Source: an uncultured Nitrososphaerales archaeon (GTDB lineage Archaea; Thermoproteota; Nitrososphaeria; Nitrososphaerales; Nitrososphaeraceae). From it: DNA of 64,000 nucleotides. The stretch is from positions 64,001 through 128,000 of the forward strand of contig CAVOHZ010000006.1 of the NCBI GenBank assembly GCA_963695855.1, read 5' to 3'. This document shows, one piece after another, positions 1-64,000 of the stretch. The notes under the pieces were generated by a model. That model had not been told where the DNA came from. It was given only the letters and a program-made list of their open reading frames with translations, and ran no database searches. The position numbers and the translations under genes are program-made. The number at the start of each line of letters is the position of its first letter. Position 1 is the first letter of the stretch.

Positions 1-583
1 CCTTTATCGCGCGATTCATCATCTCGGTATCTCTACCACCATTTGTTTGAAGGCGAACGATATCTCGTATTGTAACTTTATTTTCATCACTTTTTATTAA
101 TTCAATTTTATCTTCTACCCCAATTTCTCCTTCTTGTGCAACCTTGAAATATATTCCTGAACGTTCACTTGCCATGAACCTACGTATTATATCCATTCTG
201 CCAAATCTTACAGCAAGTTTATAGCATGGCATGCGAGGTTGTGTAGCAATTACCTTTGCAGATCCGATTTGAAATTGATCACCTATATTGACTAGATCCT
301 CAAGTAAACCTTCTGTTGTAAGATTTTCTCCAAATGTTCCCCAAGAATATTCAAAATCTTTTATCTCCTTTTTCCAGAACATGTAATGTTCTGATGGGTA
401 CGAATATACTGCTTTGTCTATGCCACCATGTACCGTCAAATCTGCTTGCTTGTCTCCTTCCAAATTTAGCTTGTAGAGATTGATTCTATGTTTGATTGGA
501 TTTTTAAAAATAGCCGTAGTAACAATTTCTTTACCAAAATTTACTTTTATTGGAAGTCCGACATTTACAGATATAACCTTCAT
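1..583 (-). CDS. MOSC domain protein (YiiM-like), 3' end outside window
   Basis: Manual translation from ATG at 583: MKVISVNVGLP...TTAIFK...LEGDKQADLTVHGGIDKAVYSY...FGENLT...QPRMPCYKL, typical YiiM/MOSC motifs. Not in the ORF track. Confidence 0.85.
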   Translation of the reverse strand, partial: MKVISVNVGLPIKVNFGKEIVTTAIFKNPIKHRINLYKLNLEGDKQADLTVHGGIDKAVYSYPSEHYMFWKKEIKDFEYSWGTFGENLTTEGLLEDLVNIGDQFQIGSAKVIATQPRMPCYKLAVRFGRMDIIRRFMASERSGIYFKVAQEGEIGVEDKIELIKSDENKVTIRDIVRLQTNGGRDTEMMNRAIK

Positions 584-711
584 CTACTAATTGTTGAAGC
601 CAATAAAAGATATAAGCATATTTGTAGTATCAAATCAAAAACGCGGGAAAAATGAATTTTTAAAGTTCATAATAAATAAATAAATAATATTATGCGATTC
701 TTTTATTCATA

Positions 712-927
712 TTGACAATTAGTTTAGTGTGTAAAGAAACTGGGTTGGATTGTACCTTCGTCATTTCTGGAGATACTATAGAAGAATTTATGACAAACGG
801 TGCTCTACACATAGAAAGGGACCATGGAATGCATCCGGATGATTTTTGTTTTAAAGAGATACCCGGTATTTTTCTATGTCAAGTTTTTGGAAAATTAAAC
901 AATATTAGAACTAACCCTGCCAAATGA
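712..927 (+). CDS. DUF1059-like small metal-binding protein
   Basis: CKETGLDCTF...HIERDHGM (Cx5-6C...HxxxxH) pattern. Confidence 0.7.
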   Translation: MTISLVCKETGLDCTFVISGDTIEEFMTNGALHIERDHGMHPDDFCFKEIPGIFLCQVFGKLNNIRTNPAK

Positions 928-1142
928 TATCGCTTAAATTTTCGAAAGGAGTAAATATGTTCTATTCTTATAGTATTTTAGTCTTCAACTTCACTTAATT
1001 TTATTTTTAATTTAGCAAATTTTACTAAATTCGAGATGTTGATCTGAGGGAGAATCGAAACAAACATAAAAAAATTTGAATATTCTAGTGAATATCGTTT
1101 TGACATTCAGTGCTGTTGGAGAGATAAGAAAAACCAGGGTTG

Positions 1143-1544
1143 CTATCTTTCATTTTTTATTGGTTGAGCAAATGATAGTTCATGTCCATCAGGATCAATT
1201 ATATGAAAATATCTCTCTCCCCAGTTAGAATCTTTAGGTTCATCTTCAATTTCAATAATTTTGGAGATAGTTGAATCATTTTTAAAGAAATCATAGAGTT
1301 TATCAACGTCCTCAGAAAAAATTATTATTCTTCCAAAATTTTTGCTTTTGAACTCGCTAGAAAACTCCAAATTAATGTGAGATCTTGAGCCGCTGTCCCT
1401 ATCAGTCATTTCAAAAGAAGTAAATGTACTATCTGGATTTCCTCCATAAGATAATTTTAGACCAGGAATTCTTGAATAGAAAACACATGCTCTGTCCATA
1501 TTTCTCACTTTTAGGGTAACAGCGGCAATTTTTTGAATTTTCAT
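1143..1544 (-). CDS. VOC/glyoxalase family protein
   Basis: VTLKVRNMDRACVFY N-terminus; WGERYFHIIDPDGHELSF C-terminus. Confidence 0.85.
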   Translation of the reverse strand: MKIQKIAAVTLKVRNMDRACVFYSRIPGLKLSYGGNPDSTFTSFEMTDRDSGSRSHINLEFSSEFKSKNFGRIIIFSEDVDKLYDFFKNDSTISKIIEIEDEPKDSNWGERYFHIIDPDGHELSFAQPIKNER

Positions 1545-1692
1545 AATTTTTTTATGTTTGTTTTTCGATCTATTATATATTTAATTTATACAAAAAATCT
1601 ATATTTTTTTTATGTAAAAATGTGTACATAATATTAAACAGCATAAATCTTACTAACTATTAATATACATTAAAAATGTACTATGTAATAGT

Positions 1693-1911
1693 ATGGGAGT
1701 AATCTTATGGATAATTGCAATTGTATTATTTTTAGCTATTATAGGTTTAGGTTGGGAAACATTTTTTACTGGAGTTGTCAAGGGTGCCGACAAGATAGGC
1801 ATTACCCCAATAATTAAAAATATTACGGATAGTACGAGAGGTACCATCAACGAGGTATTCTCCAATTCTTCACAAGCCACCATTGAAAATACCTTGACCT
1901 TTAATAGCTAG
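1693..1911 (+). CDS. Small membrane protein
   Basis: N-terminal TM helix followed by GWETFFTGVVKGADK; plausible ATG start. Confidence 0.6.
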   Translation: MGVILWIIAIVLFLAIIGLGWETFFTGVVKGADKIGITPIIKNITDSTRGTINEVFSNSSQATIENTLTFNS

Positions 1912-2029
1912 TAATGCATATACCAGTTTATGGGACTACAAAAAATCTTTTAGAGTTATTTATTATCAACTTGTTATTAGCATAATCTTTTAGTTTCATT
2001 TATTTTTAAATAATAAATTCCCCTTTTGC

Positions 2030-4627
2030 CTAAACAAAAGTTCGATATACATCTTCAATAGCAACCAACTCTTCTGTTGTTTCGTTATTTTTCAGTCGGC
2101 CTAATATCTCCAAAGCTGCTTTTTTATGTAAATATTCATTGTTATTTCCGCATCTATACGAATAGGTGCATCTTGGACAACCATCCTCATTCTCGCACGG
2201 ACATTCATTTATGATGTTATGTGCACGTATTACTGCCTGTTCAAATCTATCATACAGGCTCTTACTTGCACCATTTCCTCCAATGCTTCCATCATGAACA
2301 ACAATAATTCCTGAATTGCCTAGTGAAATTCCCCCTAAATCTTGTGATGCGCCGCCAGTTATCATCGAACTTCCTTCTATAATTACATGTTCTGTAGCAT
2401 GATACCCGCTTGTTTCTACCAATTCCTTGTCCCTTATTTGTTCCAAGATTGTTAAGGGTCTGGGAGCTTTAAATATAAAACCTTTAGTAACATATTCAAA
2501 AATTTCTGGATTTTCAAATAATACTTTTTTACCTTGATTTATTTCTTTTCCAATTTCTATATTTGAGTATCCAGTTACTCTTTTTAGGATTTTTAGTAAA
2601 CAATACTTTAATTGTATTCCATATACATTCTTTTGTTCAATAATTTCAAGAATTTCTGGGATCTCTTCTACCATTGCTTTAGTGTAATATGGATAATTCG
2701 AAGGAATCATTTCAACTTCAGCAAAACTTCTTTCTGATCTATTGTCTAAAACGAATATATCTACCTTGTATCTTTTTCCAGCTATGAAATATATTGCATC
2801 CTTATGTAATTCTTCTAGCGCATACGGTAAATTCCTATACCCAACTACTTTACCATCAAAAATGATGTCAATTTCTTTTCCTGTACCTCTTATACTGTAG
2901 TTTTTTAATTTTAAAAACGATTTACTGTTTGTGATATATCTGTCATCTTTTAGATCTATCAATCCTTCTTTTACTAACCGTTTTATTGCTTCTGACATTT
3001 TTTTTGATTCCGATAAAGAGATTGGTCGATCAGAACACATTGCTAAAATCTGATTTTCTTCAATTATAGGGTTGTGTGGATCAATATAAGGATATTCATA
3101 GTCACAAAAATAATCCTCAGGGTGATTCTTATAATACTGACTTATTGGATCATTTCCCAGTGTAAGAAAAGCAAATCCCTCTTGTCCACTTCTAGCAGCT
3201 CTTCCTAATCTCTGTAATAATCTGTTAATGGGAACAAGATTAGATATTACTGAATCTACATCCCCTATGTCTATTCCTAATTCTAATGTTGGTGTGGAGG
3301 ATAAGACATCCAATTTGCCGGATCTGAAAGAATTCTCCATGATTTTCCTAACCTTTGGTAAAAGACCAGCCCTATGTACTCCTATTTTTATCCCTAATCT
3401 TGAGGAATTGAATGCCAAAAGTTCAGCGGAAATATGAGAATTACTAAAGACTAAAGTTTTATGTTTTTTTGATATTTTTCTTATAAGGTCCAATCTTAAA
3501 GACCTATTTGACCTTAAAGATGGATAAATAATTGAAAAATTTATCACACCTTTTCTTCCAGTCCCTTTGATAATTTCCATTTTTCTGTCAAATAACTGGT
3601 TACAAAATTCATTAGCGTTAGGCAATGTTGCTGAACAAGCTATTATCTGCAATTTTTCTTTACTTGATAATATTCTTTCAAGTCTCTTTATTATAAAGTA
3701 GATATTTGACCCAAAAACACCATTATATGTATGGACTTCATCTACAACCAGGAATTTTATAGTTTTAAATAGATTTACAAATCTAGTTTTATTTAAGAGA
3801 TGGTAATGCATCATATCAAAATTAGTTATTAAGATCTCTGGAGGCTGATCATAAATTGCCTGTTTTTCGGATTCATCAAGGTCTCCATCAAATATTTTTG
3901 ATTCGATATCAAGTTCATTTGCATAGTAATTTATTTTCTGAAACTGGTCTCTTCCAAGCGCTTTTGTAGGATAAACAAATATCGCTGAAACTTTATTGGC
4001 GGGCAGATTGGTATCTTTTTTTATTTTTTTTAAAAAAATTTTCTCATGATTACCTTTCAAAAGATTATCATCATAAATTTTTTGAATAACAGGAAGACAG
4101 AAGGATTCAGTTTTCCCTGAGGCGGTTGGCGCAATTATAACAATATCTTTTCCCCGAAGAATTTTTACGATAGCATCCTCCTGAAATTTAAATAGTTTAT
4201 TTATATCTTTTTTACGAAGTTGTTCTAATAAAATGTCACATAACGGTAATTCCTCTAATTCTTTTCCATCTTGAATGTCTGAATCTATAAGTTTTCTTAT
4301 GTCTACAATGTAGTCAGTTTCAGAATTCAAGATGTTGTTTATTAATTCATTGGTAAAATTATTTTTTTCAATCATTTCTTTGATCTCATTTTTTGATCTA
4401 ACCAGTTTTTCCTGTTCAAGAATTGCTTTAAAATCTTTCATTAAAGTAACTGAACCAGTATCAAACCGTTCCAAGAAATCTAGGTATGTCTCGTCTAAAT
4501 CTACATTAAATGGAATAACGCAGCAAACATCACATTTTTCACAGATAAACAATATTCTTCCATCAAAAATCCTCTCTGTTTTGATTGAATTAATTGTGGA
4601 ACAATTGGGACATCGATATTTATTCAC
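2030..4627 (-). CDS. DEAD/DEAH-box helicase with C-terminal Zn-binding DUF1998 (Hrq1/MrfA-like)
   Basis: APTASGKT, YPTKAL, DEVH, SAT, TPTLELGIDIG, QRLGRAAR; C-terminal CPCENEDGCPRC; N-terminal CxxC pairs. Confidence 0.9.
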   Translation of the reverse strand: MNKYRCPNCSTINSIKTERIFDGRILFICEKCDVCCVIPFNVDLDETYLDFLERFDTGSVTLMKDFKAILEQEKLVRSKNEIKEMIEKNNFTNELINNILNSETDYIVDIRKLIDSDIQDGKELEELPLCDILLEQLRKKDINKLFKFQEDAIVKILRGKDIVIIAPTASGKTESFCLPVIQKIYDDNLLKGNHEKIFLKKIKKDTNLPANKVSAIFVYPTKALGRDQFQKINYYANELDIESKIFDGDLDESEKQAIYDQPPEILITNFDMMHYHLLNKTRFVNLFKTIKFLVVDEVHTYNGVFGSNIYFIIKRLERILSSKEKLQIIACSATLPNANEFCNQLFDRKMEIIKGTGRKGVINFSIIYPSLRSNRSLRLDLIRKISKKHKTLVFSNSHISAELLAFNSSRLGIKIGVHRAGLLPKVRKIMENSFRSGKLDVLSSTPTLELGIDIGDVDSVISNLVPINRLLQRLGRAARSGQEGFAFLTLGNDPISQYYKNHPEDYFCDYEYPYIDPHNPIIEENQILAMCSDRPISLSESKKMSEAIKRLVKEGLIDLKDDRYITNSKSFLKLKNYSIRGTGKEIDIIFDGKVVGYRNLPYALEELHKDAIYFIAGKRYKVDIFVLDNRSERSFAEVEMIPSNYPYYTKAMVEEIPEILEIIEQKNVYGIQLKYCLLKILKRVTGYSNIEIGKEINQGKKVLFENPEIFEYVTKGFIFKAPRPLTILEQIRDKELVETSGYHATEHVIIEGSSMITGGASQDLGGISLGNSGIIVVHDGSIGGNGASKSLYDRFEQAVIRAHNIINECPCENEDGCPRCTYSYRCGNNNEYLHKKAALEILGRLKNNETTEELVAIEDVYRTFV

Positions 4628-4731
4628 TAATTTAACACATAAACTATCTGGTAAATCTATTATTTTATTTTTTATTGATAATATTCGTAATGATAAATAA
4701 AATAAGGAAAAATGTAAAATGCGTTATTATT

Positions 4732-4893
4732 ATGAATGATAGGAATTACCAAAAGAAAAAAAATATAGTCGAGAAATTCATAAAGAAAAATAAGACCATT
4801 GATCATTCAAAAATCTTAAACGAAATAGATGTAGATTATGATACCTTGATGAGGATATTGTCAGATCTAAGGAGCGAGGGTAAAGTAAGCTGA
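4732..4893 (+). CDS. Small hypothetical protein, possible winged-helix
   Basis: ORF track gives 4675..4893; the in-frame ATG at 4732 (MNDRNYQ) is the more likely start. Confidence 0.5.
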   Translation: MNDRNYQKKKNIVEKFIKKNKTIDHSKILNEIDVDYDTLMRILSDLRSEGKVS

Positions 4894-5021
4894 TATAAAT
4901 TTCATAGTTACCTATACAAGGAAAACAACCAAACCAAAAAACCTATAATATTTTGTCTGCCAATTTTTGAATATCATTTTTAATATTGATTCTACTTTAG
5001 GTGACTCTATTGGTGGTGCAA

Positions 5022-5798
5022 TCACTTAAATGATGATCTTACTATAGGATTGACAAAATAAGGAAATGTATGTTTGAGCCAAACTGCAGATCGCGCAAAA
5101 AAAGGAACAACTATTTCAAGTCTTTGTGAGTTGCTAGCCTGCATGACAGCTTTGGATACTTTTTTAGGATCAAGAACATATCCTATTTTATGGGGCATTT
5201 TCCCCTTAAATGAATCGTTATCAAAAAAGTTAGTTCTAACCGCTACTGGACTAACAACTGTAATTCCAACTCCCGTACCTTTTAATTCATGATATAGAGA
5301 TTCTGAAAAACCTAACATCGCAAATTTTGACCCGCAGTAAGCTGCCATTCCAGGTATGCCAAAACTAGCGGCTAATGATGCCACATTTACAATATGTCCA
5401 GATCCATTTTTGATCATCGAAGTGAGAAATACCTTGGTACAGTATATCATACCCAAATAATTTGTAAATGTTACTTGTTCAATTTCTTCTAAGGTCTGTT
5501 CCAAAACTGTTCCATATCGTCCAAATCCTGCGTTGTTTACAAGAATATCTACATGATTGTATTTCTCTTCTATCTCCTTTCCCATTTCGATGACTTCATT
5601 TTTTTTTGAGATGTCACAGGGATAAATTCTGGTTTCACATTTTGGGTTTAGTAATTTTTCTACTCTCTCTAGATTGGTTTTTGATCGAGATACTAAAACT
5701 ATAGTTTCTACACCATTGTTTGAAAAGTCGATTGCTACTTGTTTTCCAATTCCAGACGATGCACCTGTAACAATAACTTTCTTATCTTTGAAATACAT
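5022..5798 (-). CDS. Short-chain dehydrogenase/reductase
   Basis: TGASSGIG, NNAG, YCGSK. Confidence 0.92.
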   Translation of the reverse strand: MYFKDKKVIVTGASSGIGKQVAIDFSNNGVETIVLVSRSKTNLERVEKLLNPKCETRIYPCDISKKNEVIEMGKEIEEKYNHVDILVNNAGFGRYGTVLEQTLEEIEQVTFTNYLGMIYCTKVFLTSMIKNGSGHIVNVASLAASFGIPGMAAYCGSKFAMLGFSESLYHELKGTGVGITVVSPVAVRTNFFDNDSFKGKMPHKIGYVLDPKKVSKAVMQASNSQRLEIVVPFFARSAVWLKHTFPYFVNPIVRSSFK

Positions 5799-6110
5799 CT
5801 ATATTAACACTATAAATAAACTATTAAAAAGTCTTGAATCTTTAAATTCTGGTTCATAATTTTAATAGTTGTTTAGATGAGATCTTTATTAATGAATCAC
5901 TATTATTTATATAATTATCGTATAATGAAATGAACTTTTTGTAAGGAGACAGATTGTACTCTAATGACTTGCTTCTTGAACAATCTTAACAAATATAGTT
6001 TTAAAGGATCGTTTCTTATGGTAATATTACACTACTATTATCTTGGGTTAGATAACCATAAAAAGAACCCAAAAAACTAAAATATTATCATTATAATCTA
6101 ATATCAGGAA

Positions 6111-7355
6111 TTGCTATTGTTAGATGAAAATAAGCCTACAGACGAGGATGATTCTCCTTCCTTAGAAGGCACTGGTGATGATGCTGAAGATATAACTAAA
6201 ATTCCTAGTTCATCTGTCACTGGATCTGTCGGTGTATCTGTCAGTGGGCCGAATAATGGAGAAAGAGAGGAATACATGAGGGCTTTAAGACATCTGGATA
6301 AGCTTTTAGCATTTAATCCTAGTGACCCTGGAACATATTTTGATAAAGGATTTATCTTAGAAATTCTTGAGAAATTTGAAGATGCAATAAAATCCTTTGA
6401 TCATGCATTAAAAATAAAACCCAATTATTTTCAAGCCCTATATAGAAAAGGTTTAGTATTATCTCGCCTGCAGAATTATGATGATGCAATAAAATGCTTT
6501 GACCAAGCCTTAGAAATAAAACCAGACGACATCAATGTATTAAATAATAAAGGTTCTACATTTAATAAAATGGGTTTGTATAAAGAAGCTTCAAATATAT
6601 ATGACGAATCTCTGAAGGTAAAACCAGATGATATTACTGCGTTAAACAACAAAGGAGTTGCCTTAATAAGCCTGAACAAGATTCACGAAGCAATAGACTC
6701 TTATGATAAGGCACTAAGTGTAAAACCCAACGATATTACCGCATTAACTAACAAAGGAATTGCACTGGCATCACTTGGAAGATACGATGATGCAATATAT
6801 TATTATGATATGGCTCTGAACGTAAAACCCAACGATATTACCGCATTAACTAACAAGGGAGTTGCCCTGTCGTCACTTGGAAGATACGATGATGCAATAT
6901 ATTATTATGATTCTGCGTTATCTTTTGATTCTAACTCTGCTAATCTTTATTTTAATAAAGGTCTAGCTTTGACTCATGCTGGAAATCATTCCGAAGCAAT
7001 ACAATGCTATGACATGGCAATTAGTATAAAGAATGACTATATAGATGCATATTATAACAAAGCGATATCTTTATCAGAACTTGGCAGGTTTGAAGAAGCG
7101 ATAAGATCCTATGATCAAGTCTTGTATATATCATATGATTATGTATATGCTTATTATGGAAAAGGATATTCGTTGGATTGCTTAGAACGATATGAAGAAG
7201 CTATTCAATGTTATGACGAAGCAATTAGAATCGAACCCGCTTATCTACATGCTTATTATCGTAAGGCAGAGGGCCTTGGAAAACTAGGAAAAGCTGATGA
7301 AGCCGATAAAATAATTAAAAGGGCTAAAGAAATAGAGTCAAGGGAGTCTAATTGA
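6111..7355 (+). CDS. Tetratricopeptide repeat protein
   Basis: About 10 tandem 34-aa TPRs (NKGxAL...EAIxxYDxAL) after an acidic N-terminus. Confidence 0.92.
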   Translation: MLLLDENKPTDEDDSPSLEGTGDDAEDITKIPSSSVTGSVGVSVSGPNNGEREEYMRALRHLDKLLAFNPSDPGTYFDKGFILEILEKFEDAIKSFDHALKIKPNYFQALYRKGLVLSRLQNYDDAIKCFDQALEIKPDDINVLNNKGSTFNKMGLYKEASNIYDESLKVKPDDITALNNKGVALISLNKIHEAIDSYDKALSVKPNDITALTNKGIALASLGRYDDAIYYYDMALNVKPNDITALTNKGVALSSLGRYDDAIYYYDSALSFDSNSANLYFNKGLALTHAGNHSEAIQCYDMAISIKNDYIDAYYNKAISLSELGRFEEAIRSYDQVLYISYDYVYAYYGKGYSLDCLERYEEAIQCYDEAIRIEPAYLHAYYRKAEGLGKLGKADEADKIIKRAKEIESRESN

Positions 7356-7469
7356 TAACCTTTCAATCCCAAATACGGCATCTTATTTTCTTTTCTCTTT
7401 AAATAAAATGATTGAAATTATACTGCATACTATATAATGCATTATCAACTAATATCAGATTTCTTACAG

Positions 7470-8063
7470 CTATTTTACTTCAATTTTATACTCGTATTTT
7501 AGTGGTTGTGGCAAAAAGGTATTGTCAAAATCTATTCCAGTAATTTCAGCCACCAATCTGTATTCTCCGGTGCTACTAAAAATGGGACCTTCTATCTTTA
7601 TAGGACTACCAAAGTCAGAAACATAGCTTGCTGCTAGGGTATCATAATTTGCGCTAACATGGTATCTTTCTATATTGTTATTGATGAATTCAATGTTGAT
7701 ATCGCCATTATGTCCGTGAAGATTTTCAATCATTAAATTTTTATTTTTGTCATCGTAGATGCTTATAATGTATGTAACATGTGGAATATTGTTTCCTGTT
7801 TTATTGTCTATCAGTGCTAAACTGACTTTTCCTTTTTCCGATACTGTGAATGTGGGATTATTGAATTTTAAAAAAAGTTCTCTATCTCCTATAATTGAAG
7901 GAGGTAAATTATGACCATCACCTCCACCACCATGCATTTGTCCAAAAACATCATTAAAGAATCCTGGATAATTGATTAATATTGAATTTATCACTATTGT
8001 AAGAGTAACCGTGAACATGATCCTACTGAAACTCGATTTTTTTAAATCTAAGAGCTCATTCAT
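7470..8063 (-). CDS. Exported thaumarchaeal hypothetical protein
   Basis: Signal/TM segment, then HGGGGD...HVTY...HGHNG...IEGPIF pattern reminiscent of thaumarchaeal surface proteins. Confidence 0.6.
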   Translation of the reverse strand: MNELLDLKKSSFSRIMFTVTLTIVINSILINYPGFFNDVFGQMHGGGGDGHNLPPSIIGDRELFLKFNNPTFTVSEKGKVSLALIDNKTGNNIPHVTYIISIYDDKNKNLMIENLHGHNGDINIEFINNNIERYHVSANYDTLAASYVSDFGSPIKIEGPIFSSTGEYRLVAEITGIDFDNTFLPQPLKYEYKIEVK

Positions 8064-8221
8064 TCTCTAAAAAATCCATATTACTGTGAATATTTATACT
8101 TTAAACTAAAATAACAAAAAATAGAGCTGAATCTATGATCTTGGTTATCTCTGGTTAGTCATTTTTCTGCTTAAATACAAAGTATGAAAAAAATTTATAC
8201 ATTTGAGTTCATATATTAACA

Positions 8222-9292
8222 TTGGTCATTGATACCATAAGAACAATAAAGCTTTTAGGAAAATGGTCCACAAATAGAGTTATCGGAAAGAAACGTCCTC
8301 TAATAGCCGTCTTTAGTCTTACGCATTATTGTAATTTTTATTGTCCAATGTGTCCTTTTGGGGATCCTGATAAAATGAGTCAAATTAAGATCGCCAAACG
8401 AGACGATCTGTCTACTGAACAATGGAAAATAATTTTCGATAAAGTTTCAAAATATTGTATCTGGTCAATTATTGAAGGAGGTGAACCTACAAGTAGACCT
8501 GATTTTATGGAATTAGTTGTATATTTGTATAAATTGAGTATGCCCATCACTTTGATAACTAATTGTTCTTTATTGCATCAAATTGATTTGCTCGAATTAA
8601 AGAAATATATCCAATTTATAACTTGCAGTATCGATTCTGTATATCAAGATTCTTATTGTAAAGTAAGAGGTGTGTCGCAAGATGTTTTTGCTAGAGTCAT
8701 GAAAAATCTCCTCCTTCTTAAACATCATAATATACCTCATTATTTCAATTCGGTAATTACTAAATACAATACTGACGAATTTATCAACCAATCTTATTTT
8801 GAAAAAGCGAAAGAACTTGGTTCGAATGCAGTTTCACTCACATTTGTCGAGGATAGGTCTGATGTAGATTATTCTCTCCTGCCAGACCGTAAAACCATTG
8901 TCTCCATTTGTGAAAGTATTATTGACTATAGTAAGAAACATACCAGTCCAAAAATAATGATACCCATGGAATATTTTGAACAAATAATTGAACACGGTAG
9001 GGGAATATATGATGAATGTGGTGTTTGGAAAAGCATCTTTGTGAATGGGAATGGAACCGTACTAGTTCCGTGTTGGAAATATAACTCTCCTTCGAATACA
9101 TATAATTTGTTAGAGCAAAGTGTAGAGGAAGTGTGGGAATCTCCTCAATGGGATATTGCAAGAACCTGTAAGGATTGCAAGGTATTGGGTTGTATTTGGT
9201 ATTCATCACAACCAATCACCACCTTTGCAAAAAACTATATGAGAGGAATGTCAAATCTTATCAATCAAGAGAAATATGGAGCACTTCATTAA
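8222..9292 (+). CDS. Radical SAM protein with C-terminal SPASM/twitch-like Cys motifs (PTO1314-like)
   Basis: CNFYCPMC, EGGEP; C-terminal C...GNGTVLVPC...CKDCKVLGC. Confidence 0.88.
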   Translation: MVIDTIRTIKLLGKWSTNRVIGKKRPLIAVFSLTHYCNFYCPMCPFGDPDKMSQIKIAKRDDLSTEQWKIIFDKVSKYCIWSIIEGGEPTSRPDFMELVVYLYKLSMPITLITNCSLLHQIDLLELKKYIQFITCSIDSVYQDSYCKVRGVSQDVFARVMKNLLLLKHHNIPHYFNSVITKYNTDEFINQSYFEKAKELGSNAVSLTFVEDRSDVDYSLLPDRKTIVSICESIIDYSKKHTSPKIMIPMEYFEQIIEHGRGIYDECGVWKSIFVNGNGTVLVPCWKYNSPSNTYNLLEQSVEEVWESPQWDIARTCKDCKVLGCIWYSSQPITTFAKNYMRGMSNLINQEKYGALH

Positions 9293-9532
9293 ATTCAGAG
9301 ATATGTTGAATTATTACCATAGTATTAGACAGTAATTGATAGCATCTTCTAACAAATCATTTTATAATATGATATAACAATATTCGGAAGTATTTGTTAT
9401 CTTTATCTTAAGTAATAATGTATATACTAATGTGTCTACTGACGTAAATTCCATATTATAGATCCATAAATCTATTCTTAAATTATATTAAATAGAATTT
9501 GACAAGGTAATTAAAATTTACTTACTCTAAAA

Positions 9533-9567
9533 TGGGATAAGCCATAGTTATAAAATGGCTTATCCCA
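9533..9567. repeat. 13-bp perfect inverted repeat (hairpin)
   Basis: tgggataagccat-agttataaa-atggcttatccca in intergenic DNA between convergent genes. Confidence 0.7.
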
Positions 9568-10125
9568 ATGTGATGACTCGGTTGGTATGTGAATCATAGA
9601 CTGGGTGAGATCGAGAATATGTTCTCGAATATCAAATGGAAGTAATATTATTTAATAATTTTTGTCATTCGGTTAGAAGTGGTGTGAACCCTTTCTTCCT
9701 CAAATTTTTTCGGCGCCGAAAAATTTTATTTATCGATCAATATTTCATTTTGACATCTTGATCAAAAAGGGATAAAAAATAGTTATTTTGAATGTTTGAC
9801 TTTGTTATGATGTAAGGAGACTTTTTTTCATAGCTTTATCATCATCATCATACAAGTCTTCTGTATTCTTATTTTTCATTATTTGAATATAAACTATCTT
9901 TTTGAGTATTTTAAATTTATTCCCATAAAAATTTACAAATAAACCTTTCAATTTAAACTATGTATCTCTATATTCAGCCACTAAAACTACATGCCTTTCA
10001 GTTGAGAAACATTTGCCAAAATAGGTCTTGACATCTAACAAATATGATTTGTAGATAATACCCTAATAATTTTATCTGCTTAAATTTCGTATACAATTTG
10101 AACTTTCTCTTTTTATCTCTTCCTC

Positions 10126-10536
10126 TTACAAACCCCACTCGCTCTTTTTTTTAATATGAACTTTTACAAAAGGCGCTTCATTTTCCTTCCAAGGATCTTT
10201 ATTCACCCAAGTAAATTTTTTTTCAAAAATATCATAAATATTTTTGAATTCCTCTCCTTTCTCAATAATTGAACCAAGTCCTTGTATAAATAGAGCCTTA
10301 TTTCCATTGGTCTTATCATATACATCGATAATTATTGATATTCGATTATTTTTAAGAATATTTTTATATTTTTTAGTTTGATAATCTGTTGCAAAAAATA
10401 TGCAATTATTCCAAAAAATATAACACACAGGAACAACATGGGGAATATCGTTGTATGATGTAGCTACCCTGCAAATTTCGTTATTTTGCAAAAATTTTAT
10501 TTCTTTATTAGATAGTTTGATTCCTTCGTTTTCCAC
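10126..10536 (-). CDS. Pyridoxamine 5'-phosphate oxidase-like (split barrel) protein
   Basis: CRVAT...PHVVPV...TKKYKNILKNNRISIIID. Confidence 0.85.
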   Translation of the reverse strand: MENEGIKLSNKEIKFLQNNEICRVATSYNDIPHVVPVCYIFWNNCIFFATDYQTKKYKNILKNNRISIIIDVYDKTNGNKALFIQGLGSIIEKGEEFKNIYDIFEKKFTWVNKDPWKENEAPFVKVHIKKKSEWGL

Positions 10537-11153
10537 TTATTGTATATTGCAAATAGTTCTTTATATTCTAATACAGTTATCATCTGTATTTGTTTTGTCT
10601 ATAACGTACCAGAGCGAAAGAACATAACATTGTACGAATACAATATATGATGTTATATAAGAATTATAATATGCATATGTTATTGTACTGTCAATTATAT
10701 TCTAATATATCATTCAATAATTTCAAATTCTGAAAATAGTGTATTATAAAAAGTAAGTTACTTGTCTAACTATGTGGTAGATTAATTTCTATATTTTAGT
10801 AATATAGCTATACATATAGAATGTAAAAATAAGACATTATTCAAATCTTTATTCTTTGTTATATTGCAAAATGGGAATATATTATATTAAAAATTTTCAA
10901 CATCATTTTCTATTTTTTCATAGTTATGTCTTACATTCTATGAATCGTTATTATCTGTCAAAATCTAAGTCATAGAAGTGAGGCTAATAGGAAACACCGT
11001 CTAGATCTTCAAATAAAGTGAGTGGAATGTATATTTTTATACATAAAATTGAAATATTCATCTATCACAATATTTTCTGTTGTTATTGGAATTTATAGAG
11101 TGAATTTAGTATCAATAAAAACTTTTTTAACTGATAATTTCTCTTGTTTTTCA

Positions 11154-11435
11154 ATGGATCCTAGTAAAATCAAATGTTCTCATATCCTTTTAAAAAAACA
11201 TAGTGAGGCTTTGGAGATATTGAACAGAATAAAAAATGGAGAAAGTTTTTCTAATCTAGCTAAAGATCTTTCTATCGATAAGGCGAGTGGGAAACGTGGC
11301 GGTGACTTGGGATTTTTTAGAAAGGGAGCCATGGTGAAACCATTTGAGGATGCTGCATTTAAATTACAGAAGGGAGAGGTATCCGAACCTGTAAAAACCG
11401 AATTTGGATATCACATCATAAAAAGGATAAGCTAG
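11154..11435 (+). CDS. Parvulin-type peptidyl-prolyl isomerase
   Basis: CSHILLK, GGDLGFF, MVKPFEDAAF, EPVKTEFGYHII; start reset to ATG 11154. Confidence 0.92.
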   Translation: MDPSKIKCSHILLKKHSEALEILNRIKNGESFSNLAKDLSIDKASGKRGGDLGFFRKGAMVKPFEDAAFKLQKGEVSEPVKTEFGYHIIKRIS

Positions 11436-11548
11436 TCTAAAAAGAAGTTCTTAGTTTACTATGTAACAACGTCTTGTCCTTTTTGAAATAAATTTATGTT
11501 ATACTGTAATCAATAAATTATACAAACATTTCTTTATGAAGATTTAAT

Positions 11549-12375
11549 TTGATAATAAAATTTCATATGAGAGAGTTCTATGCGGTATTTTTTATTCTTT
11601 CACTTGTTTCAATTATTCTTTTTCCTTTATCACTTCAATTTGTATTCGCGCAGAAAAAAAATGAGGCTAATACATTTCCAGTAATAACTAATATTGGATT
11701 GGAAAATATCGAGAAAAAGGGTATCATTCGTGTGGTAGCATTTATCAGTCGACAACCTTTTACTCAAGACATTCAACTATCAGGAATTAAAATTCAACAA
11801 AAGATATTGCAGTAACGTTCAATGTTGAAAAGGAGACCGATCTTGTAACCGCCGCTCCGCCTGATGAGCTTTTTATCTGTGCATATCATGTTAAGGATAT
11901 CTTAACAGAGTACAATTCCTTTATTTATTATGATTGTAACGAATGAGATCTATTATCCACAGACGGATTATTTAGGAATTTTGATGTTTATGATAAAAGC
12001 AACGTCCTTTATGATCTATCTCAAAAATCTATTCCTGATCCAAAACAAAAGAACTCCTATAAAGTCCTTATCAAAGTAATTGTTCCTCTATCAGATAGAA
12101 AAGATACTGAAAAATTGATGGTAATGGCCATGATAAAAGGACAGATACAAACAGAAATGATGGATGTTCAACAGGAACTAGACAAATCAAAAGATTATAC
12201 CCTTACCAAGGTGTTTGCGTTCAATAAAAAAACAGACATAGGCGCAATAAATATATTAGACAAATTTTTTGCTTGTGTCTCAAATGAAGATCTAGATCCA
12301 TCCGAAGGTACGGAATGTGAAAAAAGGAAGGTTAAAACATTTGGCACGCCATCAAATCCGCTACCTACACGTTAA
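11549..12375 (+). pseudogene. Fragmented secreted protein, paralogue of 55514..56503
   Basis: Pieces IRVVAFI / PPDELFICAY..YDCNE* / KVIVPL..VMAMIKG..FAFNKKTDIG..FFACVS..TECEK line up in order with the 329-aa protein; frameshift near 11800 and TGA near 11944. Confidence 0.75.
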
Positions 12376-12625
12376 ATAAAAAAATTCACTCCGTTTCTAG
12401 AATTTTAAAGTTATTTTGAAGATTTATTATTCTTTATCAATTATATATGCAATTTTCATTCATTTCTTAAATTTCATTTTCTGGCTCTAACAAATATGCT
12501 CTTTGGAATCTGTAATTTTTCCGATGTTCAGTTGCGTCATCATCAACTTAGGAAAATAGTTACAATATTATATTATAGAGAAATCGAGTATAATCTTAAT
12601 ATTTATGTAAATCCGAGTTTATTCT

Positions 12626-13855
12626 ATGAAATCACATAAGGTTGTATTTTCATTTTTGTTGGTTATAACGATTAGTATAGTGTATGCTTCATTATTAAAT
12701 AATTTTCCTAAAGTTTATTCACAGGTTTTTGAAATAGACGAAAATGATTACTTTGAGTTTGACGATACAACCTCAAATACAAATGATCCATCAGAAGAAT
12801 TTGCGAAAAAAGGAAGCTCAGATGGAGATGGAAATCAAAATGAAGATAAAAAAGGTAATGATGATAAAAAATCAAATGATGATAAAAAATCAAAGAAAAA
12901 AAGTAAAAAAATATCCGAAGATGATCCTGCGTCCTATTCTACCTCGCAATACTCGGGAAAATATGATATTAAAGATGTACAACAACATTACGTTCAAGAA
13001 TATTATTTGGATGGTACCTACATTTCAAGCTGGGGATCAAGGGGGACAGGTGATGGTCAATTTTTACATCCGCATAACTTAGCGGTAGATTCTAAAGGGA
13101 ATACGTATGTAACCGATGAGCAGCGAAGCGATGTTCAAAAATTCGATTCAAAAGGTAATTTTTTGCTTTCTTGGGGACAACCAAAAGATGAAAACCTCTT
13201 CTCTCACAAAATGGAGGATGTGAAAGTTGATGTAGATGACAATGTTTGGGTTGTTGACTGGGGAGTGGGAAAAGTATACAAGTTTGATCCAAATGGAAAA
13301 CTTCTCATGAGTGTTGGAAAGAAAGGGAATTCAGAAGGTGCATTTAATAGAATATGGGGAGTTGCCTTCGATTCAGATAAAAATATCTATACCTCTGAAA
13401 AAATGTCTTATCGTATTCAAAAATTTGATCCAGAAGGTAATTTCATCAAAACATGGGGTACTTTTGGGGAAGGAAACTCACAATTTAGACATCTTCATGC
13501 AATCGCAGTTGATTCTAAAGATGATGTGTATATAGATGATGAAGACAACGGTAATGTCCAAAAATTTACCAAAGATGGTAAATTTATAACTAGTTGGGGT
13601 TCTGTCGGTAAAGCAGAAGGTCAGTTCGACGAACCACATGGAATTGATTTTGACTCTAAAGGAAATGTATATGTAGTAGATACACAAAATCATAGAGTCC
13701 AAGTCTTTACGCCTGACGGAGAATATATTCGAAGTTTCGGTGTGAAAGGTGCAGCTGAAGGCGACTTCCTTTTAATTCATGATATCGACATCGATGACAA
13801 CGATATAGTTCATATATTGGATAGTAGAGATGCACACCCGAATAAGATCAATTGA
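12626..13855 (+). CDS. Secreted NHL-repeat beta-propeller protein
   Basis: Signal peptide, D/K-rich linker, repeated WGxxGxGxGQFxxPHxxAVDSKGNxYV. Confidence 0.9.
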   Translation: MKSHKVVFSFLLVITISIVYASLLNNFPKVYSQVFEIDENDYFEFDDTTSNTNDPSEEFAKKGSSDGDGNQNEDKKGNDDKKSNDDKKSKKKSKKISEDDPASYSTSQYSGKYDIKDVQQHYVQEYYLDGTYISSWGSRGTGDGQFLHPHNLAVDSKGNTYVTDEQRSDVQKFDSKGNFLLSWGQPKDENLFSHKMEDVKVDVDDNVWVVDWGVGKVYKFDPNGKLLMSVGKKGNSEGAFNRIWGVAFDSDKNIYTSEKMSYRIQKFDPEGNFIKTWGTFGEGNSQFRHLHAIAVDSKDDVYIDDEDNGNVQKFTKDGKFITSWGSVGKAEGQFDEPHGIDFDSKGNVYVVDTQNHRVQVFTPDGEYIRSFGVKGAAEGDFLLIHDIDIDDNDIVHILDSRDAHPNKIN

Positions 13856-14023
13856 TCTTTAGTGACGTTATATCAATTAAAGTGAAGAAATAAAATTACT
13901 TCCTTAAATTATCATTTGGCGTCAAGAAATTGAGGCAAGATTGAGAAACATTTTAAAACAGTATTTGAAGTTTCATAATAATTTAGCATCAATTAAAAAT
14001 AATTATTATCATTCAAAAGAGAG

Positions 14024-14761
14024 TTAACAATAGAAACTTCCCTTTATTTCACATACTAGATCTCTTACATCGCTATTAACATAACTTGAATCTCTTTTAG
14101 AGTCAAAATCATTTTGTAATTGTTTTATCTTATCTAGGATTTGTTCTTCATTTTCATTTAAAGTATTGAAATTTTCCAATAATATTACAGCTCTTTTGAA
14201 AAACTGTTGTGCATCTTGATACTCTAATAAATTAACAATTTTTCCTTCAAAGATAGATTCTGTATACTCATCCTCTGCCGAATTAATTAGTTCGGCGGTA
14301 ACATTTAAAATATATCCACTATTTGTCATTTTTTCAGCAGGTATTGTTTGTTCAAGTGAATTTTCTAATATTTTTGTTAACTTTGTTTTTTCATTGACGG
14401 CTTCATTAAGCGAATTTGAACCAATAGATGTTGCATAGCTCTTCAATTCATTAGACAATTCATTACTTAATGTGGAATTCGTTTGAATTAATCTTTCATT
14501 GATCGTTTCAAGAGTTTCTTCAATAGGATGTAACGCATGTGCAATTGCAAGCATGATATTGTTATTCTGTTTGTTTTCTACTGATGCGTTCAGATGTCCT
14601 ATCATTTGTTCGATATAGGAGTGAAACTCATAGTCGCTGAGCTTACTATTAATATTTTGTGCATGAACTATGTCATGTTCAAAAGGTGGATGATAAGTTA
14701 GCAATAATAATAAATATATACACATTAAGATTTCAAAATAATAACCTAATGTCATATCCAT
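14024..14761 (-). CDS. Exported helical hypothetical protein, possible metal-binding
   Basis: N-terminal TM; EQMIGHL...AHALHPIEE...EYQDAQ motifs. Confidence 0.55.
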   Translation of the reverse strand: MDMTLGYYFEILMCIYLLLLLTYHPPFEHDIVHAQNINSKLSDYEFHSYIEQMIGHLNASVENKQNNNIMLAIAHALHPIEETLETINERLIQTNSTLSNELSNELKSYATSIGSNSLNEAVNEKTKLTKILENSLEQTIPAEKMTNSGYILNVTAELINSAEDEYTESIFEGKIVNLLEYQDAQQFFKRAVILLENFNTLNENEEQILDKIKQLQNDFDSKRDSSYVNSDVRDLVCEIKGSFYC

Positions 14762-15080
14762 TAGTAATATATCTTCTATTATATTTATCCTATATTTTTT
14801 TCAAAATCAAGAATTATAGTGATTGATATTTTCATTTTCTATACTAAATTTTCTCATATTCTCTTTTCATATTAGATGTTAAAAAAAAACTGAAAGTGTA
14901 TCACTAGGTGAGTAAAGTATCGTGAAATATAATGAAATATCCTGCTCTCAATCGCATACATTATATGTTTGTCATTATGAAAAAATATTAGAAAGGAATT
15001 ACGGCAGATCTGTTAAGTTAAATAAAATACTTCTCACGTTTTCCGTGCCCTTTGTAAAAAAAATAAACAAGTGAAATACA

Positions 15081-16487
15081 ATGACAACAACATTTGATAA
15101 ATTAGGTATAGGTGCACCTATTATTCAAGCACTAAAAGAAATCGGATTCGACATCCCGTTTCCTATCCAACAAGCAGCCATTCCATTTTTGTTAAAGGGA
15201 GTTGATGTAGTTGGTCAGGCACATACAGGAACAGGTAAAACCGCAGCTTTTTCATTGCCAATATTGAGCAAGATAAAGAACAAGGGTCCAATACAGGCAC
15301 TGATAATTGTCCCTACAAGGGAATTAGCAATGCAAGTTACAACCGAGATCAACAAATTTGCAAAATATACTGGAATTAGAACTGTCTCTATTTATGGTGG
15401 ACAGAGTATTAATCTACAGTTTGATCATTTAAGAAGAGGAGTCCAGATATTAGTTGCGACTCCTGGTAGATTGATAGATCATATAAAACGAGGTACAATA
15501 AATCTAGAAGAAGTAAAATATGTTGTCCTAGATGAAGCAGATAGAATGCTTGATATGGGATTTATAAAAGATATTAAATTTATTCTCTTCTATGTTAATG
15601 AAGATAGGCAAACCTGTCTGTTCTCTGCTACTATGCCTCCTGAAATATTAAGACTTGCTGAAGACTATATGAAGGATTATGAAGAGATTAGACTTAACAA
15701 AGAAGAAATAAGTCTAGAGACCATAACTCAGTCATATTTAGTTGTAAAAGAAAATGAAAAATTCAAACATTTATGCAATTTCATCGAAGAAAGGGCTAGT
15801 GATCAGCAAACAATTATTTTTGTCTCTACGAAACAAAGAACACAGAGAATTTTAAATGATCTACAGGACTCTGGAATTAAGGCGATTACTATTCACGGTG
15901 ATTTATCTCAAAGACAACGAGATGATGCGATCTATAGGTTTAGGAAAGGAAAAGAGGATGTTCTCGTTGCTACTGACATTGTATCAAGAGGAATAGATGT
16001 CCCTGCAGTTGGTCATATAATAAACTATGATGTGCCAGAAGATCCATTGGTGTATTTCCATAGAATTGGAAGAACTGCAAGAGCAGGTGGAACTGGTACT
16101 GCTATATCTCTTGTATCGTCAGATAGGGTAGATGATTTTGGGCGTATACTTAGAAAAACTGAATTGCCAATTCGAAGACTCAATGAAGAGATGGGCCTCG
16201 AAGTTCCAGTAAGTCAACAACGTTCATTCCGTGGATATAATAACAGCTACAGATCTGGTTATGGAAACGGTAGAGGAAATAGGAGATTCGGAAGTTCCAC
16301 TAGATATGGTTATCATAATAGTAGATATAACCAAACGGAAGGTCGATATTCACGTGACCATAATTTTAAGAGATATGGATATAATGAAGATCATGATAGA
16401 TCTCATGATAAACATGTCATTCATAATGACGATAAACAGGAAAAACATGGTAACGGCGGAAGACGAGGCTACTACTCTTCCCGTTAA
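15081..16487 (+). CDS. DEAD-box RNA helicase (DeaD/CshA-like)
   Basis: GTGKT, PTRELA, TPGR, DEAD, SAT, HRIGRTAR; R/G/Y-rich C-terminal tail. Confidence 0.95.
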   Translation: MTTTFDKLGIGAPIIQALKEIGFDIPFPIQQAAIPFLLKGVDVVGQAHTGTGKTAAFSLPILSKIKNKGPIQALIIVPTRELAMQVTTEINKFAKYTGIRTVSIYGGQSINLQFDHLRRGVQILVATPGRLIDHIKRGTINLEEVKYVVLDEADRMLDMGFIKDIKFILFYVNEDRQTCLFSATMPPEILRLAEDYMKDYEEIRLNKEEISLETITQSYLVVKENEKFKHLCNFIEERASDQQTIIFVSTKQRTQRILNDLQDSGIKAITIHGDLSQRQRDDAIYRFRKGKEDVLVATDIVSRGIDVPAVGHIINYDVPEDPLVYFHRIGRTARAGGTGTAISLVSSDRVDDFGRILRKTELPIRRLNEEMGLEVPVSQQRSFRGYNNSYRSGYGNGRGNRRFGSSTRYGYHNSRYNQTEGRYSRDHNFKRYGYNEDHDRSHDKHVIHNDDKQEKHGNGGRRGYYSSR

Positions 16488-17038
16488 ATTCTATGTGATG
16501 AACTAATATCCTTCTAATTTTTTATTGAAAATTAAAGGAAAGATATCATAAAATTCTTCTATCATCTCAAATTCTTACTGCTAATATAGTTTTTTTAAGA
16601 TAATTTGTCTAGTATTCTGGATTATGAAATATTTTAATTCAATATCAATAGAGTTAATTTATAAAAGTTTCAATTCAAATGCATATGGGAGTTATACTGA
16701 CTTTGATTGTAAAAGTACTTCAAATTAACATCTCTAAAGATTAAAAATACTAGATCCATATTCTAAAAATATTCAGTATAGTCTGCCATTGGAGAAAACA
16801 TCCAAAATCCTTTATGCTCTGGGCGAAAAAGATCCAAACCAAACAAACTAGATATCAAATGAAAAAGCCTATCATGCAACAAAGTAGGTTTATAGTTCTG
16901 TCTGTATACTGTTAATACCAGATAAAAATGCCAAATAAATAATAAATTTAACCTTTCTGCTGTTTAATATATTTTTCAAATCTAATACTAATATGGAAAA
17001 ATTATTTGGGCAATCAAAAAAGAATTTGCCCACCTGAT

Positions 17039-17311
17039 TTATAATAAATTAAGCAATCTCAAATAGTTATCTGCTGCGACTCTGTGATAAATTGCTCCAA
17101 TGGTGTTTCCAGAATTAATATCCTTTTCCATATCATCTAATTCTTTATCAAGTTGTTGTTGATAATATTGTCTATTGTTCTCCTGTATCTCTTTCATATA
17201 TTCATCAGATTTTTTTACAAATTCATTCCAATCTTTTGAAATCTTACCCATTAATTCATTTTCTAACTTTCGTTTTCTTTCTAACCTGTTATTTAACCCC
17301 TTCTCAGTCAT
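17039..17311 (-). CDS. Hypothetical helical protein
   Basis: 90-aa ORF with ATG start. Confidence 0.5.
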   Translation of the reverse strand: MTEKGLNNRLERKRKLENELMGKISKDWNEFVKKSDEYMKEIQENNRQYYQQQLDKELDDMEKDINSGNTIGAIYHRVAADNYLRLLNLL

Positions 17312-17373
17312 GTAGTAATAATTTTATTTCTTTGTGATAAAGTTATCTATTTTTATAAAATTATTATTATATT

Positions 17374-18195
17374 TTAGTCTATTTCAAATAGTCTGCCATT
17401 TAGAAATCTTGATACGATTCTATTAAATTCCTGTGTTTTCTCTAGATGAGGATAATGACCACACTGATCAAATATTACAAGTCTCGAATTCGCAATTTGA
17501 AATTTTTTTGCATATCTTAGAGGCATTAGTTTATCATTTCTTCCCCAAATTATCAATGTAGGTGTATTAATATTTAGTCTATCAGTGAGCTGAGGATGAT
17601 TTTTAAGTGATATTAAAGTAGACATGAAAGCAAACTTTGAATTACTCAGATTCATCCTCTTAATAAAATCTTGGATTGAATCTTCTGTAATCATACGCGG
17701 ATCATACACCATCTCATAGTATGCTGTTGCCACATTATAGAACGTGGGATAGAGTGCAGCAGAAATATATTGGTTCAAAGATGGTGTTATATGATTCATC
17801 ATTCCAGCTGGCGATATTAAAACCAGTTTGTTTATATCTTTGGGAAATCTAATAGTATATTCTAACGCTAAAAGTCCCCCAAACGAGGAACCCATAAGAT
17901 GTAAATTATCAATCTCCATAATTTGAAGGAATCTTTGAATAAATTTTATAAAAAAATCCATATTGTATTCTGCATGAGGTTTATCACTGTACCCAAAACC
18001 AATTATATCTGGTACTAATAGTCGATAAAATTTAGATAAAAATGGTATTATTTCTGACCAGCGGTCTAATGATCCTCCCAAGCCATGGAGCAGAAGCAGT
18101 GTTGATTTTTTTGGATTGCTATTCTTTTTACCGGTGTCTAGGTATCTAATTGAATAATCATCAACTTTCATTGTCGCAATATCGCGGTCAATCAA
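17374..18195 (-). CDS. Alpha/beta hydrolase
   Basis: HGLGG, GFGYSD, GSSFGG nucleophile elbow, WGRND, CGHYPH. Confidence 0.9.
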   Translation of the reverse strand: MIDRDIATMKVDDYSIRYLDTGKKNSNPKKSTLLLLHGLGGSLDRWSEIIPFLSKFYRLLVPDIIGFGYSDKPHAEYNMDFFIKFIQRFLQIMEIDNLHLMGSSFGGLLALEYTIRFPKDINKLVLISPAGMMNHITPSLNQYISAALYPTFYNVATAYYEMVYDPRMITEDSIQDFIKRMNLSNSKFAFMSTLISLKNHPQLTDRLNINTPTLIIWGRNDKLMPLRYAKKFQIANSRLVIFDQCGHYPHLEKTQEFNRIVSRFLNGRLFEID

Positions 18196-18493
18196 ACTAT
18201 AGAACTGATATCAGAACATCTAGTATTTTATCCATTTGAAATAAGTATTAGTGAATATCGGGATTTTTCTGCTTCTTGATTAATTTTTCTAAATTGTTGT
18301 CTTATTTTTTCAAATAGTTAATATAATCTTATTATAATGGACTAATTAAATTATTGAAATGTCTATAACATGTATATTTGAGACCCATTAACAAAAAAAT
18401 TGGTAAGTAAAAATAAACATTTAGCTTGATTTTTTCTTATCGATTTACTAAATATATATATATTTTGTTATTAGTTAATTATATTGAACTAAT

Positions 18494-18982
18494 ATGACTA
18501 ATTGGAATGAAAAAGATGAAAATCGCAAAGCTGGAAATGAACCAGGTCAGTCTACAGCAAGTCAGAGATCTGAGCTATATGACTCGATAAGAGATAATAC
18601 AAATAAGATCATGAATGAAATTGCTAAAACTCAACCTGTGTACATACAATCAATCTCCAATCTTCAAATGGAGTGCATAGAATCTACTAAAGGAGTAGTA
18701 AATACTTATACTACCATTCAAAAACAATTATCAGATTGTTACAATATAAATCCTGTGACTGGGGTTACAAAACAATTCGTAAAACATGGCAATGAATTTA
18801 CAAATAACGTTATAGAATTTAATAATATTAACAACAGATTAGTTTTAAATTTATTGAATATTACAAGCGATAGTATCAAAAACTACACGAAGACATTAGA
18901 TACATTTGTAAAATTCAATACGAATATTTTTGAACAATGGCTTTCGATCTTTAAAAATTTTAAAGTATTTAATAGACCATAA
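18494..18982 (+). CDS. Amphipathic helical N/Q-rich protein, candidate phasin
   Basis: Helical composition, resemblance to 28050..28715, location upstream of phaEC; function is inference. Confidence 0.5.
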   Translation: MTNWNEKDENRKAGNEPGQSTASQRSELYDSIRDNTNKIMNEIAKTQPVYIQSISNLQMECIESTKGVVNTYTTIQKQLSDCYNINPVTGVTKQFVKHGNEFTNNVIEFNNINNRLVLNLLNITSDSIKNYTKTLDTFVKFNTNIFEQWLSIFKNFKVFNRP

Positions 18983-19152
18983 TCTTTTTTTTGAAAAGGT
19001 TTATAAAGAATAACACTAGAAATTTTTTAAAAATATTATTAGAATTGTGATTGATCTTTTATTATATTACACATTCTTCAATGCCTACCTCATAGCTTTG
19101 AAATAACATAGTAAGACTTTTTTATTTGGTTAAAGATTGTTGAATAATAATA

Positions 19153-19545
19153 ATGGTACCTTATGAATTCATTTATTCATTTACAAAGACTATGATGGGG
19201 ATAGATAATTCTGTCAGATGGGTTTGCGTGACAGATAAACAAGGCACATTAATTAATGAGAGATATCGTGAAGGAATAAAGCTCCTTATGACTGAGGAAG
19301 AAAATGAAGAATACGCTTCCAACGCGATTTCAAGACAACGTACAAGGATGAAATTCGAACCAAAAATAGGAAAATTAATTTATGCTTTAGGAAAATACGA
19401 AAATGTCATTCGAGCTACGATTCCAATAAATGAAGACTACTATTTGTTATTAACTATTGATAGGGAAGCAAGTAATATTGACAGGATACTCATGACTAAG
19501 GTTATTCCAATGATATCTGAGCTAAGGAATAAATTTACTCCATGA
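19153..19545 (+). CDS. Thaumarchaeal DUF6659-like (roadblock/longin-like) protein
   Basis: SVRWVCVTDKQG...YREG...IGKLIYALGKYENVIRATIP. Confidence 0.65.
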   Translation: MVPYEFIYSFTKTMMGIDNSVRWVCVTDKQGTLINERYREGIKLLMTEEENEEYASNAISRQRTRMKFEPKIGKLIYALGKYENVIRATIPINEDYYLLLTIDREASNIDRILMTKVIPMISELRNKFTP

Positions 19546-19736
19546 TGCAATTGATAACATCATATTTTCATATTTAGTAGATATTGTAATTCAAGCAAAG
19601 ATGGAAAATTTATCTGTCAAAAATAGGTTGTAGCGAATATGAAAATTCAGGGTTATCAATTTTCACATATATAACATTCATTTTCTGCGATTTAAATACT
19701 AATAAATAAATAATCTTCTCCTCCATATTATAATTA

Positions 19737-19865
19737 ATGAATTATGATTATGAAGGAGGAACATTACGCTGCAAGATATGTGCAATGGAATTCGTTACAA
19801 AGAAGGAGGCTGAGGAACATTATAAAAAATCCCATGCTGATAAAGTAACTGCTGTGGGAGAGTAA
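19737..19865 (+). CDS. C2H2 zinc-finger micro-protein (42 aa)
   Basis: MNYDYEGGTLRCKICAMEFVTKKEAEEHYKKSHADKVTAVGE*; Cx2Cx12Hx4H; below the ORF-track cutoff. Confidence 0.75.
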   Translation: MNYDYEGGTLRCKICAMEFVTKKEAEEHYKKSHADKVTAVGE

Positions 19866-20049
19866 GAAAAAAATTATAATCTATCATTCTAATAAAATAC
19901 ATTTTGTCTGTTCCCTATGATAATAGGCTAACTTTATTCCGTGAACTAGATAAAAAAATATAAATTAACAATAAAAAAAGCATAATAAAGACTAAATTTA
20001 AATAATAAAAGATATATATTTTTTTATATAATCATAATTAACTGGTAAT

Positions 20050-20628
20050 ATGCAAATGGCTTCTGATCAAGAATTTAATAAAAAGTATGAGGAATTGATA
20101 AATAGTTACAATACTATATGGAAAGATTTTTTAAAATTACCTATGGCTGGTAAAAGTAATCAATTTATTCGTACATTTGAAGAAAATCAAAAAATGTTTC
20201 AGGATTTACTCTCACTTTGTTCAAGATTTCAATCTAATATTCTTAATTATTTCATTCAAGTAAATCAAACATATGTGAAATCTATCGCCGAATTGCAATC
20301 TAAAAAACCTGAATTGCCTGATTTTCAGTCAGAAGAAGAGGTTAAAAAGTATAAAAATTTGACAATAGATGTGTTTGAGAAATATTTTACACAGCTATTT
20401 CAATCTAAGGAATTTTCTGTTACCACTTCCGAGCTGCTTTCTAATTATTCTTCCTTCACACATATATTGGGAAAAGCATACGATAATTATTTTAAATTAT
20501 TAAACTTACCTAACAGAGATGAGATAGACATGATCTTAAAGGATATGCAGGATTTAAAAAGAGAGGTATACAAATTGCGCAAAAATTTAGATTTAATAAT
20601 GAGTGAAGAGAAACTTGTCGTTAAATAA
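20050..20628 (+). CDS. phaE: PHA synthase subunit PhaE
   Basis: LNLPNRDEIDMILKDMQDLKREV C-terminal motif; overlaps phaC. Confidence 0.8.
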   Translation: MQMASDQEFNKKYEELINSYNTIWKDFLKLPMAGKSNQFIRTFEENQKMFQDLLSLCSRFQSNILNYFIQVNQTYVKSIAELQSKKPELPDFQSEEEVKKYKNLTIDVFEKYFTQLFQSKEFSVTTSELLSNYSSFTHILGKAYDNYFKLLNLPNRDEIDMILKDMQDLKREVYKLRKNLDLIMSEEKLVVK

Positions 20629-21769
20629 AGTTACCACTTCTAAAGAACCTGAAATTAAGGTTAAGGAATTATCACCTTCTAATCAAAAGATTGACGATAC
20701 TTCTTCACGGAGCCCCGGCATTTTGGGTGATGGTGAAACAAACAACGATGTGGTAACAAAAATGAAAAAGATAATAGAAGCATATCAAAAATCCATGTCC
20801 CTAGAAGTTGGTTCAACTCCTCATGATGTCGTGAAAGAGACCAGATTATATAGATTGTTACATTATAAAAGTACATTTGATGTACCTATAAGGCCCCCCG
20901 TGCTAATTGTCTATGCCCTGATAAACAGGTCTTATATACTTGACTTGCAACAGGATAAAAGTTGGATAGGAAATCTGGTGAGACAGGGATTCGATGTATA
21001 TCTTATAGATTGGAAGGCTCCTTCTTTAAATGACAAATATGTTTCATTCGATGACTATGTGAATGTTTTTATTGACGATTGTATAGAGTTCATTCGAAAT
21101 AAGAGCTCCGCGGAAAAAATAACGCTACATGGATATTGTATGGGTGCATCCATGTCTGCCATGTATTGTTCTTTGCATCAACACAAAATCAAGAATCTAA
21201 TAACCCTTGCTCCAGTTATAGATACTAGTAAAGACAATACGGTGATCAGTAATTTTGCAAAACATTTGGACATTGAAAACATAATAGATTCTATGGGTAA
21301 TATGCCACCAGAATTACTTCAAACATGTTTTTCTGCATTAAAACCATTTAAACAGGGCGTAAACAAGTATTTTTCGCTTTATGAACATATCAACGACAAA
21401 AGATTTATTGAAAACTTCCTTAGAATTGAGAGATGGTTATCTGATATACCTCCAATAGCTGGAGAAGCTTTTAAACAATGGATTAAAGATATATATCAAG
21501 AAAATCTCCTAGTAAAAAATGAAATGAAATTGGGTAGCGACCTCGTAAATTTATCCAGAATCACTGTTCCTTTTCTTAATCTCGTTGCAAATGAGGACCA
21601 TCTAGTATTTCCTGATGGAAGTGCAGAATTAAATAATCTCGTATCTAGTCAGGATAATAGGATAATGAGGTTTCCTACTGGTCACGTTGGTTTAATTGCA
21701 AGTAGTTATTCGCAAATGAATGTATTGCCAAAAGCCGGAAGATGGTTATTCTTGCGTTCTGATGTATAA
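20603..21769 (+). CDS. phaC: Class III poly(hydroxyalkanoate) synthase PhaC
   Basis: PVLIVYALINRSYILDLQ, GFDVYLIDW, GYCMG catalytic Cys box, DHLV, TGHVG. Confidence 0.95.
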   Translation: MKRNLSLNKVTTSKEPEIKVKELSPSNQKIDDTSSRSPGILGDGETNNDVVTKMKKIIEAYQKSMSLEVGSTPHDVVKETRLYRLLHYKSTFDVPIRPPVLIVYALINRSYILDLQQDKSWIGNLVRQGFDVYLIDWKAPSLNDKYVSFDDYVNVFIDDCIEFIRNKSSAEKITLHGYCMGASMSAMYCSLHQHKIKNLITLAPVIDTSKDNTVISNFAKHLDIENIIDSMGNMPPELLQTCFSALKPFKQGVNKYFSLYEHINDKRFIENFLRIERWLSDIPPIAGEAFKQWIKDIYQENLLVKNEMKLGSDLVNLSRITVPFLNLVANEDHLVFPDGSAELNNLVSSQDNRIMRFPTGHVGLIASSYSQMNVLPKAGRWLFLRSDV

Positions 21770-21875
21770 CAATAGTTTGTATAGTTGGAATAATTCAGAA
21801 TAACACGTTTTATGATTAGTTCATTAAAACAATCAAATATCGTTTATATGAATTAATCGTCATTGCTAAAATAGA

Positions 21876-22217
21876 TTGCATTTATATAAAAAATTAACAT
21901 TAATAAATACAATACTTGGGTTATTCATTTCTATTCTTATACTAGTCACATATATTTTTATAAATTCTTTCATAGGTATTCCGATACTAGGACTATTTTT
22001 AGGAGGAACTATTGTGCAGGTTGTTATCTTGATTGCAATAAATTTTTCTGCTCTGTTCGTAATTCTATATTTTAGGAACACCAGAGTGATTGGCGTAGTT
22101 TTGATAATATGTGGAGTCATTGTATTTACGACAATAACTTTTTTAGGAATACCCAGTGTTGTGTTATTTGTTATTTCTGGTATTTTGGCATTAAGGCAAA
22201 AGAGTCTACATACATAA
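21876..22217 (+). CDS. Small 4-TM membrane protein
   Basis: Four hydrophobic segments. Confidence 0.6.
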   Translation: MHLYKKLTLINTILGLFISILILVTYIFINSFIGIPILGLFLGGTIVQVVILIAINFSALFVILYFRNTRVIGVVLIICGVIVFTTITFLGIPSVVLFVISGILALRQKSLHT

Positions 22218-22384
22218 TAAATTATCAAGACTTTCATCTCAAAAAATGGCAAAGAAAATTTTTTTTAATTAGAGGAGATGGATATGAAATAAAATAAAAT
22301 TATATTTCATTATGAAATACAAAAAGTAATGTTTAGAATTAAAATGATTAACATGGAAAGAATGAAAGTAAATCTATCTAGTTT

Positions 22385-23038
22385 TTATCCAATTGTATCT
22401 TGCGAGATTTGAGTCGACTCAGACACAGAACTATTGTCTACGATTGAACATGAACCTGCCTTTTTGTCACCTTGATCGGATTTATAGTCAAATATAGTAT
22501 CAAACTGATCACATATAAAAGTGTCCGAACCTAACCCTCCAATTAGTATATCGACGCCGTCGCCTCCATCAATTTGATCGTTTCCATCGCCTCCATCAAT
22601 TTGATCATCACCTCGTCCGCCGTATAATCTATCATCTCCTTCGTTGCCAGTTATTAAATCCATACCCCTCTCACCATCCAATTTGTCATACCCCTCTCCT
22701 CCTTCAATCTCATCATTACCTTGTTCTCCCTTCACAACGTCATCTCCCTCATCACCATCTAATTCGTCATCACCTCGTCCGCCGAATAACATATCATTTC
22801 CCAATCTTCCATTTATTTCGTCATCTCCTTCACCTCCCTTGATTTTATCATCACTACTAGTTCCGTCAATTGAAACATCTATCTCTGGTTTCTCTTGACT
22901 GAATGGGATGTCATTTTGTTCGTCTCCTGATTGAAAATTGTCAACCTGACCCCCTGCAAATTTAATTATTATAGATTCAATAGGAAATGCTAATGAAATT
23001 AAAATTACTAAGATTAAAGTATATGTGGTTTTTGCCAA
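22385..23038 (-). CDS. Secreted RTX/hemolysin-type calcium-binding repeat protein
   Basis: More than 10 GGxGDDxIx nonapeptides after a signal peptide. Confidence 0.88.
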   Translation of the reverse strand: MAKTTYTLILVILISLAFPIESIIIKFAGGQVDNFQSGDEQNDIPFSQEKPEIDVSIDGTSSDDKIKGGEGDDEINGRLGNDMLFGGRGDDELDGDEGDDVVKGEQGNDEIEGGEGYDKLDGERGMDLITGNEGDDRLYGGRGDDQIDGGDGNDQIDGGDGVDILIGGLGSDTFICDQFDTIFDYKSDQGDKKAGSCSIVDNSSVSESTQISQDTIG

Positions 23039-24942
23039 TTCTCTATTACAATTTTTCCTGATTAAATGAATTTAAAAAGACATGTTCTCTAAAATACACT
23101 AACTTATCAGAAATTATTGAACGATGCCTGTAATTTGTTCATTCTAATATTCGTAACTTCGAGATTTTATTTTTTTATCGGGAGGGGAATTCAAACCTTT
23201 ATTCATAAAATATGCGTTCTACATTGTAGTATTAAAACATTTAACATCAGTTAAATGGAATGTTAAAATTTTAGTGTTGATTTCATTTAAAATATTCCTA
23301 AAATATGAATTTATAAATAATACGTAACTAATTGAAGATTTTCATAGATACGATCCAGTCAAATATAAAAATTGCATCAAGATTCTATTGAGATCTATTT
23401 TTGACTATATATAGGAATATAGAAATCATATGGATTTGTATATGAAGGAAACACACACTTTTGTAGTTTTACTGAATGATTATCAATTCTGTAACAAATC
23501 TACGTACATATTAGTAAATTAGTTCAGTTAAACAATAGAATATATAATTATTGGTGAACTATTTATAGTAATATGATTATTTATAATAATATCATTATTA
23601 TTAAATAATTAATTGGTAAATGGTAAATTGTTTATATTGTACAAAAATTCAGTTCGAAAAACTGAGAATGTCAAATTTGTTTTAATTGCCTCTTTTGTTT
23701 CTTGCTTATTAATTCTATCCTATATAATAACGTCCATTTCATCACAAGAAAAAAATGATCAAATGACCAAATTTATTCAAACTATTTCAGATTCTATAAT
23801 TTTTATCTTTTCGCCAGTAAAAACACTAGATGAGATAGATTACGATCCATCTGACTCTTAAGGTCTCAGTCTATATTGGAAATCAGTTAACAGAATATTA
23901 ATTATGATCTATGATGAAAAAGATAAAGCAATCGCTCTTTTTGAAAAATATTTCGGTCAAGATTAAAGCTATATAGTATAGACTAAAGATGTATTTACTT
24001 TAACTACATATCCTCCTGATAGTTGGTGTACAAGCGTTCTTCGAAAGTTTAGATGGAATAGGAAGAATAATGTGATGTGTCAATATCGTCAGTCTTATAA
24101 CATAAAGAAGGACGGGGATTACCGGTTATAATAGAAGTACGTTAGTAAGGAATGTGAAAGAAGGTTGAAAGACAAAACAGGTAACGTATACTCTTATTCA
24201 CATATGCCACTGAATATATGGTTTTTTGGTAAAATATCTATACTTTGTACTCTGGCTTGGATGTTCAATAAGATTCATCATTCGAGTAAGTTGTATACTC
24301 TTCAAGATGATACAGATTTATCAAAATAGTTATTGCAAAAATATCATCATCGTCATTACTATCTTCTTCTCACTCTACTAAACTTGGGTGGCGATGTTGA
24401 AGTCGATGAACTCTATCAAAGCAGGATTTAAACGTAAATAATACCATGATGATACACTAAAATCAGAAGTAAAACCTAGATTACGGCGCCTCAAACCATA
24501 GAAAGATTAGAATGATTCCATTATGTTAGTGGGATTGTCAAAAAAATTTATTGGTGCATACGAATTAGATTAGTTAATTCTTGCTCTAATGATGAGTTTG
24601 ATGTTAACCGGACAAGAAATTTTCTCACTAAAAAAAATATACTTAAATAAAAAGAAATTAAGCAAAAAAATAAATAAATAAAAAAATAAATAAATAAAAA
24701 AAATATCCAATTTTTACTTTAAAATTTTTTAATTTCAGTGTTTATGTGAATATCTAGTTTCTAAAACAGGTATTGAAATTTTTTTAAATAGCAACAATTT
24801 GTAAAGATGAGGTGCAAGGTTCTCGAATAGAACCTCGGAACGTTGTTGATCAAACGTAGTTCCATATTTTAATAAAACTATTAATTTAATAACTATACCT
24901 TGATATTTCAAGACTCTTTTCAATAAACACAGATATAAGTAA

Positions 24943-25227
24943 ATGTTGTATTATAGAAACACAATGTCCGATAATATTGAGAAAAGGACAGATTTACTTA
25001 CACCACAATTATTGAAAACTCCAGTAGGTAAAAAAGTTACATATGAATTCCTAAAATCCTTATCGGGAGGATTTCCACTTGACGATGCGTTGCAGAAGGC
25101 AAATGCAATTGCACAGCAAGACGGTTCCTTATTACCATTTCAAATCTCTTTTATTCTAGACTTGTTAAATATTTTGGGTCCTACAGTTATTAAATTTTTT
25201 AGCGATTTTAAAAATAAAAGAAACTAA
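24943..25227 (+). CDS. Hypothetical protein
   Basis: Open frame with protein-like composition; start may be ATG at 24964. Confidence 0.45.
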   Translation: MLYYRNTMSDNIEKRTDLLTPQLLKTPVGKKVTYEFLKSLSGGFPLDDALQKANAIAQQDGSLLPFQISFILDLLNILGPTVIKFFSDFKNKRN

Positions 25228-25859
25228 TTATTTTACTTATATTGGACATTAAAATTTGGATTAAGGACAAACTTAAACTTTAAAAAGAAGCTTATTGCAA
25301 TAATATATCTAAAAAAAATAAATTCATCCCATAGTACCAGATAACGAAGTAACTCAACTACAGCCTTTAGTGAATAAGCTGAACGTGGTAACTGGTCTAT
25401 CGACTGAACTTATGGCCAATTCAATTTTAAAGAGTGATAATAAACATATATTGATTGATATCAATAGAGATGGAACCGTATGGGTTAAACGCAACTCATT
25501 GAATACGTGAACATCCAGTTAGTTGACAGTATATATAGACGTTCACTTCCGACCCCCCAAGAACTACTTGAGGGATAGTATATTATATGACCAATTTATA
25601 ATATAAATTTATTATTTATAGACTGAATACTTAGAAGTGTTGCGTTTGACGAAGTAATCTCTATATAGATATTTCATGTCTTGCCTAACTTTAATACAAT
25701 TCATGGCGAGTGTTGCATGTTGCGTGTCGCCGGGCCTACTCTGGCCCTATTTGGCAATATGGTCATAATTGGTCTTCTTTATGTATCTCTCATATCGTAA
25801 ATAATTCCTGTTCTCTGCTACTTTCTACAAGAGAACCATAAAAACACTTCGCTAACACA

Positions 25860-25881
25860 TTGGGCCCAGAGGGATTTGAAC
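25860..25881. repeat. att site (copy of tRNA-Arg 3' end)
   Basis: ttgggcccagagggatttgaac, identical to 50391..50412. Confidence 0.9.
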
Positions 25882-26259
25882 TTTACTAATACAAGGGTTC
25901 AGTAGTAAAGAAGGTAATTAATATTGATTTCATATAGAAGCACATAAAATAATCATCATCTAGAAATGGTAAATTTCATTCGGGTTCGGTGGAATGATGT
26001 AGAAATTTCAATACAGTTCTCTCCTAAAGACAAGTAAAAAATATTTAAAATTGCAACCAATTTAAGTTAAAAGCCATAGTCCTCTACATATCAAGTCTAC
26101 TGCCCCAACAAATTACAGAAGGGTATGACAGATGTGAATATTCAGTCAGTAGATAATTGTTGTCTTTACTGATAGGTAAGCCAATGCATGGCACAATTTT
26201 GATTCCTATACTCCTGATTGTTATTATATGCTGTTATTGCTCAAATAAAAATTCAACAT

Positions 26260-26981
26260 TCATAGCAGCATCTTTGCTAACCCCAAGCAACGTCGCAGTT
26301 TAGAAAATACAAGTTTTACACCATATTTCAGTAGCAATGGTCTGAGAGAAGACATTATCTTTGCTTCATCAGGTTTATGATGCGCTCCTGATGATTCAAC
26401 TACAGGTTTATGTAATGCACAAACAATGTTTCTATAACCTGCGGTCTTCGCCTGGGCTAACCCCTGTTCTATCTCCTTTGCTGTTGAAGGACCTTCCGTA
26501 TCAATAAATACAACAGCCAGGCCCCTGTTAACAGGATGCATGAATGTCCATTTACTTTGACCGAATGCTCCAAGATAATCATCTCCATCATGGTTTCCTA
26601 TTGCTCCCTTAAACTTTCCCTTGTACGGCGCAAGGTGACCACTAATCCATGACGAACCGCTACCGCTGTAAGCATAATCTCCCATACCTATGACAAAGCT
26701 TACTCCGTGTTTCTGCATATTTGCTACCGTCTTCTGTGTCTGGCTGCTCTTATCCCAATCACCCGCTGCTCCTTTACATTTCCTGCCATAGGCGCATTTC
26801 CTACTGGAGCTGGTCCTGCAGGACCTATAGGTAATCCTCCTCCAGGTTGGGAAAGAGGAATCTTTGAACCTATACCATGAAGTATCTGGTCAATACCCTG
26901 ACCTGGAAAGAATTTATTATAAAGAATATAACGGATAAATGCTATAGCTCCAAAGGTTATTATGGAATTTACTGCTGACAT
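26260..26981 (-). pseudogene. Membrane-anchored metallophosphoesterase, frameshifted and 3'-truncated
   Basis: N-terminal TM and Pro/Gly linker (26724..26981); frameshift near 26772 into GAAGDWD...GMGDYAY...GNHD...HKP; final GHxH motif missing. Confidence 0.75.
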
Positions 26982-27055
26982 TATTAGCGAACCATGCTAG
27001 GATTAAAAAATTGTAAAATAAACTTTTATTAATTAGCAGAAGAAATTTATTATAT

Positions 27056-27265
27056 ATGACGATGTATCCAGAGTCAATTGACGATATTTGGGTAAATCAT
27101 AATGAATCGTTTACATGTGACAATTGGTACTGCAGGAAGGAATTTAATGAAGGAAAAATCGATATGGCGAATAAGAGAAAATTATGTATTAACTGTTACA
27201 GACAATTTATGAGTTATGAGTTGAACAAGTTTGAATTTGTACAGGATTTTAAAGGTCATAAATAA
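27056..27265 (+). CDS. Small Cys4 zinc-finger protein (copy 1)
   Basis: CDNWYC...CINC; highly similar to 47623..47835. Confidence 0.75.
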   Translation: MTMYPESIDDIWVNHNESFTCDNWYCRKEFNEGKIDMANKRKLCINCYRQFMSYELNKFEFVQDFKGHK

Positions 27266-27321
27266 TTAACGAGTCATTAGATAAGGATTGTAATTGTAAT
27301 AATCGTAATTCATCCTGTTCA

Positions 27322-27716
27322 ATCTTCTGTTAAAAGACCATGATGTTTGACGAAATGCGCCGATACTTAAATATTCACTTGCACTATCATGGTTTCCTAA
27401 TGCAGCTATTGCATCCTTACCGTTGATTGGTTTCATTACCTGGGTCCACCATTGCTTAGGATTTTGTTGATAACCAAAATCTCCTGCTATCAGAATAATA
27501 TTGGGACTACCAGAAGCAAGATTCTGCGCTGTTTGTGAATTTTGAGATATATCGCCAACCACATTAAATGTAAATGCTGAAAGTCCAGAATATGAACCTG
27601 GAATATTACTAGCTGATACTCTTTGTTCCTGTTTAAGATTAATTTTGGGAAGAATATTAGTAATCAAAAAATAACCAAATAACCCTACTGCGCCAATAGT
27701 AAGGAGAGAATCCATT
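27322..27716 (-). pseudogene. Second membrane-anchored metallophosphoesterase, truncated
   Basis: MDSLLTIGAVGLFGYFL TM; VVGDIS, AGDFGY, LGNHD motifs; family similarity stops at the duplicated-module junction near 27322. Confidence 0.7.
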
Positions 27717-27986
27717 TCACCGAAATTATTATCAAACCAATAACCAAAAATTAACAACATAAACTTTTAGGTCAAAAAAAAGAAAGAGAGGTTTCGACAA
27801 AAAGAAATAATGATGTATTATATCAGTGTGAATAGATTTTGAAAATAGTAAGTATAATAACAAATAATAGCATATAATTATTTGATTTTCATAGTTCTTC
27901 TTAATAAAACAATACTTTTTAATTTGCTTAATAAAATAAAATAAAGATTAATAAATATATAATATAAAAAATACCATAGATTATTA

Positions 27987-28013
27987 GACTAGGTTATATA
28001 TTAAAACCTAGTC
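27987..28013. terminator. Hairpin downstream of 28050..28715
   Basis: gactaggtt-atatattaa-aacctagtc, 9-bp stem. Confidence 0.45.
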
Positions 28014-28049
28014 GATTTTTGGTTACTGCTGGTATTTATTATTTCTAAA

Positions 28050-28715
28050 TCATTGTCTATTAACTGATTGTCCTACTGATTTTATGTAACTAGTATTTGT
28101 TCTTACCAAATCCTTTAGATTGTCGCGTGTTTGTTCTAATGCTGTATTATATATCCTCATATTTGATGCTAGAGCGTTGTTTATGAGATTACTAGTATTT
28201 AACAGGTAACTTGTAAAGTTATTCACCAGTACTGCGTGGTTTTCAACAATTTTCTGTGGATTATACCAGTCCCATAGTCCGGTAAAGTTCACACCACTGT
28301 TTTTATCTACTTGTGGTGATTGAAAAGAGTTTATTACTTCTTTTTCTGCTTCAATAAAGTCAGAGGCAATATCTTTTATAGTTTGAATAGTTTGTTCTTG
28401 ATATTCAGCAATACGTTGTGTGTATTTTGGAATTTCTCGTGTAGCTTCATCAGTAGTTCTCTTTATATTATGTAAGGTGTTGTCGAGTGTCTTGTTTATT
28501 ACATCTTGTTGTTGATTTAAAGTGTTATTGTAGTCTCTATTTGCTCTTTCATTGAAATTACTGTGGTCTTTGTTAAATTTAGTTGTATTTCTTTCATTAA
28601 ATTCTTGTTCATTTACAGTTATATTTTCATTTCTTTTTATTTCTTCTTTTGTCATCATTATATATGCGTTACTAAGGTATATAAACGTAGGTAATGATGT
28701 CCAGTGCATAGTCAT
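28050..28715 (-). CDS. N/Q-rich helical protein, probable paralogue of 18494..18982 (phasin-like)
   Basis: NIKRTTDEATREIPKYTQRIAEYQEQTIQ resembles NTNKIMNEIAKTQPVYIQSISNLQMECIE; true start probably near 28658. Confidence 0.6.
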   Translation of the reverse strand: MTMHWTSLPTFIYLSNAYIMMTKEEIKRNENITVNEQEFNERNTTKFNKDHSNFNERANRDYNNTLNQQQDVINKTLDNTLHNIKRTTDEATREIPKYTQRIAEYQEQTIQTIKDIASDFIEAEKEVINSFQSPQVDKNSGVNFTGLWDWYNPQKIVENHAVLVNNFTSYLLNTSNLINNALASNMRIYNTALEQTRDNLKDLVRTNTSYIKSVGQSVNRQ

Positions 28716-29121
28716 ATTTATTTATTTTTGTAGGACCTACATATTTGTATAATTGAAGGTAATATATTTGCAATTACCATAATTACAAGTAAAGGAGATG
28801 ATATAAGTACTGAACTATGCGTAATGCAATTTATCAATTCTTGTTTTCTAGTATATTGATTCAGGAATATCTGTAACTTGACTATATTAAAAGTAAAAAT
28901 TAGATAAAATTATAAAAAATATATATATAATAGATATTCTTTACAAGTTTTATATTACTAGCAATTTAGTCATATGTTTTATCAAAAAAAATTGAAATCA
29001 TCTTTAACATTCATTAACTATGAGCGGCGTTTTTAGATGACAACTTTATATCTGCGATAATTTGGTATAAAATAGAATTTAGTTAAATATAGCATTTTGT
29101 GGCATATAAAACAAGTAGCAG

Positions 29122-29676
29122 ATGACTAATTCATCTTTTCCACAATTATCTGGTAAACTAGTCAATTTAAGAGAACTTTCAATGGAAGATGCTACAAATA
29201 TATTAAATCTTATGAGTTATGATATAGCTAAATATCTTTATGAAGTTCCACATCCTTATAAAATAGATGATGCTTTAAAATTTATTAAATCTAGTTGTGA
29301 TGATTTTAGGCTACATAAATCCATAATCTTTGCTATAGACTATAAAAATAAATTTCAATCAGTTCATCTACTAGTTGGAATTATAGCTATTAAAGATATT
29401 GATTATGTTAATAAAAAAAAAGCAAATATAGGATACTGGATTGGTCAACAATATCATGGTAAAGGCATAGCAACAGAATGTATTGAACTAGTGGTTAACT
29501 ACGCATTTGACGTATTGGGATTGAAAGAGATTTCAGCTTATGTTTTTCCAGAAAATAAACCTTCTATAAGAGTTTTGGAAAAAAATGGTTTTGTAAAGAC
29601 AAAGAAAGTAAATGAATACCATACTATCTCAAATAGTTGTAGAAATTCTTTAGTTTATATAATAAAAAAATACTAA
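29122..29676 (+). CDS. GNAT N-acetyltransferase (RimJ/RimL type)
   Basis: ANIGYWIGQQYHGKGIATE, NKPSIRVLEKNGF. Confidence 0.9.
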   Translation: MTNSSFPQLSGKLVNLRELSMEDATNILNLMSYDIAKYLYEVPHPYKIDDALKFIKSSCDDFRLHKSIIFAIDYKNKFQSVHLLVGIIAIKDIDYVNKKKANIGYWIGQQYHGKGIATECIELVVNYAFDVLGLKEISAYVFPENKPSIRVLEKNGFVKTKKVNEYHTISNSCRNSLVYIIKKY

Positions 29677-29948
29677 ATAGTAAATTGTAAAGTTGAATGA
29701 ACAAAATACACCCATCCTCATTTTCTATTTCACGTAAAATTTTAAATAATTTCAGCACTTATATCGTCACGGGCCCGTCGGGAGTAACACCGATAGCGGT
29801 TCTAAAAAGGGAGTCCAATATTAGAGTAAAAGAGATAATATTTAAGAACTTATTTTATTGCAAATTGTGAAGATAATAACAAAGGTAAAAGATTGCTAGA
29901 ATAGTAACCAAGGTTAGAAATACTATTGATTCACATATTATAAAATTA

Positions 29949-30218
29949 TTAGTTATTGTTTTTTATGGTAGTCGGTTGTCGTGATAATTCTCCAATTTCA
30001 CTATGTATTTTAAGAAAGTTTAAACCTTTTTCTGTAGTCTTGAATTTGTGAACCCCATCAAGCTATTCTATTAGATTGTTTTCTATCAAAATAGAAAAGT
30101 ATTCTTTTAACTGGTTATAACTTAGAAAAGCCTTATACATAATTTTTGTCTTGGTTGCTCCTCCATTTGCAGCATCAAGTATATTAGCCACTATTTCCGT
30201 TCTACTTCTATATTTCAT
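29949..30218 (-). pseudogene. Winged-helix transcription regulator (HTH_45-like) with in-frame TAG
   Basis: MKYRSRTEIVANILDAANGGATKTKIMYKAFLSYNQLKEYFSILIENNLIE*LDGVHKFKTTEKGLNFL; stop at 30063-30065. Confidence 0.8.
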
Positions 30219-30946
30219 ATTATTATCCAAGTGATTTATATTAATATGATGTGAAAGGATAGGTTAAGACTGCTAAATATTGGATGTTCTAATACTAATC
30301 CTTGCTCTACAAAATAATACTTTAGCGATTTGTTTTAGTACCTGTAAACAGCTCTAGTACTTCAAGCTTATCATCATCCAACATTATTGGATGATTCAGA
30401 AAAATTTCATCTTCAACTATATTTTGCTCTCAATGAATATATGTAATACTTGTTCTTTGCCACAGCCGTAGTGTTATCAGGCCGTGACCCTTCTAGTTGT
30501 GTTTGTTGTGTAACGATGTAAGTTTTTCCCATTTTCATCCTGCACTAACCATCCTATCTCTTTTAGAATTCTATTATCGATAGAACAAACTTTTTATTGT
30601 GATTACATTTGTTTGGGATATAGCTTATACCAAGACTTCGATTATTACTTAAGGTATGTATAGCTATATAGTTCTAGTTCTTTAATTCTTTCAGAATAGC
30701 GACCATTTGGGGAAAATTTTAGCGTAGCTATTCATCTTACCTAATATTCACATGACTTACAATAGTTTTACATTATGGAGACGATAAAAACCTTAATCCA
30801 TTTAAATGATTATAAAGTGATTAATATTTGAAGTAACTTCGATACTATTAGTTACTATCAGACAACAAAAATTCTTATCTACTTATGGCTAAAGTTTGTT
30901 CAAATACTAGTAATTTTATAATAGATAAGAGGTTATTTCCCAAAAA

Positions 30947-31345
30947 TTACTTTTTGTATACGACTTTATCAGCTAATCCTATTACTTCTCTACCCTTATT
31001 TGTTAAAGAATTATAAATCCTTGGTTTCCCTCGCCCAGGAGATTTTTCTTTCTTTACTTGTCTTTCAATCAAACCTAAATTTGTTGCTCTTTTCATTAAG
31101 GATTGTCCATATCCCCAACTTCCCATAGTACTAAGTAATTCTCTTGTGTGCAATTCTTTGTTCTTCTTTAGTATTCTCAATAATGGAATAAGAGGACGGT
31201 CATTTAGCAGAACTTTAAGTATGTTTAATTGTACGGTTATAGGAACTGATTTTGTTTCTTTTACTTCCTTCGCTGTTGTGATATTTTTAGTAGACTGTTT
31301 AGAACTTTTTGGACTAGTACCATTAGACATACTATTTAGTATCAC
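30947..31345 (-). CDS. Winged-helix DNA-binding protein
   Basis: LRILKKNKELHTRELL...LGLIER...GKPRIYNSLTNKGREV. Confidence 0.65.
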   Translation of the reverse strand: MILNSMSNGTSPKSSKQSTKNITTAKEVKETKSVPITVQLNILKVLLNDRPLIPLLRILKKNKELHTRELLSTMGSWGYGQSLMKRATNLGLIERQVKKEKSPGRGKPRIYNSLTNKGREVIGLADKVVYKK

Positions 31346-31362
31346 TTTTAAGAATAATAAAT

Positions 31363-31712
31363 GCTTTGTTGCCTAACTTACTATTCCTAACACATTTAGC
31401 TAGCCTATTCTAGTCATAATACATGTGAACTGGAAGAAGTACAATGAATTTCTTGTTAAACGTGGCGAGGTATTATTTGGTTTTGACGTTATAGATAACT
31501 GGGATACTGAATTCGAAAAGATGAATGAATGTAAAAAGGTAGGAAATTTGTATATCCAGATTCATTTATCAAGATATTGGGATACATGAGAGCATACTTT
31601 CATTTACCATATATACAGACTGAAGGAGTAGTACGAGAACATGCTGCAAATACGTTACCATCAATTGCTGATTATAGCAGAATTTGAAGAAGAATAAACA
31701 AATTAAATATAA
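31363..31712 (+). mobile_element. IS5-family (IS903 group) left end and transposase 5' remnant
   Basis: End motif gctttgttgcctaact; translation NWKKYNEFLVKRGE...YPDSFIK...FHLPYIQTEG...DYSRI*RR with frameshift and stop. Confidence 0.75.
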
Positions 31713-31762
31713 CGCTATTGTTGTTCAATGTCTTAATTTTTTAATTTATTAAACAAACTAAA

Positions 31763-32080
31763 TTATACTCTTTTTATTTCTATTTCTATCGTAGAAACAT
31801 TTCTTGTTCTACCATCTTCTGATTGAACGGACTCGGAACCTATTTTTACATCACCAATAGCGTAGCCTATCTTCTCCATCCGTCTCAAAATTATTTGTGA
31901 AACATCAACTGCTATGCCAATACTTAATCCTCTTGCCTTAATGGTGACTGTTGGCTGATTTGCTAATTGAATTAATGTTGAGGTAACATATACCATCAAA
32001 GGTTTTTTTCCAATAAATATTTCATTATTATGTTCGTGCCATCCTCCTTTACCTTTATCTTTCCCAGAATCTGTAGACAA
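31763..32080 (-). CDS. alba: Alba DNA/RNA-binding protein
   Basis: IFIGKKPLMVYV...IKARGLSIGIAVDV...IKIGSE...RNVSTIEIEI. Confidence 0.88.
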   Translation of the reverse strand: MSTDSGKDKGKGGWHEHNNEIFIGKKPLMVYVTSTLIQLANQPTVTIKARGLSIGIAVDVSQIILRRMEKIGYAIGDVKIGSESVQSEDGRTRNVSTIEIEIKRV

Positions 32081-32304
32081 ATTGATATAAAAAATTAAGA
32101 CAGACGCGTATAAAAGGCTGTATTATTACATATGTTTTAGATTTATAGTAAATTTAATACCAAGTACCTGCTTGAATACTAAATTTGATATGAAAATAGC
32201 ACTATATATTTTTTATAAACTAATTATTCTGTCTGATGTTATTAGACGCAGTCAAAAAAAATTCAAGCAATAATAATAAAAATTATTAATTACTTAATAT
32301 AGAT

Positions 32305-32500
32305 ATGTCCACAAATGATGATTATAACAAATTCCTTTATACTTTTACTAAAAATGTATTGAATTCAGACAAATCTATAAGATGGGTTGGTATAATAGAT
32401 AGAAACGGGATTATTATAAATGAACATTATAGAGAAGGACTAAAACCATTACTAACTAAAGAAGAGAACCAGGAATCTGCAATCAATACAATAGCCGTAA
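32305..32500 (+). pseudogene. Truncated DUF6659-like paralogue of 19153..19545
   Basis: FTKNVLNSDKSIRWVGIIDRNG...YREGLKPLLTKEENQE matches the first half only. Confidence 0.7.
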
Positions 32501-32518
32501 AGGAGAAGAAAAAACAAT

Positions 32519-32861
32519 ATGGCAATCGAAGAAATAAATCCATTTGTTTCAGGGATGTTATTCTTTGTTGCAGCCCTGATGGAAATAGGTGGAGGTTATT
32601 TGGTTTGGTTGTGGATACGAGAGAAGAAGACAATTGTATTGGCATTACTTGGTGGCATTATTCTTTTTGTATATGGCATAATTCCTACTCTTTCAACCAG
32701 CCAATTTTGGAAGAGTCTATGCTGCATATGGCGGAATCTTTATTTTATCATCTATAGTATGAGGGATGGTTGTAGATAAAAAAAGACCTGATAAATATGA
32801 GATAATAGGCTCATTTGTTGCTGTTTTTGGAGCAATAATAATATTTTATTCTCCTAGATAA
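32519..32861 (+). pseudogene. YnfA/UPF0060 small membrane protein, frameshifted
   Basis: EIGGGYLVWLWIRE...YGIIPT [frameshift] FGRVYAAYGGIFI..*..DKKRPDKYE. Confidence 0.85.
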
Positions 32862-32940
32862 AGTTGCAAATTATTTATTTAGTTTTCTTGATTTATTAGT
32901 ATTTGTTAAATTACAGAGAAGATAAATGTAAACGATTACT

Positions 32941-33078
32941 TTGAAATGTGCTGACTGTATTTGTGATATAGAAGATTGTAAAGTAAGTCAATCATTATTT
33001 GAATGTCCTAGTTGTATTTTCGAAAAATGTTGTTGTTGGGAAAATTTCCATTTTAGTGATGATAGTAATTTTATCTAA
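32941..33078 (+). CDS. Cys-rich micro-protein (45 aa, 9 Cys), metallothionein-like
   Basis: TTG start: MKCADCICDIEDCKVSQSLFECPSCIFEKCCCWENFHFSDDSNFI*. Confidence 0.55.
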   Translation: MKCADCICDIEDCKVSQSLFECPSCIFEKCCCWENFHFSDDSNFI

Positions 33079-33249
33079 TATAGTGAACCCGAGAAAAGTA
33101 CAGACTCAAGGGAGTTGAATAGTCATGGTTTCAATGTTCAATATCATAAATAGAATTTAATATTACTAATTTTTAATTAGATATTTTATCTACATGTAGA
33201 CGTATTTCCTATCAATCTTTATCTTTTACCATTTGTCTTTGTATAATAA

Positions 33250-33393
33250 ATGGCATCTTTCAAATGTAAAATATGCAATATGAACTTTGAAGATAAGAGA
33301 CGTTTAGAAAATCATAAAAAAGTACATGGAAGAAAATCAAAAGTGTCTGAATATGGTGATCCTGATTTTAATATAGATCGTCTAAGAGGATAA
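33250..33393 (+). CDS. Classical C2H2 zinc-finger micro-protein (47 aa)
   Basis: MASFKCKICNMNFEDKRRLENHKKVHGRKSK...; fits F-x-C-x2-C-x3-F-x5-L-x2-H-x3-H. Confidence 0.8.
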   Translation: MASFKCKICNMNFEDKRRLENHKKVHGRKSKVSEYGDPDFNIDRLRG

Positions 33394-33604
33394 AGATATA
33401 AGAAAATGACGAATAATATCTAAAGTTATTGTATTGCACAAACCTCGATAGATAAATGGCAATTATGAGAATATCTCGTCAGGTTGCGAGGTATTTTTGC
33501 CTACAATTCCTACTAATACTATTAATCCCAAAGCCTGTACCTATGGCCGTGGATTAAATCTATTAGAATATTTAAATCTTGGATGATTATCACATCTAAA
33601 TTAG

Positions 33605-34339
33605 ATGGGCTATAACTCAGTTTTGAAGACTACATCTGAGGTGATAGAGGCTGAACAAGGTCTTCGTAGACTTCGACTTTTTCGACATCATTCGCAAATC
33701 AAATCTTGGGACACATATAAAATGATTAAAAAGCTTAGTAGTGCAAACAAGGAATCTTTTGTATTGGATGTAGGATGTTACGAATCTCCTATTTTACCTA
33801 TGTTAAAAAGATTAGGATTTATCAATCTTTATGGTTGCGATCTAGTATTGAAATCATCATCAGATTGCAATTCAAGTTTTACTAATAATAACAATTCTTT
33901 CACGTATCATGAAGATTATGAACCTATAGCCAAAATGTACAGTGACAGATCATATCAACTTTCAATTAGAAACATAGAAGATATAAAGTACAAAGATCAG
34001 ATGTTTGATTATGTGACTTCTTTATCTGTTATCGAACATGGAGTTAATATTGAAAAATACTTTAGAGAAATGAGTAGAATTATAAAAAGTAATGGTTATC
34101 TTTTGACATCTACAGATTATTGGCCTGATAAATTAGTTAACAATAAAAATGTCCTCTCTAAAGGAACACCAGATAATATTTTCAGCAGAGATGAAATTGA
34201 AAAGTTGGTAGAGGTTGCAGATAAAAATGGATTAAAACTAATTGAACCAATAGATTTTGAATATAAAGATAAGGTTGTTCGATGGAATTCAATAGGTTTG
34301 GACTTTACTTTTATTTTCTTTGCTATGAGAAAAGATTAA
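33605..34339 (+). CDS. Class I SAM-dependent methyltransferase
   Basis: VLDVGC, FDYVTSLSVIEH, EMSRIIKSNGYL. Confidence 0.88.
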   Translation: MGYNSVLKTTSEVIEAEQGLRRLRLFRHHSQIKSWDTYKMIKKLSSANKESFVLDVGCYESPILPMLKRLGFINLYGCDLVLKSSSDCNSSFTNNNNSFTYHEDYEPIAKMYSDRSYQLSIRNIEDIKYKDQMFDYVTSLSVIEHGVNIEKYFREMSRIIKSNGYLLTSTDYWPDKLVNNKNVLSKGTPDNIFSRDEIEKLVEVADKNGLKLIEPIDFEYKDKVVRWNSIGLDFTFIFFAMRKD

Positions 34340-34398
34340 ATGAAATTTTTTTGAAAAGTTGTCAAATTCTTAAATAATATATTTATTATCACTTCATA

Positions 34399-34635
34399 AT
34401 GAAAACAACAATATCTTTCAATGCTATGATCTTAATAATGACTCTTGGAATTGGTATAATAGTTGGAGGATTAACAGGATCAGCACTTGCACAAACAGAT
34501 AATCAAACTAAGGCAGAACAAGGTAAAAATAATACGGAGAGAGGAAGTGGTATAATGGACAAAATTGGTGATATGGCAAAAGAGAAAATAAGTCAAGGTA
34601 TACAAGATATTATAGGTGGAGGCGGAAGTCAATAA
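34399..34635 (+). CDS. Small secreted protein
   Basis: Signal peptide ending ALA-Q. Confidence 0.6.
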   Translation: MKTTISFNAMILIMTLGIGIIVGGLTGSALAQTDNQTKAEQGKNNTERGSGIMDKIGDMAKEKISQGIQDIIGGGGSQ

Positions 34636-35089
34636 TAAATGATGGTAATTTGATGATGTTTACTCAATAATATTTCTCAAACATTTTTAGATTTTATAAT
34701 TAAAAATTATAAATATAAGTTAACTTTAGATTAACGCCAAATAGATATTTAATTCTCGGATTGGGATTCTAACCCTTATCCATCAAATGTGGGTTCTACT
34801 ATCAACTATTAAAATATTTATTATATCAATGTTTAGACAGGATCGATGGTTTCTTTTCAAATTTTTATTACATCTATATTTTTGGTTCTTATAATTTGAT
34901 CAAGAAATAAATGGTAGAGTTACTATTGCTGCGATCATTATCATACATTTTATTATCATTTAACATGATTCATTCATACGGTATAAGTTTTTTTGATAAT
35001 AAACCAATAATGCAAATAATTTTTAATCAACCAATCAATCAATTAATCAAGACCTAACCTTTTTCTAATCTTTTCAACAGGAAAAAAAA

Positions 35090-35335
35090 GGCAAATCTCC
35101 TATAACAGATCTTGCATATTCATTTTCAATATCTCTAAGCAGATTTTTCTATTTTTTCTTTACCTTCTTTTGTTTTAAGAACTTGTAGTGGGGTCATATT
35201 ATCAAAAGATGGTATCTTCATATTAATCCAGTCCTCATAGTATTTTTCAAAAAAATCATCTATTTGTTTAGTAACTGAAGGTGGAATCTCATCATCTTCA
35301 ATAATATCTTCTATTTCTTCTGCTCCATCATTAAT
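35090..35335 (-). pseudogene. Fragment resembling MbcA/ParS/Xre C-terminal (DUF2384-like) domain
   Basis: YYEDWINMKIPSFDNMTPLQVLKTKEGKEKIE [frameshift] LLRDIEN. Confidence 0.45.
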
Positions 35336-36423
35336 TGTCTTTTGTTATTATTATCTTTAGACTCTTGATGCTCAATATCAAGACATCTTTTAATAATGAT
35401 AAAGTTTATGATATAATATCTAGTCCAGAAAACTTAACTATAGCAAAACAATCTGCTTATTCCGTAATATATGAAAAGAACTTTGTTCAACCAAATCCCA
35501 ACCTAAAAATAACAGGTCCCTACAAGAAAGCAGAATTCCTTGCTATGTCTACCAATTCATATAGGATGATGAAAATGACCCTACTTTTAGACACCTTTTT
35601 GGCTTTTGAAGAGATACTTCCCTTATCATTTAACGATTTCCGCCTTAAACCTGCCTTCCTTCATTTTCAAATCTTGTCTTAGATTCGTTCTAGCCAAGTA
35701 AATAGGTTGTATGCTTGCTATCTTATCTACATATGCAATTATCTAAACTGTATGACAATAATATCAAGTTAATGTCAGAATACGTATATTATGAGTGATT
35801 ATTTGCCAATTCCACTTAACAGTGGAATTTTGAAGTGTTAAGAGCAGGATATACTTTTTCCTTTGGTTTTAAATTGGAGGCTGTGAATATCTGTTCTCAA
35901 ATATTTTATTGAATCAATATTACTACTTTGTCCTGCCAACTGCCAACAGCAACAAAGATTATATTAATAGTATTTTACTTTGTCTATATCGAATTTAAAT
36001 AAATGCTGAAATAGCAAATTTATAAGGAGAAATTAGCAGGGGGCAAGAATTTAGAATTCATAAAAAAAACGGGAATCTAAATATGGTAAAAAAGAAGATA
36101 AAACCAAAGCAAGAAAAACAAATTGTTGAGAGGATATCTATTTCCACCCTTTGTCTCTGAAACGATGATCGATCATAAATTTTTTATATCATTGTGAATT
36201 CATGAATTCAGCAGTTGCTTTTTCTGAATATCAGATAATTTCAGGATGTAAGACTTGGGCACATGTTAACGTAAGAGTACTGAGCTAAAGCTCTTTCTAT
36301 CAAAGTATCTTGATAACACTGATACAATATTGATGAAATATGAGATACTTAGTCTGGGTATCTAATAAAACAAATTTTCAAAAAATCTTTTTTCATAAAA
36401 CAATGAATTTGTAATGCGACATG

Positions 36424-37146
36424 GGTGCTGTTAACTTAAGGAAAGAGCTATAGCTGTGAAGGTTCTATTCTAACAATATATGCTGTTAAGATTTGTCAGA
36501 AATAGAACATCCACATGTATAGTAATGTATTCTTTGTATTTGTACTTTCTTGGTCTCAGTCTACGTAATTCATCCAAAGCATTGGAACTGTTTAAGGACC
36601 AAAAAAGAAGTTATGTTGCTGTTTGGAAATGGATTCAACGATTTGGTTCATTACAGATTTACAAGAGAAAAAGAGTATCAGCATTCATCATAGATGAAAC
36701 TATAATTCAGATTGGTAATCAACATTTCTGGTTGTGGATCTGTATTGAACCTGTTCACAGATCTGTGCTTGGGATCTACATCTCAGAAGAGAGAAACATG
36801 TTTGTAGCAGAGAATTTTATCCGATCTCTTGTATCCAAATATGGTAGACATACAGTATACACAGATGGTGGTACGTGGTATCCACAAGCATGTAACTTTT
36901 TAAATCTGAAACATCGATTACATTCACCCTTAGAGAAAAGTCTGATTGAAAGAATGATGCAGTATTTCAAGGATAGGACAGAATCTTTTGATGATTACTA
37001 TCCATGTATCAACAACCAAAAGAAAAATTGTGATCTACAACATGTATACAATTGGATCAAGTTATTCATATATCTGTATAATGCAAAAATCAGAAAGAAA
37101 TTTCTATTCGAAATTGGAGGTGAAATAATCTTAAGTTAACAGCACC
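36424..37146 (+). mobile_element. IS6-family insertion sequence (723 bp)
   Basis: 17-bp TIR ggtgctgttaacttaag / cttaagttaacagcacc; 8-bp TSD gcgacatg at 36416-36423 and 37147-37154. Confidence 0.92.
36480..37139 (+). CDS. IS6-family DDE transposase
   Basis: [36 protein letters not shown]. Confidence 0.9.
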
Positions 37147-37545
37147 GCGACATGTACGAATATTTCAAATATATTTGAATTGTAGTTCATGTAAGAAGGA
37201 GTTTAATAATCTTGTTGAAGGAGTAAATTATTCCAGGTCAGTCATAGGGTATTATATCATTTTGTTCAGATAACTGTTGTAAAGCATATCTTAATGAAAA
37301 ATTGAAATAGTTAAATTTCTTAATATCAATAAAACCAATAATTTTACAATAAATAAAAATTATTTATTAAAATTAAAAATATTGTTAAAAAAAAGAATAC
37401 AAAATGTTTTTATAAAGAAAGATAAACAAATTGAAAGGATATACATGTAAGATAAACCAAGAAAAGAATATGGAAAAATAAAAAAATATATTATTATTTA
37501 ATATAACTAAAAATGGTAATTAACTTAATCTTAAACATTGGCAGT

Positions 37546-37686
37546 TTATTTATCTTCATATTGTTCTTCTTCCACTTTATCATCTTCCTCCTCCTGTTTA
37601 TCATCCTCTAGATGATGAGTTTCATCCCTCATTTCTTCTCTTTCAGTTTGATCACTATTTTCCTCTCTTTCAGATTTATCACTCAT
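37546..37686 (-). CDS. Small acidic protein (46 aa)
   Basis: MSDKSEREENSDQTEREEMRDETHHLEDDKQEEEDDKVEEEQYEDK*. Confidence 0.5.
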   Translation of the reverse strand: MSDKSEREENSDQTEREEMRDETHHLEDDKQEEEDDKVEEEQYEDK

Positions 37687-37955
37687 GATTATAATGATAG
37701 AAGTGTAGCTAATAACTTTAATTATTGTTATGTTTTTTTATATTTTTCGAATCTCTGTATTTAGCATAGAATATCTCATTCTAGCTATCAGTACTCTATT
37801 CCCAACAATTTTGAATAATAAAAATATTATAATACTTTTATGAATGCCTAATTTATTTCAAAACTATTAGTAATAAGATTGTTTAGAAGTTTATGTAGAG
37901 TATGTATACTTTAATTACAATATGTTATTATAGTTGATAAAAAATTAAATTGAAT

Positions 37956-38600
37956 TTATTGTATTATCAAAACAGGTTTACTAATATGATTCATTATTTT
38001 TCTGACATCACTAAATAATGAGCTAAACCATGAATCTATATGATAAGTTAACATAACGACCAAATCATAGCTATTATTATTAATTTCATTCACTATTTCG
38101 TCAACTACATTACCAGTTAGAAATTTATAAGAAATTTTATTTTGACATCCAGCTTCTTGACATTTCTTTATTTTTTCTTCCATAGCATCTATTACATCAC
38201 CTTTGATATTTCTATGAAACTCTTTTTGATTATCCTTTTCTGATTTCTCATATGAGCCTTCTAAGGAAACATTTCCAAATTTTTCAAAATCGTGTAATAT
38301 ACGAAGTATAATTAATTCTGCTCCAGTGGAATTGGATAAAGAGACAGCATAATTAAGTGCTTTATTTGATATATCTTTTCCATCATCAGTAACTAGTATT
38401 TTCTTAAAAGAAGGAAGGTTATCTTTTGAAATTGAATAATCTTGTAATTCCCTGGATTTATTTCCTAATTGTGATTGTTGTTCTTCTTGTTCTATTTCTG
38501 GTGTAACACTTCCGTCAGGATGAATTGATTCACTTACTTCCATATCTAAAAGATTTTCTTTAGCATCTGAAGATATAGAAGGAGCTTTATCACTACTCAT
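37956..38600 (-). CDS. Universal stress protein (UspA)
   Basis: FKKILVTDDGKDISNKALNYA...YDLVVM...KPVLII. Confidence 0.85.
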   Translation of the reverse strand: MSSDKAPSISSDAKENLLDMEVSESIHPDGSVTPEIEQEEQQSQLGNKSRELQDYSISKDNLPSFKKILVTDDGKDISNKALNYAVSLSNSTGAELIILRILHDFEKFGNVSLEGSYEKSEKDNQKEFHRNIKGDVIDAMEEKIKKCQEAGCQNKISYKFLTGNVVDEIVNEINNNSYDLVVMLTYHIDSWFSSLFSDVRKIMNHISKPVLIIQ

Positions 38601-38687
38601 AATATAATGGTTGATTACAAATATATAACTATATTTTAATTCATAAAAATATAAATCCTAATTATTTTATAATACATACAAAATAGA

Positions 38688-38981
38688 TCATTGCAATTTT
38701 ATGATTTCATCCCATGTTCCAGATAAAGAGAGCATATAAAATTTACTCTGATCTGCACATTCTAAATTTATAATATCTGCAGCTGATAGTTGAATTTGAA
38801 ATAATTTATTTAAGAACTGCAGAAAACTGGGTCCTGCAACTATACTTTTAGCTTCTTTTTCAAGAGGTAGGTTATAGTATTTTTGCAACGCTTCCACTAG
38901 ACCCAAACTACTAATTTCTCCTACTAATTCTGCCAGATCTAAAAATTTTGAATTTCTTTTGTATACTTTAAGCCTAGCCAT
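38688..38981 (-). CDS. Hypothetical protein
   Basis: 97-aa ORF with ATG start. Confidence 0.5.
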   Translation of the reverse strand: MARLKVYKRNSKFLDLAELVGEISSLGLVEALQKYYNLPLEKEAKSIVAGPSFLQFLNKLFQIQLSAADIINLECADQSKFYMLSLSGTWDEIIKLQ

Positions 38982-39057
38982 TATAAAATCATCCTTTGTA
39001 TTCCTCTACTCAATCCATAATATAATATTATCATTATTGTTTATCTATAACCAAGAT

Positions 39058-40230
39058 ATAAGTCAAGTGTCATCATGAATGTCGTTACACCATCTTCCAA
39101 ATCTCTTATCCAGATATTCTGATATTGCATCTTTTTGTTCTTCTATATTGGTATAGAATCTATTTGCACACACATCTGATTTTATCTTCTGGTTTACTTT
39201 TCTCTCATTTGGATTAAGGTATGGCGCCCTCTTTGGAAGGTGTATTATACTGAGCCAGTCTTTTTTCTGTCCATTGATATATTTTTTTGTCATCTTGCTT
39301 AGGTGAAATGAAGCGTTATCCCATACCAGTACAATTCTTTTCCAACCATTATTTTTCATTACATGTATCTTGAGATTCTCTAAATGGTTTATAGCATTGG
39401 TGGAATTTGATCTGTCATAGAAATCATACAACAGATTCTGTTCAGGCCATAGCATGGATATGTACATTGAGAATTTCTTTCTACTACCGTTATGCCTAAT
39501 TTTTTGTTGTTCACCTTCAAAACTCATTGACTTTCTTATACATGGCTTCTGTGTTACTATAGTTTCATCTTCAAAGACCAACATCACTTTCTTTTTTTGA
39601 GAGCTGATGCTACTTGTTTGTAGTTCTTTATCTGTTTCTTTCCCTCTTCATAATCAGCTCCATGTTCAAGTTCAAGCTTGGGTCTCTTACATCTGATACC
39701 CATGTCCTTCAGTATCCTTTGAAGGTGTTTGAAACTGATTGGAATGTCAAGTTCTTCTGTAAGACACTTTGCCAGTGACCTCAGACTCCAGGTGTTTCTG
39801 ATGTAACCAAAAATATTGGGATTGTTAAAAAGTACAGAAAGTATAGTCTCTCTATCCTCATCTGTTATACGGAATTTTGTACCACCTGGTTTCCTTATCT
39901 CCAATCCTTTTGTTCCTATCTGGAGATATGCCGATATCCATCTTTGAACTGACCTGATACTGACACCATGTTCCTTCCTTTGCTATATCTGCAAAAGTTC
40001 TACCGTTGCTCTTCTGAAGTATTGCCATTAATCTGCGATAATGCTTCTTGTCGGTACTATATTTCATCAACGACTTTAGACTGTTCTTCTGTCCTGTGGT
40101 GAGGTTGAGTTTGGTAGTAGAACCATGGTACATAGAATTATGATATTCAGGATACCTTAAGCTTTACCTATTCAATAATTTAGACCTGTTAGTTAAAAGG
40201 ATATGACATTAACCAAGCCACTTGACTTAT
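39058..40230 (-). mobile_element. IS630-family element, transposase in three frames
   Basis: Inverted core ataagtcaagtg (39058-39069) / cacttgacttat (40219-40230); HTH (WSLRSLA) and DDE (FEDET, WDNASFH, PYLNPNE); A7G slippery site near 39592 and an extra frameshift near 39975; true ends may extend about 12 bp further. Confidence 0.85.
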
Positions 40231-40244
40231 GAAATTGATTTAAA

Positions 40245-41625
40245 CTAAAGAATGAAATTATTATCATAATTGGGTTTCCAATAGTTGTGATTCCATTTGA
40301 TAAACTCTGGTTTTTGTTTGTTATCGTCATATTTTATTTCATATATCTCATTATGATCGAGTATTGTATTAATGAGTAACTCACAGTTAACATAAGATAT
40401 AGTATTGGAAGCTGAAATCCAAATATTGAATTTTCTGACTTCATCCTTTTTGGCATCAAGTTGATATTCATCTAATTGAATGATATATTTATTTTTCCAC
40501 AAACCGATCTCCATACTTTTAAATTGAAAAGTAGTAGCTTCTTCAACATTTCTTCTTATTTCATTAGCATATAACTTTTCAATCTGTAATAATGTCACTC
40601 CCTACTCGTTATTCCAATTAAGAAAATCTATACAGGCGTTTCTTGTTTTATGATTCTCCCAATCTTTTTCTATACGATGTTTTTCCATCATCATAATTCT
40701 AACACTTTTTGAATCTACGTTATCTTTACCTGACCTTCTCCTTAATCTTGCCTGATATTTTAGTAATGAAGTATTTGACTGTGACTTTAGAAACGTACTT
40801 GCCAACATTGTGTTTATAGAATCATAGTCGACAGCATATTGGAAAAGTGAACGATACATATTTTTCATTGATTCATCAAGTAAAATTATTTTCTGACCTT
40901 GATCTATTTTCTTTTTTAAACCAATTCCTTCATATCCGAAAAAAGTATCAAACGGGCCAGACAATTCAGAATCAATATTAATTCTATCAATCATTCCTCG
41001 TTTATCTACTGGAAAATTACTATTTCCAAAAATAGGGACAGCAGCGTTTGGTCTATTATTACAAAAATTAAATACATGTATAGACTTTTGATGTTTAACA
41101 AAGTATTCACCCAGATCCTGAAAGAATTGGCTACTCGTTTGTGATGGTAAAAGATGTTCTAATTCGTTTTTGTGTTTAGTAATAAAACTTTCATATGCAC
41201 TGAGATCCAATAGAATATGACCTTCATCACAAAGCTCACATAATCTTCTTACTATTACTGGTCCATTTCCCCAAACAGGTATTCCTACTAAGGATTTAGC
41301 ACTATCGATTTCAATTGCATCACCTCTTGCAATTCCTATTTTCAATGCTAAACAAGATTCTCCTCCTTTTAGTTGAGGAAATTCTGTATGTACTTTTAAG
41401 GCAAGTTGGAGAGGTAATAATGAGGAATCTTTCTTAAACCAGATGATAACTCCGTCACCTGTAAACACTGTTTGAATTTGTTTTTCATATGGAGATAAAT
41501 AATCTTTAATTACAAGTAGTAAATCTTTAATATTATCATTCTGTATATCGGTATCTTTTGAAGAACCGACAATATCAATACAAAAAAATCATACATCATA
41601 AAAATAATGACGAATTTCAAATATC
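40245..41625 (-). pseudogene. Class III nucleotide cyclase with C-terminal extension, two in-frame stops
   Basis: One frame: EIRHYFYDV*FFCIDIVGSS...FTGDG...KIGIARG...WGNG...RRL...NNE*GVTLLQ; stops near 41590 and at 40602. Confidence 0.75.
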
Positions 41626-42106
41626 TAATCTTTACTATATGCTATAGTATAATTAGAGGGGAAAGAATAATTTATCTATATATGGATATTTTTAAATTAT
41701 CATTCTTTATTATTTTAGGTTAATCCATCTACATCAATTAGAAAAATTAAATTTCAAACATTAACATTGTAATAGTCTTAAATTTAAATACAGGATGAAT
41801 TTAAATATTTATTTAAGATACGTATGTATTATCCATTTTAGATGTACTTTGTTGCACAACTATGATTTTCGTTAATTTTGATTAAAAAATGAACGTACTA
41901 TCATATAAGGAATCTATTGTGACAATTTATTGTCATAATCTTGTATCATATTATCGAGATATTCATACTCGTGAGACAAAATAATAGATTGCAAGTTGTT
42001 ATGTTATCTATTAAAATGATGCAATACGTCTAATAAAAACAAACTTTCAGAAAATACTTTTTCAGGAAACAATGAATTAATAATGGCACATCTATAAATA
42101 TTTCAA

Positions 42107-42247
42107 ATGTATTTGAATTGTAATACATGTAAGAAGGAGTTTAATGATTTTGTTGAAGGAGTAAAATATTCCAGCTCAGTCATGGGTATTATATCATTTT
42201 GTTCAGATAACTGTTGTAAAGCATATCTTAATGAAAAATTGAAATAG
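42107..42247 (+). CDS. TRASH/MYM(FCS)-type zinc-finger micro-protein (46 aa)
   Basis: MYLNCNTCKKEFNDFVEGVKYSSSVMGIISFCSDNCCKAYLNEKLK*; degenerate copy at about 37169-37310. Confidence 0.65.
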   Translation: MYLNCNTCKKEFNDFVEGVKYSSSVMGIISFCSDNCCKAYLNEKLK

Positions 42248-42555
42248 TTAAATTTCTCAATATCATTTCATCTAAAAGAATAGGAAATATAATATAATTT
42301 GTTGTTTCTATTGTTTAATATGAGAAATGGTGAAGTTATTGATTTTAGGATTGGAAGTCATTTTAGTTTTTAAATTGTTATAATTTATTTTTACAAAAAA
42401 AATTATTTTATATATTATTCTTAAATAGTTTAATTAGATATTTTATATGCTTAGCATAAATATATGATAACAGTCACAACCAAATGATAACATAAAATAA
42501 CAAATGATAGCAATGATGATATCATTTATTAACTGCTTTTTTATTGCAATCAACA

Positions 42556-42743
42556 ATGACTGAAATCATCAATAAATTTGGAAAAGAGAAAAAAGTTATA
42601 GAATTACATTTACAAGGTAAAACTATTCCTGATATTGCTATAGATGTTCATATTGTCATTTGGAGATATTTCAAAAAAATAAAGAATATGACAGAAAAAT
42701 AAGATTAGAAACACAAAATGGTCTATCGAATGGCATCATTAAT
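42556..42743 (+). pseudogene. HTH protein 5' remnant next to IS481
   Basis: MTEIINKFGKEKKVIELHLQGKTIPDIAIDVH [frameshift] SFGDISKK. Confidence 0.55.
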
Positions 42744-43796
42744 TGTTGTACTTGCTAACATAGGTTACAATTTCATTTACTGACATGGGTAACACTTTCT
42801 AGTTCTGCTAGGAAGTGTATAAAAAATAGAAATACAAACAAGATATAATTTAATTCATGAAAAAGAATGGACTGGAGATACGGTAACTGATATTTGTACT
42901 AGATATCAAATATCCAGAAAGATATACTACAAGTGGAGGAACAGGTACCTAAAGTATGGAATAAATGGTCTACATGATAGAAGTAGAAAACCACACAATA
43001 TACAACCTGCAAAAATAACAAAAGAGATAGAAGAAGAAATATTGGATTTACGTATAACAAAAAGATTTGGATGTAACCGGATCAGATTCAGGTTAAAAAG
43101 ACTAGAGGAGATGTCACTAAGTACAAGAATCATATACAAGATATTGAAAAGACATGGTCTGAATATCCTGGAATGCAAGATAAGGAATAAAAGAAAATGG
43201 AATAGGTTTGCAATGAAAAAACCCAATCAAATGGTACAGATGGATATTTTAGGTCCTTTTTATCTAGAAAATTGTGCTCAAAAGAACTATTTTATCAGTT
43301 GTGAAGACGATTGTTCAAGAAAGGTATCAAGTGACTGGTCTGAAAGAAAAAGAAGCATAGATGTATTGCATGTACTAGAAGACTATATTGTAGAGAATGG
43401 GAAACCAGAAAAGGTAATGCATGATAATGGTAAACAGTTTACATCCAGAATATTCAGACGTTTTCTACAACGTAATAACATTAAAGATAAATCCATACCT
43501 GCCAGATATCCGCAACTACAGGGAAAGATAGAAGCATATAACAAGATAGTAAAAAACGAATTTTTAGCAGCAGAAAATATTCCTAATGTAGAAGATGGAA
43601 AGAGAATGTATGCCATGTTTGTAAAAGCATACAATGAAGAAAGAGAACATGGTGGCATCAATGGTCACACACCATCTGAAATGTTTCTTAGGAAAGGAAG
43701 ATTAAATAATCATAATGGTAACAAGAAAATCAAGCAGATAAAAAGTGTTACCCATGTTGGTAAGTGAATCTGTTACCGATCTATGTAAGTACAACA
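42744..43796 (+). mobile_element. IS481-family insertion sequence (1053 bp)
   Basis: TGT...ACA ends (tgttgtactt / aagtacaaca) with extended imperfect IR; 6-bp TSD attaat at 42738-42743 and 43797-43802. Confidence 0.9.
42815..43767 (+). CDS. IS481-family transposase (frame offset in an A6 run just after GTG 42815)
   Basis: Frame open from 42823: HTH ISRKIYYKWRNRY, GLHDRSRKPH, QMDI, DDCSR, HDNGKQF, QGKIE, YNEEREH. Confidence 0.85.
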
Positions 43797-44384
43797 ATTA
43801 ATCAAATAAAAAGAATTTCAAAATGTAGTAGATCCTATGAATTATTGTTACAAGGAAAGAAGCCAGTAGAAGTTGCAATTGAAATAAATTTATGTTATCA
43901 CGAAATAAGAAAACATTAGAGAGAATATTTGAGACTGCGAAAAATGAATGAGTTGTATCAGATATATATTGATAATGAATATCAGCACGAGCCCGTCGGA
44001 AGTAACACCAATAGAGCTGCAAAAATAAGAGTCTAATGTGATAGTATAATGGATAATATTTAAGAGATCATAGGTATTCTATCTTCACAAATATGGGCAA
44101 CTGTATCTGTAATTATCAAAGTTACAGAAATTAGTATAAACTTTAATAAGCTAGGCAAAATGCTAAAATAACAATTTTTAAATGAAAAATCTAGTCTATC
44201 AAAAAATGAATAAATTATCATACTATTTTTATTATGTTCATTAGGAAGTAACGATTGTAATTAAATTAAATCTTATTATCATTGTAACTATTTAATATAA
44301 ATTACTAACCATCTTCTCATTCAGGTGAATTGGCTCTTTAAAAGACATAAAGAGGTGTGTGTATAGATAATTGTTATTTGTTAT

Positions 44385-44921
44385 TTGGGGAAAAAAAATA
44401 ATATAAGTAATAATAGAATTTTCAATAGATTTCTTACTAATTTTTACAAGAAATATAGAGAAACTATTTTAATGAATAAGGATTTACTTATTGCTGGGAC
44501 ATTTGGATTTTTAGCTAGTGCTGTTATAGCTGAACTATATGCGATTTATTCTCCTAATGACGTATTAACTTCTACAGTAACAGTATTGGTTGGATTTATA
44601 ATATACAAGATAATTTTTATAATTCTTTTTCACATCGACAACAGACAAAAATATACCGATAAATTTACTAGCCAGATTAATTTCAATATTCTAAAACAAA
44701 TAATAAAGAAGATGGTATTTGCTTGGTCTATATTTGACATTGTTAACAATCTATCACGATGGATAATACTATTTGAATTATTATTAACAGGATTCAGACC
44801 CTTTGAAGCAGCTATGATATCTTCTATAACTGCTTCTTCTATATCTTATTTAGCAATAAATATAATCTCAAGACGTATCAAAATCTTCTCATCATTAAAG
44901 AAGAAGAAAAGACCAAAATGA
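44385..44921 (+). CDS. Multi-TM membrane protein (thaumarchaeal family)
   Basis: Four hydrophobic helices. Confidence 0.6.
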   Translation: MGKKNNISNNRIFNRFLTNFYKKYRETILMNKDLLIAGTFGFLASAVIAELYAIYSPNDVLTSTVTVLVGFIIYKIIFIILFHIDNRQKYTDKFTSQINFNILKQIIKKMVFAWSIFDIVNNLSRWIILFELLLTGFRPFEAAMISSITASSISYLAINIISRRIKIFSSLKKKKRPK

Positions 44922-46261
44922 AAATAATGCAAAAGATTTCTTATAATTTAAAATAAAACATTCCCAAGATGTCTAGAACTTATACAATAAACAAAGTGTA
45001 TCTACACAGAATGATTATGCACTATATATTTTATGTTTTTGAACATGGCATTTTTCAGTACAAAAATAGTCTATGAATATATAACATAGAATTGGATTTT
45101 CCTGAATACTTTTTCCGCAAGTATTGCAATATAAAAATGTCTTAGTAACAAATACTTTATTATTAATGATATTATCTGTGAATTTCTGCATTTATGTTCC
45201 AATCACTTCCATTTATCATTGAATCTGGTCCAAATACATAAAATCTACCATTTTCAACAGTAAGAAAAGTCTCATTTACCTTTGAATTATTATTACCATC
45301 ATAATCAGTTTTACTACAATGAAGGTTTAATAATCCTAAGATTCTCATATGATATACTTAATTTATAATTATTAAAGTTTTTTTATCCTTTTTTATATTA
45401 ACAACAATCCAAAGACAATAGACATCAAGGAAAAAATTGCTATTTTTTCGGCGCCGAAAAAATAGAAATAGAATATTTGATGACATTATCGAATAAGATG
45501 GAATGATATGGCTCAGATTCTACCCATCCTATTATCATTAGATCGTTTTTCTTTGTGTAATGATATAATTATATCGTATTTGTGTTATTTATGATATTTG
45601 GTAGTAAAAAATATAAAATATTTTTTCATTATATGTATTATCGATAATAATTTAGCTCACGTACAATCTATTGGGATATCTGTAGACCGATCCATCTCTT
45701 GTTTATTTGGGTATACATAGTATGAATTTGTCTCTTCGTAATTGGTACGATTCTAACACCATCTGCATGTTAGTCCAATAAAAGGGAGCGCTCCTATTAG
45801 GGCTATCCCTACAATCATCCCTATGATGCAGATGTTGAATTTTGTTAATTTGAACATAACTCTTTATTCTCTTTAGAATAAAAAAAGATTTTCCACATCT
45901 GAAAATAGAGTTGTCTGTAAAGAAGTAACGTAATTCAGAACTTACAAGTAAGAAGACCAATAGAGTTATAAGATACTGTATTTTGGTGTCGTGATTTCAA
46001 TCCATCAATATATTTAAATATGTTAGAATTGTTATTAGTATTTTACTAAATTTATGGTAAAAATTCTATTATTCGGGTTCACCTTTTATCAATAGGGTTC
46101 AACTACATATTCCGCAAGCTGGTCGGGAGTAGTGCCCTCCATGTAGTAGGGTTCTACTACATTCTATATAGCTTTTTAAGAATACATTTACACATTATTT
46201 TGATTAGAGATTTGAATTAATTAATTAAATCTCTATTTATACAAAAGGTCTAACAGTATCA

Positions 46262-46972
46262 TTAAAGCAATCTTACAATTGCAAAACCAATTATAAAGCC
46301 CAAGATTGCACCAAAAGTAGGAAGCCACTTTCTGTCTTTATGTGCTTTAGGTATCATATCATAAAAGAGCATATAAAAAATACCTCCAGCAGATAATGCG
46401 AATATCAGTCCTATCATATAATGTAATCCTTGTAAAAAAAATAATCCTATTAATCCAAGAATAACAGGAATTATAGATATAACACCAATCGCATAAAGAG
46501 CTCTTCTTGAATCCTTGAATGCTGTTTTTCCAGTTCTCATCTCTTTATACGCAGCAATACCCTCAGGAATATTTTGTATCCCAATAAGTAATGCTATTGC
46601 TAAAGCTGGACCAGCTGCTATTGAAGCTCCTATAGCTAAAGATTCAGGTAGTGTATCTAAACCAATACCAATTAGTATATCCGCTCCTCCACCTTTACGT
46701 GTAGCTATCACATCAGCAATTGTAAATATGATAGAGCCAAAAATGAAAAATAAAAATGTTTGAATTACTCCAATTGATTTTTCTGCCTGAATTACCATTC
46801 CAAATATAGCAGCAGATATTAAAATGCCTGCTCCAAATGCAGTTAAAAATAAAATAACGGATGTGGAAAAATGTACATACTTTCCAATTATTGCACCAAT
46901 AAATGAAGTTCCACCAGCAATTAATGTGATACCAATGACCATGAAAATATCAGTAAATGAAATAGCAGACAT
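46262..46972 (-). CDS. ZIP family metal transporter (GufA/ZupT-like)
   Basis: AFGAGILI, LDTLPESLAIG, IQNIPEG, AGGIFYM..DMIPKAH. Confidence 0.88.
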   Translation of the reverse strand: MSAISFTDIFMVIGITLIAGGTSFIGAIIGKYVHFSTSVILFLTAFGAGILISAAIFGMVIQAEKSIGVIQTFLFFIFGSIIFTIADVIATRKGGGADILIGIGLDTLPESLAIGASIAAGPALAIALLIGIQNIPEGIAAYKEMRTGKTAFKDSRRALYAIGVISIIPVILGLIGLFFLQGLHYMIGLIFALSAGGIFYMLFYDMIPKAHKDRKWLPTFGAILGFIIGFAIVRLL

Positions 46973-47337
46973 CTTATTCTAATAATTCAAATTAATATTA
47001 TATTATAAATTTAATTGGAAATAGTTTTCAAGTTAAAATTTACTAATCTATTTTTAGGTTATGATTTTACTTGATAACTTTTATCAAGAAATTATAGTCT
47101 AATGTGTTAGTAAAGAAGATAATATTAAAGATTTATGTTTAAATTTTGATATCTTCTCACGAGATAATAATGCCTTTATTTTATGAAAATACATTTGAGA
47201 ATTTCAATCCTTGAGCGGGAACATTATGCTCGCTTCCAATCCAACTGATTGATTTAGTCATAAGTTAAAATTCGACTATTATCAAGAAATAAACTTTTTG
47301 ATATTTTTAGTTCCAAAATTCGGTTTATAGTTTTCAT

Positions 47338-47565
47338 CTCGTAATCCTATAATAGTTCTATTAAAACTGATCCCATATAGACAAATATCCAGCAGTAGCA
47401 ACACTTCCAATCCTATAATAGTTCGTTTAAAACTATATTTCGAATTTACATTTGCGTAGCTGAATCTTGCTTTAAATCCTATAATAGTTCGATTAAAACT
47501 ACAGTTATGACCTTAAACTCTATGTCTTTAACCTCCTTTCAATCCTATAACAGTTCGATTAAAAC
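47338..47565 (-). CRISPR. Orphan CRISPR mini-array: 4 repeats (30 bp), 3 spacers (36 bp)
   Basis: Repeats at 47338-47367, 47404-47433, 47470-47499 and 47536-47565 with an exact 66-bp period; minus-strand consensus GTTTTAATCGAACTATTATAGGATTGAAAG; unique spacers; most degenerate repeat is at the left. Confidence 0.9.
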
Positions 47566-47622
47566 TTGAACACGATGAATTACGATTATTACAATTACAA
47601 TCCTTATCTAATGATTCGTTAA

Positions 47623-47835
47623 TTATTTATTTGGATCTTTAAAATCCTGTACAAATTCAAACTTGTTCAAGTCATAACTCATAAATTTGCTATAACAGTT
47701 AATACATAATTTTCTCTTATTCGCTACATCAATTTTTCCTTCGTTAAATCCCTTCCTGCAGTACCTATTGTCACATGTAAACACTTCATTATAATTTACC
47801 CAAATATCGTCAATTGACTCTGGATACATCGTCAT
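47623..47835 (-). CDS. Small Cys4 zinc-finger protein (copy 2), directly upstream of the mini-array
   Basis: CDNRYC...CINC; intact in both copies despite substitutions. Confidence 0.75.
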   Translation of the reverse strand: MTMYPESIDDIWVNYNEVFTCDNRYCRKGFNEGKIDVANKRKLCINCYSKFMSYDLNKFEFVQDFKDPNK

Positions 47836-47909
47836 ATTATAATAAATTTATCAGACCAATTAAAAAAGTTTGTCTTAGAATTTTTTAATCCTAACCCAGT
47901 TAGCTAATA

Positions 47910-48056
47910 ATGTCAGCAGTAAATTCTATAATTACTTTTGGAGCTATAGCACTTATCGGTTATATTCTTTATAATAAATTCTTTCCAGGTCAGGGTATTG
48001 ACCAGATACTTCAGGGTATAGGCTCTTATTCCTTTTGGATTAATTTTCCTAGATAA
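47910..48056 (+). pseudogene. 5' stub of the membrane-anchored metallophosphoesterase (duplicate of 26866..26981)
   Basis: MSAVNSIITFGAIALIGYILYNKFFPGQGIDQILQGIGS followed by unrelated sequence. Confidence 0.7.
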
Positions 48057-48389
48057 TGTCACACTATCTGTTTGAGTTGGATACGTATTTCTATCCCTGG
48101 TTATTAAAAGTTCTCTTTCACTATTGTTATAGTCTCTCACTATTATCTTGTGTTTATGAATTATTTTTATAACTTCTTTATAGTGTACATGACCATCGTG
48201 GCCATCACGGTTTCTGTGGTAAGGACCATCCTTTGGTAGTGGTTTGCAGTTTTTGTCTTTTGAAGGATCACATGGGTGGGGTTGTTGGTAGTGTTGTTCC
48301 TGGCTCTGTCTCATCTGCTCCTCAGGCAACACCAAAAGGACCAAAGAATTCAGAAGCACTTACATCTTCTCCAGCAGTTGTTTCAGCAG

Positions 48390-48592
48390 CAGGAGAAGTA
48401 AATCCATTATTGTTAATGATTGTATATGCTCTATCTGTATCTGTTGCTTTAATAAGTGTCACAATTCTATCAGTTAAAGTAATTACTACTAATATACAAG
48501 ATAAAATAATTTATTATACTAAATATCTGCCAAAAATAAGTGCTATAATATTGGCTATTATGGCTATAGCATTTGGATTTGGTTTAGTTTAA
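48390..48592 (+). pseudogene. C-terminal fragment of a membrane protein (possibly Ni/Co transporter-like)
   Basis: NPLLLMIVYALSVSVALISVTILSVK...YLPKISAIILAIMAIAFGFG; N-terminus missing. Confidence 0.4.
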
Positions 48593-48662
48593 TAACAATA
48601 TATATACACTTACTTTTTTATAGTAAATTTGAAATCTTTGGTTAGTGTATATGTTATTTAAT

Positions 48663-49058
48663 ATGAGTTCATTAGAAGCAGAAATTAAACGTAAACCTTA
48701 TACAGGAAAAGATCCAATGTCACCAGAAGAAATTCTCTCACATGAACCTACTGCTGTAAAACGAGATCCACATGATCAAATAATTGCGAAAGGAGGAAAG
48801 ACAGGGACTGATACAGAAGAAGCAAAAGAAATGTACAGAAAAAAAGGTATGACAAAAGTATATCCATCACAAGCAGAAATTAAACGTAAACCTTATACAG
48901 GAAAAGATCCAATGTCACCAGAAGAAATTCTCTCACATGAACCTACTGCTGTAAAACGAGATCCACATGATCAAATAATTGCGAAAGGAGGAAAGACAGG
49001 GACTGATACAGAAGAAGCAAAAGAAATGTACAGAAAAAAAGGTATGACAAAAGTATAG
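48663..49058 (+). CDS. Hydrophilic protein made of two identical ~62-aa units
   Basis: AEIKRKPYTGKDPMSPEEILSHEPTAVKRD...GMTKV twice; 195-bp period. Confidence 0.7.
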   Translation: MSSLEAEIKRKPYTGKDPMSPEEILSHEPTAVKRDPHDQIIAKGGKTGTDTEEAKEMYRKKGMTKVYPSQAEIKRKPYTGKDPMSPEEILSHEPTAVKRDPHDQIIAKGGKTGTDTEEAKEMYRKKGMTKV

Positions 49059-49141
49059 TAATGTAATAGTAGTAATAGAAAATTTTAAACTTTCATGATA
49101 TTTTTTTGTTCAATTGAATTGATTGATAATGTCAAATATCA

Positions 49142-49460
49142 AGAGCCTATCCGAAAACTTCTCCTCTCTTATATGTGATTCAAGCACAGACAAAATGTAA
49201 TATCGCAATATAGTTATCTTCCTTCTTTTCCCATCTAATCAATAATCGTCTGAATCGATTCATCCATGAATATGTTGTTGTTGGGTATTTGCTGTAGATG
49301 ATGGTGGTGGTGGTCTGCAAACCACTATACTCTGAAGAGTTGCTTTTGTCATCTTCATATCATGTCTATTAGCACCATCTACAGTAATTCCAAGAGGAAT
49401 GCCCTGACCCTCTACCAAGAGACTGCGTTTGGTACCTGATTTACTCCTATCTGTTGGTAT
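49142..49460 (-). mobile_element. IS5-family transposase 3' remnant with terminal sequence
   Basis: PTDRSKSGTKRSLLVEGQGIPLGITVDGANRHDMK; end motif agagcctatccgaaaac. Confidence 0.75.
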
Positions 49461-49620
49461 CGTATGGAAATTTCAGTACAATCAGATTTTTATCAATTGT
49501 ATAAGAATAACTAGAGATTTATATACTCTTAAAATAAATATTTGAAAATATAGTTTAGCTGGTAATACTATTAATAGATTTTATATATACTAATAGATAT
49601 TATATATTATAGAATGTATA

Positions 49621-50262
49621 ATGCGATATTTTGATAATAATGGTACTAATCTTTTATCCAATGAACATATCATGTTATTGTACGAAGATAAGAATAAGCG
49701 TAATGATTTTATCATAGATATTATTAATGAAGGATTAAAAAATGGTTGTTTATGTATATACGCATCTGTCGAGATAGACAATTCTAAAAGTATTTCACTG
49801 ATAGATAGTTTATCTTCTAGAATAATAAATTATGAAGAAAATATCAAGAATGAGAATCTAAAATTTATCAATTCTAAACCTTATTATTAATCTGCACTAA
49901 AAGGAGATTTAACACTATTTGAAAAGTTGAAATCAGAATTAGAATATATATTGTATAAGCGTCTTTCTGAAGGAAAAAAAGATAAAATACTAATCGTTGG
50001 CGATGTAGCTTGTAATTTATATGAGACTAGACATTTTAAAGAATGTATAGATGAAGAAAGATGGTGGCAGGAAGTTCATGCAGACTGGAAAAGAAACAAC
50101 AAAGATATTACTGTAGTGTGTCCTCATCCTAACTATGTCTTTAAGGCAGAATCATTGCAACAGATAAAGAATAAAATTAGTGCTAATCATACTATTACAA
50201 TTGATATAGAAAATGAATATTCGTTGCAATACTTCAAATCTTTTTGGATATTGTCTTTTTGA
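49621..50262 (+). pseudogene. MEDS-domain protein with in-frame TAA
   Basis: NEHIMLLYED...INEGLKNGCLCIYAS...PYY*SALKGD...EERWW...TVVCPHP; both ORF-track pieces are in the same frame. Confidence 0.75.
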
Positions 50263-50349
50263 TTCAGGTGCTTTTAATGCAAATAGAAAGTTCTTAACAG
50301 GATCGACATTATCCTCATAATTTTCTAATTCTGGTTGAATTTGCATCAA
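50225..50349 (-). pseudogene. N-terminal stub of a probable tyrosine integrase
   Basis: DPVKNFLFALKAPESKRQYPKRFEV resembles my recollection of Nitrososphaeraceae integrase N-termini; starts 42 bp from the att/tRNA; no catalytic domain. Confidence 0.6.
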
Positions 50350-50391
50350 TATTGTGTTGTTTTGGGCCTATATAAGTAGACATATATGACT

Positions 50392-50466
50392 TGGGCCCAG
50401 AGGGATTTGAACCCTCGACCAACTGCTCCGCAGGCAGCCATTCTATCCAAACTGAACTATGAGCCC
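50392..50466 (-). tRNA. tRNA-Arg(GCG)
   Basis: GGGCTCA TA GTTC AGTTTGGATA GAAT G GCTGC CTGCGGA GCAGT TGGTC GAGGG TTCAAAT CCCTC TGGGCCC A folds as a cloverleaf; no intron; CCA not encoded. Confidence 0.95.
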
Positions 50467-50522
50467 ACATCTGATAATAAAACAGTATAAACATGAATAT
50501 TTATAATATATACTCACTCATT

Positions 50523-50975
50523 TCATTTCATTTCATTTCTTCTATCCCAACATTCTTTACAGAGTTGACCTTTAATGTTCCATTTTGGCTTTGGATAGTA
50601 TCTAAAAAATTTTAGAGATCTGCTGCATATTGCGCAATAATTTCTTTCTTTTTGAAATTCATTCTCTTTATTATCATAGCATTTTTTACACAAGATGCTT
50701 TCATTATTCATATTCCATTGCCATCTAGGCTTGAACTTTTTGGAATCTGTCCCTATGTCCAATCCACAAATTGAACATCTATTTGCTTCTTTTTTCTGTC
50801 TCTCCTTTTCTTCCTGCTCTTTAATAACAAACTCCTTTGTCTTTGACGTATGACAATCACCGCATATAAAGCCTTGAATCTTCCAATCTTTTGAAGGTTT
50901 ATACTTGTGTTTTAACTGAGTTTTACATACAGAACAAAATTCAATCTTTCTTTTCCATAAATGAAAAACTGCCAT
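50523..50975 (-). CDS. Triple zinc-ribbon repeat protein
   Basis: Three units of CxxC...YKP/FKP/YYP..W.I.G.LCxxC. Confidence 0.75.
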   Translation of the reverse strand: MAVFHLWKRKIEFCSVCKTQLKHKYKPSKDWKIQGFICGDCHTSKTKEFVIKEQEEKERQKKEANRCSICGLDIGTDSKKFKPRWQWNMNNESILCKKCYDNKENEFQKERNYCAICSRSLKFFRYYPKPKWNIKGQLCKECWDRRNEMK

Positions 50976-51130
50976 TCACCTTGTTGTTATAGATATTATA
51001 TTTCGGCTTTATATTTATAAATCAATGTGGTTTACAAGTGTCTCAAACCAAAATGGAGAATTCATTTATTCTTTTTGGAGATTCTCTTTTTATCACCTGA
51101 TACATAAAGATAATATATTAAATACATACA

Positions 51131-51739
51131 TTGACTCTATTATTTTTGAATAAGGGTCGATTAATTGTATTAGAGGGAATGGATAAGGCAGGCAAAGGAA
51201 CTCAGTGCAAATTATTAAATGAATATCTAAATAAAAATGGTAAAAAAAGTCAGGTTTTAGATTTCCCTGATTATACTACCACTCTTGGAAAAGAAATCCG
51301 AAAATTTTTGGGTGGAAAGAATCATTTTCCTTTGGAAGTTCAGCATATGTTGTTATCTGCAAATAGGTGGGAAAAAAAGGAAACAATATTGAATATTCTC
51401 AATGCAGGAACTACAATTATTATGGATCGTTATTATCAATCAAATCTTGTTTATGGTCTCTCTAATGGATTGGATCTAGATTGGTTGGCCAATCTTGATA
51501 AAGGTTTACCTAAAGAAGATCTGGTTATAATATTAGAAATAAGTTCTAATACGTCTAATAAAAGAGTAATTAATCATAGAGATATTTTTGAAAAAAATAA
51601 TAATCTTTTAATAAAAGTGAAGAAAAATTATCAAAAGTTAGCCCATATTTATGGATGGTACATAATTGATGGCGAGCGAAGTATAAAAGATGTTCATCAA
51701 AACATATGTAACCTATTGAGAAGCGAAATAAATATATAA
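51131..51739 (+). CDS. tmk: Thymidylate kinase
   Basis: LIVLEGMDKAGKGTQ, LLSANRWE, MDRYYQSNLVYG. Confidence 0.93.
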   Translation: MTLLFLNKGRLIVLEGMDKAGKGTQCKLLNEYLNKNGKKSQVLDFPDYTTTLGKEIRKFLGGKNHFPLEVQHMLLSANRWEKKETILNILNAGTTIIMDRYYQSNLVYGLSNGLDLDWLANLDKGLPKEDLVIILEISSNTSNKRVINHRDIFEKNNNLLIKVKKNYQKLAHIYGWYIIDGERSIKDVHQNICNLLRSEINI

Positions 51740-52562
51740 CATATTCTATTTTTATTATTTTGTATATACAATTTTGTATGTAGAATACAGATCTTTAATT
51801 TTCTGCAAATGCTATTGACACCTCCCACGCAAGATTTATCATTTTATTTTTAAAAATTCACGACGTTTTTTTTTTGCATCTTTTTTTATTTCTAGAAATG
51901 TTATATATTCTCTTTCGAGACTTCGTCTTATCGAATTGGCAGTAACTTCCTAATGCTCCTTTCAAAAGATCAAAAGAATTAGCTAGATAACTGAAAGAAT
52001 ATTGTTTTTAATTTGTATATTTCTAAATCATGTTTTCTCTAAAACTTCATATAAATTGCTCTCTTGCCTGAATTATATTCCGACAGAGAACCTTCGGGCA
52101 TAATAGACGGAATAAATTTTAAAATATTCCTCATTATTTAACATAAAGAAAGACCATTTTCTGACTTTCCGCGTACTGTAATTCAAATGCCACCCTTTGG
52201 CATAATCATTTATTAATAGATTCAAGAGTTTCTATTGGTTTTGTGAATAACACTAGTGACCATTGACATACAAATCCGGAAAATTTTGTTCACTAAACAA
52301 TTCTCTCTGCATCCAATTCTAAAAAATCGACTTTAGGTAATCGGATTTCTCTTTTGATGTACTAAATTCGTTTTAACATCGAAAAAAACAGTGACGATTG
52401 AGTAAAAATATTTGTATCACAATTTTAAAAAAGTAATTCATTATATCGATGCCAAATCTCTATTTTTAATACTCACTTGACTGTATGAATGATGGTGGGG
52501 TCTGACCGAAAAATGACACAATGACGTAAAAATGACGGAAAAATGACGATCGAATAAACTGT

Positions 52563-54224
52563 ATGACGATATGCGCAAAATATAAATACTTGGTTTTTTC
52601 TTCATGGGACAGAAACACAAGAATGTTAGATTACATAAAGTCATCAATTATTCAAGCATGGGCTATGGGAAAGCAAAGAGATTCAATCGCGTCAGAATTC
52701 AATGTCGCGACAGGTACTGTGTCGAACATTATCTCCGAGTGGAAAAATAGGATTGGTTATTACGACGCAGATAGTATTAGAGAACTGGCGATAGGTATGA
52801 AAAATGCAGAAATTACACCTGAAGACTGTCTTACAGGTTTGAGGATTTCATGTCTGATCGATAAATTTGGCATAGACCCAGAACAATTTGAATATTTCTT
52901 AAATAAAACATATGATGAATGTATTGCCCAAGGAGTACGTCCACAGGATCTAGCGAGACTCGTGAAAGAAATAAATTCCCTTCAAAGGATAAGCTACCAC
53001 TCGATTAACGACATTCCCAAAATTATCAAAGAGAGACTCGGCGAAAAACGCAAGCTAGATTTCCAAATTTATAAGAAAAGAAATGAAATCAATAATTTGA
53101 ACGATGAAAAAGTACGAAGGGAAAAAGATATAGAGGATTTGCAAAATCAGTATGAATCATGCAGGCAAAAGAATAAAGATCAGGAAAAAAATTTTTTGCT
53201 TTTAGAGGATATGAAAGACGAGTTACAAAAAAATAATATTCCTATACAGTTCTTAAAACCTATGATTAACTTAATGACGACTTTTAGGAACGATTTTAAT
53301 TTTCATCCTATGAAAATTTTTGACGCATTTATAAATATTGGAAATTATCAATTATACTGCAAGGACAAGAATAACGAATTAAAAGAGATAGATTCCAGGG
53401 TCAAACGTTCAGAGGCAATGCTTGCTAGGATTGTAGAAGATATATCTTCATACCAGATAAAAGAATTGGCTCAAATTGAATTAGAGAACATGGAATTTGA
53501 TTCATCAGATTTCAAAAGATTGTATCAAGTGATTCAAAAAATTGCAGATGATTACGGGAGAGACAAGGGACAAGTAAAAACCATATTATTTGGATTACTG
53601 TATGAAATCCGTGATCTATTTCGTTTACAAAAAATGAAAGTGGAAAAACAAGATGAAATTTCCGTTCTAGATAAGGATATAACTTCAAAACGAGATATAT
53701 TAAGTGCTCAACTCAAAGTATTTTCTATTTTCAAGTTTTTGCTAGAAAATGCAGTTACCGAAGATCAAATCCTGTCAATGTTAAATGTATTTATAAAAGA
53801 CTTTCAAAATCAAAAGACAAGGCCCAGCAATATTAACGAGTACCTTGAAGGTCTGTCAAAAGACTTGGAAAAAAATCAAACTGTAAAGAATACTTTAAGA
53901 AGTTTGAATTTTAAGGTGGTGTTTGAGGAATCCAAGATTAATAGATTATCTACATATAAATCCAATCTAGAAAGTTTTATCTACTTGTCGGTTATCGCTA
54001 TTTATATCCACTACATTCTATTAAAGTTACGAAATAGACAGATGCAAAAAAGGTCTATCGAAATTCTTTCTGGGCAGTACGTATGGTATTTACTTCTTTT
54101 CTATTATGTGACAAAAGCAAGTACAATTATCTCAAAGACAAGAATAAATGCAAAAAACAAAAATGGGAAAAAAATTGCAAAGAGAAAGAAGAATAAAGAT
54201 AATACTAAAAGAATCGTTGTATAA
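52563..54224 (+). CDS. N-terminal HTH plus long coiled-coil protein (Nitrososphaeraceae family)
   Basis: IIQAWAMGKQRDSIASEFNVATGTVSNIISEWK HTH; heptad-rich middle; start possibly ATG 52623. Confidence 0.7.
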   Translation: MTICAKYKYLVFSSWDRNTRMLDYIKSSIIQAWAMGKQRDSIASEFNVATGTVSNIISEWKNRIGYYDADSIRELAIGMKNAEITPEDCLTGLRISCLIDKFGIDPEQFEYFLNKTYDECIAQGVRPQDLARLVKEINSLQRISYHSINDIPKIIKERLGEKRKLDFQIYKKRNEINNLNDEKVRREKDIEDLQNQYESCRQKNKDQEKNFLLLEDMKDELQKNNIPIQFLKPMINLMTTFRNDFNFHPMKIFDAFINIGNYQLYCKDKNNELKEIDSRVKRSEAMLARIVEDISSYQIKELAQIELENMEFDSSDFKRLYQVIQKIADDYGRDKGQVKTILFGLLYEIRDLFRLQKMKVEKQDEISVLDKDITSKRDILSAQLKVFSIFKFLLENAVTEDQILSMLNVFIKDFQNQKTRPSNINEYLEGLSKDLEKNQTVKNTLRSLNFKVVFEESKINRLSTYKSNLESFIYLSVIAIYIHYILLKLRNRQMQKRSIEILSGQYVWYLLLFYYVTKASTIISKTRINAKNKNGKKIAKRKKNKDNTKRIVV

Positions 54225-54445
54225 CTGGTTTCAAAGTATAACTGTTAGATACTTATCAATCATATAATAATGAAAAAGATTGTTTAAACGAGTTATGCAA
54301 CAAAGCAGTAGTAAACTATCATTAATATTGTATCTTTTTCCTCATTGCGATTTATCATTTTCGTATCTCTAAAATTTCATATTCGACCCTTTTGTTCTCT
54401 TTTATAAGTATTTAACAGTATATAGTGATAACGTCATATTATAGA

Positions 54446-54622
54446 CTATAGACGAATGCCTGAAGCATACCAATTTCCGTGGGACGCTTCTTGAAATACT
54501 ATTATCACTTCTTCTTTGTTTACATGTAATATCTTAACTATATCATCCGTCAATGCTTCTGCAAGTCTATCTTTTTCTTTCTGTGTTCTACCACTATACA
54601 TTGATACTGTTATTATTGGCAT
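54446..54622 (-). CDS. 4-oxalocrotonate tautomerase family protein
   Basis: MPIITVSMYSGRTQKEKDRLAEALTD...NWYASGIRL*; catalytic Pro1 and GRT motif; below the ORF-track cutoff. Confidence 0.9.
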   Translation of the reverse strand: MPIITVSMYSGRTQKEKDRLAEALTDDIVKILHVNKEEVIIVFQEASHGNWYASGIRL

Positions 54623-55513
54623 AACTTAGTAATCAAAAGAGAAATAGATAAGAATTTTGTTCATTAAACTGAATAACGAAAACGAAAAATAAAGTGAGAA
54701 GTGATATAGCTCACTTTTAGTACTAAAAACACGCCATTTTCAAACAAATCAAAAATTAATTTTTTAGAATATATAAAAACTTTGATTAAATCATTTTATA
54801 ATTTTAATATGTGATGTAGGTCAGACTTAAAAGTTTTATTTTGGTTATGAATCTGGACTGTGTGACCATCCAAAGGAGAGCTGCAGTAAAATATTGTTCG
54901 TTAATATTTTTGAATGCAATAAATATTTCTCGAATAAATCATCTTCAGTTCTAATATGTTTAATTCTGAAAAATATTGATCTTTTAATGATTATTCTAAT
55001 AAGTAATATTTTAGATATATTTTAAATGTATTTGTATAATTTTTCAGTATCGGTATGTTACTAAATCGATATAAGGATTTGAAATGCTGAATCTGCCCTT
55101 TCTGGTATTCTGCCATTACCCAATTTTCATTAGGTTATAATACGACCAATAACTAGAATCACATCGATCAAATTTTCTTTTAAATTGAAATAATCTATTT
55201 TTTTTCAAATATTGTCTTTGATACAAGGCATTTCATTTATTTTTTCTGAAGGTTTGCTATTTAGTAATCATTATGATATCTTTACAAAAATCTTTTACTA
55301 TGATAATTTATTTAAACCCCCAATTAGGCTTGGCTTTTTGCCAGCAAGGACTGCTTTCAATCCTTATATTTTTAGTAGGTTGTGTTAATTTTTATAAAAT
55401 TTTAAAATCATATCCTTCAATGTTACCATTATGTGTAATATAATATATGACTTTCAGGAAAAAAATTATCTAGTCCTCTTATTTCCAATTCAGTTCGAAT
55501 TATATTAGATTTT

Positions 55514-56503
55514 CTATTCTTTTCCATCCTCATGATATTCTCCACCTGGTCTGAAAACTTCTTCGTGTCTGGTTACTATCTTATTGGGCTTATCAAAATC
55601 CTTTATGAATTTCTTCTCACATTCAGTCATTTGTGGTGGTCCTAACTCTTCTGCTGAGGCACAACCAAAAAACATATCACCTTTTTCTATAGTACCCAAT
55701 TCGGTATTTCTATCGAACGTAAATGGAACTCTTATTATATAACTTTCATCAGATGTATCCCCTGTTTTTTTCACCTCATCTTCAATATTTACTGTTTTCA
55801 TTTGATATTCTCCTTTGACCATTGCTATTACATTAAGCAGATCAACATCCTTTTGATCATAAATTGGGGTTATAACCGTGATTTTTACGTCACCAGATTG
55901 TTGGTTAGCTTTTGCAGGTAATTTGTTTAATTCAAGACTTTTTTGAAATTTCAACATTGTACCAAATAGGCGTGCTGTGCTGGCATCGGTACCCTCTATA
56001 GTTTGACCTTCATCACAATCATACGTTTTTATGGCGCTATAATTATTTGCTAATTTTGTTTGCCCATCATTTAGTACATAGCCACAGACAAAAAACTCAT
56101 CCGCGCCAATTGAAGAGATTTCATTAGTTTTATTGAATTCTAAATTTGAAGTCAAAACTTTATTTGTTATTGCACCCTTCTCTGTTTGTGGATTAAGATA
56201 TTGAATTTTTGCTTCCCCATTGACATATGCTACAATCTTTATCTTGTCTGTCTCTTTTAGTTGTATATTGTTTGTATTCATTTTAATGTGCAAATTGAAC
56301 AAATCTTTATTATCATCTTTATTATCATCTTTATTATCATCTTTATTATCATCTTTATTATAATCTTTATTATCATCATTGCTCTTTCCACTCACAGCAA
56401 ATACTGAAATTTGGTAATTGAAAGATAATAATAACAGGATAATAGAAAAAATAGAGAAAATCTGTGAATATGCAAAACAAGATCTATTTATAGTAACTTT
56501 CAT
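55514..56503 (-). CDS. Secreted protein with DNKD repeats and two internally related Cys-containing domains
   Basis: Signal peptide; 12-bp tandem repeats near 56305-56380; FFVCGY..CDEG / FFGCAS..CEK. Confidence 0.75.
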   Translation of the reverse strand: MKVTINRSCFAYSQIFSIFSIILLLLSFNYQISVFAVSGKSNDDNKDYNKDDNKDDNKDDNKDDNKDLFNLHIKMNTNNIQLKETDKIKIVAYVNGEAKIQYLNPQTEKGAITNKVLTSNLEFNKTNEISSIGADEFFVCGYVLNDGQTKLANNYSAIKTYDCDEGQTIEGTDASTARLFGTMLKFQKSLELNKLPAKANQQSGDVKITVITPIYDQKDVDLLNVIAMVKGEYQMKTVNIEDEVKKTGDTSDESYIIRVPFTFDRNTELGTIEKGDMFFGCASAEELGPPQMTECEKKFIKDFDKPNKIVTRHEEVFRPGGEYHEDGKE

Positions 56504-57107
56504 CTCAAAGACTATGTTTTTTATGATATTTATGGAATACTAGCTTTTATACTTGTAGATTTTACGATTTTAATTTTATATCTAATTTTTTACATCACTT
56601 AAATGTTTTAATTTATGGTAAAGACTAGAAATCTATGTAAAAAATGGATATTTTTTTTATTTTATAATATAATAAACTCCTAGCAGCGAATGAAATATTC
56701 GTGTTACGTTAGCTTACATTACATAACACATTATGATTTGATTTATTAGAACCTATTCTTCACAAAATTATTTTTCTTTTAAAATACCATATGAATTATG
56801 AAAAAGCATTGTACCTATAAAAACCAATTTTTTTTGTTAAGCAGGTTATAAAAGTTTAACGAGAGATATTGTTTCCAAAAAACATAGGTAAACAATAGCT
56901 TTTTATCCTGAAAAAACAATATAATTGAAAATTATTCAAGAATTTTTCATTTTTTTATCCAAACCATGTCTGTCAAACACATACGCGTATGTTATGAAAA
57001 TCATGATTACTTTGATTCATAATTTTTTAATATACCTAAGATATTATAAGTTAAAAAAGATATTGAAAATAAATAAATAAATAAATAAAAATATCTAGAT
57101 TTATTGC

Positions 57108-58724
57108 TTGGATTTTAGAAATGCATTTGATTCATCTCAAAAAGTATACCAATTCCTGACTTTATTGTCTATTATATTAGTGTCATCTTTCCTTCATTTA
57201 TGGAACTTGGATGGATTTCCAAGCATCTACAGGGATGAAGATCACTATTTAAGAAAAGCGATGTATATATTGGATGGTAAAGGGCTTCAAGAAGGTTCAG
57301 ATGATCTGATAAGCATTCCTTCTCACAAATACGATCATCCATATTTTGGACAGATCTTTATTTCCTCATTTTTATGGCTTGTAGGATTTCCGCATTCATT
57401 GAACCTGTCTGCAGATATAAATTCTATTTCATTGATATACCATATTCCAAGAATTTTAATGGGATTACTTGCAGTTTTGGATACATTTCTCATATACAAA
57501 ATCGGTCAAGTAAGATATAATAGAAATGTAGGTTTTTTATCTGCAGCTATTTTTGCAGTAGTTCCCATGACATGGCTTCTAAGGCGAATATGGCTAGAAC
57601 CAATTCAATTGCCATTCATCTTGGGTTCAATATTGTTTGCAATATATTTTAATAAACAATTTACTGAAGCTAGACTTAGCAAATATTTCTTTCACAAAAA
57701 ATTAATGTTTTTAATTTTTTCTGGCATATTTCTGGGAGTTTCAATTTTTACAAAACTCCCAGCATTTACATTCATTCCATTAGTGGCTTTTTTAATTTTT
57801 TCGATGGACAAACAGAATTTAAAATACGTAGGACTTTGGTCTATACCTGTAATACTAATACCTTTAATATGGCCTGCTAATGCGTTATATTTAGGAGAAT
57901 TGGATGACTGGTTTAATGGTTTATTCTGGCAATCGGAAAGATCAAATGCGGGTATATTCGGAACAGTTCAAAAATTATTTATAATTGACCCAATTTTTAT
58001 TACTATTGGTCTTATAAGTGTAGGTTATACAGTTATAAAAAAGGATTTCTTTATTCTATTAGGTATAATACCTTTCATTATGTTCAGTTATTTAATCGGT
58101 TATGTATCTTATTGGCATCTGATTCCTGTAATTCCTATATTATCTATATCTATATCTTTGATGATCTTAGATCTAACCAAAATATTCTTTCAAACAAGAC
58201 AGCGTAGAGTAGTTCAGCTTATTTTTATACTCGCAATAATTATTCCTAGTTTCATAATCAGCACAAATTTGATAATTAGCTACACAGATAATTTTCATTT
58301 CAGGGTAATCAGTGCTTTATCTAAAGAGGTTAGGAATTTCGATCAAGCTAATATAAATAATTCCTTAGAGCTTGATACAGATGATCAAAATATTAAAAGC
58401 AAATTAACAATTATTGGGAGTAACTATTGGTTGTGGATTCCCAAATACATATTTGATGAAGGAGAGAATTTTTACAAGAACTATTTTATTGCTGAAGATA
58501 TGAAAACAGATAATATCCTACTCGTAGCTGGTGAAAATTTTATTAAAACAATGACTAGAGAAAACAGTACAAAGGTTAACATCATGAAACTAAGAGAAAT
58601 TTATTCCAAATCTGATATAATTTTCGAACTAGAACAAAATATAACCAAACCTATGGAATCACATGGTATTATTGATCTCGATCCCAAGGGGTCTAAAAAA
58701 ATAGAGATACGTAAGAATTACTAG
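57108..58724 (+). CDS. ArnT/PMT (GT39-like) membrane glycosyltransferase
   Basis: DEDHY, YDHPYFGQ, PRILMGLLAVLDT, many TM helices. Confidence 0.85.
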   Translation: MDFRNAFDSSQKVYQFLTLLSIILVSSFLHLWNLDGFPSIYRDEDHYLRKAMYILDGKGLQEGSDDLISIPSHKYDHPYFGQIFISSFLWLVGFPHSLNLSADINSISLIYHIPRILMGLLAVLDTFLIYKIGQVRYNRNVGFLSAAIFAVVPMTWLLRRIWLEPIQLPFILGSILFAIYFNKQFTEARLSKYFFHKKLMFLIFSGIFLGVSIFTKLPAFTFIPLVAFLIFSMDKQNLKYVGLWSIPVILIPLIWPANALYLGELDDWFNGLFWQSERSNAGIFGTVQKLFIIDPIFITIGLISVGYTVIKKDFFILLGIIPFIMFSYLIGYVSYWHLIPVIPILSISISLMILDLTKIFFQTRQRRVVQLIFILAIIIPSFIISTNLIISYTDNFHFRVISALSKEVRNFDQANINNSLELDTDDQNIKSKLTIIGSNYWLWIPKYIFDEGENFYKNYFIAEDMKTDNILLVAGENFIKTMTRENSTKVNIMKLREIYSKSDIIFELEQNITKPMESHGIIDLDPKGSKKIEIRKNY

Positions 58725-59001
58725 AAAATGATCTGAATCTTATTCGGATAAAATTTATAAATTGCTTAATTGTCTTTCTTTCTGCTTTTAGTAAAGTAGT
58801 AATGATTGAAAAAATATTTTGATTAAATTAAAATTCTGACCGTAAAAATACCCGTGTTTTGAAATGAACTAAAATTTTTATTGCATATTAATTTTTCTAA
58901 TTTGATGGTCTAGTGTGCCTCTTGGTGTATATTGAGAAATTAAAAAAATAAAAATTATAATAAAATTTTATTTTGAAACTATATTTTTATTTTATATTTA
59001 T

Positions 59002-59484
59002 TTACATTTTGTATCCGATCCTTCTAAGAAATTGTTTTCTTTCATCTTCGTCTTTTTCTGTTTCAATTCCCTTGGACTTAAAGCCGTCAACTATTCCAAT
59101 TATGGATCTCCCCTGGTCTGTTTCATAAAGTATTACTTCAATAGGGTTTGCTGTTGCACAGTAAACATTTACAATTTCAGGAACTTCTTTCAACCTAGGC
59201 AATACATTAATTGGATAAGCATTCTCAATGAGGACTAGAAGACTATGACCAGCAGCAATATCATAAGCATACTGAGAAGATAACCTTCTCAAATCTAAAT
59301 CATTACCAGTATGTCTAACCAAGCATGGACCGCTCGCCTCACAAAATGCAAGTCCAAATTTTATGTTTGGAACACAATTTATCAAACATTCGAAAACATC
59401 TTCAACTGTTTTTATGAAATGACTTTGTGCTAGAATAATCTGAACACCTTCTGGAGGACTGATCTTTATAATTCTATAATTCAT
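59002..59484 (-). CDS. DUF355 adenosine-specific kinase family protein
   Basis: QSHFIKTVED, FGLAFCEASG, AAGH, YCATANP, GRSIIGIVDG. Confidence 0.88.
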   Translation of the reverse strand: MNYRIIKISPPEGVQIILAQSHFIKTVEDVFECLINCVPNIKFGLAFCEASGPCLVRHTGNDLDLRRLSSQYAYDIAAGHSLLVLIENAYPINVLPRLKEVPEIVNVYCATANPIEVILYETDQGRSIIGIVDGFKSKGIETEKDEDERKQFLRRIGYKM

Positions 59485-60457
59485 ACATAAATTAATATTT
59501 TTATGATATTTAAATATGGGTCGTATCTTTACATTATTAAAAGTTCTTAATTAAAGGAATATAAAATGCTCAGAATATAACTGAATTAATTACTCATCAA
59601 TCAGATATTTTCAAACAATTAGATTGTTACCCCTTTTAAAAATAATTTTGAATTTGATAAACAGAGACTTAAATATATCAAAAGATTTCTATTTTAAATT
59701 CTTTTATTAGCTTATTGTATTTAAAAACATATTTTTACTTTTTGATCAGCATATTCTTTACAAATATTTTTTAAATAAGTTGCTTCAATTTTAACTTTTT
59801 TTTATCAAACAGGGATCTACTCACAAATATGAAATTTTCATCTGTTAATTTTTTATTTGTTAACCTTATTTTATGTTTTATCAATCTGATATTTAAATTA
59901 AGAAAAAATGAAGAAAGTCTTTGAATATTTAATTTTTTCACGATTTAAGATAATTATAACTGATCGAAGCTTGAACTACTTAACATTTGAAAATTGAAAA
60001 GATATAAAACAGGTTATCCTTGAGACTAATTCTCTACATTAATTCTTTTTACAAGCCAGGAAATTGATTTTAGACTTTCTCCGATTTGATGCTTGACAGT
60101 TTTTCAAGATAACGCTTGGATAAAGTGTGTCTCGTTAACGTAAATACTTTCGTATATTTATTAAATTCTTTTTTAATTTTTACTTACCTTGTTCGAATAA
60201 TTGTTCCATTTTTAAGAAATTATAGTATTAAATCATTATTAAGAGTGTTATTATTTCGTTAAAGGATTATTAGTAATATCAAATATTTGGAATACGAAAT
60301 ATTTTCTAGTTAGTATCATATCTAGTTAATGTAAATTATAAATGACTGTGAAAACATGTCAATTTATTTTCAGGTGCAATTTCTACTGTCATTATCAAAA
60401 CAAATAGTTGTATATTAAGAAAAGTAGAATAACTTGTACTCATATAATACTAATAAA

Positions 60458-60727
60458 TTGTCAAATTCTAAACATTTTACCAAAGAGAAAGATAGGAAAG
60501 TGGGCGAGACACTAGGTGTTGACCGGAATAAATTCGACATAGAACAATTTAGAATGGGTTTGGATGAGGAATTATAACATCGAATAAGCAAGGAACATAC
60601 AGATGTTACTTATGACGACGAGATTATTACTGGCAAAATTGCACTTGCACATTTGAATGAATTTCCGGATTATTATTCACGATTAAAAAAGATGGAAGAT
60701 GAAGCAAGGGAATTTTACAACAAATAA
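60458..60727 (+). pseudogene. DUF5661-like protein with in-frame TAA
   Basis: FDIEQFRMGLDEEL*H...DVTYDD..ITGKIALAHLNEFPDYYSRLKKME. Confidence 0.75.
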
Positions 60728-60983
60728 TTTTGTCCAGAGTTGGAAATGGATATCGGAGAGTTTTATAATATTAGTAATTATCATTTGATTTTAATAATCG
60801 ATTACTGAATATTTTTTCCGAATATACAAGTTTTAACAACATGAGTGTATATTATCAGATTTTTAATCAATCATAAAAAGTAATATATCTTGCCAAAAAT
60901 TATTGCAAGAACTGGATGTTTATTATCATTTTTCTAAATCTCTAAAATAATCTTTAATCTTTATTTTAAAAAAAAGGGATTAT

Positions 60984-61931
60984 TTATTCCAAACGAAGTT
61001 TTTTACTAATTTGCTTAACAACTGCCCTGATTGTAACTTCTGAAACTCCTGCCGCATCCGATATTTGTTTTTGCGTAATTCCTTTCTTCATATTGTTTTT
61101 GTTACTGTATGGAAGAGATATATAAATAATGGCGCCCGCTATTCCCATTGGGTCTCTTCCAGCACTAAAACCAGTGATTTCGAACCTCTTCATTAACTGA
61201 AGTGCCATTCTTATGCTCCTTTCCTCCAAATCTGCATTTCTTCCGACTTTTTCTATAAGTTGGTATATGTTTTGCTGAGGAATCTTCTGGTCCAGATGTA
61301 ATACAATCTGCCTGTATACTCTAGAGGTTTCGTTGTATTTACCATTATTTGCATTAATGACCTCCATAAGGGTTCTAGGTATACCAAATTCTCTGCATGC
61401 TACGTACAACGATGCTCCTAATACAGTATTTATTTTCCTTCCCTTTACTAGTCCATCTTCTTGGACTCTTCTGTATATATAAGCAGCTTTTTCAATTACT
61501 GCAGATGGTAGGTTAAGTTTATCTTTTAAAGCGTCTAATTGTCTGAATGCTATACTCAAGTTTCTAGAAGATTTATGTATTTGAGACCTTCTATCCCAAT
61601 TTCGAAGTCTATTAAACCTTACTTGCATTCTGGAATCAATTATGTTGCCAGTTGAATCTCTTTGAGTGCGGGCGATAGTAGTAGAAAGTCCTTTATCGTG
61701 ACGCGCTAAAGATGAAGGATATCCGTTCGATGTATTTAGATGTTCATCATCTGCCTTATTCCAGATTTTTTTTGTATATTCTATACTTCTTTCGACTACT
61801 ATTCCACATTTAGAACATATCACCTCTCCTGCTTCATCATCTGTGATCATTTTAGCTTCGTTCGGATCACATGTTTGACATTGAATTATTGATTGCATAT
61901 TTTGATTTATATTTATTATAATTATAGGCAA
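60984..61931 (-). CDS. tfb: Transcription initiation factor IIB paralogue
   Basis: Zn ribbon CQTC...GEVICSKCG, HDKGLST, two cyclin repeats, GRDPMG..TQKQIS..GVSEVTIR; start may be ATG near 61899. Confidence 0.92.
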   Translation of the reverse strand: MPIIIININQNMQSIIQCQTCDPNEAKMITDDEAGEVICSKCGIVVERSIEYTKKIWNKADDEHLNTSNGYPSSLARHDKGLSTTIARTQRDSTGNIIDSRMQVRFNRLRNWDRRSQIHKSSRNLSIAFRQLDALKDKLNLPSAVIEKAAYIYRRVQEDGLVKGRKINTVLGASLYVACREFGIPRTLMEVINANNGKYNETSRVYRQIVLHLDQKIPQQNIYQLIEKVGRNADLEERSIRMALQLMKRFEITGFSAGRDPMGIAGAIIYISLPYSNKNNMKKGITQKQISDAAGVSEVTIRAVVKQISKKLRLE

Positions 61932-62400
61932 ACAAATATATAAATATTATACTATTATATATAAAATTTTTAACGGTTATAACATCCAAAATAAATAATA
62001 GAATTCTATGATCCACCAATTAATCCCGATATTAATATCTAGTACGTTGTCTTTAAACTCGAAGTAATTAACAACCTTGTTGAAAAAGGTTTTCATACCG
62101 AATGATTTAAGTTCAAATAAAAAAATATAAACTTCTTTTATTAATTCCACTATATCAAAAAATTATATTCATGTTTTAGAAATCTAAAATGGTGCACATT
62201 GAAATTTTGTTTATAGAATTTCAGATATTATATGATACGTAACGAAAGACTTTATTTTGTTAATTTTTATGTGCACTATATTTCCAGTTATAATAATCAA
62301 TTGTAATCAAATCTAAAAGTATAATAAAACTGTTATTCAAAAGCAATATAACATATAATAATGGCATTGAATGACTACTTAATACAAAGGTAAGCAATTA

Positions 62401-63285
62401 ATGATTGGTAATAATGAATTTATTACTGATTTCAGATCATTATTAGATAAGAAAAGATTTGAAGAACAGATAATTGATGGACAATCTGGATTTTATGATA
62501 AGATAGAAGAAGTTTTTATTCCTGAAAGTGCGTTTGCTAATCTTTTTAATAACATAGGACCTAAATATCAACCATCCAACATAGAAATTCAAAACATGAT
62601 CGAGAGTAGTCGCAAAAGAGTGTCAAACACAATAAAGGATATCCATCAGAATACAAAGGATTCTTACGCTCAAATATTATTGTCCTATTTATCTCATAAA
62701 TTCCTTCTTGAAAACAAGAAACAACCCAGAGATATGATAATTCTCTATATAGATCTGGTTGGTTCTACAGCACTAACAGCTATACTGAATGCTGAAGAAT
62801 TATCCATGATCGTTAGAATATTTTGTCAAGAAATTTCAATTTGTATATCAAGATATTTCGGTTATGTGTTAAAATATGCCGGTGATGCAGTAATTGGTTA
62901 TTTTCCTGAGGGATCGAAACTATCGAAAGGAGATCTACATGAACATGCAATAAAATGTGGGTTTTATATGCAGAAGTTGTTAGATGAATCTATTAATGAA
63001 ATTCTATATCAGAATAAATATCCTAAGTTAAGAAGTCGAATAGCAATTGATGTTGGGAAAAATCAGATAGTAGTGCTTGGATCAGAACCAGATCTGTTAG
63101 GTCATGTGATAAGCAGAGCAGCCAAAATCATGGGTAAGGTCCCACCTAACAATATCATAATAGGAGAAAATGTTTTTAGAAATCTCAATGATAATACTAA
63201 AGAAAAATTTCCTCTACAGGATAAATTTATGCTATTTGAAACAGGAGAAATTTATTCAACACATATGACAAATAAAAAGAAATAA
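62401..63285 (+). CDS. Class III adenylate/guanylate cyclase
   Basis: YIDLVGST, LKYAGDA, RIAIDVG, DLLGHVISRAAK. Confidence 0.88.
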   Translation: MIGNNEFITDFRSLLDKKRFEEQIIDGQSGFYDKIEEVFIPESAFANLFNNIGPKYQPSNIEIQNMIESSRKRVSNTIKDIHQNTKDSYAQILLSYLSHKFLLENKKQPRDMIILYIDLVGSTALTAILNAEELSMIVRIFCQEISICISRYFGYVLKYAGDAVIGYFPEGSKLSKGDLHEHAIKCGFYMQKLLDESINEILYQNKYPKLRSRIAIDVGKNQIVVLGSEPDLLGHVISRAAKIMGKVPPNNIIIGENVFRNLNDNTKEKFPLQDKFMLFETGEIYSTHMTNKKK

Positions 63286-63335
63286 TTAATTTCAGAATTG
63301 AAAGTTTTATTACTTTAAGAAATAATTTTATTGAT

Positions 63336-64000
63336 ATGGAAAGAATAGAACCAGATTCTGGACTGGAGGATATTCACAAGTTTATTACAAATGAAAATAA
63401 ATCATTATTAATTAGAGGGAAATCTGGTACCGGTAAGGCCACTCTGGCTCTAGAAATAGCAAAAACTCACTCAAACAGATTCGAAGTAATATATATTTCT
63501 AGAAATATTTCCGTAAATAATATTTACAATAGATTTCCATGGACCAAAAACCTATTAAAATCATACAATATAGTGTCTATCAATACCAACCCTGATTTTA
63601 TGTTATCTGAAGCGTCAGTCATATTAAATAGTATAATGAATACACTATCAAACAGAATCCAAAAAATTGAAAATCCGTTTGTACCTTTACAGGAAAAGCC
63701 TAGGCCATTTATAATATTGGAGATATGGGATAACTTAGCAAAAGAACTAGACAACAAAGATATCATAAGAACACAAAAAATATTATCTTCCCTAATAGAT
63801 AAAAATGGAGGTTTTATCATTTTTTTGACTGAAGATATGTACAATACAGATCTTGATAATTTAGTCGATGGAATCATTACTCTTGATCAATCTTTTTATA
63901 AATCGTACCGTCTTAGAGAAATGCAAATATACAAACTTAAAGGAACTGGGATAAATAGATCTAAAATAGGATTTACGTTAACAGACGGGCGGTTTAGAAC
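63336..64000 (+). CDS. GvpD/RAD55/KaiC-like P-loop ATPase, runs off window
   Basis: MERIEP...SLLIRGKSGTGKATLALE...ILEIWD...LVDGIITL...REMQIYKLKG. Confidence 0.8.
   Translation, partial: MERIEPDSGLEDIHKFITNENKSLLIRGKSGTGKATLALEIAKTHSNRFEVIYISRNISVNNIYNRFPWTKNLLKSYNIVSINTNPDFMLSEASVILNSIMNTLSNRIQKIENPFVPLQEKPRPFIILEIWDNLAKELDNKDIIRTQKILSSLIDKNGGFIIFLTEDMYNTDLDNLVDGIITLDQSFYKSYRLREMQIYKLKGTGINRSKIGFTLTDGRFR

What the first reader, a model, noticed from the sequence alone, without database searches (positions are those of the whole stretch)
47338..47835. Cas-less CRISPR mini-array placed directly behind a small Zn-finger gene inside a tRNA-integrated element
Seen: four 30-bp repeats with three unique 36-bp spacers at an exact 66-bp period, and no cas gene anywhere in the 64 kb. 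On the minus strand the consensus repeat ends in ATTGAAAG. Degeneration is strongest at the left end, so the leader side is on the right. Only 57 bp separate the first repeat from the stop codon of a co-oriented 70-aa Cys4 protein, leaving no room for a normal long leader. Established: ATTGAAAN is the 8-nt handle of Cas6-processed type I/III crRNAs, and mini-arrays on archaeal viruses and other MGEs borrow host effectors. Inference: a 'Zn-finger + mini-array' cassette that lets the element use or regulate host CRISPR machinery, for example against competing elements or host genes. I do not know of such a cassette being described in ammonia-oxidising archaea.
Basis: partly seen in the sequence, partly recalled or inferred. 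Interest (0 to 1): 0.82.

Follow-up and report, generated by a model that had tools for sequence, protein, structure and literature searches.

The report
Orphan CRISPR mini-array in cas-less archaeon
This is a real but stranded four-repeat CRISPR array, most likely a decaying leftover of a type I-B system inside an inserted genomic island of an archaeon that has no cas genes, and the small zinc-finger gene beside it looks like a chance neighbour.

Summary
There are four 30-bp repeats and three 36-bp spacers at an exact 66-bp period. The leader side lies 57 bp behind a 70-aa Cys4 ORF.

The repeat is the Nitrososphaeraceae type I-B repeat; in relative G139 it sits beside cas6-cas7-cas5-cas3-cas4-cas1-cas2.

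The host genome (99.87% complete) gave no Cas1, Cas6, Cas7, RAMP, Cas3 or Cmr2. None of 24 congeners gave Cas1 or Cas7. One congener keeps a cas6 pseudogene fused to a two-repeat array.

The array lies in a ~24.5-kb island at tRNA-Arg, flanked by a 22-nt direct repeat and absent from a congener. No integrase was found.

The proposed "Zn-finger + array cassette" is not supported:
- The gene family is tiny: 2 of 201 family genomes and 6 protein clusters.
- It shows little purifying selection.
- A paralogue 20 kb away keeps the same 57 bp but has no array.

Three of the four repeats carry mutations in the 8-nt handle, and no protospacer was found.

My best reading is a relic orphan array that is inert in this host. 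Three things stay unexplained: spacer 1 is absent from an environmental copy, orthologous orphan arrays share no spacers, and homology breaks fall exactly at repeat edges.

The parts
47536..47565 (-). CRISPR repeat R1 (leader-proximal), 1 mismatch to the family consensus
47500..47535 (-). Spacer 1 (36 nt). Present in the C6 and C5 copies, absent from the environmental copy L071
47470..47499 (-). Repeat R2; handle mutated to ATTTAAAG
47434..47469 (-). Spacer 2 (36 nt)
47404..47433 (-). Repeat R3; two mismatches, handle ATTGGAAG
47368..47403 (-). Spacer 3 (36 nt)
47338..47367 (-). Terminal degenerate repeat R4 (5 mismatches)
47123..47337 (-). Trailer. It is homologous over at least 120 nt to the trailer of the other orphan array type (C2/C4 and G112). 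It holds an 11-nt repeat remnant AGGATTGAAAT at 47201-47211, so it is probably older, decayed array
47566..47622 (-). 57-bp leader-side segment. It is unlike the TATA-bearing leader shared by cas-linked arrays of relatives. The same 57 bp follows the paralogue at 27266-27322, where no array is present
47623..47835 (-). 70-aa Cys4 ORF (zf70); no Pfam, PHROG or PADLOC family
27056..27322 (+). Paralogue of zf70 (88% aa identity) plus the same 57 bp. It abuts a truncated Metallophos ORF, not a repeat
25860..25881 (+). 22-nt copy of the tRNA-Arg 3' end; candidate distal att site of the island
50391..50467 (-). tRNA-Arg (GCG). Its 3' 22 nt (50391-50412) form the proximal att-like repeat

Best explanation
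This is a true CRISPR array of the Nitrososphaeraceae type I-B repeat family that has been stranded without cas genes. It lies in a ~24.5-kb, IS-riddled island inserted at tRNA-Arg. It is one of several orphan mini-arrays and solo repeats in this genome. Inference: all descend from type I-B loci, which in this family are known to ride on integrated elements, and the cas operon was later lost. In this host the array cannot give immunity. If it is transcribed, by read-through from the 70-aa ORF or from the 57-bp segment, the transcript would stay unprocessed, because there is no Cas6 or Cascade. Its repeats are drifting. The junction with the Cys4 ORF is a lineage-specific rearrangement joint and not a functional cassette. 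Shown: the identity of the repeat, the absence of cas genes, the island, the paralogue without an array, and the cas6 pseudogene in a congener. Inferred: the history of cas loss, present-day inertness, and that the neighbour is incidental.
For: Repeat family and type:
- The repeat (<=3 mismatches) occurs in 55 of 201 family genomes. Large arrays occur in G003 (91 repeats), G139 (66), G070 (65) and G079 (32).
- In G139 it directly follows cas6, an unassigned ORF, then cas7-cas5-cas3-cas4-cas1-cas2.

Absence of cas genes:
- No cas gene was found in the host.
- Cas1 was found in 0 of 24 congeners. Cas7 was found in 0 of 25 genus genomes, host included.
- Cas6 was found in 1 of 25. That hit is a pseudogene with 2 in-frame TAA stops, is truncated at HMM position 174 of 200, and runs into a two-repeat array.
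- 47 of the 55 repeat-bearing genomes have no Cas1 hit (combined).

Signs of decay:
- All four repeats differ from the consensus, and three carry changes in the 8-nt handle.
- The changes in R2-R4 abolish the weak terminal pairing seen in R1, with no compensating change.
- Between the two genomic copies (C6 and C5) the array differs at 4 of 228 positions. That is no better conserved than the rest of the segment to the right of the trailer, leader included (7 of 957).
- The trailer is decayed array shared with the C2/C4/G112 array type.

Leader: it is unlike the leader conserved among cas-linked arrays.

The zf70 gene:
- It occurs in 2 of 201 family genomes and in 6 protein clusters, all on contigs of 3.1 kb or less.
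- pN/pS is 0.49, undefined (0 synonymous against 7 non-synonymous changes) and 0.43 in three pairs.
- The paralogue has the same 57 bp and no array.

Island.

Precedent: cas-less arrays and type I-B systems on thaumarchaeal integrated elements are described in PMC6563490 (passages read).
Against: - An environmental contig (L071) has the same ORF tail, 57 bp, array and trailer, but lacks the leader-proximal spacer 1. That is the pattern expected from recent polarised acquisition, although repeat-repeat deletion explains it equally well.
- The orphan array at the C4 end is syntenic with G112:C51 (94% over 6,070 bp), yet the two share no spacer. This implies spacer turnover after the species split, in a genus where I found no adaptation genes.
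- R1 in L071, and most repeats in the congeners' orphan arrays, are perfect consensus, so not all of these arrays look decayed.
- Homology breaks fall exactly at repeat edges in three places (see the full report). Random decay and rearrangement do not predict this.
- Transcription could not be tested.
- The genome is in 11 contigs and contig C4 ends inside an array, so a cas locus in an assembly gap is not strictly excluded.
Confidence: 0.62

Rival explanations
1. Dormant, portable immune memory. The array is kept on a mobile island and works in trans whenever a cas-bearing type I-B integrated element or plasmid with a compatible repeat enters the cell. That element would both process the array's crRNAs and add spacers to it.
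For: Spacer 1 is polymorphic at the leader end between this genome and L071. Syntenic orphan arrays in G000 and G112 have wholly different spacers. The repeats differ by only 1-3 bases from cas-linked arrays in the family. Type I-B systems on integrated elements, and in-trans spacer insertion into cas-less arrays on such elements, are proposed for Thaumarchaeota in PMC6563490 (passages read).
Against: No cas gene was found in the host, and none in 24 congeners apart from one cas6 pseudogene. Three of the four repeats carry handle mutations. The leader is unlike cas-linked leaders. No protospacer was found. The spacer-1 polymorphism is explained as well by deletion.
Confidence: 0.17
2. The Cys4 protein and the array form a functional unit (protein plus guide RNAs) that exploits or regulates CRISPR machinery against competitors or host genes.
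For: The ORF and array are co-oriented and only 57 bp apart. The linkage is seen again in L071. In G048 the same gene module abuts a two-repeat array on its other side. The four Cys are conserved in 7 of 8 aligned sequences.
Against: L071, C5 and C6 are copies of one locus and are not independent. The paralogue has the identical 57 bp and no array. The family is tiny and shows no clear purifying selection. There was no family hit, and the structure model was unusable at pLDDT 43.9. There is no Cas partner in the genome, and no spacer matches the host.
Confidence: 0.06
3. An RNA decoy or regulator. The repeats act like RNA anti-CRISPRs or crRNA-like regulators, soaking up or redirecting Cas proteins of a host the island visits.
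For: The array lies on an inserted island. Solo and paired degenerate repeats occur elsewhere in the genome. RNA anti-CRISPRs that mimic repeats are described in PMC10651486 (only the start of the abstract, in a search listing, was seen).
Against: There is no Cas to inhibit in this genome or genus. An exact 24-nt core of the repeat has 0 hits in the viral contig collection. The spacers are of full length and unique, as in an ordinary array, and are not solitary repeat units.
Confidence: 0.05

Closest known systems
Stand-alone CRISPR arrays and type I-B systems carried by integrated mobile elements of Thaumarchaeota (Krupovic et al. 2019, PMC6563490; passages read)
   Same: The phylum is the same. 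The array sits on an element integrated in the chromosome and has no adjacent cas genes. The repeat is related to type I-B arrays of the same group. Loss of cas genes was proposed there as the origin.
   Different: Those arrays hold 69-96 spacers, and their hosts have a matching cas-linked array that can serve them in trans. Here there are 3 spacers and drifting repeats. No cas gene was found in the host genome, and in 24 congeners only one cas6 pseudogene. No integrase or conjugation genes were recognised in the island.
Virus-borne mini-CRISPR arrays of Sulfolobales viruses (Medvedeva et al. 2019, PMC6858448; abstract and passages read)
   Same: A very short cas-less array on a mobile element, with repeats of the local host type.
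   Different: Those arrays have 1-2 spacers. They have leaders with BRE/TATA elements resembling host leaders, hosts with active Cas, and spacers that hit sister viruses. Here the leader is unlike cas-linked leaders, there is no Cas, and no target was found.
Orphan (isolated) CRISPR arrays in general (recalled, no call)
   Same: A regular repeat-spacer array far from any cas gene, with a degenerate terminal repeat.
   Different: Here the orphan state extends to a whole genus, with several arrays per genome.
RNA anti-CRISPRs and crRNA-like regulatory mini-arrays (PMC10651486, and bioRxiv 10.1101/2023.03.03.530964 and 10.1101/2024.10.29.618823; only titles and starts of abstracts in search listings were seen)
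   Same: Repeat-derived elements outside normal arrays, often on mobile DNA.
   Different: Those act on a resident Cas system, and none is present here. The architecture here is an ordinary array and not a solitary or partly matching pseudo-spacer unit.

Membership tests
CRISPR array (type I-B repeat family of Nitrososphaeraceae) | Direct repeats of one sequence at a regular period, separated by unique spacers of similar length | tested here: met
   4 repeats of 30 nt, period 66, 3 unique 36-nt spacers
CRISPR array (type I-B repeat family of Nitrososphaeraceae) | Repeat sequence shared with arrays that sit beside cas genes | tested here: met
   The consensus is within 1-3 mismatches of arrays in G139, G079, G003 and G070. 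The G139 array follows a cas6...cas1-cas2 type I-B operon
CRISPR array (type I-B repeat family of Nitrososphaeraceae) | cas genes in the locus or genome (a complete CRISPR-Cas system) | tested here: not met
   genus level
CRISPR array (type I-B repeat family of Nitrososphaeraceae) | Leader with a promoter, conserved among arrays of the type | tested here: not met
   The cas-linked leaders of G139, G079 and G014 share a TATA-bearing motif that is absent from the 57 bp here
CRISPR array (type I-B repeat family of Nitrososphaeraceae) | Transcription and Cas6 processing into crRNA | not testable with these tools
   No RNA run holds the stretch
CRISPR array (type I-B repeat family of Nitrososphaeraceae) | Spacers match foreign DNA (protospacers) | tested here: inconclusive
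   None in the own genome. None in phage or plasmid records. Spacer 1 matched none of the 237 other family genomes at <=3 mismatches. The first 22 nt of each spacer gave no exact hit in viral contigs. Spacers 2 and 3 were not searched with mismatches in relatives
MGE-borne mini-CRISPR array used in inter-element conflict | Carried on a mobile element | tested here: met
   A 22-nt att-like direct repeat and an empty site in G112. No integrase was found on the contig
MGE-borne mini-CRISPR array used in inter-element conflict | The host supplies matching Cas effector and adaptation proteins | tested here: not met
MGE-borne mini-CRISPR array used in inter-element conflict | Spacers target related elements | tested here: inconclusive
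   No target was found
tRNA-integrated element | Direct repeat of the tRNA 3' part at the far end, and an empty site in a relative | tested here: met
tRNA-integrated element | Tyrosine or other integrase at one end | tested here: not met
   PF00589 gave 13 hits in the genome and none on contig C6. No integrase family appeared among the island ORFs scanned

The most novel reading that the evidence does not exclude
In this cas-poor archaeal family, short orphan arrays are not dead relics. They would be mobile units of immune memory, carried on islands and even inside an IS630-type transposon (at least 11 copies in congener G138). They would be cut or joined precisely at repeat edges, and refreshed and used only when a type I-B-bearing integrated element is in the cell. 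That would explain the leader-end spacer polymorphism, the complete spacer turnover in syntenic orphan arrays, and the homology breaks that fall exactly at repeat boundaries.
Probability: 0.15. Interest if true: 0.72.

Novelty: new member of a known kind. Interest (0 to 1): 0.38.

Why it matters
By itself this is an ordinary orphan array, and the attractive "Zn-finger + guide" cassette does not hold up.

The wider pattern is of some value:
- In soil ammonia-oxidising archaea the type I-B repeat is far more widespread than cas genes. It occurs in 55 of 201 genomes, against 20 of 201 with Cas1, and 47 of the 55 repeat-bearing genomes lack Cas1.
- A whole genus carries several such arrays with no working cas gene.
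- Spacer content still differs between close relatives.

If these arrays are serviced in trans by visiting cas-bearing elements, CRISPR memory and CRISPR machinery would be inherited separately in these organisms. That would matter for reading virus-host links from spacers in soil metagenomes.

Tried and rejected
- Transcription. No run on record as RNA holds the stretch, so expression is untested. Laying the contigs of four DNA runs showed one run with the exact array. Two runs had contigs whose match stops at 47566; these are about 92% alike and look like the array-less paralogue. Nothing about RNA came from this.
- Spacer targets. There were no self-targets. In the phage and plasmid records the phage search gave only 3 chance-level hits (E 0.3-1, 34-35 nt, 12% of the query) and the plasmid search none. 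Spacer 1 matched none of the 237 other family genomes. Exact 22-mers of the three spacers gave 0 hits in viral contigs. A BLAST of the array against 238 family genomes was swamped by repeat hits and scored only 3 candidates per genome, so it says nothing about spacers.
- Repeat on viruses. A 24-nt repeat core gave 0 exact hits in viral contigs.
- Function of the 70-aa protein. There was no Pfam, PHROG or PADLOC family. The AlphaFold model had mean pLDDT 43.9, so no fold search was made. The ESM Atlas gave only unnamed clusters sharing 135-139 of 256 features.
- Rfam. No family matched in 46900-48100.
- A possible decayed repeat inside the 57-bp segment. The local alignment score was 24 against a null of 19.7 +/- 2.6, reached by 5-11% of controls. 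This is not significant.
- A possible reverse-oriented decayed repeat at G000 C2:97909-97938. The score was 20, reached by 7.6% of genomic 50-mers. This is not significant.
- The idea that the gene module is inserted in one split Metallophos gene. I rejected it because the two flanking fragments overlap in family coordinates, so they are two truncated paralogues.
Supplements of papers were not opened. The supplementary spacer tables of PMC6563490 and PMC6858448 might bear on targets.
- In print. Two searches, and a term search of PMC11559005 that found 0 mentions of CRISPR, turned up no report of orphan arrays in Nitrosocosmicus- or Nitrososphaera-like genomes beyond PMC6563490.
- The family tallies include genome G077, which is marked unpublished. 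No specific claim rests on it.

Full report
THE OBJECT. The window is G000:C6:64001-128000. Four 30-bp repeats start at 47338, 47404, 47470 and 47536, exactly 66 bp apart, and are separated by three unique 36-bp spacers. Read on the minus strand, R1 is GTTTTAATCGAACTGTTATAGGATTGAAAG. Only R1 keeps the ATTGAAAG end; R2, R3 and R4 end in ATTTAAAG, ATTGGAAG and ATTACGAG. A 70-aa ORF with four cysteines (47623-47835, minus strand) stops 57 bp before R1. The repeat folds weakly through its two ends in R1 (-4.5 kcal/mol), and the changes in R2-R4 remove that pairing without compensation. No Rfam family matches.

THE REPEAT FAMILY.
- The consensus, with up to 3 mismatches, is present in 55 of 201 genomes sampled from the same family and in 14 of 18 genera. 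Arrays of 32-91 repeats occur in G079, G070, G139 and G003.
- In G139 the array directly follows cas6, an unassigned ORF, then cas7, cas5, cas3, cas4, cas1 and cas2, which NCBIfam calls type I-B.
- The cas-linked arrays of G139, G079 and G014 share a leader with a TTTATAAA-type box. The 57 bp here do not resemble it.

NO CAS GENES.
- The host genome is 3.55 Mb in 11 contigs and 99.87% complete. It gave no hit for Cas6, Cas1, RAMPs, DevR/Cas7 or Cmr2, and only sub-threshold helicases for Cas3 core.
- A tblastn with the eight G139 Cas proteins and two cas6 fragments of G048 gave only those helicases.
- In the genus, Cas1 was found in 0 of 24 genomes and Cas7 in 0 of 25, host included.
- Cas6 was found in 1 of 25. 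That hit, G048:C70:4829-5410, has two in-frame TAA stops, stops at HMM position 174 of 200, and runs straight into a two-repeat array. It is a visible stump of a deleted cas locus.
- Across the family, Cas1 is in 20 of 201 genomes. Only 8 of the 55 repeat-bearing genomes have it, so 47 of 55 carry the repeat without Cas1. Many of these are incomplete assemblies. However, G032 is a single 2.99-Mb contig with an eight-repeat array and no Cas1 hit.

OTHER COPIES IN THE SAME GENOME.
- A near-identical copy sits at C5:27434-27660, with the same three spacers. It is 97.9% identical over 1,400 bp, and an IS is inserted further on.
- A second array type sits at C2:123025-123252 (four repeats; spacer 1 equals spacer 3) and at the end of contig C4.
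- Solo or paired degenerate repeats sit at C6:222766, C10:824868, C10:836731-836823 and C10:1004113.
- The trailers of the two array types align over at least 120 nt beyond the terminal repeat. The trailer here contains an 11-nt piece of the repeat's 3' end at 47201-47211. The 'trailer' is therefore probably older, decayed array, and the two types share an ancestor.
- Between the C5 and C6 copies, the differences are 18 of 215 in the trailer, 4 of 228 in the array, 2 of 57 in the leader segment, 0 of 213 in the ORF, and 5 of 687 in the rest. The array is not specially conserved.

THE ISLAND.
- The last 22 nt of tRNA-Arg(GCG) (50391-50412) recur in direct orientation at 25860-25881.
- In congener G112, DNA matching window 24058-25333 lies 245 bp from the same tRNA, against 25 kb here. 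G112 has a single copy of the 22-mer.
- The segment 25882-50390 is therefore an insertion.
- It holds IS630-, IS240- and rve-type transposase genes, IS5 fragments, and GNAT, methyltransferase, Alba, Usp and ZIP genes. Many pieces are repeated elsewhere in the genome.
- No integrase was found. PF00589 has 13 hits in the genome and none on this contig. No phage or defence family was found near the array.

THE 70-AA GENE.
- It has no family. Its model was unusable, and the Atlas neighbours are unnamed clusters.
- It was found in 2 of 201 family genomes, G000 and G048. In a 5.8-billion-protein collection it forms 6 clusters at 68-90% identity, all on contigs of at most 3.1 kb.
- Three pairwise comparisons gave pN/pS of 0.49, 0 synonymous against 7 non-synonymous changes, and 0.43. 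That is little sign of constraint on few changes.
- A paralogue at 27056-27265 (88% aa identity) is followed by the same 57 bp. At the base where R1 starts in the array copy, it continues into a 3'-truncated Metallophos ORF.
- The metagenome contig L071 repeats the ORF-57 bp-array-trailer order. It is the same locus in a near relative and is not independent evidence of linkage.

WHAT DOES NOT FIT A SIMPLE RELIC.
(a) L071 has only spacers 2 and 3, and its first repeat is perfect consensus. Spacer 1 is thus either a leader-end gain here or a repeat-repeat deletion there, and the repeat variants do not decide between these.
(b) The array at the C4 end and the array G112:C51 have flanks 94% identical over 6,070 bp, and the same odd terminal repeat and trailer, but share no spacer.
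(c) Homology breaks lie exactly at the outer edge of a repeat in three places:
- At 47565/47566, the array copy against the paralogue, also seen in contigs of two metagenome runs.
- At G048:C76 1994/1995, a two-repeat array abuts the other side of the same gene module.
- At the leader|R1 edge of G112:C51, G000 (C2:97938/97939) and G048 carry other sequence.
Recombination between direct repeats always leaves one repeat, so it cannot yield the repeat-free state. If G048's contig, which ends one base after the ORF, continues with the 57 bp and a repeat, the ~0.5-kb module would sit between two repeats like an oversized spacer. I could not test this.

VERDICT. This is a real CRISPR array of a known type, stranded in a genome and genus without working cas genes, on an inserted and heavily rearranged island. 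The best-supported reading is a drifting leftover that is inert in this host (0.62). The proposed Zn-finger cassette is unlikely (0.06). Service in trans by visiting cas-bearing elements remains possible (0.17) and would account for the spacer differences.

Papers used:
- PMC6563490 (passages): stand-alone arrays and type I-B systems on thaumarchaeal integrated elements.
- PMC6858448 (abstract and passages): virus-borne mini-arrays with host-like leaders.
- PMC10651486 and two preprints: search listings only.
- That ATTGAAAG is the usual 8-nt 5' handle of Cas6-made crRNAs is recalled and comes from no call.

Noticed in passing
L040:2808-4527 (G138:C123) and at least 10 further G138 loci (L037-L045, L047): Congener G138 holds at least 11 copies of a 1.72-kb IS630/Tc1-type element. 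It has TA flanks, 26-nt terminal inverted repeats and an extra internal copy of the left end. Its 490-bp passenger part carries two perfect consensus CRISPR repeats around one 37-38-nt spacer that is near-identical in all copies. The spacer has no other match in G138, G000, G048, G112 or G012. G000 has about 10 copies of the plain IS without the passenger, one at window 39059-40229. So a mini-array is being spread by a transposon.
   Followed up: partly
L051:3136-3825 (G048:C70:4829-5410) beside repeats at G048:C70:4745-4841: A cas6 pseudogene (TIGR01877, 64 bits, two in-frame TAA stops, C-terminus missing) runs directly into a two-repeat array. It is the only cas remnant found in the genus.
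   Followed up: partly
G000 C2:123055-123090 and 23 further sites in the genome: The first 15 nt of the repeated spacer of the C2/C4 array equal the loop and 3' arm of a terminal hairpin (CCTATC-TATTTTT-GGGATAGG) of an element present in 23 copies. After 15 nt the spacer and the element differ.
   Followed up: partly
window 48676-49057: A perfect 195-bp tandem duplication lies inside a 137-aa ORF with no family. The C5 copy of the segment has more units.
   Followed up: no
window 26260-27760: Two overlapping, truncated calcineurin-like phosphoesterase (Metallophos) fragments flank the array-less paralogue of the Cys4 gene. The genome holds many paralogues of this family, especially on contig C3.
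   Followed up: partly
G000 C10:824868-824897 and C10:836731-836823: A duplicated segment 12 kb apart ends in a repeat with a degenerate 3' end. At the second site this is followed by a 33-nt spacer and a repeat with a degenerate 5' end. About 165 nt further on there is a hairpin-bearing motif like the one in the trailer of the window's array.
   Followed up: no
L053 (G112:C51) and G000 C2 arrays: Both orphan arrays contain an internal duplicated spacer: spacer 3 equals spacer 6 in G112, and spacer 1 equals spacer 3 in C2. This points to repeat-mediated duplication inside arrays that lack cas genes.
   Followed up: no
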